DNA from: Mobula hypostoma
Lineage: Eukaryota
NCBI RefSeq assembly: GCF_963921235.1
Contig: NC_086108.1
Coordinates: 32,304,001-32,368,000, forward strand
Direction: 5' to 3'
Length of the DNA: 64,000 bases
Shown here: positions 1-64,000 of the stretch, piece by piece
Numbering within the stretch: the first letter of the stretch is position 1
How the letters are laid out: the number at the start of each line of letters is the position of its first letter
The notes under the pieces: model-generated
Databases searched by the model: none
The model's input: the letters and a program-made list of their open reading frames with translations, nothing else
What the model was told of the DNA's origin: nothing
Translations under genes and position numbers: made by a program

Positions 1-410
1 CTGCTCCGCCATTCCATCATGGCTGATCCCAGATTCCACTCAACCCCATACACCTGCCTTCTCGCCATAACCTTTGATGCCCTGACCAATCAGGAAACTA
101 TCAACTTTTGCTTTAAATATACCCATGAACTTGGCCTCCACCACAGTCTGTGGCAGAGCATTCCACAGATTCACTACTCTCTGACTAAAAATATTCTTCC
201 TTACCCTTTTCAGGTCGTCCCTTCATTTAGAGGCTGTGCCCTCGAGATCTGGATACCCTCACCATAGGGAACATCCTCTCCACATCCACCTTATCTAGTG
301 TTTTCAACATTCGGTAGGTTTCCAAATTCCCGTGAGTACAGGACCAAAGCTGTCAAACGCTCCTCATTCTTGGAATCATCCTTGCGAACTTCCTCTGGAC
401 TTTCTCCAAT
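1..410 (-). mobile_element. CR1 LINE 3' fragment (degenerate)
   Basis: Reverse complement resembles the 3' end of the intact CR1 at 33700-34140 (gatcagccatgat, end of ORF2). Confidence 0.7.
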
Positions 411-1053
411 AACCACATATCCACAATGATAAGTTATGCCATCAGTTGGCAAAACAATAATGACCACGATCATCTGTTGCAGATGATGTTTGATGAAGGA
501 ATATTGATAAAGTCACCTAAGAATGCCCCTGAGTTTGAATAGTCTCATGGAATATTTTGCATCTATCTCTACCTAAGAGGAGACAGAGTTTCAACTTAGA
601 TTCCCATCTGAAAGATGGTAGTTTTGACAACAAACACAGGCAACAGGTTTTGCAGATGCATGTTTTTAAGTATTTTGTGCAGCTTGTCTAAGAATAAGTT
701 TATTAAGTAATCCCCTTACCTTTCATTTAACAATCCACTTTAATAAGCAGTTATTAATATGACTGCATTGTGAATTCAATCACTAATGTCTTGTCTATAG
801 GTCCCATGAATAAAAAATAGTACTGTCAACTTATCACTGAGAAGGCACTGGCGCATATGAGAAATCTGGCATTTTATTCCATTGAACATGAATTCCATTC
901 AGGTTTAGCAGAATAATATGCACCTTAATGTGCAGTGTAATGTTGAGTTACATTGAAGACGGCTGAATCAGTTGAATTGGAGACACGTGATACTGCAAAT
1001 GCTGGATACATGTTAATTGGAGCTCAGTTTATGATATGACACACTACTGGATA

Positions 1054-1072
1054 TTGCCACTAGATGGCAGAA
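1054..1072 (+). promoter_or_regulatory. Candidate CTCF binding site
   Basis: ttgCCACTAGATGGCAGaa fits the CTCF core CCASYAGRKGGC and lies in non-repetitive sequence. Confidence 0.4.
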
Positions 1073-1744
1073 GTCTCATGCTTTATCCACATACGCCCAA
1101 GGTCAAAAATAGGATTTAGCAATAAACATGCAACACATTTTATGCTTTTATGAATAAAATTAATCATTTAATCTGCTTTATTGTATAGCCTTGAGATGCA
1201 AAATGTGGATTATAAATCATAGTTATGAAAAATAATCTAGCTGCAGTTGTAATGAATGCTCATGGTCATAGAATACCTGTTGTTTATCAAAATGACATTT
1301 TTCGTTTCCATAAATGTGCTCCTCTTAGAACAGATAATACATGTACAGTGCAGTGTAATTTTTATTGATCATGGGAGCAATAAGTATGACATTAATTATT
1401 AAACTCGCAGTACAGTCATGGTTAAATACATCAGTTGGAGTTGTGTTCCTGTTAGAAGACACAAATAGGAGAAATAGCAATAGAAACATTGCAGCATTCT
1501 GTACTAGAATGTCAGTAATAATGAGGGATGAGTTGGCTTGAAGGGATTGGAATAATAGTGTTATGTATCTTGGGCATGGTTCAAAAATGCTTTAGTGACA
1601 GTATCCTTAAGGCTAAGTCAATAAAGTGCATTACTGCCAGGAAACTTAACTTGAACCCATCTAGAGGTCTTTGGCTGGCTTGCTTTTTGCTGGCTTTACA
1701 GAATTTCAGTCTGGGCTTTGGAAAGATCTGCAGCTCAGATCATT

Positions 1745-2536
1745 ATACAATAAAAAAGGTACAACAATAACAATGCAGAATGAAGTGTAGAAGTTACTCA
1801 CAGTACAGTGCAGGTAAATGATAAAGTATAAGATCCTCATGAGGTGGATTGTGAGGCCAAGAGTCCATCTTACCGTGCATGAGGTCGGTTCGAAGAGTCT
1901 GCTAACAGTCGGATAGAAACTGTCCTTGAGACCGTTAGTAGGTCCTTTCTGGCTTTTGTATTTTCTGTCCGGTGTGAGAGATTAGAACAGAGAATGTCCT
2001 GCTTGGGAGGCTCTTTGATGATACTGGCTGCTTTGCTGAGGCAGCGAGAAATAGACAGTCCGTAGAGGGTAGACTGGTTCATTTGATGTGCTGAGATGGG
2101 TCCAGCAGTTTCTTATGGTGACGTACAGAGCAGTTGCCGTACCAAGACGTCCTGCATCTAGACAATGCAATGATAAAAATTGGTCAGAGTCGAATTTCTT
2201 TAGTTTCCTGAGGAAATCGAGGTGTTGGTGAGCTTGCTTGTCATGACGTTAATGTGGTTGGACTAGGACTGTCTGTTGCTGATGTCCGTGTCTAGAAACT
2301 TGAAGCTCTCCACCCTCTCAATTTCAACACCGTTGATGTGGACATGAGCATGTGACCAGCTCCCTTCTGAAGGCAATGACCTGCTCTTTAGTTGACAGTG
2401 AGAGCAAGGATATTGTCATAACACCATGTCACTCTGCTCCCTACCTCCTTTCTGTACTCTGATTCATCATTATTTGAGATACGACCCACTACAGTCGTAT
2501 CATCTGTAAATTTGTAGATGAAGTTGGAGCAGAATC
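1745..2536 (-). mobile_element. Rex1/Babar-like non-LTR retrotransposon fragment
   Basis: Minus-strand peptides YKFTDDTTVVGRISNNDESEYR and RCLSKAASIIKEP are homologous to the RT C-terminal region of the copy at 61.5-64 kb. Confidence 0.75.
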
Positions 2537-3400
2537 CGGCCAAAATGTTCATTTTAACTTCATCAGTCCACAGGACTTGTTTCCAAAATGCATCAGGCTT
2601 GTTTAGATCTTCCTTTGAACCTTTTGAATAGAACCTTTTGGCCACGATGAGCAAAAGTATGTTTGGAGAAAAGGGGGTGCAGAATTTCATGAGAAGAACT
2701 CCTCTCCAGCTGTTGAGCACGGGGGTGGACCGATCATGCTTTGGGCTTGTGTTGCAGCCAGTGGCACGGGGAACATTTACTGGTAGAGGGAAAAATGAAT
2801 TCAATTAAATACCAGCAAATTTTGGAAGCAAACATCACACTGTCTGTAAAAAAGCTGAAGGTGAAAAGAGGATGGCTTCTACAACAGGATAATGATCCTA
2901 AACACACCTCAAATTCCACAATGGACTACCTCAAAAGGCGCAAGCTGAAGGTTTTGCCATGGCCCTCACAGTCCCCTGACTTAAACATCATTGAAAATCT
3001 GTGGCTAGACCTCAAAAGAGCAGTGCATGCAAGACGGCCCAAGAATCTCACAGAACTAGAAGCCTTTTGCAAGGAAGTATGGGTGAAAATCCCCCAAACA
3101 AGAATTGAAAGACTCTTAGCTGACTACAGAAAGCATTTACAAGCTGTGATACTTGCCAAAGGGGGTGTTACTAAGTACTGACCATGCAGGGTGCCCAAAC
3201 TTTTGCTTTGGGCCCTTTTCCTTTTTTGTTATTTTGAAACTGTAAAAGATAGAAATAAAAAAAGTAATCTTGCTTAAAATATTAAAGAAATGTGTCCTCT
3301 TTAACTTCATGCTTTTTGGAAATAGTTCATCTTATATTCGCTTAGCTATTCACAGTAACAGAAATTTTGACTGTGGTGCCCAAACTTTTGCATGCCACTG
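2537..3400 (+). mobile_element. Tc1-family (DD34E, IR/DR type) transposon, 5'-truncated with a small inversion
   Basis: ORF 2741-3181 has QQDNDPKH...SPDLNIIE with 34 residues between D and E. The right TIR ends in ccactg followed by TA (3401-3402). An internal direct repeat ggtgcccaaacttttgc occurs at about 3190 and about 3375. Confidence 0.9.
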
Positions 3401-3664
3401 TATGTATTAATTGTTCTTGTTCATAATTTTTTCCACCCAAAACAGTTCCAGGCAGTTTAATTTTAGTATATGCATAAAGCACTGTTACTTATGTTCAGAG
3501 TGGAGGTGAATTAGCATCCAAACCTTATAAGAAGCACCTGCTAATGTTTCCTCCCAAATCTCTGTTGGGTTGAAATTTCAAAGAGTACATGGGTTGGCTT
3601 GTTATTGTCTCTACTACCTCCAACTGTATGTATTGCCTTAGCAACTATTTGGAGGGGGGGTTGG

Positions 3665-4384
3665 AGTTCAAAGCAAATTTATTTTCAAAGTACATGTATG
3701 TCACCCTATAGAACACAGATTCATTTTCTAACGGGCATACTCAATAAATCCAGTAACCATCATCGAATTAATGAAAGACCACCCCAAATGCGTGTACAGC
3801 CAGTTTGCAAAAGACAAGAAAACTACAAATACAAAATTAAATAATAATAATAAATAAAGCAGTAGATATCAAAATCAAGAGATGAAGAGTCCTTAGGTTG
3901 TGGAAACAGGTCAGTGATGGGGTGAGTGAAGTTATTTCCTTTGGTTCACGAGCCTGATGGTTGAAAGGTGGTAACTGTTCCTGAACCTGGTGGTGAGTCC
4001 TGAGGCTCCTGTACCACCGCCATTATGGCAGCAACGAGAAGAGAGCATGACCTGGGTAATGGGCTCCCTGATGGTGGATGCTGCTTTCCTGTGATAACGC
4101 TTCATGTAGATGTGCTCCGTGGTGGGGAAGGCTTTACCTGTGATGGACTGGGCTGTATCCGGTGCATTCTGTAGGATTTTCCATTCAAGGGCATTGGTGT
4201 TTCCATACCAGGCTGTGATACAGCCAGTCAGTATACTCTCCACCACACATCTATAGAAGTGTGTCAAAGTTTTAGATGTTATGCTAAATCTCTGCAAGCT
4301 CCTAAGGCAGTAGAAGCACCTCTGTGCTTCCTTCTGTGTGCTGGGCCCAGGACGGGTCCTCTGAAATGTAGGATGACCTCGCAT
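3665..4384 (-). mobile_element. Rex1/Babar-like LINE 3' fragment
   Basis: ORF 3932-4384 contains FYRCVVESILTGCITAWYGN, homologous to the other Rex-like copies. Confidence 0.75.
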
Positions 4385-4525
4385 GCTGTTCCAATTTCCA
4401 AAGTGCTCACTGTGCTGTTGTGACTCTCAGATTGTTTTGCCTGCCAGCTGCCCAGAGACGTTCAGTAAGTTTCCAAAATAAATCATGAGGAGCACGGGTA
4501 GGGTGAATGTACACAGTCCTTAGGG

Positions 4526-4606
4526 CAAGGGTTCTCAATACGGGACCCATGGGCCTCTTGGTCAATGGTAAGGCTCCATGGCATAAAAAAAGTTTGGGAG
4601 CCCCTG
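4526..4606. mobile_element. ~80-bp hAT-type MITE inserted in a CR1 fragment
   Basis: TIRs caagggttctcaa / ttgggagcccctg with an 8-bp TSD (ccttaggg / ctttaggg). Related copies at about 8111-8190, 9720-9778 and 22621-22701. Confidence 0.7.
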
Positions 4607-5999
4607 CTTTAGGGAATCAGAACTAGAGGGCCTAGGTTAAGGGCAAGAAGAGGAGATTTAGTAGGAACCTGAGGGCAACTTTGTCAACCAGAAGGCGGTC
4701 AATGTATAGAATATACTGCCAGAGGAAGCTTTTGAGGCAGTTATCTGTTTAATTGTCCTTTTGCGTGTTGTTAATGTATGTGGATAAGAAAGGTTTAGTG
4801 GGATACAAGTGGGAATTATGGGCCATTCGAGCTGAAGAGCCGTTTCCATGCGATATGACTTCTTAAGTGCTATGATCAACCTGTTTGTGATGTGGGTTCA
4901 TATCCGGTACGAATTTACAATGCAACAATAAATCCCCATCCCATGAATCTGCCCTGAATTCATGTGCAGATCCCAGATATAAAATAGCAGTGATATCCAG
5001 TCCCTTCAATGCATGACCCTTGGATTCTCTCTGCCGTTGTCGCTAGATTCCAGCACCACTGGCCGATTGGAAGACTGTTTTCATTCAAAGCCTATTTTCT
5101 GTGGCCCGGATCTGTGGCGAAAAGCTATGAAGCATTCTTTCATCTGCATTCCTCATTCCACTTGCTAGTCTCCTGGGGAGTACTGCTGGATTTAAGCTTT
5201 TGTTTGTGCTTGTAAAAAAAGAAGCAAGAAAAATAGTGGCATCTGTGTATCTCATTTTAAGTTCAAGTTTTAAGTTCCAACAGTGTTTTAATTCGTAGTA
5301 ACAAAAACCGTATAAATATGTTTCCCAAATCCTGAACTAAGATTACCACACTTCTCAAACAGGTTAAAAAGCACGTTGCTCCAACATTGTTCAGGCCCTT
5401 CGGCCCATGATGTTGTGCCAAACTTATAACTAAGGCCAATTTAACTTTGTGTCATTTTTTAGCTGGGCATGTTTATCAGGTGCTCTTGGCTTTAGTTAAC
5501 CATTCGGAAGCAGGCAGGTTTTTAAATCATGGGGGAAGGTTAAGATTGTTTATTGAATAGAACTGACTGACATTGAGCTGTACTCAGATTGGAATGTGTG
5601 GCTTCAATGACACACGTATGGATTCATCAGAATTGTCAATATGAAGTGTGAGACTCAGTGTGGTAAAGCACACAGAAACATCCAAGGCCATTGATTTATT
5701 CAGGAACCGAAGTTTTTTTTTCTCAAATAAAGATTCCAAGAAGTTTCCATGTTTCAATGGCGTTTATTGTTTGAATGACTTTCAAAGGACAGAATGCTGC
5801 TTCAAAGCTTGTGGAACTCTCATTTCAGAGGATATATGTTCATCACCCGTCCTATAACCCGAGCAAACCATCTAGTCTGGTTCTAAGAGAGTGCTGTACT
5901 GTTGGAGATGGCTCATTTCAAGGAATAGTTTAAAAAAAAACTGGGAGGACTTGACGCCATTGTACAGGACACCAGTGACTTCAAGGTTTCGTAAACCTG

Positions 6000-6445
6000 T
6001 TATAGGAAGGAACTTATTAAACGGGAAAGATGGACAAGGATGATGCCAGGACTTAAGGGACTGAGCTATGGGGAGGGGTTGGACAGGCTAAAAATGTATT
6101 CCTTAGAGCTTTGGAGATTGAGAGGAGATCTTATAGAGGTGTATGATATAAAAGTCACTCAGTCTTTTTCCCAGAAGTGGGAAATGAAAAACAGAAAGGC
6201 ACGGGTTTAAAGTGAGAGGGGAAAGATTTAATAGGAACTTGAGGGGCAACAGAGGGTGGCGTCTATGTGGGCTTGGCTAACAGGGGACAGGTACAATAGC
6301 AGCTTTTTAAAGACACTGAGACAGGAATATGATTGGAAAGGTGCAGAAGGTACTGAGTCAAACTGGCAAATTGGACAAACTTGGTAAGCCAAATGGACCA
6401 GGGAGGCCATAGGACCTGTTTCAGTGCTGTTAACTTGAATTCTTC
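6000..6445 (+). mobile_element. CR1 LINE 3' fragment (degenerate)
   Basis: Resembles the CR1 ORF2 C-terminus (ttgagaggagatcttatagaggtgtat; GDLIEVY). Confidence 0.65.
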
Positions 6446-6679
6446 CTGACGCCAGTCAACCACGCTCCCATCTATTTCCAGGTGGGTTTAAAAGATCCCA
6501 CATCACCTTCAAAAGAGGAGATATCACGTAATATTTATGACAAACATAAATCATAAATTTATTTGTTAATAGCATACAATGATTCAAGATTGTTTCTTAA
6601 AGCATTGGTAATTCAATGGAAGTATTCTATTTTCAAAAACGTCTGAGTAATTTAGCATGGTTTGTTATCAATTAAAATA

Positions 6680-7439
6680 CTGGATTCCAGTTAATTAGGA
6701 CAGCCGCTTATTTGGGACAATTCTTTTTCTAATTCTTTGGGAAAATAGTTGGGATTCCCTTAATTTATTTTGACACTATGCCGCTTATTTGGGACAGGAG
6801 ACTGTTGCCAAGTAGTTTCTAACTAGCGACAGTCACATGCACCTTTGTGGCCGTTAGACGCTGCACTGTGCTTAGAGAGAACAGTTTTTAAATAGCATGG
6901 GTCACAAAACAGTGATTTTTCTCACTGATGGTTGGCAAGAAATAATCAGTAAGATAATTTGGAACTACTTTTCAAGCATTCATGCTTGAAGATGCCATAA
7001 ATGGCCAGGAGTGAAAATGGAGCGATTTCACAATTTCAAGTTAGGAACTGCGAAGAATTAGAAGGTATCGACTACCTGGAATGTTACAATGAAAATGAAG
7101 ATTTAGAGGATGCAATTGTCAAAAGCATTGTATGAAGGCGGTCCATTATCCCTGATTTTCATTTAGAGTCAATCTAGAGAACACGGAAGCATACACTGGA
7201 TGAATTCCTTTATTGATAATTATTAGAAACTGCAGCACAGTCTAATAGTACTGTAGTCATATTGGAAATATTCTAATTTGTTCTCTATTTCATTTAAATA
7301 CATAATTTGTTAGTTAAACAGTAGTTTGTCGTTTTTTAATGCTATTTTAACTATTTCTGTGAAACTTTGGCTAATTGGGACAGTTGCTTAATTGCCAAGA
7401 TGTACTGGTCTCTGTGTCCCAATTAACTGAAATCCACCG
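6680..7439. mobile_element. Non-autonomous Tc1/mariner-superfamily (Tigger/pogo-like) element
   Basis: Inverted termini tggattccagttaatt / aattaactgaaatcca, TA on both sides, and subterminal repeats ccgcttatttgggaca. Confidence 0.65.
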
Positions 7440-8329
7440 TATTACAGAAATATGAACCAGTGGGAATATAAAGACACATTACTGACTTGCACAGAGTTAT
7501 GACTAATGGGTGTCTTATAGACAGGAGCTGGTGTTGGGTGCATTTGTGCCAAAAGAAGGAAAGGTTTAAATGTAATCTAAACTGACAGCAGGAAATGTTT
7601 CCGCTTATGGTATGTCTGTAAGAGTTATATAAATAAGCTCATGAGTGACAAAGGCAATTTAGTGCCCTAGTGTGTGAGGTAATAGAATTAAGTAGAAAAA
7701 ATAACAAGGAACACAAGTATGCAGTTAAGATCCTTCGATGCAGATGAATAGAAAGAATGCTTAAACACGCAAGAAGTTGATAAAATGTAAAAGAACAATA
7801 GATTTTAGGGCACAATAAGGCAAGGCAGAGAGAATGGGGCTAATTTATGCATGGCCCCGATTCTGTTTCCATTGGTGCCTTGTATACAGTTGTTGGTGAG
7901 CTACTATGGAAAGGATATTTAGTTCACCTAGACTCGAGGTGAACCTATAGTGTTCCCAACCTTTTTCATGCCACGGACCAACAGCATCCTGATCCTAGAG
8001 GGTGATGAGCAGTAGAATGAGCTGCTAGAGTAAGTGGTAGAGGTGGGTACAATTGCACCATGTAAAGGGCATTTGGGCAGGTACAGTATATGGATAGAAA
8101 TGGTTTAGAGTAGAGATTCCCACCCTGGGGTCCACGGACTCCTTGCTTAATGAATGGTTCCAAAGCATAAAAAAAAACTGGGAACCCTTGGTTTTGTGAG
8201 ACAGAGGCCAAATGCTGGTGAATGGGTGGGCTGCATAGCTCTGAAAGATAAACAAATCCACAGGTACAAACGTGAGCAAAAATTGGGGATATTGAGGTTG
8301 TTTTGTTCAAAAGAATGATAAAGGGATAA

Positions 8330-11300
8330 AGAACGTAGAACAATACAAGTCCTTCAGCCTGTGAAGTTGTGCCAACCCCTTACCTACACTAAATTCAATC
8401 TAAACCTTCCTTCCCACATAGCCCTCCAGTTTTCTTTCATCTATATGCCTGTCTATGAATTTCTTAAATGTCTCACATCTCCCACCACCCCAGACTGTAC
8501 ATTCCACGCACCCACCACTCTGTATAAAAAAAACTTGCCTCTTACATCATTCCTGTACCTTTCTCCAATCACCCTTAAATATTGTGCCTCTTTGCCATGC
8601 TAACTAACTTCTCAATGCTTGTTAATCCTGTCTCTAAGAATCTTCTCCAATAGTTTGCCCACCACTGACATAAGACTCGCTGATCTATAATTCCCAGGAT
8701 TATCCTTGTTCCCTTTTTTTTTCGAATCTGTTGGGGTCATCTATTGCATCTGGTGCTCCCGGTGCAGCCTCCTCTACATTGGTGAAACCCGACACAGATT
8801 GGGGGACCGCTTCGTCGAGCACCTCCACTCCATCCACCTCAACAGACAGGATCTTCCGGTAGCCACCCACTTCAGCTCTGCTTCTCACTCCCATCCAGAT
8901 ATGTCCATACATGGCCTCCTCTGCTGCCATGATGAGGCTAAACTCAGGTTGGAGGAGCAACACCTCATATACCGTCTAGGTAGTCTCCAGCCCCTTGGTA
9001 TGAACATAGAATTCTCCAACTTCCGGTAATTCCCTCCTCCTCCCTTCCTCTATCCCTATTTCACATCACCTCCCTCATTGTTCCGCCTCCTTCTACTATT
9101 GTTCTCCTGCCAATCACCTCCCTGCTTCCCCTCCCCCACCCCTTTGTTACTGTTTTTTTCAACTACCAGCATTCTTCAAACCCTCCCCAAAGTTCTTTCT
9201 TCAGTCCTGACAAAGGGTTTCAGCCCGAAGTGTTGACTAATCTTTTCAACTGATGCTGACTGACCTGCTGAGTTCCTCCAGCGCATTGTGAGTGTTCCTT
9301 TGACAACAGCATCTGCAGATTATTTTGTGTTTACCCTTTTTTTTTTGAACAAAGGAATAACATTTGCCATCCTCTAATCTTCTGGTACTATTCCTGTGGG
9401 CAGTCAGGATGTAAAAATCATAGTCAAAGGCACAGCAGTTTCTACCCTTGTATCCTGTATTAACTTGCAGTATATCCCATTTGACTCTGGAGACTTTTGT
9501 ATCCTATTGTTTTTCAAAAGTTCCAGCATATCTTCATTCTTAATTTAGACATGTTCCAGTATATCATCCGGTTCCACACTGTCCTCACATTTGTCAAATA
9601 CCCCTCTCTAGTGAATGCTGAAGCAAAGTGTTAAGAACCTCCCTTACCTCCTCTGACTTCAGACACGTTTCCTCTCTCTATTCCTGATCTGTCCTACCCT
9701 CGTCCCAGTCATCCTCCTGTTCCACGGACCCTTCAGTTAATGGTAGGTGTTCATGGCATAAAAAGTCAGGAACCCTGTATCACATACATGTAGAATGCAT
9801 TGTGGGAGGGGCTATAATCCTTCTCATGAAGATCTTCTCATTGCTCTCTTCCAGCTCTCAGAAGTCCATTCTTAAGCTTTTTCCTGGCTACCGTGTAACT
9901 CTGCAGAGCCCTGTCTAATCTTTGTTTGCTTCTTTCTTACTCTTGACTGGATGTTCCATATCTCTAGTCAACCATGGTTCCCTCACCCTTCCTTTCATTC
10001 CCTGCCTCAATGGGGCAAATCATAAACACAAGATTCTGCAGATATGCAAATCCAGAGTAACACACACAAAATGCTGGAAGAACTCAGCAAGTTAGGCGTC
10101 TATAGAGAGGAATAAACAGTGTTTCAAGCCAAGACCCTTCAGCAGGACTGGAAAGGAACGGGTGGGCGTTACTCAATAGGATAAACCTATCCTGAGAGCC
10201 TCCTGCAAGTGCAACGTGGACATTTTTGTTGTGCATTTCCCTGACTACATCCATTCCCAATTTACACTCCCAAGTTTCTGCCTCATCATATCATAATTTG
10301 CGCTGCCCCAGTTAAATACTTTCCTATGCCGTCTGCTCCTATCTCTGTCCAAGCCTATAGTAAAGGTCAGGGATTTGTGATATCTGACTCCCAAATGCTC
10401 ACCCACTGAGAGATCTGTCACCTGACCAGGTTCATTATCCAGTACCAGTTCCAGACTGGACTCTCCACTAGTCAGCCTGTCCACATATTATGTCAGGAAT
10501 CCTTCCTGAACACACCTAACAAATTCAGCCCCAACAAAACCTTGTGCACCAAGGTGCCAATCTATATCAGGGAAGTTGAAGTCGCCCATGACAACCCTGC
10601 TATCACCTTTTCAAAATCTGTCTCCTGATCCGCACCGCAGTGTCTCTGCTGTTATTGTGGGGGGGTGGGTTCTATAGAATTTCTCCCAAATAGTGATTGC
10701 TCCTACTCTCACTGACTCAGTGGACAATCCCTCCATGGCATCCTCCCTTTCTGCAGCTGTTATACTAACTTTAACCAACAATACCACTTCCCCACCTCTT
10801 TTACCTTCCTGCCCGTCCCTGTCCCTTTTGAAACATCTAAACTCCGGAACATACAAACATACATCAGCCATTCCAGCCCTTCTGACAGCCCAGGCTTTGT
10901 AAAGGCCATTGGTCATGGGTCAGTACATGGAACCAAGTTCATCAGCTTTGTTCCTGATACTTACATTCAATTAGACATACATCCAACTGACTGCAATTAT
11001 GCCCTTTCCACTGCCTTTTCTTCCTCACAGTCTCTCTACACATGCATCTATCTTCACTCCAATTGTTCCATCCTCTGACCTGTCACTGTGGTTCCTAAAC
11101 CATACCAAACTAGTTTAAATCCTCCCCAACAGCTTTAGAAAACCTGCCCTTTTTGTGCAGGTCAGACCTTTCCCAGAAGAGATTCCAATGATCCTCAAAT
11201 CTGAAACCTTGGCCCCTGCACCAATTTTACAGCCGCACATCCATCTGAAAAATCATTTACTTCTTACCCTCTCTGCTGTGTGGCACAGGCAGCAATCCAG

Positions 11301-11690
11301 AGATTACTACCCTTGAGGTTCTGCTTTTCAACTTTCTACCTAGCTCCCTATATTCTCTCCAAGACCTCATCCCTTCTCCTGCATACGTCATTGATGCCAA
11401 TATGTATCACCACTTCTGACCACTCACGTCCACCTTAAGAATGCCATGGACCAGGTTTGACACGTCCTTGACCCTGGCACCTAGGAGACAACAAACCACC
11501 CATCTTTCATGTCCACAGAACCTCCTGTTCCCCGAACTATTGAAACGCCTATCACCACCACTCTCCAATTTTTCATCCCCCATTCCTTTCACTTCTGAGT
11601 CACAGAGCCAGACCCAGTGTCAGAAACCTCATCGCTGTGGCTTTCTCCCGTAAGGTCATTTCTCACAACAGTATCCAAAGCAGTATACTT
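8330..11690 (-). mobile_element. Degenerate CR1 LINE (ORF1 SGNH-esterase, endonuclease and RT remnants) with nested insertions
   Basis: Minus-strand peptides: RRFCG...VCCLLGARVKDVS (ORF1 esterase-like), FRCFKRDR...GKRGGEV and LELVLDNEPGQVTDLSVGEHLG (endonuclease). Confidence 0.75.
8727..9333 (+). mobile_element. Penelope-like element 3' fragment (GIY-YIG endonuclease) with hammerhead-like tail
   Basis: ORF contains VIYCIWCSRCSLLYIGETRHRLGDRFVEHL...HF...E...N (GIY-YIG). Flanked by a 16-bp near-duplication ccctttttttttYgaa (8711-8726 / 9334-9349). Confidence 0.85.
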
Positions 11691-12019
11691 TTTACAAGGA
11701 GGACATAAAGAAAAAAAGTTTTGTTTAGAAGAAAACATGTTTTTGCAACAATCTGGTATTTTCATGGTTACTCTTACAGGACAAGCATCTCAGTCTAGAT
11801 TTGTGTATTTAAATTAAATTCAATTCACTTCCCAGACAAATCCATGCTGAATTCTTGTCATGGACTCGCCCAACTATGGGAAACAGGAGTTGCCTGTTCA
11901 TCCGACCCAACTCCTAAGATTTTAAATCTCCAACTATCACTGATTGAGCAAAGCAACCTTTATTATCCATGCACCTAATGGAAACTATTTATTCCCACTG
12001 CTGCAGATTTTATTCTATT

Positions 12020-12260
12020 ATTTATTTAGAGATACAGCAAGGTAACAGGTCCTTCCAGCCCAAAGAGCCCATGCCACCTAATGATGTCCATGTGACCGAT
12101 TAACCTGCTAAGCTCTATGTCCTTGGAATGTAGGAGGAAACCGGAGCACCCGAAGGAAACTCTGATGGTCATGGGAAGAACGTACAAGCTCCTTACAGAC
12201 AGTGATGGAATCGCACCTGGGTCGCTGGTGCCGTAATGGCGTTACGCTAACCACTAACCA
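12020..12260 (-). mobile_element. tRNA-derived (HE1-like) SINE
   Basis: Reverse complement has a tRNA-like head, the gtttgtacgttct...ggtttcct core shared with the copies at 20036 and 47875, and an aataaa tail. Confidence 0.7.
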
Positions 12261-12744
12261 TTCTACCCCAGTGCTCATCGGCACTCCGTGAATGGCATGG
12301 AATGAAATGAGGCTGTAGGTGAAATGAGCAAGAAATTCACTATGTATTTATAAGACTGAATTTCTATTCACATATTTAAAAAATGGACATCTTATTTCCC
12401 AAAATTTCGAAGTCTAAAAGGACATTTATTATCAAAGTACATATGCAGTATGCAACAGGTTCTACCGTGTTTCTTTGCCTTGTGGCTGTCTGCAGGAGGA
12501 CACATCTCAGCCTTATATACTTTGATAATACATGTACTTTGACGTTGAAATTTCCCCTAATTTCCCAACCTCTATTTATTATTTTCTCATGGGTATTAGA
12601 AGAAAATTGGAAAACACGAAAATGCAGCTTAATTGTGACATTTTGGGACCGATGATTAGCTTCTATATTGATAGAGAATATGTTTATGATGTTTTAATGA
12701 TTAGAAATAACAAATGTTTTATTTGTGCCTCCACTATCTTCTAG

Positions 12745-12776
12745 AAAATGGTTCCTGTCAAAGTTACGACCTGAAG
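12745..12776 (+). CDS. ITPA: ITPA internal coding exon (32 bp; equivalent to human exon 5)
   Basis: Flanked by cttctag and gtaagt. Translates (I)KWFLSKLRPE(G), matching the ITPase motif KWFLEKLKPEG. Phase fits the next exon. Confidence 0.93.
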
Positions 12777-12953
12777 GTAAGTTATTTAATAGCTTTATGT
12801 GAGATACTATGACTTGTTGTAAACATTGGTAATTAGTGAGGAGGAAATGAAAGTTACGCTTTGCTGACATTTGGAAGTGGTTCAAGAATGTCCTCTTAGC
12901 TAAGGAATTTACAGTACTATGCAAAGGTCTTGGGCATATGTAGTATATCTGGC

Positions 12954-13656
12954 TAGGGTGCAGTACTGTACTTGTCAACGTAGGGTGCAGTACTGTACTT
13001 GTCAACGTAGGGTGCAGTACTCTATTTGTCAACGTCGGGTGCAGTACTCTATTTGTCAACGTCGGGTGCAGTACTGTATTTGTCAATGTAGGGTGCAGTA
13101 CTGTATTTGTCAACGTAGGGTGCAGTACTGTATTTGTCAACGTAGGGTGCAGTACTGTATTTGTCAATGTAGGGTGCAGTACTCTATTTGTCAACGTAGG
13201 GTGCAGTACTGTACTTGTCAACGTAGAGTGCAGTACTCTATTTGTCAACGTAGGGTGCAGTACTCTATTTGTCAACGTAGGGTGCAGTACTGTACTTGTC
13301 AACGTAGGGTGCAGTACTGTATTTGTCAACGTAGGGTGCAGTACTCTATTTGTCAACGTAGGGTGCAGTACTGTACTTGTCAACGTAGGGTGCAGTACTG
13401 TACTTGTCAACGTAGGGTGCAGTACTGTACTTGTCAACGTAGGGTGCAGTACTGTACTTGTCAATGTAGGGTGCAGTACTGTATTTGTCAACGTAGGGTG
13501 CAGTACTGTACTTGTCAATGTAGGGTGCAGTACTGTACTTGTCAATGTAGGGTGCAGTACTGTATTTGTCAACGTAGGGTGCAGTACTGTACTTGTCAAC
13601 GTAGGGTGCAGTACTCTATTTGTCAATGTAGGGTGCAGTACTGTATTTGTCAACGT
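12954..13656. repeat. 27-bp minisatellite, ~26 copies
   Basis: Unit tagggtgcagtactgtaYttgtcaaYg repeated head to tail with few variant positions and no spacers. Confidence 0.97.
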
Positions 13657-13831
13657 GGAGCGCAGAGCAAGTTGTAAATCTGGCAGGAGCAAAGGATGTT
13701 GGGAATGGCGAGGGTGGAGCACCACGGGTGGGCTGTGCGATAGGTGGCAGAGAGGGAGTGCCAGGGGCGGAGGGTGGCACTGGTGCAGGCACACCCAGCT
13801 CCGAGACACCAGGCAAGGTCATTTGGTTCCA

Positions 13832-14356
13832 AACATAGAAAACCCACAGCACAATATAGGCCCTTCGGCCCAAAAAGCTGTGCTGAATATGTCCGTACTA
13901 TAGAAATTACCTAGGGTTACCCATAGTCCTCTATTTTTCTAAGCTCCATGTACCTATCCAGGAGTCTCTTAAAAGACCCTATCATATCCACCTCCACCAC
14001 CATCGCCGATGGCCCATTCCGCACGCTCACCACTCTCTGCGTTTAAAAAAAAAACAAAAAGGAACTTTTACCCTTGACATCTCCTTTGTACAGGTCGAAC
14101 TTCACTAATCCGACTACCTGTAATCCAGTTCCTTCGATAATCCAGCACTGATTATGCTTAATATGATCCTTCTGTAATTCGACATTTTCACTAATCTGGC
14201 ACTCCTCAGGTCCCAGTGGTGCTGGATTAGTGAAGGTCGACCTGTACTTACTTCCAGGTGCCTGAAAACTGTGCCCTCTCGTGATAGCCATTTCAGCCTT
14301 GGGAAAAAGCCTCTGACTATCTACATGTTCAATGCCTCTCATTATCTTACACACCC
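13832..14356 (-). mobile_element. CR1 3' fragment nested in the composite element
   Basis: Begins aacatagaaaacc (reverse of the CR1 ttctatg tail). Minus-strand peptide CKIMRGIEHVDSQRLFPKAEMAITRGHSF. Confidence 0.75.
14091..14244. mobile_element. 154-bp Tc1/mariner-type MITE
   Basis: TIRs caggtcgaacttcactaatcc / ggattagtgaaggtcgacctg with a TA duplication on both sides. Confidence 0.85.
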
Positions 14357-16429
14357 TGGTTTATTAGTCATTACAGAATGTCTGTTTGGAGCTTCCTTCT
14401 CCCATCCCTCTGTCTTCTCCTTTTCCCAACCATGATTCCCCTCTCCCAGCCCCCTCTCCAATCTCAGTCCACAATACAGTCCCATATCAGAAACTGCTTT
14501 ATCACTCACATAGGTCACGATTTTTTTTGTGGCAGCAGTACAGTGCCATACATAAATTTTCTGCAGTACTGTGCAGCAGCCTTAGGCATCCTATCCATAA
14601 AAATATCCCTGAGACTTTTGCGCAGTACTGGATATGAAAAAGAAAGTTGAGAGAAGCAACTGAAAATGGAAAAAGTGTTGTTTGTTTTTTATTCCTAGTC
14701 ATGATTAAGGATGGTATTAGCTCAAACTTAATACAGGCACACAATCACCGCATGTCATGAGTCACACAAGCTGCCCACTTAAGCAGCCCCGCCATTCACT
14801 TACATCATGCTTAAACGTCTTTCAGATTTTCCCATCCCATCCACACATCTGTTGATTACCTTGGTGCCCAAAAGTCTAATGATCTCACTCTTCAGTATTC
14901 TCATCGGCTGAGCATCCACGGCGCTCGAGTGGAGAATTTCAAAGAGGCATAAACCTCCAATTAGAGAGCCCTGAATATCCCGGGACAGTGACTACTTGCT
15001 CTCATCTCTTCAGTCAAAGAGAGTTCTCGAGACTTCTCAGTGTTAATTCTGCCAGTTCCTCCTTAGAATTTTACCCATTTGTTTTATTTGTAATAATTGT
15101 TTTTGTGTAAAATAAAATGTTTGATTTATGCATCTCCTCTGAAGGTGGCGTAAGTGATGCTGTGTGACTGTGCCATTGTTGTAGTAAGCATTTTGTTGCA
15201 CCTGCACATGCGTGTATTTGCACATATGGCAATAAACTAGACTTTGCCTTTTGTCTCTGAGTGCTGTCTTCTCTCATTATGTTGTTCCAATTCCATTGAA
15301 TCTTTTCTTATAACAATCCCTATATCCCAGAAATCTACCTGGTGAATATTTGTTACATCCTCTGAGGCAAATATTTCCTCCAGAGCTCCAATGTTCACGG
15401 AGCTCCAGAAATGTCCTTCCAAAAGCCTATACAATCACAGCAAGTCTTCCTTCCTCTTATTCTGCAACCTCCATGCAGTTAAAGCTAAGATAGCACGTCT
15501 TCCCAAATGCCAGATAACTGGGTTTTGCATTCCATCAGGTTCTCATTCAAACATTAAATAGTCTGTCACTTTTTCTTACTTGTTGCAATACCATTCTCCT
15601 CATCATAGAAAATAATTTCACAGTTCCTCTCGATATTCTCTTGTCCATTGCTGCTTCTACTTTGGTAAGCTTTGGCTGTTTCCTTGCTTTCCTTCCAAGC
15701 TATATATTGGTAGCAAACAAGGGCATGTCCACTTTGTCCCTCATTGGTTGATGCAAATTGTATGTAGCTTAGGCCTAAGCACTGACCCTTGTTGCATTGG
15801 TTGTGTGCTGCCCTTAAATTATCCTATTTATTCCGATTCTGTTTTCTGTCCATTAACCAATCTGTACTCCTTTCCCACTTGGGCTTGCATCTAAGTCAGA
15901 GAACTTCCTGTTCATAGACTTGCTTGCTGGCGCCTGCTAAATCCTGCATGGGCTACACTTGAGCAACGAGCAGATCAAAAGTTGGTGCACACAAGCCCTC
16001 CTGCAACAGTTGTAAGACCCAGACGTAGATGCATAGCCCCAGTCTGGCATGTTTCTATGGCTGACTTGTGAAGGTGCTTCAGACCTTTCAGAAATACCCC
16101 ATACTCAGTCAAGTTGACCTCATTGTCTGTACATCATATCTGCCACAGTTCCCCTTGGCTTCACATGTCATTACCCAACCTTGGATATTGTTCTGCATTT
16201 GTGTGATCATGTAGAAAGTGTCCTCTGTCTCTCCAGATGTGCCATTCCACTGTGAACGTACACGGTGTTGAGGTCAGTGTGATGTAGCCTGACAACATTG
16301 CAGCTGGCAGTCTCACCAAGCTACTTTTTAGGGCAAAACACTCCCATATCCAGAAAAAATATATATATTTGGCACAGGAGCAACATAGACAGGGTGTGGA
16401 GTTTTTAATCAGGAAGCCACAGCAAGGGG

Positions 16430-16802
16430 TAGGGTGGTGGGGTGGAGATACATCTATACCGAAGGAGGTGTAAGGTGATCCTTTCCTCCATGAGCCTGCA
16501 GGTAACCCTTGGGCAAGGTGTGATACCTGCTTGGCCTCCTCGATCAGGGTCAAGTGAATCCGTGGGAGCAGGTGGTGGATAGTCGTATGAGCAGTTGGTG
16601 CACATCACAAGCCCTGGTTACGCGACCACTGATGCTAGGTAGACAATCTCTAAGGTGTATTAACAATGGTTGGGGTCACTTGTCTTGTAAAGACACTGCC
16701 TAGAAGAAGACAACAGCAAGCCCCTTCTGTCGAAAAACTTGCCAAGAGCAATCATGGTTAAGACTGTGATCGCCCACGTCATACGGCACTAATGATGATG
16801 AT
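16430..16802 (+). mobile_element. RTE-related SINE / non-autonomous retroposon
   Basis: Ends in an (atg)n tail. Collinear with a second copy at 56265-56635 (gagatacatct...aaggaggtgtaagg...ttgccaaga...tcatgg). Confidence 0.55.
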
Positions 16803-19440
16803 AGCAAAAGAGTCGGCTTCCTGGTCCTGCGAGTCATCCTTGCACTGAAGCCTCCTCGGTTCACTGTGTACCAAGTAACCTAATTTTGGTAATCAGCTTA
16901 AATTCTGATTTTTCCTATTACCTGTAGTTGCTGCAAAGTTATCCATCTTCATTTTTATCAACTAATATCAATTTATTTTGTGTTTCATTCAGACATTTGG
17001 TTGATTAATTGAGGTTCTCTGTGGGCATCACAGATGGATATTATGATATGAGGAAGAAGCACATTTGTTGATCATAGAAGATGTAAATGGTTTCATATTT
17101 GACTGTTTGGAGAGACAGGAAGAGATTAGTTAGAAATGTTATTTTGTATATAAAGTAGACAACGTAGAAGCTGTAGTGTTGTTAAAAAGTTTAGATTTCT
17201 TGCCGTCTGCCACTTGAACTCTGCATTATGATTTTACTCCAGAGGTTGTACTCCTTTGCAAAACAGTATTTGGCTGAAATAATGGCTTTAAAATGGCTAA
17301 AACAGATCATGTGTTTTTCAGTGTCTCCTTTCTTTCACTCCTATATATCTTTCCAACGAATTTTCCAACTCATATCCTCCTCCCATAAGGGGGGACACGT
17401 CCTGTTCCGTGACAACCAACTACACCACTTTGCAACAGTTTGCAAGAGGTGTGATTCAAACCTACTACTCCAGCTGCTCAAAAAAATTTCCGGAATAGAT
17501 TGGCTCATGCCCCATGTACTGAAAGAGAAGTGGTTGAAAGAGACTTGACTGACTTGTGATTCAGGAAGTCATTACCTCGTTCTTAAAGATTATTAAAAAT
17601 GCTCAGAGTTTTATGGTAATGAAATTGATCACAAGTCTGGTTGCCCAGAACACAATTTGAACATTCAATCTCTTTGCATCTGTTCCAAGATTCCGTCAGG
17701 TCACAGCTGAATCTTAATTCCATTTTCAATATCCCTTAATTGACAAATCAAGGTCAGTCTTGAAGTTTTCAGTTGACTTTGCCTCATTCAGATTTGTGCC
17801 ACTGAAAGTGTTGCTGCCTCTTTAAATGCACTATATAGTGTGAGAATGAGCAATACAGTCTTGCACCTCCAAAATCACATTGTGCTAACCATGAGGTAAG
17901 CTGATCTAAACTGGGATGCTAACGACCAAGTTTTTGTTTGGTTCTGTGTTCCGAGCCAGAAGGCAAATTAGGTGGGAAAATGAGGCAGGATTCCTGCTTC
18001 CGAATGCATTCTGCTTACAGAGAGGTTCAAGCATTATCTTGACGCACCCACAGTTGGAAGCCTGCACTGTCAGGACTGTAGGTGACTGCTGATACCAAAA
18101 GGGCTCTCAGAGCAAACTCCTGTCTTCAATGAGAACGCAAGGAAAATAAAGAATTCTCATACCATGTGGAAGCAACAGAAATTTGTAATTAAAAGTGTGC
18201 ACGAATGTTTTTGAAATTTATAACAGACCTAGAAGTCATCAAGAGTGTTGCTGCCACACAAATGGATGATGTATTTGTTTTCAATTACACGAGTCTGATT
18301 CCCAATAGCAGTTGCTAGCAAGTTTGCATTGGATGAGTTTTCCCCAGGATATGGTACATACTGCTCACCAAGGCAAAGGGGTAAAGAAGACAGCATGGAT
18401 ACTCTGGGCCATGGTAAGGTCAGTTGTGCCTTGCGGAAGTGAGAGCATTATGATAACAAGAGTGCTGACACAGTGCTGAATCGATGTGCTTGTCTACTGG
18501 AGCAGATGGGTGATTGGTTTATCAGCTGTAATTGTGAAGTATATGTCAAGTGTAATTGATGACAGAGGCACGGAAAGGGGATTCTAAATGAACACCGAGT
18601 AATCGGGCTTGAGAGCAGGTGACTAACACTCTGTAGAACAAGTACGATGTGAGAACTTGAATAAATGTGATTCTCACTCACAGGAAAAGGCCATGCAGCC
18701 CATTTTATTGATGCCAGCTCTCCTGAAAGAGTGAAAAAATTCTCTCCTTCACACCCCTACACTTTATCTCCTTTAAACGAGATAGAATTTTTTTCTACAA
18801 TCCCTCTGGGCAAAGCCATTTATAAAACATTACGCAAATTTTACTCATCTCCCTTAGTGTGTCTGTCTGTGTATGTGTGTGTTCTTTCTTCCCAGTCATC
18901 TCATATCTAACTACGTTCTCTAATTCAGTGTAATTACTTGAATCCCACCCCCATGTTTACGAGAACCTCTCACAATTTTGTGTAACTACTTTAGGAACCA
19001 AAAAAACCCAGTAGGATTTAAGGAAACACACTTGACACTTTGGGTCATCAGGACTGGAAACGGAGGAGAGATAGCCAGTATAAATAGGTGGGGAGGGCAG
19101 CAAGAGCTGGCAGTGATAGGTGGATCCAGGTGAGGGGTGAGTAGGAGGAATTCAAGATTTTGTTAAATGTTCAACAATACCCTGCATAGTATCCAAGACA
19201 TCTTCAAAGAATGGTGCCTCAGCAAGGCAGCGTCCGTTATTTAGGTCTCCATTGACATGCCCTCTTCTCGTTGTTACTGTCAGGAAAGAGGTACAGAAGC
19301 CTGAAGACGCATACTCAGTGATTCAGGAACAGCTTCTTCCCCCCTGCCATACGATTCCTAAATGGACATTAAACCCTTGAGCACCAACTCGGGTTTTTAA
19401 ATTTCTGTTTTGCATTAATTTTAATCTATTTTATGATTTT

Positions 19441-19473
<33 letters not shown>

Positions 19474-19608
19474 TTGAACTGATTACATTTTTTCTTTCTA
19501 TATATTCATGTTGCTAAGTTAACAAATATCATGACACACGCCGGTGATAATAAACCTGATTTGGAATTACAACTGCTATCTTGAACCTTCAAGTGCATGT
19601 CATTCCAG

Positions 19609-19724
19609 GTTTGTATAAGATGCTGACTGGCTTTGAAGACAAATCAGCTTATGCACTCTGTACCTTTGCATATAGCACAGGAAACCCGGAAGATCCAGTG
19701 AAGCTGTTTCGAGGGAAAACTCTG
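19609..19724 (+). CDS. ITPA: ITPA internal coding exon (116 bp)
   Basis: Flanked by ttccag and gtatgt. Translates (G)[38 protein letters not shown], a conserved Ham1/ITPase segment. Confidence 0.96.
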
Positions 19725-20035
19725 GTATGTATTTGTAAAAAGCACCTGTGTGAGAACAACCATATTCCACGATACAACCACATGCAAAATCTTTGGTGTT
19801 TATTAAATTTTTGGCTGCTCTTCCTAGCCCTGTGGATTTTCCATCACTTACACGAAATTAGAAGATATTAGGGTAATTTTATTATCTTGCAAATAGATTG
19901 GCTGTTGTCACTGTTTAAAGTGTGAACTACGATTTCATTAGCTAAAAATTTGTAAAAGTCATGATAGAAGTCCAAGATTTCCTTTCTCTTAGCTTTTGGT
20001 ATCCTGTGCTGGACAACACTGAAAGAGTGATCAGA

Positions 20036-20318
20036 GGCAGCACAGTAGCAAAGTGGTGAGCACGATGCTTTACAGCACCAAGAGTGCCGGTTCAATTCCT
20101 GCCGTTGCCTGTCGGGAGTTTTTACATTCACCCCGTGACTGCATGGGTTTCCTCCTTGTGCTCTGGTTTCCTCCCACAGGCCAAAGATGTTCCAGTTAGG
20201 TTCATTGGTCATTGTAAATTGTTCTGTGATTAGGCTAGGATTAAATCAGAGGATTGCTGGGCACTGTGGCTCAAAGCGCCGGAAGGGCCTATTCTGCACT
20301 GTATCTCAATAAATAAAA
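20036..20318 (+). mobile_element. tRNA-derived (HE1-like) SINE in ITPA intron
   Basis: Box A-like tagcaaagtgg, box B ggttcaattcc, CR1-like 3' end (gaagggcctattctgcactgtatctc) and aataaa tail. Confidence 0.8.
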
Positions 20319-21079
20319 ATGAGTACATTTTTCTCTCCAGGAGAAAGTGGGTGAAACTGTGTTGGTAATTTTTCTTTAGTGGTACCCCATATGAAAGACA
20401 ACAGTGAATATGGAGTGAAACTGAAATTGAACTGAGGGAATTTCATAGACAAATACAAGACAAAAACACGTCCCTTCGGCCCACCCTGTCTGTGCCAAGC
20501 CATTTAAGCTGCCCCATTCCATCACCTCCCAAACAGCACTCTTAACTATTTACACTTTCTAGCAAGGTAACAGAAAATGGGATGTCAGTAGTTCTCTGAA
20601 AGAGTTGCATGCTTCCATTCACTATAAAATTATTATAGCTGGAACTATGAATGTTTGGTTTGTTCCTGAGTGTGGGACCCAGCTTGGAAATGTACATTCA
20701 CTCCTCAACAACTGTCTAGGCTTTACACCTCACCCATTTCCTGTCATGAATAACTAGCTTCACATGAGACTATATTAAAGAAAGTTTAGTATTTTTCATG
20801 ACAAAATATGTTCATTGATGCTTGGGCTGCAAAACCTGCTTGACAGTGGATTTCAAATAAGTTTGGGTAATTCATTCTTTGGGGGAAGGGAAGAATGAAT
20901 TATAGGAAATTGTGGCTACAGTCTAGTGCTATTAATGCAGAGTGGACTGCCTGGCCTCTCACGTGATGTAATGCTACAGGCTACAGCTGACGATTCTGAA
21001 TGGCAAGGAAATGCATTGATTGGAAAGTTAAGTTTTTTTTTAAATTCCCTAACTGTTTAGACACTTTTCTGTTATTTAG

Positions 21080-21156
21080 GGCAAAATAGTTGATCCTCGG
21101 GGACCCAGAGACTTTGGTTGGGATCCTTGTTTTCAGCCTGACAACTTTGACCAGAC
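21080..21156 (+). CDS. ITPA: ITPA internal coding exon (77 bp)
   Basis: Flanked by atttag and gtaagt. Translates GKIVDPRGPRDFGWDPCFQPDNFDQ(T), containing the FGWDP ITPase signature. Confidence 0.97.
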
Positions 21157-21283
21157 GTAAGTGATCAAATGTTTTTTTTTAGTTTATCAAACTTGTAGTT
21201 TTATTTCTGATCTCAGGATAAGTATCGTACATACTTTGAAAATTACACAGTTGTGATCTTTGTTTTCATTGAATCTTCGCCAG

Positions 21284-21416
21284 ATATGCAGAAATGCCGA
21301 AAGCTCTGAAGAATACAATATCTCACCGTTATAAAGCGCTTCGTGAACTGGCAGATTATTTCATCGGGGAGAATGATTCTTCAAAAAAACCCCGGCTAGA
21401 GGAGGAAAACCATTAA
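21284..21416 (+). CDS. ITPA: ITPA terminal coding exon to TAA stop
   Basis: Acceptor cgccag. Translates YAEMPKALKNTISHRYKALRELADYFIGENDSSKKPRLEEENH*, containing the SHR motif of Ham1/ITPases. Confidence 0.96.
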
Positions 21417-21441
21417 AACAGCGCTCTTTCATCTTCTATTG

Positions 21442-21840
21442 AATAAAAAAAATATAGTATTTGTTCTGTAGATAACAAAGTATTTAGTACATTTTGGAGA
21501 TGTGATAAATTAAAGGCTTTTTGCTATACTTTGTTCCATTGACTATGTGATTCTTTCCAAACTTGATTTAGCATTCAGTTCCATTCTAGTCACCTGATGA
21601 AAACTAATAAACAGGCTGGCTTAACCACGTGTGTGCGTCCTCAACAGAGAAGTCCAAAGCTTTCTCTTCAGAACCCTGTTCAGTGCACGCACAATAGGCT
21701 CACATTCAAATGTCCCAGCTAATGCTGCAATTATATAGTAAATCACTTTAATTTAATCACTGTAGTATAAAAATGATTCTTCCTGCATGACGTTGAAGTA
21801 CATTGTCTAATTATGATATATGTAGGTTTTCACCAATAAA
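21442..21840 (+). terminator. Candidate ITPA polyadenylation signals (AATAAA at 21442, 21606, 21835)
   Basis: Three canonical hexamers in AT-rich sequence downstream of the ITPA stop codon. Confidence 0.5.
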
Positions 21841-22337
21841 ACAGTGAAGGTGTTTATATTTCAGAAAAGCCATAGCAACTCATTTATTGAACACCACAAA
21901 AAATGAACTCAAAGTGCACTAAAAACACTTTACATAATTATCTCATCACGTCAGACCAGCCTCCTTAAGTGAAACTCCAGCTCAATGTTGGTGGTTGTGA
22001 ATTATGTACATTTCCACAATTATGTTACCCTACAGATACCTAAAATGGAATATAATTATTACTGGAATTTAAATCTGGGTGCTTAATGTTTTCAATTTCT
22101 GCAACTCCTGTCAATTACCCCAACTTTAAAATTTTTAAAGTTCTTACAACTCAGAAGATGAAATATGTATTCTAATCCCTCAAGTAATTTCTGGAGAAAT
22201 ACCCTAGGATTTTTTTTTATTACTTTCTACTTTCTTCAGTGATTGAGGCCAAAGACATTGAGTCCTCCAATTCCTTCCAATCAAGCTGCATCCTCATTTT
22301 GCTCCATTTTAATACACTTTTTACTTGTTCTTCTCTG

Positions 22338-22513
22338 CAGCTTGTGGCACATCAGGCAGCATCCTTGCTATTTGTTTAGTGTTTTTCACAAGGCCAAGTT
22401 GCTAGCTCAACACTCAACCAAGCACAGATGGAAAGCACACGAGCAGCTGACCAGATTTGATCCCGGGATCATTCGCTTCGAAGTCCGGTGTGGATGCAAC
22501 TACACCACCAGCC
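22338..22513 (-). mobile_element. Short tRNA-derived SINE (second family)
   Basis: Minus strand starts ggctggtggtgtagttgcatccacaccggacttcgaag...gggatcaaatc, a tRNA-like head with degenerate A/B boxes. Confidence 0.5.
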
Positions 22514-23236
22514 AGCATTTTAATACACATATCATTACTTTCCCATTTCCAGTTCATCTCAAAGAGCCATTTTTTTAAAAAATGGACTACACACTTAACT
22601 ACAGAACAACTTTCCCAGTACAGAAGTTTCCAACCTGGGGTCCGCAGATCCCTTGCTTAATGGTATTGGTCAAGGGCATAAAACAAAGGTTGGGAACCCC
22701 AGTTACAGTAGAAGTTCAGCTAAGTCTGATCAACTGAGGTGAAAACCAATAGTTAGAGAAGATTCTTGACTCTCAAACTTACATCCATGCAATGCAGTTG
22801 CTACAAAGGTTGTTGAAGGGAAGAACTATTCCCAAATATTTAAATAAATCGTAATTCAATTTTCTCACAAATAATCAGCTTTAAAGGGTTTTTTTTTTGA
22901 TAATTTGCAACACTTTCAGAACTAATCCCAGCACAAGTAAGCTTTCAATACGTATTCATGTAAAACTGTGTAACATCTCAATCTGTTGACAATTTAATTT
23001 GAGGACAAAACATATGCTGCAGAAAAAAGTTGAAAGCATATCATAAATCTCATGCATCATAGAGTTGAGAGGTGTATTGAGGTTAGATGTTTTGAAGCAC
23101 TTCATAAATTTTGTGTGTTTTCATTTTGAATGCAAATTAAAAATACTTTGGATGTTGAGGAAGTTGATGCAATCTAACCTGAACATTCTTAGGGAAATGT
23201 TCATTACTTATGATTACATTTCCAAATAACTTAAGT

Positions 23237-23754
23237 CAGTGGTCCCCAACCACAAAGCATATGCTACCAGGCCGCGAGGAAATGATATGATTTGGCGATA
23301 TGAAACGATAAGAGTCAGCTGCACCTTTCCTCATTCCCTGTCACCCACTGTTGAACTTGAAATAACCTACCAAATCATACCAAATAACACATAAAACCTA
23401 AAATAACACTAACATATAGTAAAAGCAGGAATGATATGATAAATACACAGCCTATATAAAGTAGAAATAATGTATGTACAGTTTAGTTTCACTTAACAGA
23501 ATCGGGAAGGTTACGCCAAAACCAATTTTTAGAAAAAAATCGGCACGTACACGCATGTGCACACAGGTGCCTGCGCAAGGCTTCATGGTCATGGTAGTCT
23601 TTCTCGGGGTAAACACAAGTATTTGACTGCTACTTTTGTCCCTTATTTGGGAGTGAGAAAGTTGGCAACTCTACTTGGACAACGGCCGACCGGTCCACAA
23701 GAATATTGTCAATATTAAACTAGTCTACGGTGCAAAAAAGGTTGGGGACCCCTG
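23237..23754. mobile_element. Non-autonomous hAT element carrying a Tigger-derived segment
   Basis: TIRs cagtggtccccaacc / ggttggggacccctg with an 8-bp TSD (acttaagt / atttaagt). The interior at 23371-23480 matches the Tigger at 27935-28200. Confidence 0.8.
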
Positions 23755-24399
23755 ATTTAAGTAGCTTGCCAAGCATTCAACAAAACTCATAGGTGATAAA
23801 TTAATCATGCATCCAAAATTCATAGTGCAACCACAAGGTATGAGAGCAGCAACATACAAGCACGTGACAGTCATTGTCTCAGACCTTCTGTTTTATTTGA
23901 TGAAGTCGTTCTTTCCAATGAATGTTTAACAGAATCACGGCTGCCTCTGGATCTGCACTGCTCCCCTCCAAATCTTGAAAATCAATGTCTGCGTAACAAA
24001 TTCAAGCGGTTAAACAGAACACAAAGAGCGCTCTGGAGATGTATTAGTGTTCTCAAAAAATTACCCGAACAGCCACTGCCTAGTTAAATAAATAATTTGA
24101 CAAAGATTGTCAACACACTTGGAGAAGATCCTCAGTTTGTTTTGGCATTTTTGAAAATGCATAAACTGAGGAAACGCTGTTTCTTTCCAAATCTACAAAA
24201 TAGGTATTATGAAAATTACGTTGTATTTAATAAAGAATAATAGATTTTAATTTGTGTTGAATGGCTATTCTAATTTTTCCCAACAGATACCAGTTTAATA
24301 TGTGTTACTTCAAACATACAAACATACATATCACCGGAGAAAGAATTGGAAGGCTTCAGAGTTTCAACAGGAGCAATTCAAAAAAACACCTGAGGAACT

Positions 24400-24432
24400 C
24401 CTGATGAAGGGTCTCAGCCCAAAACATCAACT
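24400..24432 (+). ncRNA. Decayed minimal type I hammerhead ribozyme motif in a Penelope-related short repeat
   Basis: cCTGATGA-aggg tctcag ccc-AAAA-catc-aact: intact CUGAUGA and stem II, with GAAA mutated at a CpG. Confidence 0.45.
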
Positions 24433-24826
24433 ATTTATTCCCGTCCTTAGATGCTTCCTGACCTGCTGAGTTCCTCCAACATTTTGAGTGATTCCAGCAC
24501 CTGCAGAATCTTTTGTGTTTATCGTTGCTATTTTCTGCTAGAAAGGCAAATTAATGCAAGAATATAAAGCTTTAAATACCATCAATCTTATACACTAGTG
24601 CATTATTTTATTGATCCGTTCGGTCTTTTACTGCTGTTCTGTAATGGTCCAAACAAATCTGCTGAACATAAAACAAAAAAAAACTGCTGGAAGAATTGAA
24701 TGGGTCAGGCAGGATCCAAAAAACTAAAAGTACATTGAAAGCACACAGTTTACTTTGCCCTGCTTAATATATGATGAAAGCACAAGCTTTTCTTTAATTA
24801 GAAGCATTCTGTTACATAAATCCCAT

Positions 24827-25900
24827 TAGGGGACAAGCTCTCCTCTACAATCACTCTGAGCACCGGTGCCCCACAAGGCTGTGTACTCAGCCCCCCGCTG
24901 TACTCACTGTACACCCATGATTGTGTAGCCAAGTTTCCATCAAACTCAATATATAAGTTTGCTGATGACACAACAATTGTACGCCGTATCTTGGGTAATG
25001 ATGAGTTTGAGTACAGAGAGGAAATTAAGAACCTGGTGGCATGGTGCGAAGACAATAACTTCTCCCTCAACGTCAGCAAGACGAAGGAATTGGTTGTTGA
25101 CTTCAGAAGGAGTAGCGGACCGCACGACCCAATTTACATCGGTGGTGCGCAAGTGGAACAGGTCAAAAGCTTCAAGTTCCTCGGGGTCAATATCACAAAT
25201 GACCTGACTTGGTCCAACCAAGCAGAGTTCACTGCCAAGAAGACCCACCAGCGCCTTTACTTCCTGAGAAAACTAAAGAAATTTGGCCTGTCCCCTAAAA
25301 TCCTCACTAATTTTTATAGATGCACCATAGAAAGCATTCTTCTAGGGTGCATCACAACCTGGTATGGAAGTTTTCCCGTCCAAGACCGAAAGAAGCTGCA
25401 GAAGATCGTGAACACAACGCAGCACATCACACAAACCAATCTTCTGTCTGTGGACTCACTTTACACCGCATGCTGTCGGAGCAGTGCTGCCAGGATAATC
25501 AAGGACACGACCCACCCAGCCAACACACTTTTTCGACCCTCTTCCCTCCGGGAGAAGGCTCAGGAGCTTGAAGACTCGTAAGGCCAGATTTGGAAACAGC
25601 TTCTTTCCAACTGTGATAAGACTGCTGAACGGATCCTGACCTGGATCTGGGCCGTACCCTCCAGATATCAAGACCTGCCTCTCGGTTTTTTTGCACTACC
25701 TTACTTTCCATTTTTCTATTTTCTATTTATGATTTATAATTTAAATTTTTAATATTTACTGATTTTTACTATTTTTAATAATTTTAATATTTAATATTTG
25801 TAATCCAGGGAGTGGGAAGCGCAGAATCAAATATCGCTGTGATGATTGTACGTTTTAGTACCAATTGTTCGGCGACAATAAAATATAAAGTATAAGGTAT
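24827..25900 (+). mobile_element. Rex1/Babar-like LINE, 5'-truncated young copy
   Basis: [12 protein letters not shown] and YKFADDTT RT motifs, ORF 24991-25581, (aaagtat)n-like tail. Highly similar to 63483-64000. Confidence 0.88.
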
Positions 25901-27170
25901 TGGGGAATTGTCAATACTTTAAACTTCTTTAATACACATGAATGTCAAGGAATACATTGTTCATTTTCCCCAGATGAATTTCATGGGATTGCTAGTTTGT
26001 CAAGTTCTTCCACACAAGATTAATATATACAAAGATGAACCTTAATGAGATTTACCCAGACTTCCTAACCAACTGCTTTTACCGATCAAGGTCTGCAGCA
26101 AAATTATTCCTCATACTTGGTCTTTTGATTCAGCTGTCAAAGGCTCTGTACTCGGCAATTTGTGTTTTTTCTCTCTCTCTCTCTCTCTCTCCCTCCCTCC
26201 CCCTCCCCCTCCCCCCCACCTCCCCATCCCCCCCTCTCCCCCTCGTTGGTGGGTGAGAGATTGTTGCCAATTCTCAGCTCATAGAACTCGGGAGAAAAAA
26301 AGTGGCACAATAGATTTTTTAACACCTTGAATCAGCGAGTTGTTTTGTTGTCTCCCCTCTCGCTGTGAAAGGGAACACATCTCTTTCCCTTTTTGAGGGG
26401 GAGAGAGAGCCTGCAGCATATCAAATTGTTGGGTGAACAATTAGTTTTGTTGTACTGCGGATCATGGCCTTTATTGGGGGCCTTGCTATTGCATTCTTGG
26501 TGGGTGGAGAGTGCTGATCCCATTTTGCTGAAGTGGGTAGGGGTGGAGGAGGGTCATTACTTTGCTGCTGCTTGTGCATGGGAGGGGTTATAAGGGGGCT
26601 TTGGGTTCTAACATTTGAACTGTCACTCATTCTTTAGGGCACTCTTCTGTTTTTGTCATGGTCCGGTCCGTGAAGTCTGTGTTCCAGTTCACAGTCCAGT
26701 CCGTGGTCTCTGGACTCCAGGTCTTCCAGCTGTCCCTTGTTTCAGTTGGGCTTAATCATAGGCACCTGATGCTCATCTTGTGGCTGGGAATATAAGTGGC
26801 CCGGGTTTCGAGTGTGGGTGTTCGTCTTGTCAGTACCCTGTCCTTGCCTCTGTTGGGTAAGCAATGCTGTCTTTGCCATTACCCTGAGGCTCGACTGTGC
26901 CCTTCCCTTCACCTTCCTCCTGAGGCCTTGCCTGAAGCCTTGGCTGAAGACATGCTTGTATCGCTATCAAGTTCTACTGCTGGAGCAAGACTGGAGCCTT
27001 GCTGTGTCTAGATAAGGAACTGTGTATCATTGTTTGGAACTGTCTCTGTGTCCACGCCTTCGCTAGGTAGGTCTGGCCGTTTGCCACTACCTTGTGTTGG
27101 ATATTGTCTCTCTGTGTTCTGTGTATAAGTCCCAGCCCTATGTCCTGTTCCCAAGGAGGGGTCCTGGCCC

Positions 27171-27385
27171 TGTGTTCTACGTTCCTGTCTCCCAAGACCA
27201 AGGCTCTGTGTTCTGCGTTCCTGTCTCCCAAGTCCAAGGCTCTGTGTTCTGCGTTCCTGTCTCCCAAGACCAAGGCTCTGTGTTCTGCGTTCCTGTCTCC
27301 CAAGACCAAGGCTCTGTGTTCTGCGTTCCTGTCTCCCAAGACCAAGGCTCTGTGTTCTGCGTTCCTGTCATCCCAAGTCCAAGAC
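27171..27385. repeat. 36-bp tandem repeat (~6 copies) inside the solo LTR
   Basis: Unit tgtgttctgcgttcctgtctcccaagaccaaggctc. Confidence 0.92.
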
Positions 27386-27794
27386 TCGGCTGTTCCTGAG
27401 TACCAAGTCAAGGCTTCATGTGCCTCGTCCTGTCCATGTGTTTCGTTCTGTGCTGGAGTTCCCTTGCCTTGCCCAGGGGGTGTCTCATTCTGTCCTGTAG
27501 CCTCACCTAGTTCTGTCTCCCAAGACCACGTCATGTCTTTGCCTAGATCCAGAGTCCGAGCCTGAGTCAAGACCCAGGTTCTGGGTCCTTGTCCAGTCTC
27601 TGGCTTGGAGTCCAAACCCAAGCCTCGTCTTGTCCTCACCTCAGAGTACCCAAGCCATGAAGTACCCAAGCCACGTCCTGTCCTATAGCCACGTCATGTC
27701 CTTGCCTAGTTCCGGGGTCCGAGCCCGAGTCGAGACCCAGGTTCTGGGTCCTTGTCCAGTCTCCGGCTCGGAGTCCAAGCACAGGCTCCTAACA

Positions 27795-29105
27795 CAGGTT
27801 TCCCCCGCCATACGAAGGTAGAGCATTCCTATGAAACGGTTCATAAGCCGGAATGTCGTAAAGTGAAGAAGCAATTACCATTTATTTATATGGGAAAAAT
27901 TTGTGAGCGTTCGCAGACCCAAAAAATAACCTACTAAATCATGCCAAATAACACATAAGACCTAAAATAACAGTAACATATAGTAAAAGCAGGAATGATA
28001 TGATAAATACACAGCCTATATAAAGTAGAAATTCTTTTCTGCAATCATTGCTGTACTGTCCACCACTGTAGCGAAAATCTCATGCGAGCACTCTCAGCAG
28101 AAACACTCTCTCCAGTAACCTTTAAGCTATGAAGCTGCCAAATCATACCAAATAACACAAAAATACACAGCCTATATAAAGTAGAAATAATGTATGTACA
28201 GTGTAGTCTCACTTACCGGAATCAGGAAGACAGCGAGCACACTATGATGGTGTGTTAGGCTAAGTCATCGGAGGTTGGGGTGGTGGGACACTGGGGTGTC
28301 ATCTCATCATCATCTGTTTCCATCAGGGCAGGCAGGTCCATCTTCTATGTCTGCCTGCCTCGACGTCGAAGGTCGAGGTTCGCCATCTGCTGTGGCTGAT
28401 GTGGAAGGCTTGAAAAACGACAGTATGCTTGACTGCTTAGCCTCGCGCATTTTTCTATTGTGCAGTTCTCTGCAAGCACTCAAACCATCCTGCAAATATG
28501 CCCTAAACCTACGTACTCTTTCAAAATTAAAGTCGTATTTTTCTGCAATCATTGTTGTCAATTGCAGTGAAAGTCTCATGCAGTTGCTTCACGTTCAGTT
28601 CCTGGACAACTTCACTTTCAGTCCGTTCGCTACTGCATTCGGTTTTGATTGTTATCCTTTCCTCTTCCAATTGCATCAGCTCTTCATTTATCAGTTCTTG
28701 GTCATGGGATGCCAAAACCTCTTCAACATCATCTTCGTCGACTTCCACAAGCCAACTCACTTTGTCCTTACTTCGTTCACCACGATCGAAACGCTTATTC
28801 TGTCTAGTTTTACGCTAAGTGTAACACCCTTACGAGCTCTTTTAGGCTTTTCCAATACCTTAGAGCTCACTTTGCTAATGGATGCTCAAAATAAATCGAC
28901 ATAAAGCACAGATGCTCTCAGGCATGTGTTTAAGCAATGCCGGCTAGAATGCAGTTCCGGGGGAGGAGTGCGCTGCTCAGGGCACACGCTGCCTTTCTTC
29001 GTAACAAGGAAAACACCTTCTGTTAGCGAAAACAGGTAACTAATGTAGGTCCTTCATAACAGTGAGGTGTCGTAAAGCGAATGTTTGAAAAGTAGGGGGC
29101 ACCTG
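27795..29105 (-). mobile_element. Internally deleted Tigger/pogo transposon
   Basis: TIRs caggtttcccccgc / gtagggggcacctg, followed by TA on the right. The minus strand encodes an N-terminal KRARKGVTLSVKLD (psq-type HTH) joined to a C-terminal EDDVEEVLASHDQELINEEL. No DDE core is visible. Confidence 0.82.
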
Positions 29106-31338
29106 TACCCAGTTCTTTGTCCTGGTCCCGCTTGCCTAGCCAATGTCATAGTCTAAGTCTGTGTTCTTGTCCCAGCTCTCTAGTCAAGTCCTGTTGCTAG
29201 TACTTCAGTGTCTGTGTCTTGCATTTGGGTCCGCCATCAATGCCCACCTTATGACAGTTTTTGTGGATGTCTGCAAAGAAAAAGAATTTCAAGGTGCATA
29301 TTGTATACATTTCTCTGATATGAAATGGAGCTAATGAATTAATCACCACACATCCCAGTGCCAACACAACAAAAACAAAACAACCCCCTTACCCACCCTC
29401 CCACACACTCACATGCACAGACAAGCCTCCAACCCGGAACAGTTTGCCTCTGAACCTCCAGTCCCTGGCCTTCGACTTGTTGATATACAGACCTCCAACC
29501 CTGGACTCCCAAACTATCACAGGTCACTGATCTTCATCCTCAGCACCTGTCGACCCGACCTCTGGAATTGCTGTCCTTCAACTGTGGAGTGTTCAAACCT
29601 GCCTGTGACTCTCCATTTACTGCCCCTGACCTCTAACTCTCCCTCATCCCTTCCTAAACCCTAACCTGACTCATGACTCCTGACATCCCCATGCTGTCCT
29701 TAAAACCATTCCTTCAGACCTAAAACCAACTAAGTCTGAGACACGACTTCAGCAGACAACGTTTAAACGTCCATTGAATGTTGAATCTTGAAGGATCATT
29801 CACATGTCCTTTTAAACTGATCTTGAGTGTTCTAACTTATTTTAAAGCATTTAAAATCTCTTGGAAATATTGTTTTCATTTCAGTAATAACACCCATGAA
29901 TGAAAAACTACGCACTCCTTCAGACCCACTCCCAACCCCTCATGTTAATCATCCTTTGCCATCAGTAAGTGTGTTCCAAGGTTAGAGCAGCCAGGCCTAG
30001 TGCAGGGACTGGCTCTAGTCTTGCCCAGATGTATGCCCAATAGTCACTCTGCATCACTGATTTGTACTCTTCTTCAAGATCTGTTTTTCTGTAGTGATGG
30101 TCATTATGATTTTGCATTCAACAAGAACAACAGATGCTGGAAAAAAAAGGTGGTGCTAGAAATGTACTCAAGGGTTTAACATCAAATGAAAAGAAATTCT
30201 GAGGGAGTCACCTGCCTTTCTCAATTTGTTTGAAGCCTGGCTAGTATTTTATTGTCATAATCTAACACACAGAAGGAAGCCATCCATCTCTATGCCTGTA
30301 ATGGGCTTTTCATGAAGTAAATATCCCTTTAGTTCTACTTCCCTGCCTTTTCCCCAAAGCCCTGTAATTTTCTGCAGCTGGATTTATTGCTTTTCTTTTA
30401 CAATATTGCTGTTGAATCTGGATCCAATACCTGTTTGATCTGCACATTCCAGGTCATCATCACTATCTGCACAAAACAAGTATCCTCAGTTGCTTCTTGG
30501 TTCACCTGATGATGCCTCCGATCTGCTCCCATTGGCAACTGCCAATAAGATCAATCTCTCATTACTTTGTCTATCAAAGGAATTGATTTACTTTGTAATT
30601 TTGAATACCTACATTAAATTTCCTTCTAATCCCCCTTGTATCCATTGAGTTTTTCCTTATTTTGTAGCTATAGTAGTCTGTTCAAATGAGAGCATTTTCT
30701 AGAGATCATTGTCTATTTCATAACTTACTCCTTGAGTGTGTAATGTTTGGAATTATTACCCAGAACAATAAATGTTCACCATGCAAATTAGACTGGCATG
30801 TATGTGGGAGAACAGTCACTGATTAACAGCACAATCCTTAAGATTCAATAGCCCTGTATCATCTGATTTGAGAAATTACTGACTTCCCCTTAAGAGGTAT
30901 TCTGGTCTCTGTCATAATATTGTTGAAGTATGAAATGCCTTGCCACAGACAATCTCATGAAGTTTCTAAAACCCCACACCTCATACATTAAATGATGTTG
31001 ATGATCTTGCATTACTGACAAGAAGGTATTTTCTCCCTTTCACCTAAAAGATCTCTCATGTTTTCTCTTGTCATTCCACTCCTGTAGAATGACATTTCAA
31101 ATCCTTCCTCACAGCTAATGAACCTAAGATTTTCTGCGTTTTAGTGCATGCTTCATATTGCCCTTCTTAAACCGGGGAAGCCAGAGGAGCCACATAATAT
31201 TTCAATGCTAATCTAACCAATAGGCTGAATATTACCAGAGTGACACTCCTCTCAATGTAGGTGATTGGTCTGATATCTTTCTGTGCCTTTCAGCTCTGCC
31301 CTGCTTGCATCATACTGTGGCCACAAGGGACTGCAGAT

Positions 31339-31492
31339 TTTTTTAAAATTTCAAAATATACTTTATTCAAAAATAATTATGTACAATAAACCATTCAATA
31401 ACTTTTCATCTTTTACATACGTTTCCATTATACACAGTACATATCCGTATTTATAGCCACCCACGTGGCACTCCAGTAGTTCAGCTGGAGTA
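31339..31492 (-). mobile_element. Short polyadenylated retroposed 3' fragment
   Basis: 11-bp TSD ggactgcagat (31328-31338 / 31493-31503). The minus strand has AATAAA followed about 20 nt later by an A-tract. Confidence 0.65.
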
Positions 31493-31539
31493 GGACTGCA
31501 GATGCTGGAGTTGTGGGCGTACTCCACCCAAGCAACACA

Positions 31540-34157
31540 TAACACTAAGGGGCAGAAAACGCTGGTGGGAGTTGTGTACAGGCCACCTAACAGTAGTAGT
31601 GAGGTCAGGGGTGGTATTAAACAGGAAATTAGAAATGTGTGCAATAAAGAAACAGCAGTTATAATGGGTGACTTCAATCTACATGTAGAATGGGTGAACC
31701 AAATTGGTAAAGGTGCTGAGGAAGAGGATTTCTTGGAATGTATGCGGGATGGTTTTTTTGAACCAACATGTCGAGGAACCAACCAGAGAGCAGGCTATTC
31801 TAGACTGGGTTTTGAGCAATGAGGAAGGGTTAATTAGCAATCTTGTCGTGAGAGGCCCCTCGGGTAAGAGTGACCATAATATGGTGGAATTCTTCATTAA
31901 GATGGAGAGTGACATAGTTAATTCAGAAACAAATGTTCTGAACTTAAAGAGGGGTAACTTTGAAGGTATGAGACGTGAATTAGCTAAGATAGACTGGCAA
32001 ATGACACTTAAAGGATTGACGGTGGATATGCAATGGCAAGCATTTAAAGATTGCATGAATGAACTACAACAATTGTTCATCCCAGTTTGGCAAAAGAATA
32101 AATCAAGGAAGGTAGTGCACCCGTGGCTGACAAGAGAAATTAGGGATAGTATCAATTCCAAAGAAGAGGCATACAAATTAGCCAGAAAAAGTGGCTCACT
32201 TGAGGACTGGGAGAAATTCAGAGTTCAGCAGAGGAGGACAAAGGGCTTAATTAGGAAGGGGAAAAAAGATTGAGAGAAAACTGGCAGGGAACATAAAAAC
32301 TGACTGTAAAAGCTTTTATAGATATGTAAAAAGGAAAAGACTGGTAAAGACAAATGTAGGTCCCCTACAGACAGAAACAGGTGAATTGATTATGGGGAGC
32401 AAGGACATGGCAGACCAATTGAATAATTACTTTGGTTCTGTCTTCACTAAGGAGGACATAAATAATCTTCCAGAAATAGTAGGGGACAGAGGGTCCAGTG
32501 AGATGGAGGAACTGAGCGAAATACATGTTAGTAGGGAAGTGGTGTTAGGTAAATTGAAGGAATTAAAGGCAGATAAATCCCCAGGGCCAGATGGTCTGCA
32601 TCCCAGAGTGCTTAAGGAATTAGCCCAAGAAATAGTGGATGCATTAGTGATAATTTTTCAAAACTCGTTAGATTCTGGACTAGTTCCTGAGGATTGGAGG
32701 GTGGCTAATGTAACCCCACTTTTTAAAAAAGGAGGGAGAGAGAAACCGGGGAATTATAGACCAGTTAGCCTAACGTCGGTGGTGGGGAAACTGCTGGAGT
32801 CAGTTATCAAAGATGTGATAACAGCACATTTGGAAAGTGGTGAAATCATCGGACAAAGTCAGCATGGATTTGTGAAAGGAAAATCATGTCTGACGAATCT
32901 CATAGAATTTTTTGAGGATGTAACTGGTAGAGTGGATAGGGGAGAACCAGTGGATGTGGTATATTTGGATTTTCAAAAGGCTTTTGACAAGGTCCCACAC
33001 AGGAGATTAGTGTGCAAACTTAAAGCACACGGTATTGGGGGTAAGGTATTGATGTGGATAGAGAATTGGTTAGCAGACAGGAAGCAAAGAGTGGGAATAA
33101 ACGGAACCTTTTCAGAATGGCAGGCAGTGACTAGTGGGGTACCGCAAGGCTCAGTGCTGGGACCCCAGTTGTTTACAATATATATTAATGACTTGGATGA
33201 GGGAATTAAATGCAGCATCTCCAAGTTTACAGATGACACGAAGCTGGGCGGCAGTGTTAGCTGTGAGGAGGATGCTAAGAGGATGCAGGGTGACTTGGAT
33301 AGGTTGGGTGAGTGGGCAAATTCATGGCAGATGCAATTTAATGTGGATAAATGTGAAGTTATCCACTTTGGTGGCAAAAATAGGAAAACAGATTATTATC
33401 TGAATGGTGGCCGATTAGGAAAAGGGGAGGTGCAACAAGACCTGGGTGTCATTATACATCAGTCATTGAAAGTGGGCATGCAGGTACAGCAGGTGGTGAA
33501 AAAGGCGAATGGTATGCTGGCATTTATAGCAAGAGGATTCGAGTACAGGAGCAGGGAGGTTCTACTGCAGTTGTACAAGGCCTTGGTGAGACCACACCTG
33601 GAGTATTGTGTGCAGTTTTGGTCCCCTAATCTGAGGAAAGACATCCTTTCCATAGAGGGAGTACAGAAAAGGTTCACCAGATTGATTCCTGGGATGGCAG
33701 GACTTTCATATGAAGAAAGACTGGATGAACTGGGCTTGTACTCGTTGGAATTTAGAAGATTGAGGGGGGATCTGATTGAAACGTATAAAATCCTAAAGGG
33801 ATTGGACAGGCTAGATGCAGGAAGATTGTTCCCAATGTTGGGGAAGTCCAGAACGAGGGGTCATGGTTTGAGGATAAAGGCGAAGCCTTTTAGGACTGAG
33901 ATTAGGAAAAATTTCTTCACACAGAGAGTGGTGAATCTGTGGAATTCTCTGCCACAGGAAACAGTTGAGGCCAGTTCATTGGCTATATTTAAAAGGGAGT
34001 TAGATATGGCCCTTGTGGCTAGGGGGATCAGAGAGTATGGAGGGAAGGCTGGTGCAGGGTTCTGAGTTGGATGATCAGCCATGATCATAATAAATGGCGG
34101 TGCAGGCTCGAAGGGCCGAATGGCCTACTCCTGCACCTATTTTCTATGTTTTCTATG
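31540..34157 (+). mobile_element. Young CR1 LINE, 5'-truncated within the endonuclease
   Basis: Endonuclease motifs (GVVYRPP, MGDFN, SDH), full RT domain, 3' stem-loop ggtgcagg...cctgcacc and ttctatg tail. Frameshifts near 31755 and 32270. Confidence 0.95.
32386..34065 (+). CDS. CR1 ORF2 reverse transcriptase (open 559-aa segment, likely pseudogenic)
   Basis: Motifs KSPGPDG, NYRPVSLTS, LDFQKAFD, GVPQGSVLGP and FTDD (usually FADD). Confidence 0.85.
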   Translation: MIMGSKDMADQLNNYFGSVFTKEDINNLPEIVGDRGSSEMEELSEIHVSREVVLGKLKELKADKSPGPDGLHPRVLKELAQEIVDALVIIFQNSLDSGLVPEDWRVANVTPLFKKGGREKPGNYRPVSLTSVVGKLLESVIKDVITAHLESGEIIGQSQHGFVKGKSCLTNLIEFFEDVTGRVDRGEPVDVVYLDFQKAFDKVPHRRLVCKLKAHGIGGKVLMWIENWLADRKQRVGINGTFSEWQAVTSGVPQGSVLGPQLFTIYINDLDEGIKCSISKFTDDTKLGGSVSCEEDAKRMQGDLDRLGEWANSWQMQFNVDKCEVIHFGGKNRKTDYYLNGGRLGKGEVQQDLGVIIHQSLKVGMQVQQVVKKANGMLAFIARGFEYRSREVLLQLYKALVRPHLEYCVQFWSPNLRKDILSIEGVQKRFTRLIPGMAGLSYEERLDELGLYSLEFRRLRGDLIETYKILKGLDRLDAGRLFPMLGKSRTRGHGLRIKAKPFRTEIRKNFFTQRVVNLWNSLPQETVEASSLAIFKRELDMALVARGIREYGGKAGAGF

Positions 34158-37100
34158 AAGTGTGGGAGCAGCACCCTGACATACTGAGCTCCTCCATTCC
34201 TTGTGTGGTGCATCACAGTGTATTTTGACGCTAATGTTTTTGAACCCCTATTATTCAGCAGAGACTATCTTCCCTTTACTTATGAGGAGCTTTGTAAATT
34301 TGCATGCACATGAGACTTGATTTCTTTTCCCATGGTAAGCACAAAACATATTAGATTAGATTATGAGGACATGCAGTCCTGTTTTATTGTCATTTAGTAA
34401 TGCATGCATTAAGAAATGATACAATATTCCTCCAGTGTGATATCACGAAAACACAGGACAGACCAAGACTGAAAAACTGACAAAAACTACATAATTATAA
34501 CATAGTTACAACAGTGCAAGCAATACCATAACTTGATGAGGAACAGGCCATGGGAATGGTAAAAAAAAGTTCAAAGTCTCTCGAAAGTCCCACATCTCAC
34601 GTAGATGGGAGAAGGAAGAAGACTCTCCCTGCCATGCCCGACCACAGTCCAACTCTGAGTTGTCTGAAAACTTCGAGCCTCCGACCAGCCCTCCGACACC
34701 GAGCACCATCTCTGCTGAGCGCTTCGACCCCAGCCCCAGCCGCCAGCAGCAGGCAAAGCCAAGGATTTTGGGGCCTTCCCTCCGGAGATTCTCGATCGCA
34801 CAGTAGCAGTGGCAGCGAACCGGACATTTCAGAAGTTTCTCCAGATGTTCCTCCATGCTTCTCATGTCTGTCTCCATCAAATCAGAATTGTGCATGGCAT
34901 CCTACTTACAAATACGGTATCATTTCACCGGAGAGCCGGGTGCTCTGCGTTGCGCTGCCATCTTCTCCTCCCACCTCTATTAATCAAGAACATAAGGAAA
35001 TCAGAGCAAGAACAGAGCACTGGACCCCTCAAGCCTGTCCCCCCATTCAATATGATCAATACTCATCTGTCCCTGAGTTCAAGTCCTCCTTCTGTGGCTT
35101 TTCCATAAATCCCTCAATTCCCTTGTTCTTCAAGTGCCTACAGGATTCCAGCCTCCCACATGAGGTAGAGAATTTCTGAGATTCACCACCCTTTGTAAGA
35201 AGAAATAACTATGCACCTTAATGTTAAATAAATGCCCCCTCATCTGGCAATCATGTCACCTTATTTGAGACGGTTCCACTAATGGATGCATCCCTGCATC
35301 GACCCTATTATGCTCACTTCTGCTTCAATAAGATCACCTCTCATTCAGCTAAGCTCAAAGGATACCTGTCTAATTTTTTTTATAGTCATTCATGATAGGA
35401 CATCTCTCTCATCTCAGAGCTTTGCCCAATGTCTTGGGGGACTTTAAGGTTCATGGTGCATGCATTTCTGGATTCCAGTTACTCAGTTTTGTTTTGCTGT
35501 TTTGAGAGGTTTGATCATGGCGATCGATTTGAGCTGGGGAGCTTCAGCGAAGAATGGCTCATTGTGCAGCCTGCAGCGGGCTGGCGTGAGGTGCTGAAAT
35601 GAACTAAACTGAATAATACTGAACTCCTGGTTTGATGTTTCACGTTCTATGTGCCCTTCGTTCATTCGCTTTTTGCCATCTGTAAAAATGTGTTCTTTTT
35701 TCATATGTTGGGTGTTCGATGTTTTCTTGAATTGGTTCCATGGTGTTTCTTTGTTTCGTGGCTGCCTGTTGGAGGACGAATCGGAGAGATGTAATCTGCA
35801 TACATTCTTTAATAATAAACATACTTTGAATCTTCAAATCTCTTCTGTACTCCATCTAATTGTATTGGATCCATTCTTGAAATAAGGCAACCAAACTATA
35901 TACAGTATATGCAGTCTCACGAACACCAATACAGTTACAACATTTCTCTGTTTTTAAACTCCAACATCATAGCAATCAAAACCAATGTGTCATTGGCATT
36001 CTCAACTTCTTGTTGCACTTACCTGTGCAAGAACAGCACGTTCTCTTTGTACTCCACTCATTTGCAGCCTCGCTTCATTTAAAGAATTCCAAGGCAAAGA
36101 CAGACCACACTATGATCCCATCCATCGGGTTTAACTCAGCTCGGGTTTCCTCAGTGCCCCTCAGAACTGGTACTCTGAACTTTCAGCAGCCTCTGTGATG
36201 GGGATAACCTGAAGCTGTTGTAGTGTTACACGACTACATCAGTTGGAAAGGCAGTGCCTGCCATTTCTCTTTTTTTTTTTTAAGTCTTGCCAACTGCTTC
36301 TCAAGGCACTAAGCCCAAGAATTTTCAATGGAGCCATGAGCTTCTATGATCCAGCAAAAGAAGATCCTTTTATGCCCCAAGGGTGTTTAGAAAGAGCAAG
36401 TGTAAAGGAAATCACCTTGGCAGCAATCCTCTTGTTCAGTGCTGGGCAAAGTCAAAGAACTCCCTAGGGAAGTAAAGGTAATACATTATAAAGCAACATA
36501 CCACATTGATTCCTTGTTTCAGCATATCTTCTTGACAACCATGTTCCCCTCTAAGTGCTAAGTGGATGATCCACCTTAACTTCCTCTTGAAATCTCTGCC
36601 ATTGCAGAAGTCAATTTGATTCACTCCATTTGATATCACTTACAACCATAGCACCAAGATAACAATGTGGGAAATTATGCATAAAAGAACAGGACCAATC
36701 CATTTCGGCTAATTATTGTCAAATCAATGGCCTCTTGATCATTACCATTAAAATGGTAGAAGATATAGTCGACAGCAATGTCGGACGGCACTTACAAGCC
36801 AAGAACCTGCTCACTGATGGTCAGTTTGGGTTTCACCAGGACTGGTTTGGCCCAGATCTTCTCATGGCCTTGGTCAAAATCGGTGAACTGAATTCCAAAG
36901 GTGAAAGAGAGTCACAGTCCCTAACATCAAGGCAGGAGTTGACTGTGGTATCCAGGAACCCTGATAAACTGAACCAGTGGCCCTCAATGGGAAAACACTG
37001 TCATTGGTGTTAAAGTAAGAAGGCTGTGCCTATTATTTTAGCCTCAGGACATTAATGTGTTACTGAAGAGAGCTCAGATATCTTAGAGTTGTGAATGTTT

Positions 37101-37651
37101 GCTAATGATGTTCAATGCCACTCACCACTCGTCAGCAGATGAAACCCATGCCTACACACAGGAAGACCTAGACAATGTGATCATTAATAAGTAAGCTTAA
37201 TACCCCAAAAGTGGCAGACAATGACCAGTCCAAACACGAGGAAGACTAGGCAACAACTCTGTGAACTCAATTGCACTGACATCATTTGGCCCCTCATCAT
37301 CAATGCTCTGGGAACATGACAACTCAGCTGGACCATCCAATTAAATACCAAGACCAAAAGAACAAGTTAGAAGTTGGATATGCTGAGGAGATTGACTTAC
37401 CTCTTGAAAACCTAAGGCCTCTGCCATCTGCAAGGGGCAAGTCAGAAGTGTAATGGAATATATTCCATTTGCCTGGATCAGTGCAGCTTCAAAAATATTC
37501 AAGAATCTGGACACCACCCAGGACAAAACAGCCCAGTGAGTTGTGCGTTATGTGTATACCTAATAAAGACCTTCAGCTCCGAGTGTGCAGTGCAGGTAGT
37601 TCACCGGGAACCGGACGTGGCGTAGGGTGAGTTGGTGCCATGCGCTCATGT

Positions 37652-40600
37652 GGAGCTGAAGGCACAGCGATGTCGTCTTCATGAGCAGGAAACAGAGGGG
37701 ATTGATAACCGAGGGAGCATTCAAAGGGAGACATTCCAGTGTGGTGCTAACCAGGGAGTTGTGGGTGTACTCCACCCAAACAAGATGGGTGCTCCAGGAT
37801 GAAGGGCTGTCGGCAGATATGCAGCGCAGTGCTGCTTCCAAATCCTGGTTCGCTTGTTCCATTTGACCGTTAGTCTGTGGATGGAAACCGGAAGACAGAC
37901 TTACTGAGGCTCCAAGGGCTTGACAGAAGAATCTCCAGACTTGAGAGATGAATTGGGGTCCCCAGTCAGAAACAATGTCAGAGGGAATTCTATGAAGGTG
38001 GAAGACGTGATGGACAAGGAGGTCGGCTGTTTCACAGGCTGTAGGGAGTTTGGGAAGGGCTATGAAGTGCACGGCCTTGGAGAAATGGTCCACCACGGTG
38101 AGTACAGCAGTGTTACCCTGTGAAGGGGGTTGTCCAGTAACAAAATCCAGAGCAATGTGGGACCAAGGGCAGGTAGGGACAGGTAGGGGACGAAGCAGCC
38201 CAGCAGATGGCCGATGGGAGGCTTTTCCGCGGGCACAAACAGAACAGGCAGAGACGAAGGAACGAGTGTCAGCATCCATGGTGGGCCACCAGAAATGTCA
38301 CTTCAGAAGGGACAGAGTTCGATTGGTTCCGGGATGGCAGGCAAAACGAGAAGCATGCCCCCACTGGAGAACCTGAGACCAGACAGAGTCAGGCACGAAG
38401 AGGTGATTGGGCGGTCCACTGCCTGGGTCAGGTTGAGTCCGCTGGGCCTCTTTGACTATGGATTCGATCTCCCAGGTGAGGGCAGCCACCACACAGGATG
38501 GTGGAAGGATGGTCTCGGGGTTGGGAAGGCCCTCCTCCGAGACGTATTGACGAGAGAGAGCATCTGGCTTCCCGTTCTTGGAACCAGGACGATAGGTGAG
38601 GGTGAATTTGAAACGGCCAAAAAATAATGCCCGACGGGCTTGGTGGGAATTAGGGCGTTTAGCGGTTTGGATGTATGCCAGGTTCTTATGGCCCATCCAG
38701 ACGATGAATGGGTGTTCTGCTCCCTCCAACCAGTGCCTCCACTCCTCCAAGGTGAGTTTGGTGGCCAGCAACTCCCGGTTCTCAACGTCGTAGTTCTGTT
38801 CGGCGGGGGATAGACGGCGAGAGAAGAAGGCTCAGGGACAGAGTTTTTGGTCTGGGACTGAGCGTTGGGAGAGGACCACTCCCACCCAAGAGTTGGTGGC
38901 GTCGACTTCCACAATGAATTGGCGAGAGGGGTCAGGTTGGACCCAGATGGGAGCGGAGGTGAAACGCCTCTTCAGCTCCAAGAAGGCTGAGTCCACTTTG
39001 GGGGTCCAGTGGAAAGGGCTCGCAGGAGAGGTGAGCTGAGTAAGGGGCGCTGCCACCCGGCTGGAATCCCTGATGAAGCAATGGTAGAAGTTTGTGAACC
39101 CCAGAAATCGCTGGAGTTGTTTGAGCATCGTGGGTTTCGGCCACTCTGCCACCGCCCGGATCTTTTCAGGATCTGCTGTCAATTGCCCGCTCTCAATGAT
39201 GTACCCCAGGAAACTGACAGAACGGTCCTGGAACTCGCAATTCTGTGCCTTAATGAATAGCTTGTTCTCCAAAAGCCTCTGAAGAACCTGATGGACATGG
39301 TGGATGTGTTCCTGAAGATTACAGGAGAAGATTAGGGTGTTGTCCAAATAAGCCAAAATGAAATGGTTAATAAGGTCCCCAAGGATGTCGTTTACCAGGG
39401 CTTGGAAGATGGCGGGGGCATTGGTGAGACCAAATGGCAGGACCAGATATTCGAAATGACCGAGGGGGTGTTAAAAGCTGTTTTCCATTCTTCTCCCTCC
39501 CTTATCCTGACCAGGTGATAGACACTCTGCAGGTTCAACTTAGAGGAAATTGTGGCTCCATGAAGGGGCTCGAAAACAGAGTTGATAAGGGGCAGGGGAT
39601 ACTTATTCTTTACGGTGATGATATTCAGGCCGTGGTAGTCAATGCAGGGGTGCAGTGAGCTGTCTTTCTTCCCCACAATGAAGAAACCTTCACCTACAGG
39701 GGAAATTGAGGGTCGGATAATGCCAGCCGCGAGAGAGTCATTTAGGTAAGCCTCCATTGCTTTCCTTTCTGGTCAGGACAGGTTGTACAGCCGACTGGTG
39801 GGTAGAGAGGCTCCGGGGAGAAGGTCAATTGCTCAATCATAAGGGCAATGTGGAGGCAGGGAAAGAGTCCGTTGCTTGATAAACTTCTCCCAGATCGTGA
39901 TACTCTACTGGAACCTTGGATAAGTCGGGGGGCTCAGAGGCGGACGAGGTCGCGGTGACCTCCACTGGGGAAAGGGCTGATTGTAGACAAGTGGAATGGC
40001 AGAACGAACTCCAGCTGACTAGCCTCCCGGTGGACCAGTCGATGTGGGAGTTATGACGGCTTAACCAGGGGTAACCAAGAGCTACAGGGGCTTGAGGAGA
40101 GGAAATTAAATTGAATTGTACCTGTTCCCGATGGTTTCGGGAGAGAAGGAGAGGCAGGAGTTCTGTGCAGTGTGTGACTCGGGCCGGTAGTCTACTGTCC
40201 AGTGCCCAGACTTCCAGGGGGGTACTCAATGGCTCACGAGGAATACCGGCTTGGAAGGCAAAGTTTTCATCCAAAAAGTTTCCCTCAGCGCCGGAGTCCA
40301 CTAGTGCTAATAGAGGCAAGGACTGTTGGTTATAACACAAAGTGGCTTGAAGCTGCATCCGGGGTCGGGGGACGGAAGGGTATGTTGTCTGGCTCACCAG
40401 GGTCCCCCTTTCTACTGGTGCCTTCCCTTTTTGGCCGAAGGGGGCAGGTGGCAAAGTAGTAACTGGACTGGCCACAAAAGAGACTATTCCCCCACTCTTA
40501 TTCTCCGGAATCGTTCTGGGGGAGAAAGGCAGTTCTGTCCCAGCTGCATGGGTTCCTCTCCCGGGGCGGTGGAAACGGCAGGGGGCTACTCTAGGAGCAG

Positions 40601-41973
40601 GAGGAGGAGAGAGGCTTGTTCTGGCAGGAGGCGATAATGAGTGCCAAGGAGTGGCCAAAGTTGGTGGTCGACCAGTTCTTAATGGCGTTCTCAGAGACGA
40701 TTGTCCAACCTGGTGACTAGGGACATCAGGGAATCCAGGCGGTCGGTGTCATCTCTTGCCACCAACTTGTCTTTCATCATGTCGCTAAGAGCATTCCGAA
40801 ATACCCCTTGGAGTGCCACATCATTCCACCCCGAGATGGCCGCTAACATCCGGAACTCCACAGAATATTCCACAACACTGTGTGAGCCCTGGCGGAGAGC
40901 AAGTAGACGCTTAGCGGCATCTTTACCACGGACGGGGTGGTCAAAGACCTTTCTCATTTCCGCGGTAAAGGCGGTGAAGGAAGAGCAGCTATCCAGTTGG
41001 TTATCCCAAACAGCTGTGCCCACGCTAATGCACTTCCCCGCCACAACCCCATGATATATGCAATCTTTGACTTATCTGTGGACGACTGCTGTTCGAACAC
41101 CAAGGAACATTGCAGAAGGAAGGCCCGGCACTTCCCCAAGTCTCCAACGTAGTGCTCCGGTTCAGGTACGTGAGGCTCTTTTGGCGGGGGTGTTGCTGAC
41201 ACGTAAGGGGTTGCCGCTACAGGCTGTCTGGGCTGGTTAGACAGGGTTCCAGGAGTGGATAGGGTAAAATGAGTGGATACACGGTCCACCTGGTTACCGA
41301 TCTGTGTGACGTGAGCAGACAGGGAATGGAGGTTCTCCATGACCTCCCGGAGAAGTTGGTCGCGCAGACCCAGTAGGGAACCGTGGCTGGCGAGGGCTTG
41401 TTGAAGGGTATTCGTGTCCACTGGGTCCATGATGGCCAGATCGTTCTGTTGCAACAAACAAGGCGAACCCAGATACAGGACACAGGCATGGAGATTGAGT
41501 TAGGATGCAGATGCGGGCATGAGCATTGAACGGCAAACAGGAGGGAGTGCAGGAAAGCAGGAGGCAGGCAGAGCTGATCTTGACATGGAGCGTAGAAAGG
41601 AAAGCGCAGACAAAACTTTTCTTAGCACGGAGAGACGGAGTTACACAGCTAAACCTCAGTGCTGAAGTAAAACTTAAGAGTACTTATTTTGACACGAAGA
41701 GACTGAGTTTCACAGGTAAATCTCAGTACTGAAGCAAAACTTGGAACACAAAATCCTAAGCAGCCAGGAAATGTTAATTACCACACTGGCAAAACCAACG
41801 ATCTGGCAACTAGTGGGTGCAAAGCCAGGGTTCTTATGCTGCAGGTCTTAATGAAAACCAGGTGTGTCGCCATCTAAGGAAATTAGGAGAAAATGGGGAA
41901 TTAACAGTTAGAACTGTGACACAATTAAAGGGAATTAGGAGAAAACTGGGAATTAATGGTCAGGACTGTGACA
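37652..41973 (-). mobile_element. Ty3/Gypsy LTR retrotransposon of the Tf1/sushi group, 3'-truncated and frameshifted
   Basis: Order is LTR, gag (MDPVD..., degenerate Zn knuckle), protease LVDSGA, RT (NKYPLP, YLDN for YLDD), RNase H (VEVDAT), integrase ([27 protein letters not shown]). Confidence 0.93.
41447..41973 (-). repeat. 5' LTR of the Gypsy element
   Basis: Element-sense TGTCAC...GCAACA. Followed immediately by a PBS-position sequence and the gag ATG at 41430. Confidence 0.8.
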
Positions 41974-42274
41974 AATATATTAAGTTCCTGCAAAATGAAA
42001 TAGAATTGCAAAGTTTTTCAAACATGGAAACCAGCCTCCCCTCTACAGACTTCGTCTATATTTTGTGTTGCCTCAATAAAGTGGTTAGCATCATCAAAGA
42101 CCCTAGCCATCCCAGACATTCTCTCCTCTCCCCTCTCCCCTCTCCTATCACAAAGAAGATACAAAAGCCTGAAAGTATGTACCACTAGGTTCAAGGACAG
42201 CTTTTATCCAACTGCTATCAGTCACTTGTACAGTAAAATGGACTCTTCACAATCTTCACAATCTATCTCATAAT

Positions 42275-42310
42275 AGTCCTGCTGAAGGGTTTCGGCCTGA
42301 AATGTCGACT
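42275..42310 (+). ncRNA. Minimal hammerhead ribozyme-like motif (best-preserved architecture)
   Basis: AGTC-CTGcTGA-aggg tttcgg cct-GAAA-tg-TC-GACT: stem I AGTC/GACT, one substitution in the core. Confidence 0.5.
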
Positions 42311-42903
42311 GGTCAAAGAACACTGAGGCTGTCTACAAGAAGCATCAGAGCCGTCTCTATTTCCTGAGGAAGCTGAGGTCCTTTAACATCTGCCAGACGA
42401 TGCTGAGGATGTTCTACGAGCCTGTGGTGGCCAGTGCTATCGTGTTTGCTGTTGTGTGCTGGGGCAGCAGGCTGAGGATAGCAGACACCAACAGAATCAA
42501 CAAACTCATCCGTAAGGCCGGTGATGTTGTGGGGATGGAACTGGACTCTCTGACGGTGGTGTCTGAAAAGAGGATGCTGTCCAAGTTGCATACCATCTTG
42601 GACAATGTCTCCCATCCACTACATAATGTACTGGTTGGGCACAGGAGTACATTCAGCCAGAGACTCATTCCACCGAGATGCAACACAGAGCGTCATAGGA
42701 AGTCATTCCTGCCTGTGGCCATCAAACTTTACAACTCCTCCCTTGGAGGGTCAGACACCCTGAGCCAATAGGCTGGTCCTGGACTTATTTCCTGGCACAA
42801 TTTACATATTACTATTTAACTATTTATGGTTTTATTACTATTTATGGTGCAACTGTAACGAAAACCAATTTCCCCCGGGATCAATAAAGTATGACTATGG
42901 CTA
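42311..42903 (+). mobile_element. Rex1/Babar-like LINE 3' fragment inserted into a short repeat
   Basis: ORF 42400-42771 (MFYEPVVASAIVFAVVCWG...HPLH...SFLPVAIKLYN) and a tcaataaagtatgactat tail. The host repeat resumes at about 42905. Confidence 0.8.
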
Positions 42904-43527
42904 TATACTTTTTTTCCATACATGCTGCCTGGCCTGCTGAGTTCCTCCAGCATTTTGTGTGTGTTGCTCATAATAATCTTGCATTTTATTGGTTACCTGC
43001 ACTGCACTTTCTCTGTAGCTTTTACATTTCATTCTGCAATGTTATTGCTTTACCTTGATCCACCTCAATGCACTGTGTAATGGCTTCATCTGTATGAGCA
43101 GTATGCAAGACAAGTTTTTCACTGTATCTTGGTACACGTGACAATAATAAACCAATGCCAATATCTATACACCCCAAACGTTCAAAGCAATTTTTTTGAA
43201 ACAAATTCTATTTTATTCCACCATCAATCAAATTATGTTAATATATTCACAGTTTTCATGACCCAATGCTCAATCCTGACCTCTGTGTGTGGCGTTTAGA
43301 TATTTTCCCTGTGACAATGTGTGTTTCCTCTAGGTGCATCCGATATCCCAATCAAGTGCTGATTAGTATGTTAATTGGCCATTGTAGATTGTCCTTGAAT
43401 GGTAGAATCTGGGAGGAGTTAAGGGGAATGTGGGGAGAATAAAATGGGATCAATGTAGGATTGGTTTAGATGGGTACTTGATGGTTACCATGGTCTTAGA
43501 GAGGGCAAAGACCATATTTGTGTACTA

Positions 43528-45108
43528 CAGTGCCCACAAAAAGTATTCACCCCCTTCCCAGAAGTTTTCATGTTTTATTGTTTTACAACATTGAATCACA
43601 ATGGATTTACTTTGGCTTTTTTGATACTGATCAACAGAAAAAGACTCTTTCGTGTCAAAATGAAAACAGATCTCTGCAAAGTGATCTAGATTAATGACAA
43701 ATATAAAATGCAAAATAATTGATTGCATGAGTATTCCCCTCCTTTAATATCACACACCAAATCATCACTGGTGCAGCCAATTGATTTTAGAAGTCACATA
43801 ATTAGTTAAATGGAGATCTGTTTTTGGAGACTTGTGTGCAGTCAAGCTGTTTCAATTAATTGTAGTAAAAATACTCCTGTATCCGGAAGGTCCAACTGCT
43901 GGTGAGTCAGTATCCTGGCAAAAACTACACCATGAACACAAAAGAACACTCCAAGCAAATCCACGAAAAGGTTATTGAAAAGCACAAGTCAGAAAATTTC
44001 CAAGTAACTGTATTTCCTTGGAGTACAGTTAAGTCAATCATCAAGAAATGGAAAGAATATGACACAGCAGTAAATCAGCCTAGACCAGGCTGTCCTCAAA
44101 AACTGCGTGACCGTGCAAGAAGGGGACGAGCGAGGGAGGCCACCAAGAGACCTATGACAATTCTGGAGGAGTTACAAGCTTCAGTGGCTGAGATGGAAGA
44201 GACTGCACATACAACAACTGTTGCCCAGCTGCTTCACCAATCGCAGCTTTATGGAAGAGCGGCAAAGAGAAAACCACTGTTGAAAAGGCCTCACATGAAA
44301 CCTTGGTTAGAGTTTGCCAGAAGGCATGTGGGAAACTCTGAAGTCAGCAAGAAGAAGGTTCTATTGTCTGATGAAACCAAAATTGAGCTTTTTGGCCATC
44401 AGGCTAAACGCTATGTTTGGCGTAAGCCAAAGCATACATTATCAAAAACATGCCATCCCTACCATGAAGCATGGTGATGGCTGCATCATGCTGTGGGGAT
44501 GCTTCGCTGCAGCAGGCACTGGAAGGCTAGTGAAGGGAGAAGGTAAAATGAATGCAGAAAAATACGGGGAAATCCTGATGTAGTCTGCAAGTGAACTGCT
44601 ACTTGAGAGAAGATTTTTTTCCAGCAAGACAATGACCCCAAACATAAAGCCAAAGCTGCACAGGAATGGCTTAAAAGCAAAAAAGTTAATGCCTTGGAGT
44701 GGCCAAGTCAGAGACCAGGCCTCAATCCAATTGGGAATTTGTGGCTGGACTTGAAAGGGGCTGTTCGCTCATGATCCCCATGCAATCTGACAGAGCTTGA
44801 GCAGTTTTGTAAAGAAGAATGGGGAAAAATTGAAGTGTCCAGATGTGCAAACCTGATAGAGACCTATCCACACAGACTCAAGTCTGGAATTGCTGCCAAA
44901 GGTGCATCTACTTAATAGTGACTTGAAGGGGGTGAATATTTATGCAATCAATTATTTTGTGTTTTATATTTGTAATTAATTGAGATGACTTTATAGTATC
45001 TGTTTTCACTTTGACACGAAAGTCTTTTTTCTGTTGATCAGTGTCAAAAAAGCCAAATTAAATCCACTATGATTCAAATGTCGTAAAACAATAAATCATG
45101 AAAACTTC
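43528..45108 (+). mobile_element. Near full-length Tc1 transposon (IR/DR type), inactivated
   Basis: TA followed by cagtgccc; ~200-bp inverted termini; paired-like [22 protein letters not shown] motifs. Frameshift near 44430 and stop at 44581. The outermost ~30 bp of the right TIR are missing. Confidence 0.92.
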
Positions 45109-46704
45109 AGGGTTGCAAGTCATTTATGTAAATATTTACCTTTGGAATGGGAATAGTTGGAAGAATGTTTGGGAAGTTTGAGTCAGGCAGCCAGTGACAC
45201 TGATATTCACTTTGCTGCCAGGTAATAAAAACGTTAAAGGGAATCTTGGTGCAGCTGTTCTCTGTTACACAGTATTTTATAGGAAACTTGAAAGGAATTT
45301 ACTCCCTTATCAAAAAATATTGAGTTAATTTTCTTGCTACTTCTGTAAATGAAAAACACATACGCACCTTTGCTCTTCTGTTTTTGTGTCCTCACTGCAA
45401 TTTCTCAATGCGTATCAAAGCACTTCCACACCAAATATTGCTGATTTCCACTTGTGCCTTCTCACAAATTTTGGCAGGATCTCCAGCACTTGCGAGCAAC
45501 AACCATAAATTTTCTTTGTAACACTGCCAAGTACCTTCCTTTCCTTTTGTCCTAAAAAATTTCGCTTAAGTGTTGTTTATCCAAACCACGTTCCCTTCTT
45601 CCAGTATTTCACTGGGGTAAAATTGTGTGGCATGTCCGCAAGCTATTGCTTTAAAGACTTGTGCATGGAAATTTAATTCCATGACTTTTGTCTTTTTTTT
45701 TGCATTGCGCAGCTGAAAATCAATTGTTTTTGGAGGGAAATAGATATTGACTAAGTCCATTTTGCTTCTTGGGGCTTAGAAAATACAACCTAGCAAATGG
45801 AGGAATCTCAAACATGGTTTTCACTTTAGGGCTGGCCTGTCATGACACTGTTCCCACTACAATGCTCCCTTTTCTGCACTGAGTGGGAACCCGGACCATA
45901 TTGTTCTGAAGTATTCTTCTTTGGCACTCCTGGAACATGATGTGCTGAACTGGGACACCTATAGATTATGTAAGCTACCCAAGTATTAGACTTGAAAACA
46001 AAATTCAGTGACTCATGTAACAATTAAATTGCCTACCACCTGATTTCTCAAACAGAACTCTGTTCCAAACTCAGTCATAGAAAGAGATTACCAGGCAGAT
46101 AGAGGAAAAGATTGAAAGATATGCTTAAAGCACAACTTTGCCACTGATTCTTCGGAATCCCTGGCCCACATCCATTCAAGGTGAAGAAAGAGCATTCACG
46201 ATGCCTCTGAGAACTTCAAGTCCAAACAGAAGCCCAGCATTATTGGCAGAGGAGAAATACCATGCACCTGTTTTCCCTCACATGAATTTTTTAACACATC
46301 TGGGGAAGATTCTGCAGTTCCTATACTGGCCTCATCAATCAACTCAAAACTCACAAAAAAAACTCAGGAAGAAGCCTGTCATCCTCCATCTTGAGGATGA
46401 TGAAGTAAATGGGATGGAAACGACAAATTTAAAAATCTTCTGCAAGATCTGCCATAAAAGTTGCATAGGGTGGTAAACTTAAAACTGTTGAAAATCATGT
46501 TAGATTGATAAACGCAATGTAGACCATTGCCATGCAGTTTCCCTCCCAAATCCTATCACCACTTTGACTCTCTCTATCCCTCCAATCACCATCAGAATCA
46601 GATTCGGGCTTACTATTACTAGCAGATGCTGTGAATTTTGTTGTCTTTGTGGCAGCAGTACAAAGCAATACAAAATAATAGAAAAAAACCGTGAATGACA
46701 GTAA

Positions 46705-46743
<39 letters not shown>

Positions 46744-46757
46744 AAGTAAATTTTTAA

Positions 46758-46813
<56 letters not shown>
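46705..46813. repeat. Compound microsatellite (TA)n(TG)n...(TA)n(GA)n
   Basis: Directly visible dinucleotide runs within the tail of a minus-strand Rex-like fragment. Confidence 0.9.
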
Positions 46814-46817
<4 letters not shown>

Positions 46818-47874
46818 ATTAAATAACTAGTGCAAAAACAGAAAAAAATTAATAAGGTAGTGTTCATGGGTTCAAAGTCCATTCAGGAATCATATGGCAG
46901 AGGAGAAAAGGTTGTTCCTGAATTGTTGAGTGAGTACCTTCAGAGTTTTTTATTTCCTTCCTGATGGTGGTAATTAGAATAGGGCATGATCTGGATGATG
47001 GGGTCCTCAATGATGAATGCCACATTTGAAGATGTCTTCAATACTACAGAGGCTAGTGCCCATGATGGAGATTGCTAAACTTACAACCCTCTGCAGCTTA
47101 TTTTGATCCCGCACAGCAGCTCCCCTGACATCCCACCCATACGAACTGATGGTGCAGCCATTTAGAGTGTTCTCCATGGTACATCTCTGGAAATTTGTGA
47201 CTGTCTTTGATGACAGCCAAATCTCCTCAAGCTACTGAAATTCATTCCTTTGCATGGTCAATGACTCAATGGTACAGACACCTCTCTTAGGATGAGACCA
47301 CATCCACCATCCTCTCAGCGTTTTGAGCAATGCCTTTGTTGGTGGAAGTACCCAGCATATGATTAGGCTGAAGTTGTGCCTCTTGGGCCTATTTTGAGAT
47401 TGTCCAACACAGCCTCTCAGCAGAGATTTAGCAACCTTTGCCCTCCCAAAGAGTAGGTAATAATGAACTATTTCTTAAGAGTTCTGTTAATATACACCCT
47501 ATATGGTATGAAGAGGTAAGATGAAGTTATGTCATTGGTTAATTCTCTTGTGTAAAACAAGATAAATTAAACAGTTAAACTTTGATAAAACCTACATATA
47601 CAAAGAAGGAAAAAATTACTATTTATAACCACTGCAGCCAAAAACAATAGCAATGTGAAGACAAGAGATCATCATCTCAAAGTCCATGGTGAGGATCTCT
47701 TGACCCCACATGTGACACAATTGGTGATCAATTGCCTGCAACCACCTAACCTCCTCTGTCTCATGAGTAATTGATGTAAAACTACTATATATCTAAAGAA
47801 AACAATTTCTTTTAAGGGTAAAGGGTGAGGCTGCTTACCCTTGTCTAATCATTCTTTCCGGCCAGAAAATCAAG

Positions 47875-48172
47875 TTGCACAGCAGGTAGCTTTGTGGTTA
47901 GCACAAGACTTTACAGTATGGGTTACCTGGGTTCAATTCCCACTGCTGCCTGTAAGGAGTTTGTACGTTCTCCCCGTGACTGTGTGGTTTCCTTCGGGTG
48001 CTCTGGTTTCCTTCCCCAGTCCAAAGACATACCAGTTGATAGGTTACTTGGTCATTTTGAACTGTCCCGTGGTTAGGCTCAGATTAAATCGTGGGATTGC
48101 TGGGCGATGTGGCTCGAAGGGCCAGAAGGCCCTATTCTGTGCTGTATCTCAATAATAATAACAATAAATAAA
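47875..48172 (+). mobile_element. tRNA-derived (HE1-like) SINE
   Basis: Box B ggttcaattcc, core shared with the 20036 copy, CR1-like 3' end and A-rich tail. Confidence 0.8.
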
Positions 48173-48625
48173 ATTTGCAGTTGAAGTTTGTGAATCCCAA
48201 TTGTTTGCCCAACTTGTGATTATTACTTGCTACAGTTGTACCTTGCTCAGTTATTGATGCTGTCAATTGGTTTTGTATATCTTGAATAAATCCATTGCAA
48301 TCAATACCTGCCCTTTGGGTGTGCAGTTGAATCTTCCTGATCCCTGCATGTCATCCCTACCAAGGCTAATTGCAGAGAAGTGCTCATACCAGCCTTGTAC
48401 AACTGGAGTGGTGTTGCAAGGTCCCATGTGACTGTGTGCTTTGAAGAAGTGGGTATACAGTGTCATGTAGAAGAACTTTTGACACATTGTTGATGAGGCC
48501 TCTGCTGTTAGTTGAGTTCAGTAAAGGATGATTTGTTAGCAGGTCCGCCCCTCTATTTGCTGTAGTAAGCAACAGCACCAAAAAGCCTACTGACACCACA
48601 TTCGTGATGAGTTTAGGGTGTTGCT

Positions 48626-49271
48626 TAACTGCGACGATGGTACTCTCAAGACCGTAAAGAATGATACCATTAAGAAAGTATTTGACTACAAATACCTCGG
48701 GTCAAGAATGACGAGTTCAGAGAAGGACATAAAGATACGGAAGGCGCTGGTGTGGAGGGCTATGAACGACATGAAAGAAATCTGGAAGTCGAACCTGACC
48801 AGAGGGTTTAAAAAGAGGATTTTCATAGCAGTCATAGAGTCCATTCTCACATATGGATGCGAGACATGGACACTCACCAAGACTATGCGAAAGTCTCTAG
48901 ATGGTTGCTATACACGAATGCTCCGGATGGCTCTTGACGTGAGTTGGCAACAGCACATGACGAACGTTGAGCTCTATGACGACCTACTGATGCTCACTAC
49001 TAAAATCAAGGCGAAAAGACTGCAACTAGCGGGGCACTGTCTCCGCCACCCCAAGCTACTTGCCAGCCTAGTCATCATATGGGAGCCCAAGCACGGGAGG
49101 ATGAATCCTGGGCGCCCTCCCAAGACTATGGTCAACACGCTCCTAGAAGACAGCGGCGTGGCTAATGTAGATGAACTGAACACACTGATGAGGGAGAGGG
49201 AGAAGTGGAGAGTCGGTCATCGTGCCCGACGCCAGCCCCCTCGGCCTGAGTCGACATAGTAGTAGTGTTAG
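48626..49271 (+). mobile_element. RTE-clade LINE, 5'-truncated
   Basis: ORF contains YKYLGS, ESILTYGCETWTL, AGHCLRH and GRPPKT; (tag)n tail; 13-bp TSD ttagggtgttgct (48613-48625 / 49272-49284). Confidence 0.88.
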
Positions 49272-51153
49272 TTAGGGTGTTGCTGCTTGGGGGAAGAGCA
49301 GGGCAGTGATCAAGTGTTAAGGTAAAGGCAAATAGGGTTCTCTAAGTGAAGTAGTGATGATGACAGGCAGTAGATGAGGTGGCTAGGTTGGTGAGCTGGA
49401 TTAGGCTCAGCCACTTGCCCTTGAAAATCCAGCATCACCATCTAGCATTAGCGATCGTTCTCGATCACCTGTTCTCACATCCCATTCTATTCATTAGCTA
49501 CCCATACCCTATGTCCTGGCTGCCTTGGCCATCCCATGAAGAGCAAGTAGATCTTCAGTGAAGGATCCAGATGGGATCACCTTGATGGCGCTTTGATAGC
49601 CAGCTGCTTTCGGATATAGTTTTAAAAATCTCTGATTATCAGAGATACTTAGAGTTTCAAAAGAATTTAAATAATTAAAATGCATTTGTAAATGACTTGA
49701 ACTACTAGAAGCTAATTTTAAAGTAAGCAAAGTGAGATCAAGAACAATCAAGGTTGTTCGGTTTATGTGGCAGACGTTTCTGGCTCAGATTAAAAGGGGT
49801 CAGATGGGAATTGCATCCAGCCTATCAGGTTAGTAAGTTAATGGTCTGCCCCGACTCTCAGTGCTGAGTCCAGAAATGGAGTGAGAGATCAGCCGAGTTG
49901 GCGTCAAATGTCTGGCTGAGTTCTGATCTCTTTGCTACAACACACTGAGTCAGCAATGCGTCAACGTTAGTACTGCAGGTTGCTGTCTAAACAACAGTGC
50001 AGTCTGGCCCATTGAAATATTTTCTCTCACTTACCCTTCAATATATGAGGAATCTACATGAGTTTTGTTTGCACATTGTGAACCAGTTTGTGTGTGGAAT
50101 GTGAGCACAGTGTTTGAGGGAATCCTGATATGTGAGCTATGTGCATATGATACTAAATACTATATATCCCTTTCAGCAGGGGAGAAGAACACTGTGGACA
50201 AGATGGCCTCTGAAATGCAGCTATTTGTCCCTCCAATATTTAAAAAATAAATCTGTTCTGAACTTAGCTCAGGGCTAGTAAAGCTTAATGCTTCCTGTGC
50301 GGTGATTGGAAGATGATTAAGACCTGCAGGAAATCACTCCCCAAGGGGCATTAATTTATAGCCTGCCAAAATTTATAGGCTGATGGGTTTGTACTGAAGT
50401 CATGAATAGGACAGTCTGAAAATAAAATTATCCATATGTTCCTCCTGCTTGAACGGCTGCATATTTCTTCCCTTCCATCCTAACTCCTGGTTTAGTATTT
50501 ACTTCAGAACGTGATTTGTAGTGGAGTAGAGATTTCCATTGCTATGGTTTGCTTTATCCATTTAAAATAGATGCATTTCTCAAATGTGCTGAAAAATAAT
50601 TTTGTTAATGGGTAAGCCAAACAGATGGAAAACTCTCTATGTCTTAGTTTGAAGCAGCTACTAATGCAAAGGAAAGGAAATTATAGAATGCTTAAAGCAC
50701 TTCAGATGAATAATGATACCTCTGCAATAATAATTGGATAAGTTCATGGTGTGTTTAGATACTACCTTCAAAGACAGTTTCTGGGATGGTATCAGCAGTT
50801 CTCATTTCTCAAAGAAAACAAATACACCTGATGAAACATATAATTCGATTTTATGACTTTGTGTTACAAAATTTTAGAGGAAATAACTAAAAATAATCCT
50901 TTTATAACTCCAAGGTGTTCCATACAACCAATGGCACACGTTGAAAGTGTTGCATGTAGGAATCAGAATTGTCAAAATGCAAGATCCCATGAGATTGTGA
51001 CCAGGTAGATTACTTCATTTTGTTGATTGAAAGATAAAAGCAGGAAACATTCACATCTCTTCTGCTCTCCTTTGGAATGGGCCAAGCAATCGCTTATGTT
51101 TGGCTATAATGCCATGTTTTACTTTTGGTATAAATGCAACACGAAACCGAATA

Positions 51154-51936
51154 CACTGGACTACAAATTTTTTCTAAAGTGTTGCTTCCTCAGAATTTTT
51201 TAATGATAGACCACTTGAAGCTGAACACAAATATAATTTCAGACTACTTGTATCATGTAGGAATTGGTGAAACAAGAAATTAACTTTTATTGAATACAAT
51301 GCCTTTAATTGTATAACAGTGCTGTTGCTTTGCAATAGTTCAACTAAGCTAAAAAATGTTTTGTTGATGATTTTTGTTTATGGCTGAGACTTCTCTCTTA
51401 AGTGTCCAACAATAATCAGCCAGCATTGATGGATTCTGGTTGCCCTGATACCATTTCTCCATAACCACAATGTCCTAGTGAATCCTTTTATCATGCTCGT
51501 CACTGACAGCGCCAAGATTTGCAGGAAAGAAGTCTAAGTGGGAATGCAGAAAATGAATCTTTAGAGACATGTTACACTTCATGGTTTTGTACACTTGAAG
51601 CATGTTGTCATCCAGCTGCAATTTGGTGTTTTGTAATTGCCACGAAAATTTACAGCATCTTTGAATGCTTTCCATGCGATTTTTCTCTGGTCCCACTAGA
51701 AGTTCTTCAAATTGCTTGTCATTGATAACCTATTTGATCTGTGGGCCAACAGAAATGCCTTCCTTAACTTTGGCATGTTATTCTGACATGAATTATGAAT
51801 TGAAACAACAAAAATAGGCAATTTTAAAAAATTGTGCACGATAAGGAAATTTCATGGTGACTTTCATAATCAAAAGCCCAATATCCATAAAGTACACCCA
51901 AAAGCATTCGGGAAGCAAAGTCTTTGTTGTCCAGAG
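51154..51936 (-). mobile_element. Chapaev-like (CMC) DNA transposon remnant
   Basis: Inverted termini cactggactacaaa / tttgttgtccagag. Minus-strand peptide MSLKIHFLHSHLDFFPANLGAVSDEH, a motif I associate with Chapaev3-type transposases. Confidence 0.6.
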
Positions 51937-51953
51937 CTAGTTATATGAGAATG

Positions 51954-52295
51954 ACATCTCCCTATCTCACCGAGGGTTTGAGACCCGTCGTCGGCTACCC
52001 TCACCTGGTTTAGCCGGCTTGTCGAAGGTCCAATGGTCAAGAAGGCGGTCTCTGCAAGTGTCGTGGAACGTGTAGAGCACGACAAGATGCAGAAGACGTC
52101 CTGGTCATCCACTGCGCCTAGTCCCATCTCCAGCTGTCTCGACTCTGTCTTGCCACTGGATCCAGATGGGAATTGGGAAGAGAGAGTGAGGCTGACGCTA
52201 CGCAACTTTCCCTCGCTTAAATCCAAATTATGCACTAGTCTCGACACCATCAATGGTGTCGAGGTCTTCATTGACGACGACGATGGACGAACAAC
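51954..52295 (+). mobile_element. Young CpG-rich non-autonomous retroposon (possibly RTE-derived)
   Basis: Perfect 11-bp TSD atatgagaatg (51943-51953 / 52296-52306), 3' hairpin and (gac)n tail. Confidence 0.7.
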
Positions 52296-52794
52296 ATATG
52301 AGAATGCCAAATTAACCACGTTCATTGTTCTTAGTGATTTAGTAATAAACTAGGATGCAGCGATGATTATATTTATTTATAAGGTTACCATTAAAATACA
52401 TTATGTACATGAAAAAAGTCATTATTCTTGGAAAGCATCTTGTGTAATGCTGCCCACTCTAAAAATGCTATTTCAGCAAATTATGATGCAGTTCAACAGT
52501 TTACTGTGATAAATACTTAAAATGGTAGTTTTTCACACTTGTAGCCTAACCTGCTGATTATCTTCAGCATATTTTGTTTGATTTTAGATTTCCAGCACAT
52601 TCAGGTGTATTTTCAAGCATTCCAGAGGCAAAAAATCCGTGGAGCCTGCATCAGAACTAACGAGAGGAAGATGTGTAATCAGCAAATGAAATAACCTATC
52701 ACATGACATGTTCATCTGTTCTGCATTTGTCAAGAGCGAGTAGCCCATCTGAGGACATACATGGGTTGCAACATCCAGCATTTTAGCCGTTATT

Positions 52795-53820
52795 GCTGGA
52801 AGGATTGAATTTAAGAGCAGGGAGGCTATGTTGCAACTGTACAGGGTACCGGTGAGGCTGCACCTGGAGGACTGTGTGCAGTTCTGATCTTCTTACTTGA
52901 GGAAAGAGATAATGACTGTGGAGGAGGAGCAGAGGAGATTCGCCAGGTTGATTCTGGAGGTAAGCGGTTTCACCTATGAAGAGAGATTGAGTCTCCTGGG
53001 ACTATACTCATTGGAATTCAGAAGAATGAGAGTGAATCATATAGAAACATATAAAATTATGAAAGGGATAGATAAGAGAGGCAGGAAAGTTGTTTCCACT
53101 GATATGAGACATGGCATGATATGAGACAGAAGACTAGGGGACATGGCCTCAAATTCTAGGGGAATAGATTAGGACTGAGATGAGGAAAAGCTACTTTTCC
53201 CAGAGAATGTCACAATAGTATAGTGGATAACACAACACTATTACAGCACTAGTGACCCAGAATTAACTCCCTCTGCTGTCTGTGACTGCGTGGGTTTTAT
53301 AGAACATAGAATAGTACACCACAGTAAGGCCCTTCGGCCCATAATGTTGTGCCAACCCTTAAACCCTGCCTCCCATATAACCCTCCACCTTAAATTCCTC
53401 CATATACCTGTCTAGTAGTCTCTTAAATTTCACTAGTGTATCTCATGTTTTCTCCATGTGTTCCAGTTTTCTCCCACATTCCGAAGTTGTATGGGTTAGT
53501 AGGTTAAATGCATAATTGGTGTAATTGGGTATTGTGGGTTCATTGGGCCAGAAGGGCCTGTTACCATGCTGTGTCTCTAAATTAAATAAAATAAATAAAT
53601 AGATACTGAATCCATGGAATTCTCTGCCTATGGAAACAGTAGAGGCTACCCCATTAAATATATCTAAGCTATAGGTAGATAGATTTTTGCTTAATAAGGG
53701 CCATGGGGAAAAGGCAGGTACGTGGAGCTGACTACCGCTGGATCAGCCATGATCTTATTGAATGGAGGAGCAGACTCGACAGGCCAGATGGCCTACACCT
53801 GCTCCTGTTTCTTATGTTTA
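52795..53820 (+). mobile_element. CR1 3' fragment with nested SINE (~53208-53600) and reverse CR1 tail (~53299-53445)
   Basis: Peptide QRRFARLI...YEERLSLLGLYSLEFRRMR; CR1 3' hairpin and ttcttatg tail at about 53760-53817. Confidence 0.75.
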
Positions 53821-54660
53821 ACTTCAGGATTTATTGCACTGGAACCTGAGTCAATTTATCATATGAGTAATCTTTGACAGTAAGGATAAATCTCAGATCA
53901 TGAAAGTGTTTTCAAGGATATTTTTAAAAATCACACAATCTTAAGTGGGTGTAGAATTTCAAATAGCTTTATGAGCATTAAAGCAACCTTTAAAACCTTG
54001 CAAGCTTGAGTCTCACTCTTTTGTCTGGCCAGGATAATAGAATTTTGGCTAGATTTTGATGTTGCACACATCAGGATGAAGCAATGAAATCTTAAAGTAC
54101 AGCAACAGATGTCTGAAAAATAATATAGGCCAGGCCAAGATATTCAATTGCCTAATTATTTTTCCCATGAAAGTAATTAAAAACTGGTTCTGTTGGAGTG
54201 AAACAACCATTTCCCGCTTGTCGCATCACTATTGAAATTCGATTAGGCACTTCCCAGAATTTATCAACACCAGAATCACGATATGATGGAATGGTTACAG
54301 AATGGAAGGAGGGCATTTTGCCCATTGAGTTCATTCTGGTTCAGTGTAAGAGTAATCCAGCTACTTCAACTTCCTTCTCCCTTCTTTTCTAGTCCTGAAG
54401 AAGGGTCTTGACCCAAAACATTGACTGTTTATTCTTTCCCATTGATGCTGCCCGGCCCGTTGAGATCCTCCAGCACTTTTTGTGTGTTGCTTTGAGTTCA
54501 ACTTCCTTGCCTTCTTCATGATACTTGCTTAAAATAGCCACAAGCTGCATTTCTAACTGTGTTTTACGAGTAAAAGAAGCTATTTTTAAATAAAGCAGCA
54601 AAGAATAAATGCAATTAACAATCATTTTAAGTGACCTTATTGGTCATTTTCACATCAAAA

Positions 54661-55068
54661 TATTGAACATCTCTCTGCTAGGTTGTGTAACAAACAACGA
54701 TTAACACAGGGTGGTTCAATCGTAAGTGCATTTATGTTTACTTGCTGCAAGGCAAGACCATCACTGCACAAGAGCCAGTGATAGCTTTGAAAAAACAAAC
54801 AGCATAGTCACTCCTTTATACACAAGAGCTATCTACACATGCTGGTTCAAGGACAGGGTCCATTCTGTTGGTCTGCTTAATTAGTGTGCTTGGCATTCTT
54901 CCAGGAATCAAATCTGTTTGTCTTTCTGCAGTTTCTCATATACTCAAGGTCCATTGGCATAATGTTGCATGAACACTATTAGTAAAGCACTCTGGTCCAT
55001 TACAGGTTCCATTTTGTGACAGACAAATTGCCATTTTGTTACTTCAAGTAAAGTGCAGCTTCACAACA
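54661..55068. mobile_element. Candidate solo LTR
   Basis: Termini tattg (for tgttg) ... caaca, flanked by a tcaaaa duplication (54655-54660 / 55069-55074). Minus-strand TATAAA at about 54815. Confidence 0.4.
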
Positions 55069-56264
55069 TCAAAATACATAACACATTCTTCCTTTTATTA
55101 AGACTTCGTAATAATATTATGTAGGATTATCAGATCACCAAGCAAAAAGATACTAAAATATTTGTCTCATACCACCCTGTAAATTGCTGATGCAATAATA
55201 GTGGGACTGTTGACTACTTACAGCAAATTTACAGCAGGTGGGAGGAAGGTCGGAAAAGATACAGTGATAAAGTTTTGATAACAAACATCAAAACTCAACT
55301 GCTCTTTCCAAGCAACTGTCCAAAGCGTAACACTTTTAGGGTATTTAAGTTACAAAAATTCACTTCTACCTTAATTTATCCTTCATTTAAGGATGATACA
55401 GGGGACAGTAAAAAATCAGTGCTGCCTGTAGATGAGCAATGAATTATTGTCAACAGCCTCTTGATTTCCACTTTTACCATGTTCAAATATAGAAGTTGAG
55501 GCCAGGTTTCCTCTGTTACAACAGTAAACACAGATACCTTCACCAGTGTTATAGAAGACTTTTAAGTTTATTCTCCTTCAAGCTATGCCCTTTATTTACC
55601 TACTTTTTGACAAATTGAAACAACACGTCATGGTCCACATTATCCAAATCAGGGCTGGTTTAAGCCTTAAGCGCCATTTTCAGTTGAAACAGAAACCCCA
55701 GACCAAAATTACTCCTGATACGTCAGCATAAACAACATGCTAGCCCAATGCATTTGCTGGTCACATGCATTGAATTTATCTTTACTTTGTTTTTCTCATG
55801 AATGCTATGTATCTGAGGTGCTGTTGCAGGTAAGACTTTTCTTTGCACCTGTATACGTACTTGGGCATGTGACAAGAAACTTGACTTTATAACCTTTATA
55901 AATTTATGTTTGAAGTACACTAGTGCCATAGACCTCAGTTACTGAAACAGAATAAGCTAAAGGGTGAGGCCTGGTTTTGATTTAATTAAAAGACTCAAGC
56001 TTTCCTAGGCTAATGCCAGAGAGTTCTCCTGTTCTGCCATTCAATAACTTCAGACCAGACTTTCCCTCAGTGCCACTTTCCTGCACTGAGCCTATTCCTT
56101 AGGATTTTCTATGAAGGTATTGAACACTGTATTGAATATATTCAGTAGTTGAGCCTCCTCAGTTCTCATGTTTAGAGAATGTACTACCCTCTGGGTGGAA
56201 GACATTTTGTTTCATCTCAATCTTAAATGGCTGGCCCCTTAATTTGAGTCTGCGATTTCCCGGC

Positions 56265-56635
56265 TTGGGTGGCAGGGTGTAGATACATCTCTACCAAAGG
56301 AGGTGTAAGGTGCTCCTTCTCTCCACTTACCTTTGACAAGGTGTAGCTCCTACTTCGCCGCCCCCAGTCAAGATCACATGAAGCCATGGGTGCAGGTGGT
56401 GGATGGTCGTTTGAGCGTCTGGTGCATATCACAAGTCCTGGTTATCCAACCACTTATACCAGGCAGACAATCTCTTAAGGGTATTGATAACGGCTGGGCT
56501 CACCCACCTTATAAAGACCCTGCTCAGAAGAAGAAAATGGCAAACCATTTCTGTAGAAAAATTTGCCAAGAACTATCACAGTCATGGAAAGACCATCACC
56601 TATGTAACATGACAAGACACATAACAAACGAATGA
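56265..56635 (+). mobile_element. RTE-related SINE, second copy of the 16430 family
   Basis: Collinear similarity to 16430-16802. Confidence 0.55.
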
Positions 56636-56724
56636 TCTCCTGGCTCCAGCTACCCATACCAGGGAAAAACATCAACTTCATCTACTCTGCCAATCGCTTA
56701 AAATTTGAACTTTTCAATTAGTCT

Positions 56725-57112
56725 TTGAATAGGATAGTTGAGTGTTGGAGAATGAGGGGAGATTTGATAGAGGTATACAAAGTTATGTGTGGTATAGATA
56801 GGGTAAATACAAGCAGGCTTTTTCCACTGAGGTCGGGTGAGACTAGAACTAGAAGCCATAGGTTAAGGGTGAATGATGAAATATTTAAGGGGAACTTCTT
56901 CACTCACAGTGTGGTGTAAGAGTGCAACGAGCTGCCAGTGGAACTGGTGGATATAGGTTCAACTGCAACATTTAAGAGAAGTTTGGATAAGTACACATAT
57001 GGGAGGGATATAGTCCAAGTGCAGGTCAGTGGGACTAGGCAGAATAACAGTTCAGCATGGATTAGATAGGTCAAATGGCTTGTTTCTGTTCTGTAGAACT
57101 CCATGATTCTAT
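56725..57112 (+). mobile_element. CR1 3' fragment
   Basis: Peptide RMRGDLIEVYKVMCGIDRVNTSRLFP and an attctatg tail. Confidence 0.75.
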
Positions 57113-58359
57113 GAGGTGACCTGTCATTCTTCTAATTCCAGCACGGGCTAATCTCAACACATACAACGAACCTCCTATCCAAGGAATCAGTCTGGTGAAT
57201 CTTTGCCACATTCCTTTATTTACAAGTATAGGACAGATATTGTTGGTGGTCAAGAATCAAAGTTTATAGCAGGAACCAAAAGCAATTGCTTCAGTCTTCA
57301 ATATTTAATTCAACAAAAATTATGCTCACTCAGCACGAGATAATCCAGAGATATTAGGAGAGAGGTGATAATGAGGTAACAGTGAATGTCAACAGCATGC
57401 AAACTGATGTGAAGGATTTCGCTGAGGGAGAATGAGATGTGTAGAATTAACATGAGTATCATTATAAACTGAGAAATAACCTGTGGTGATATTAATGGAA
57501 AACACTTCACACATCTGTTTGATATTTGACATTTTAACACATTAATTAACTTTATTTAAGGTGGATTAATGCAACAAAGATGACAGTCGGAAGTTACTTG
57601 ACTGTCTAGTAATATTGATTGACATTTGTAATTTCTATACTGTAATAGTTGTCATTTCAGCCTTTTGCTTTCATTGATTTTTTTCCAGTTAGGTTAAGTA
57701 ATTATTCCACGTAACCACTGTTATGATGGTTTCATTTCTAAAGGAGAACGAAAGCCTACTTAGCATAAATTCCCACAAGGAATAGTTCTGAAGAACTTCA
57801 AATTCTCCGTGCAGACATATGCAAAATTGTAACATTTTAATTTAAATTTCAGTGTTTTTTCTCAGTGCTCATCTGCCATGACAACAGGAGACTGTGTCTC
57901 TCACAGAAGTCCCATTCACGACAATGAAAATCACCTCTCCTGAGAATGTTCTGAGGAAAGCTGGTGTATTGACATGATCCATCTTGCATTTGCTGTTCTA
58001 AACACTTGCCAGAAATGTGAAATAAATCGGTTCTACTTACCCAGACTACCAATAAATTAAACACAGAAAGTGTGATAACTCACTGGGGTATTCAATGACA
58101 GATACTTATTTATGGTTAGGATCTAGTAATATATTACTATTTTTGATTTACAGCAATGTATGCTACCAGCTGTTTCTGCATTCAAAATATTCAATCCTTT
58201 TGGCCCGAAGCAATGCCATAGGAATTAGTCTATAGCTTTTATAAGTTATGTACCATATACCTTTAGTATACAGTCCAACTGCTGTCAAAGGCCTTTAAAC
58301 TGTTGTAATGTCTCTGATGTTCAATGGCATTTTAAAATTGTTTAAAAGCAGTCAAGTAG

Positions 58360-59590
58360 AATTAGAATCAGATTTATTGTCACTGTCTTATAATTTGTTG
58401 TTTTGTGGCAGCAGTGCAGTGTAGGAAAAAAAGTTACAATAAACACAGAATTTTGTTTCTTAATTTAATCTAAATATCCGCTTTTTTAAGGCATCGCCTG
58501 TTGAAGATGATCTTGGTGCTGGGAAGCTAGTGCCTATGATGGAGCTGGCTGAGTTTACAACTTCCTGCAGCTTTGTCCGATCCTGAGCAGCAGCCCCTTC
58601 CATACCTGTTGGCGATGCAAGGAGTTAGAATGCTTTCCGTAGTACAACTGTAGAAATTTGCTAGTGTCCTTGGTGACATACAATTCTCCTAAAACTCCAA
58701 TGAAATATAACCACTGTCAGGCCTTCTTTGTAATTGCATCAATATTTTGGGCCCAGGATATATTCTGGGATGTTGACATCCAGGAAATTGAAACTGCTCA
58801 CCCTTTCCATTTCTGATCCCTTGATGAAGACTGGAGTGTGTTCCCACAAGTCCCCCTTCCTAAAGTCCACAATCAACTCCTTAGTCTTACTGATGCATAG
58901 TGAAAGGTCATTGCTATGACACCACTCAACCAACTGATCTATCTTGCTCCAGTACGCCTCCCTGACACCATCTGAAATTCTGGCAAATATAGTTGTGTCC
59001 AGATGATCCAAGGCCAAGTGGAAATCCAATGAGATTGCATCTGCTGTAGACCTATTATGGCAATAGGCAAATTGCAGTGGGTCCAGGTCCTTGCTTAGGC
59101 AGGAGTTGATTCTAGACATGACCAACCTCTCAAAGCATTTATCACAGTAGATGAGAGTGCCACTGGGTTATAGATGACTGAGGCAGATCACCCTGTTCTT
59201 CCTGGGCAGTGGTATGATCATCAGTCTTTTGAAGCAGATGGAAGCTTCTGTCTACAGCAGAGGTATTGAAGATGTCCTTGAACACTCCCGCCAGTTGGTC
59301 GGCATAGGTTTCCAAACCCCTACCAGGTACACCATCAGGGCCTGACGCCTTACAAGGGTTCACCCTCTTGAAAGGTGTTCTGACTTTGGCCTCCGAGACA
59401 GAGACCACAGAGTCACTGGATGCCGCAGGGATTTGCACAGGTGTAGTTTTATTGCATGCATAAAAAGTATTCAAGTTCATCTTGGAGAGAAGCCTCAGAG
59501 CCATTCATAATGTTAGGTTTCATTCTGCAGTAAGTAATGGCCTGCAAACCCTGTCAGAGTTGACATGCATCCAATTCCATTTCTAATCGC
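58360..59590 (-). mobile_element. Rex1/Babar-like LINE fragments
   Basis: Peptides KASGPDGVPGR and [19 protein letters not shown]. Confidence 0.75.
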
Positions 59591-60429
59591 AATTGGAATG
59601 ATGGTGCCGTCTTCTTGAGGATGTCCTCAAAGATGGGAATGCTTGTGCCCAGCATTTAAAAAAAATTACTTTAAAGATAACTATGTCGGTCCCTGACAGT
59701 AGGAGCAGTAAACAAACTTCTCAAAGATTCAAAGTACATTTATTATCAAAGTATTTATGCAGTATACAACTCTAAAATTCGTCTTCAGAACAGTCAAAGA
59801 AGAACCATGGAACCAAGCCATTCAAAGGAAAATATCAGTCACCAAACCCCCCTCCCCCCGCGTGCAAAAAAAATCGTACAGACAGCAACATCCTTTATAA
59901 AACACAAAGACATGAAACAGATAACTTGGCAGCCGAATTGTTTACTTTGAAATATTGCTTTGGGACAAAAGAACAGAAAAAATATTGCAGTCTTTGCTGG
60001 ACTCCCTTTTAAATGTTTCCATACTATAGCTGCTTGCATTTCATATACAGTAATTTCATTTGAGAAGTTTCTCTTATTTACACAGCTCTTTCTTTTGTTT
60101 TTCTCCCTATATTCATTCTCACCACTTCCTTCTTCTGCCTTGAATAGTATTGAAATCTTGCCTTGATTTAGTTTTAGTCTTGCAATATGATAATTTTTCA
60201 AATAAATAATTCTTTTTACAATTTTAAAAATGGTTCTCAGATCGTGGAAGGCATTGGAAACATTGAATATTTCGAATTACTTTGAACAGAGGAGTCAATT
60301 GTGCATCCAAAGCTACACATAGCCATACAGGGTAAAGCCAACAGATTACCTCCCTGAAGTTAATAGTGAGCCAAATGTTTTTTTTAAATGATACTCCAGT
60401 TATTTTATGCTACTTTTTTTAGACATTTT

Positions 60430-61090
60430 CAAAGTTCGAAGTAAATTTATTACCAAAATACATATATATCACCATTTACTACCCCAAGATTCATTTTCTT
60501 GAAGGCATTCACAGACTAAAAAACACAATGGAATCAATGAAAGACTATACACAAAGACAAACAACCAATATGCAAACAATGACAAATTGTGTAAATCCAA
60601 AAAGACGAACAGATAAGTAATAGTGAGAACATGAGTTGTAGAGTCCCTGAAAGTGAGTCCAAAGGTTGAGGAGTCAGTTCAGTATTGGTATGAGTGAAGT
60701 TATACATCCTGGATCAGGAGCCAGATGGTTGAAGGGTAATAATTGTTCCTGAACCTGGTGGTGTGGGACCTAAGGTTCCTGTACCTCCTTCCCATGGCAG
60801 CAGTGAGAAGAGAGCATGGCTTACATGGTGGAAGTCTTTGCTGATTTCTGCTTTCCTGCAAGTGCTCCTTCTAGATGTGCTCAATGGTGGGGAGGATTTT
60901 ACCTGTGATGGACTGGGATGCACCCAGTACTTTCTGTAGGCTTTTTCCTTCAAGGGCATTGGTATTCCCATACCAGGCCATGATGCAACCTGTCAGTATA
61001 CTCTCCACTGTGCACCCGCCAAAGATTGTCAGATTTTTAGACGACATAACAAATCCTTACAAAATTCTAAGGAGAGGCGCTTGCTTTCTT
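60430..61090 (-). mobile_element. Rex1/Babar-like LINE 3' fragment
   Basis: Collinear with 3665-4384. Confidence 0.65.
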
Positions 61091-61499
61091 TGTGACAGAA
61101 TGTGCTATTCTTCAGCTGGTGGTTCCCCAGGCATTTTCCAGTCAGCTGTAGTCCAAAGGTCATATCCTTCCTGACGTTCATGAATAATTTGGAAAGACAA
61201 TCTGGAAATGAATCAAACTGCAGTGAGTTATTGTCATTACCTTGATTTTGCTGCTCTTTTCTGGAAACGTCAACAGTATATTCAAATAAATTAAATTTTA
61301 GAAGCATAAAGTTAACTTTATTGACCAATTTCAGTCCCAACTTTTGAGTTTCTAATTATATACTCACTCTTTTTACCAAGGACATTTTCAACTTTAATTC
61401 AGGGGTTTCCAGGGCATTAATTCCTTTGTCCCATCTAAAAGTGCCTCTAATCAGAAAGAATATAGTTGTACATTGAAAATTGTGGCTTGTAATTTACCA

Positions 61500-64000
61500 T
61501 ACTTTCAAACCACCAGTATGGTCAATGCAGGACCACCGATTGATCTCCGCGGGATGCGTCCACCAACATCAAAGAGCTGACAACAAAACACTGCATTGAT
61601 GGAAACCTGGAAAGATGCACTATTTACCAAGGAAACGTGGGAAAGGAGCTGGGCTGCTGGTCAGATTGAAGCTGAGGGGCTTCAGGGTCCCTATGCCCAC
61701 CATCCTACTAGCTAATGTGCAAGCCATAGAGAACAAGGTGGATGATCTTAAAGGGAGACTCACCTACTGCAGAGAGATGCAGAACTGCTGTGTATTCTGT
61801 TTCACCGAGACCTGGCTCTCCCCTGCCACCGCCGATATTGCCATCCGACCGGAGGGATTTTTGATCCATCGGTTGGACCGCACGACGTCTTCGGGCAAGA
61901 CGAGGGGAGGTGGTGTCTGCCTACTGATCAACACTGGGTGGTGCTCGGACACAGTGGCACTGACAAGCTCCTGCAGCCTGGACCTGGAACACCTGTCGGT
62001 GAAGTGTTGTCCCTACTATCTGCCACGGGAATTCACCTCGGTCATACTGACAGCGGTCTACATTCCCCCCCAGGTGGATGTGGGGTGTGCTCTGAACGTA
62101 CTGTATGCCAACATCAGTGAACTTGAGACCAGGTATCCGGAGACTTTATTCATTACAGCCGGGGACTTTAACCAGGCCAACCTCAGAAAGATGCTGCCAA
62201 AGTTATACCAACATGTCTCCTGCCCCACTAGAGGCCCGAATATACTTGACCACTGCTACACAGCAGTCAAGGATGCCTACCGTTCCATCCCATGACCTCA
62301 CTTCGGAAAATCGGACCATCAGGCTGTACTCCTCCTCCCGGCTTACAAACAAAAACTGATGCGGGAGGTCACGATGTCAAAAGTAGTGTCGTGTTGGACG
62401 GAGGAAACAGATGAAGTCCTCTGTGCCTGCTTTGAGTCTGTGGACCAGTTAGTATTCAAGGACTCAGCAGCTAACCTCCATGAGTATGCCTCAGCTGTCA
62501 CGGACTTTATTTGGAAATGCACAGAGGACTGTGTGTCTCGCAAGACGATCCATGTATTCCCTAACCGGAAACCTTGGATGAATTATGAGGTCAAGCCCCT
62601 TTTAAAGGCTAGAGCTGTGGCTTTTAGGTCTGGGGATACCAGTCGCTACACGGAATCCAGGCATGAATTCCAGAAAGCCATTAAGGGCGCCAAGAGGCAA
62701 TATCAAGCCAAGTTGGAAGCCCAGGCTAACCAGAGGGATGCCAGTAGACTATGGCAGGGTCTAAATGAGATCATTGGGCGCAAAGGCTGGGAATATCAAT
62801 AACTGTGGCGCTTCTCTTCCTGACGAACGTAACATATTCTACACAAGATTCAAACAGAAGAGGAGCGTCCCGCTCCCTCCGGATGAACCAGACCTGGTGG
62901 CGTCGAGATTCATCGTCACCGAGGAGGATGTTAGAAAGGCCTTCCTGAAGATAAATCCAAGGAAGGCGACGGGCCCAGATGGTGTCCCAGGACGGGTTCT
63001 CTGGGCCTGTGCAAGCGAGCTAGCTGGAGTGTTTGCTGACATCTTCAACTGCTCCTTGCTTCAGTCTAAGATCCCCTCGTGTTTTAAGAAGGCAACGATA
63101 ATCCCAGTGCCAAAGAAGAGGAAGATGGCATGCCTGAATGACAATTGACCTGTGGCTCTGACATCAATTGCTATGAAATGCTTTGAGCAATTGGTTATGG
63201 CACACATCAACCACAGCCTTCCGGTCAACCTCAACGCTTTGCAATTCACATACCGGAGCAACAGGTCAACGGCAGATGCCATCTCTCTGGCCCTACATTC
63301 CTCCTTAGAACATCTGGAGAATAAAGACGCAAAAGTAAGGCTCCTTTTCATTGACTACAGCTCTGCCTTTAATACCATCATTCCAAATAAACTGATTCCT
63401 AAGCTCCTGAACCTGGGCTTTAGCACTCAGATCTGCAGCTGGATCTTCAATTTCCTCACAGACAAGACCCAGGCTGTCAAAATAGGGGACAAGCTCTCCT
63501 CTACAATTACTCTGAGCACCGGTGCCCCACAAGGCTGTGTACTCAGCCCCCTGCTGTACTCACTGTACACCCATGACTGTGTAGCCAAGTTTCCATCAAA
63601 CTCAATATATACGTTTGCTGATGACACAACAATTGTAGGCCGTATCTCGGGTAATGATGAGTTTGAGTACAGAGAGGAAATTAAGAACCTGGTGGTATGG
63701 TGCAAAGACAATAACCTATCCCTCAATGTCAGCAAGACGAAGGAATTGGTTGTTGACTTCAGGAGTAGCGGTCCGCACGACCCAATTTACATTGGTGGTG
63801 CGCAAGTGGAACAGGTCAAAAGCAGGTAAAGAAATTTGGCCTGTCCCCTGAAACCCTCATTAATTTTTATAAATGCACCGTAGAAAGCATTCTTCTAGGG
63901 TGCGTCACAACTTGGTATGCAAGTTGTCCTGTCCAAGACTGAAAGAAGCAGCAGAAGATCGTAAACACGGCGCAGCACATCACACAAACCAATCTTCCGT
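61500..64000 (+). mobile_element. Rex1/Babar-like LINE, near-complete ORF (endonuclease plus RT), disrupted; runs off the window
   Basis: Motifs [49 protein letters not shown] and FADDTT. Premature stops and frameshifts, plus a ~100-bp deletion near 63823 relative to the 24.8-kb copy. Confidence 0.9.

What the first reader, a model, noticed from the sequence alone, without database searches (positions are those of the whole stretch)
41435..41840. Gypsy element carries an 11-nt self-priming signature instead of a tRNA primer-binding site
Seen: on the element strand, 1 nt past the 5' LTR, the sequence is AACGATCTGGC (plus 41435-41445). This is not the TGG-initiated match to a tRNA CCA end. Its exact complement GCCAGATCGTT lies inside the LTR (plus 41797-41807), about 25-30 nt downstream of a TATA-like CATAAGAA, so near the predicted transcription start. 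Known: S. pombe Tf1 primes reverse transcription by folding its first 11 nt onto the PBS, and this mechanism has been proposed for vertebrate Tf1/sushi elements. Inference: this family self-primes. The pairing is still perfect although the ORFs are decayed.
Basis: partly seen in the sequence, partly recalled or inferred. Interest (0 to 1): 0.72.

Follow-up and report, generated by a model that had tools for sequence, protein, structure and literature searches.

The report
Self-priming sushi-type retrotransposon, dead copy
This broken jumping gene has no tRNA landing site; the 11 letters after its left end-repeat pair with the predicted first 11 letters of its own RNA, and four related families in the same genome keep that pairing with different letters, so the group likely starts copying itself with its own RNA, a trick already proven for yeast Tf1 and already proposed for fish sushi elements.

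Summary
Observation confirmed. The window holds a decayed, 3'-truncated Ty3/gypsy element (LTR 41973-41447, minus strand) of a high-copy family whose other copies carry a chromodomain. The 11-mer 1 nt past the LTR is the exact complement of an LTR 11-mer 29 nt below a TATA-like box (1 of 5000 shuffles). Within the family the changes are CpG decay and say nothing; only 8 of 30 copies still pair fully, so this copy's perfect pairing is luck. Across five families in the genome, 6 of 11 pairs change on both sides, and in each family an AT-rich box sits at -30. That is the Tf1/sushi self-priming signature, known since Butler 2001; the scan reported it before on other DNA of this genome (e1-8034992). 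Added here: a second helix, also with compensatory changes, pairs U5 with the first gag codons and covers the G of the AUG. The third duplex of Tf1's 'pretzel' was not found. No transcription-start data; priming is inferred, not shown. New member of a known kind.

The parts
41447..41973 (-). 5' LTR, 527 nt, TG...CA; begins with two units of a 52-nt repeat
   Evidence: ends from 5'/3' LTR pairs and target duplications in other copies
41831..41838 (-). TATA-like box CATAAGAA at about -30 (predicted promoter)
   Evidence: AT peak at -30 in all five families
41797..41807 (-). predicted self-primer: 11 nt at the predicted start of R (predicted +1 = 41807)
41465..41483 (-). 5' arm (U5) of the second helix, with a bulge (3 nt in most copies)
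   Evidence: -22.9 kcal/mol duplex in this copy
41435..41445 (-). primer-binding site, 1 nt after the LTR; complement of 41807-41797
41414..41430 (-). gag ATG (41430-41428) and first codons; 41428-41414 form the 3' arm of the second helix
   Evidence: (Met1 of relative P0016 aligns here)
40490..41430 (-). decayed gag (DUF4939 + Retrotrans_gag; capsid piece like PEG10)
37653..40380 (-). decayed pol: protease, RT, RNase H, integrase zinc finger and core; cut off at about 37653, no chromodomain, PPT or 3' LTR in the window

Best explanation
This is a dead, 3'-truncated copy of a vertebrate chromodomain-type Ty3/gypsy retrotransposon whose family likely primed reverse transcription with the first 11 bases of its own RNA, as Tf1 does. 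Shown in sequence: the 11-bp complementarity, its position, and two-sided changes between families. Inferred: Pol II starts at 41807; bases 1-11 fold onto the PBS; a second helix (U5 with gag codons 1-6) closes the PBS loop from the other side, crossing the first helix as in Tf1's 'pretzel'; by analogy with Tf1, RNase H cuts after base 11 to free a 3' end and RT copies U5 and R. The copies are no longer under selection: what is seen is a fossil of the active ancestor.
For: Family-level pair tallies, with the LTR site located by its flanks and not by complementarity (61 of 72 copies located): pair 3 C-G to T-A, pair 4 A-T to C-G, pair 5 G-C to A-T and pair 11 T-A to A-T in family E; pair 6 A-T to T-A in B and C; pair 8 C-G to T-A in D. 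In pairs 1-10 the commonest state is Watson-Crick in every family. B groups with A and C with D in a quick gag tree (weak support), which would make pair 6 change twice. Mean pairs 9.15 against 8.15 (sd 0.11) when PBSs are shuffled among copies, 0 of 5000 as high (copies are related, so not a probability). Metagenome relatives: L173 11 of 11 with other letters, L174 10 of 11, L175 9 exact. AT peak at -30 in all five families although primer-to-PBS distance runs from about 145 to 440 nt; pyrimidine at -1 in 59 of 61 copies against 60% background. Chromodomain-like stretch in 15 of 20 fetched copies, 3 of 3 tested over the Pfam cut-off. Literature: the Tf1/sushi group self-primes (passages of PMC10085805, PMC6317226, PMC4600332, PMC7175516).
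Against: No start-site data. Nested folding of this copy's leader gives the primer helix probability 0.00; the program cannot form crossing helices, so this neither supports nor excludes it. The third duplex of Tf1's structure (just upstream of the PBS) was not found: best duplex no better than shuffles in all five families. Pair 11 is a mismatch in family C (8 of 8) and G-U in D. Family B's primers pair on average better with C's PBS (9.61) than with B's own (8.77), partly through four near-identical copies with an altered PBS. Family E rests on 3 copies. A few flank-located sites were misplaced and were left in the counts.
Confidence: 0.88

Rival explanations
1. Self-RNA priming, but with the primer taken from the 3' copy of R or from a second co-packaged RNA rather than by intramolecular folding of the capped 5' end.
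For: The 11-mer is in both LTRs, and sequence covariation cannot tell the source apart. A long 350-nt loop and zero probability in nested folding leave it open.
Against: The 11-mer starts about 30 nt below an AT-rich box with a pyrimidine at -1 in all five families, i.e. exactly at the predicted 5' end, and its first two bases are invariant between families; a 3'-derived primer would not need that. Tf1 uses the 5' end (PMC7175516 passage).
Confidence: 0.07
2. A host tRNA (whole or half) or another small RNA primes; the LTR match is a by-product.
For: A TGG lies 8 nt past the LTR in 55 of 72 copies. My host tRNA sample was small (Lys and Cys types only), so a full tRNA screen was not done.
Against: No copy has TGG within 0-5 nt of the LTR; family E lacks the TGG; the PBS changes between families in step with the LTR site. 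A genome-wide pattern for a T-loop followed by the PBS complement gave 11 matches; 9 lie in a 45-nt satellite and none of 8 loci scanned holds a tRNA. No Rfam match in 41300-42050. By recalled tRNA rules (C at position 61) the offset-8 TGG site does not fit a tRNA 3' end.
Confidence: 0.03
3. Chance inverted repeat or one-off template switch with no function.
For: 11 bp is short; this copy is dead and most copies have mismatches.
Against: 1 of 5000 shuffles; same position and two-sided changes in five families and in elements from other samples.
Confidence: 0.02

Closest known systems
Vertebrate Tf1/sushi group (GyDB V-clade: sushi-ichi, Amn-ichi/ni/san) of Ty3/gypsy chromoviruses
   Same: Gag-PR-RT-RH-IN-chromodomain order in family copies; TG...CA LTRs, 5-bp target duplications; PBS complementary to the LTR, no tRNA site. 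RT piece 62-77% identical to fish and ray chromodomain elements, among them Takifugu proteins at 62-63%. Self-priming stated for the group in PMC10085805 and PMC6317226 (passages, citing Butler et al. 2001, which I could not see).
   Different: No sequence named sushi-ichi or Tf1 came up, so no tree with the named founders. Whether Butler et al. already drew the helix over the gag AUG is unknown to me.
Tf1/Tf2 of Schizosaccharomyces pombe (also Tj1, Tosmo1-3, Tcry1)
   Same: 11-nt primer at the start of R pairing with a PBS right after the LTR's CA; a flanking duplex between LTR sequence and PBS-adjacent sequence (PMC10085805, PMC7175516 passages).
   Different: Tf1 needs three duplexes; here two were found and the one upstream of the PBS was not. 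Here the downstream duplex is made of coding sequence (gag codons 1-6). Cleavage and priming are proven for Tf1, only inferred here.
HIV-1 U5-AUG helix
   Same: U5 pairs with the region of the gag start codon and frames the PBS; in HIV-1 it belongs to a monomer/dimer switch (PMC3794615 passages).
   Different: tRNA-primed retrovirus, no homology implied; no switch shown here.
Mart/SIRH genes (PEG10, RTL1)
   Same: Capsid piece matches PEG10 structure 7LGA, E 2e-07; these genes derive from sushi-ichi-like elements (PMC4340606 abstract start).
   Different: Domesticated host genes; this is a decayed repeat copy.

Membership tests
Ty3/gypsy LTR retrotransposon | Order PR-RT-RH-IN between LTRs, PPT, target duplication | tested here: met
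   (window); LTR pairs, PPT and 5-bp duplications in other copies
Chromovirus | Chromodomain at the end of integrase | tested here: met
   Lost in the window copy by truncation; matched in 15 of 20 family copies, Pfam Chromo over cut-off in 3 of 3 tested
Tf1/sushi group | PBS complementary to the start of R instead of a tRNA | tested here: met
   start of R predicted from TATA/pyrimidine-purine pattern, not mapped
Tf1/sushi group | Three-duplex 'pretzel' leader | tested here: inconclusive
   Central and downstream duplex found with two-sided changes; upstream duplex not found
Tf1/sushi group | RT/IN tree placement with Tf1 and sushi-ichi | not testable with these tools
   No named founder sequence was returned; nearest relatives are fish chromodomain elements
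Tf1/sushi group | Capped 5' end at the primer; RNase H cleavage after the primer; primer attached to strong-stop DNA | not testable with these tools
   Only contig-level runs offered
tRNA-primed gypsy elements | PBS starting TGG within a few nt of the LTR, complementary to a tRNA 3' end | tested here: not met
   0 of 72 copies

The most novel reading that the evidence does not exclude
In vertebrate sushi-type elements the self-priming structure is built over the gag start: the primer ties the capped 5' end to a PBS that overlaps the Kozak context (GCCACCATGG in 22 of 30 family copies), and a second, covarying U5 helix covers the AUG's G and codons 2-6 (in L173 the AUG has moved into the PBS itself). 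One RNA fold would then both shut translation and license reverse transcription, an HIV-like translate-or-replicate switch; it would also explain why Gag in this clade starts M-D/N-P-A-D/E, and it would do without Tf1's third duplex.
Probability: 0.3. Interest if true: 0.55.

Novelty: new member of a known kind. Interest (0 to 1): 0.27.

Why it matters
Self-priming is proven only in fission-yeast Tf1; for vertebrates the papers I could read state it as a group property resting on predicted structure. Two-sided changes across five families in one genome are good comparative support and name exact bases to mutate in a reporter. The mechanism itself is not new. The helix over the gag start is the only part that may add something, and it may already be drawn in Butler et al. 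2001.

Tried and rejected
Within-family covariation (30 copies): CpG decay only; primer G9-to-A in 12, matching PBS C-to-T in 9, both in 4, Fisher p=1.0. Expression and start site: no RNA holder listed on record; four runs guessed to be RNA are contigs only and cannot show a start. Nested folding of the whole leader did not form the primer helix; alignment folding of whole leaders gave the U5/gag helix in B, C, D, E but not in the A groups, where it appears only in local folds and pair tallies. Cross-family matrix for the second helix in a fixed register was not clean because A and B have a 1-nt bulge in the outer part; only the inner 7 bp are counted. In family A a control (best of three other gag stretches, -17.7) comes close to the observed duplex energy (-19.3). 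Third duplex: not found. tRNA sample from the Rfam search was nearly all tRNA-Lys. Search for named sushi-ichi/Tf proteins failed. Metagenome loci: 24 of 81 had an LTR pair; most contigs stop inside the LTR, five had a match of 9 nt or more after a CA end, of which L197 is AT-rich and probably chance; L172 starts too close to the PBS to be judged. The careful gag tree did not finish; the quick tree is used only for rough grouping. No A(A/T)TAAA in 24 family-A LTRs, so the R/U5 border was not placed. Two primary Tf1 papers were not held. Five paper searches aimed at prior print on this and one on elasmobranchs showed no paper on a U5/gag-AUG helix in self-priming elements; subscription papers, including Butler 2001, are not covered.

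Full report
Observation. On the minus strand the LTR ends ...TGCAACA at 41447, one G follows, then AACGATCTGGC (41445-41435); its complement lies at 41807-41797, with CATAAGAA at 41838-41831. Each 11-mer occurs once in the window, and an 11-nt complement arose in 1 of 5000 shuffles. The window has only one LTR; the element stops at about 37653 inside integrase. Pfam finds DUF4939, Retrotrans_gag, protease, RT, RNase H and integrase pieces in separate frames.

Family. A search of the own genome had 1956 first-look candidates, 40 scored, 30 fetched at 86-100% identity including the window copy itself. Of 20 copies fetched at 7.5 kb, 13 gave an LTR pair; they fix the LTR ends, show purine tracts and, in 8 of 12 read by eye, 5-bp target duplications. 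5' and 3' LTRs differ by 8-15% in 12 elements, about as much as LTRs of different elements: an old burst, now decaying. A chromodomain-like stretch is present in 15 of 20 copies and passes the Pfam cut-off in 3 of 3 tested. The RT piece is 77% identical to a stingray protein and 62-71% to fish chromodomain elements; the host is probably a cartilaginous fish (inference).

Within-family test. Both 11-mers are recognisable in nearly all 30 copies, but only 8 keep 11 Watson-Crick pairs. Variation sits at the CpG of each 11-mer (13-43% per column against 2% at the other 18 columns), and paired changes are no commoner than chance (4 against 3.6). The perfect pairing of this copy is therefore not a sign of ongoing selection.

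Cross-family test. The DUF4939 profile gave 150 matches; I took 110 of them plus the window, clustered them and recognised an LTR-end/PBS/ATG junction in 72 (the rest lack it or are too decayed, and the regular expression was shaped on the commoner PBS types). They fall into five families A-E. To avoid circularity the LTR site was located by its flanks against one or two reference copies per family: found in 61 of 72. Commonest pairs: A GCCAGATCGTT with AACGATCTGGC; B GCCAGTTCGTT, pair 6 flipped on both sides; C the same flip, pair 11 a mismatch; D pair 8 changed on both sides, pair 11 G-U; E (3 copies) pairs 3, 4, 5 and 11 changed on both sides. No family breaks pairs 1-10. Each family's primers pair best with its own PBS except B (8.77 own, 9.61 with C). 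In all five an AT-rich peak lies at -30 and the base before the primer is a pyrimidine in 59 of 61 copies (background 60%), although the LTRs differ and the loop runs from about 145 to 440 nt. Three metagenome relatives show the same with other letters (L173 11 of 11, L174 10 of 11, L175 9 exact). Note that in Tf1 about half of the cDNA keeps a full PBS copy at its 3' end (PMC11042837 passage); if the PBS is re-copied from the primer each cycle, covariation is partly built in, which still points to the 11-mer being the primer (inference).

tRNA. No copy has TGG within 5 nt of the LTR (0 of 72). A pattern for a T-loop followed by the PBS complement found 11 places, 9 in a satellite, no tRNA in 8 loci scanned. 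The host tRNA sample was limited to Lys and Cys types, so the screen is incomplete.

Second helix. With the PBS held open, local folds pair a U5 stretch about 15-45 nt above the PBS with the sequence just below it in most copies of all families. In the window it is 41483-41465 with 41428-41414, -22.9 kcal/mol. The 3' arm is the start of gag: Met1 of relative P0016 aligns at 41430. In the inner 7 bp, pair 3 is G-C in A, B, D, E and A-T in C (8 of 8; a Pro-to-Ser change in Gag); pair 4 is A-T in 6 of 11 D copies (G-T in 4); pair 6 is T-G, T-A or C-G by family. The duplex beats all of 40 shuffles in 40 of 72 copies and other LTR windows on average in every family; the margin is thinner in A and E. 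L173 keeps the helix with several other letters while its gag ATG has moved into the PBS: the helix is thus kept for structure, not only to cover an AUG, yet the AUG stays in a paired region. This helix crosses the primer helix, which is why nested folding cannot show both. It matches the downstream duplex of the Tf1 'pretzel'; the upstream duplex was not found.

Mechanism. Shown: complementarity, position, covariation, domain content. Inferred from Tf1: start at 41807, folding, RNase H cut after the primer, extension into U5. Rivals: primer from the 3' R or a second RNA (0.07), tRNA (0.03), chance (0.02).

What is known. PMC10085805 and its preprint (passages and section 28, part 1 of 2): the Tf1/sushi group, present in fungi and vertebrates, self-primes through a three-duplex pretzel, citing Butler et al. 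2001. PMC6317226, PMC4600332, PMC7175516, PMC5341516, PMC3601003, PMC2864245, PMC4340606, PMC11042837 and PMC3794615 were seen as passages only. Butler 2001 and the Levin papers were not seen; no supplements were read, and figures with the pretzel drawings are not held. The scan reported the same signature on other DNA of this genome (e1-8034992).

Verdict. Real, well supported, and a new member of a known kind. Interest 0.27; the helix over the gag start is the open lead.

Noticed in passing
L257 (G000:C36:76638000-76646000; also L007 and L011): Tandem element: LTR-internal-LTR followed again by PBS and gag, the middle LTR shared. Tandems with one shared LTR are described for Tf1's integrase-independent insertion (PMC11042837 passage); LTR-LTR recombination would give the same.
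   Followed up: partly
window 41973-41870; L253, L256, L263, L264, L268, L269: The 52-nt repeat at the start of U3 differs in copy number between the two LTRs of one element (two units at 5' and one at 3' in five copies, two of them with intact target duplications; the reverse in L269). Could be later deletion or plus-strand transfer between different RNAs; the query was the long form, so the direction is biased.
   Followed up: partly
window 41615-41742: Internal 61-nt duplication (82% alike, 67 nt apart) in the LTR; primer-to-PBS distance within family A varies from about 225 to 440 nt.
   Followed up: no
family A LTRs (L252-L268): No A(A/T)TAAA hexamer in 24 LTRs, whereas family C has AATAAA about 55 nt above the LTR end.
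   Followed up: no
L173:1263-1275: In this relative the gag ATG lies inside the PBS and opens the Gag frame.
   Followed up: yes
L213, L221, L227, L232, L233, L242, L245, L249, L228: Metagenome gypsy elements with 8-11-nt complements between the post-LTR sequence and their own LTR (offset 4 nt, mostly 85-87 nt apart; L228 10 nt at offset 2); not classified.
   Followed up: no
window 32251-34065 (+): Stop-free 604-aa stretch that reads like the RT half of a CR1-type LINE (label by eye, no family search run).
   Followed up: no
window 43591-45077: Inverted repeats (84-92%) around a transposase-like ORF at 43869-44583, likely a Tc1/mariner copy (label by eye).
   Followed up: no
window 12819-13793 and 27130-27405: Minisatellites with 27-nt and 36-nt units.
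   Followed up: no
G000:C9 about 6.99-7.10 Mb (L272-L280); G000:C90 4.0-6.5 Mb: A 45-nt satellite array; a large array of tRNA-Lys(TTT) genes.
   Followed up: no
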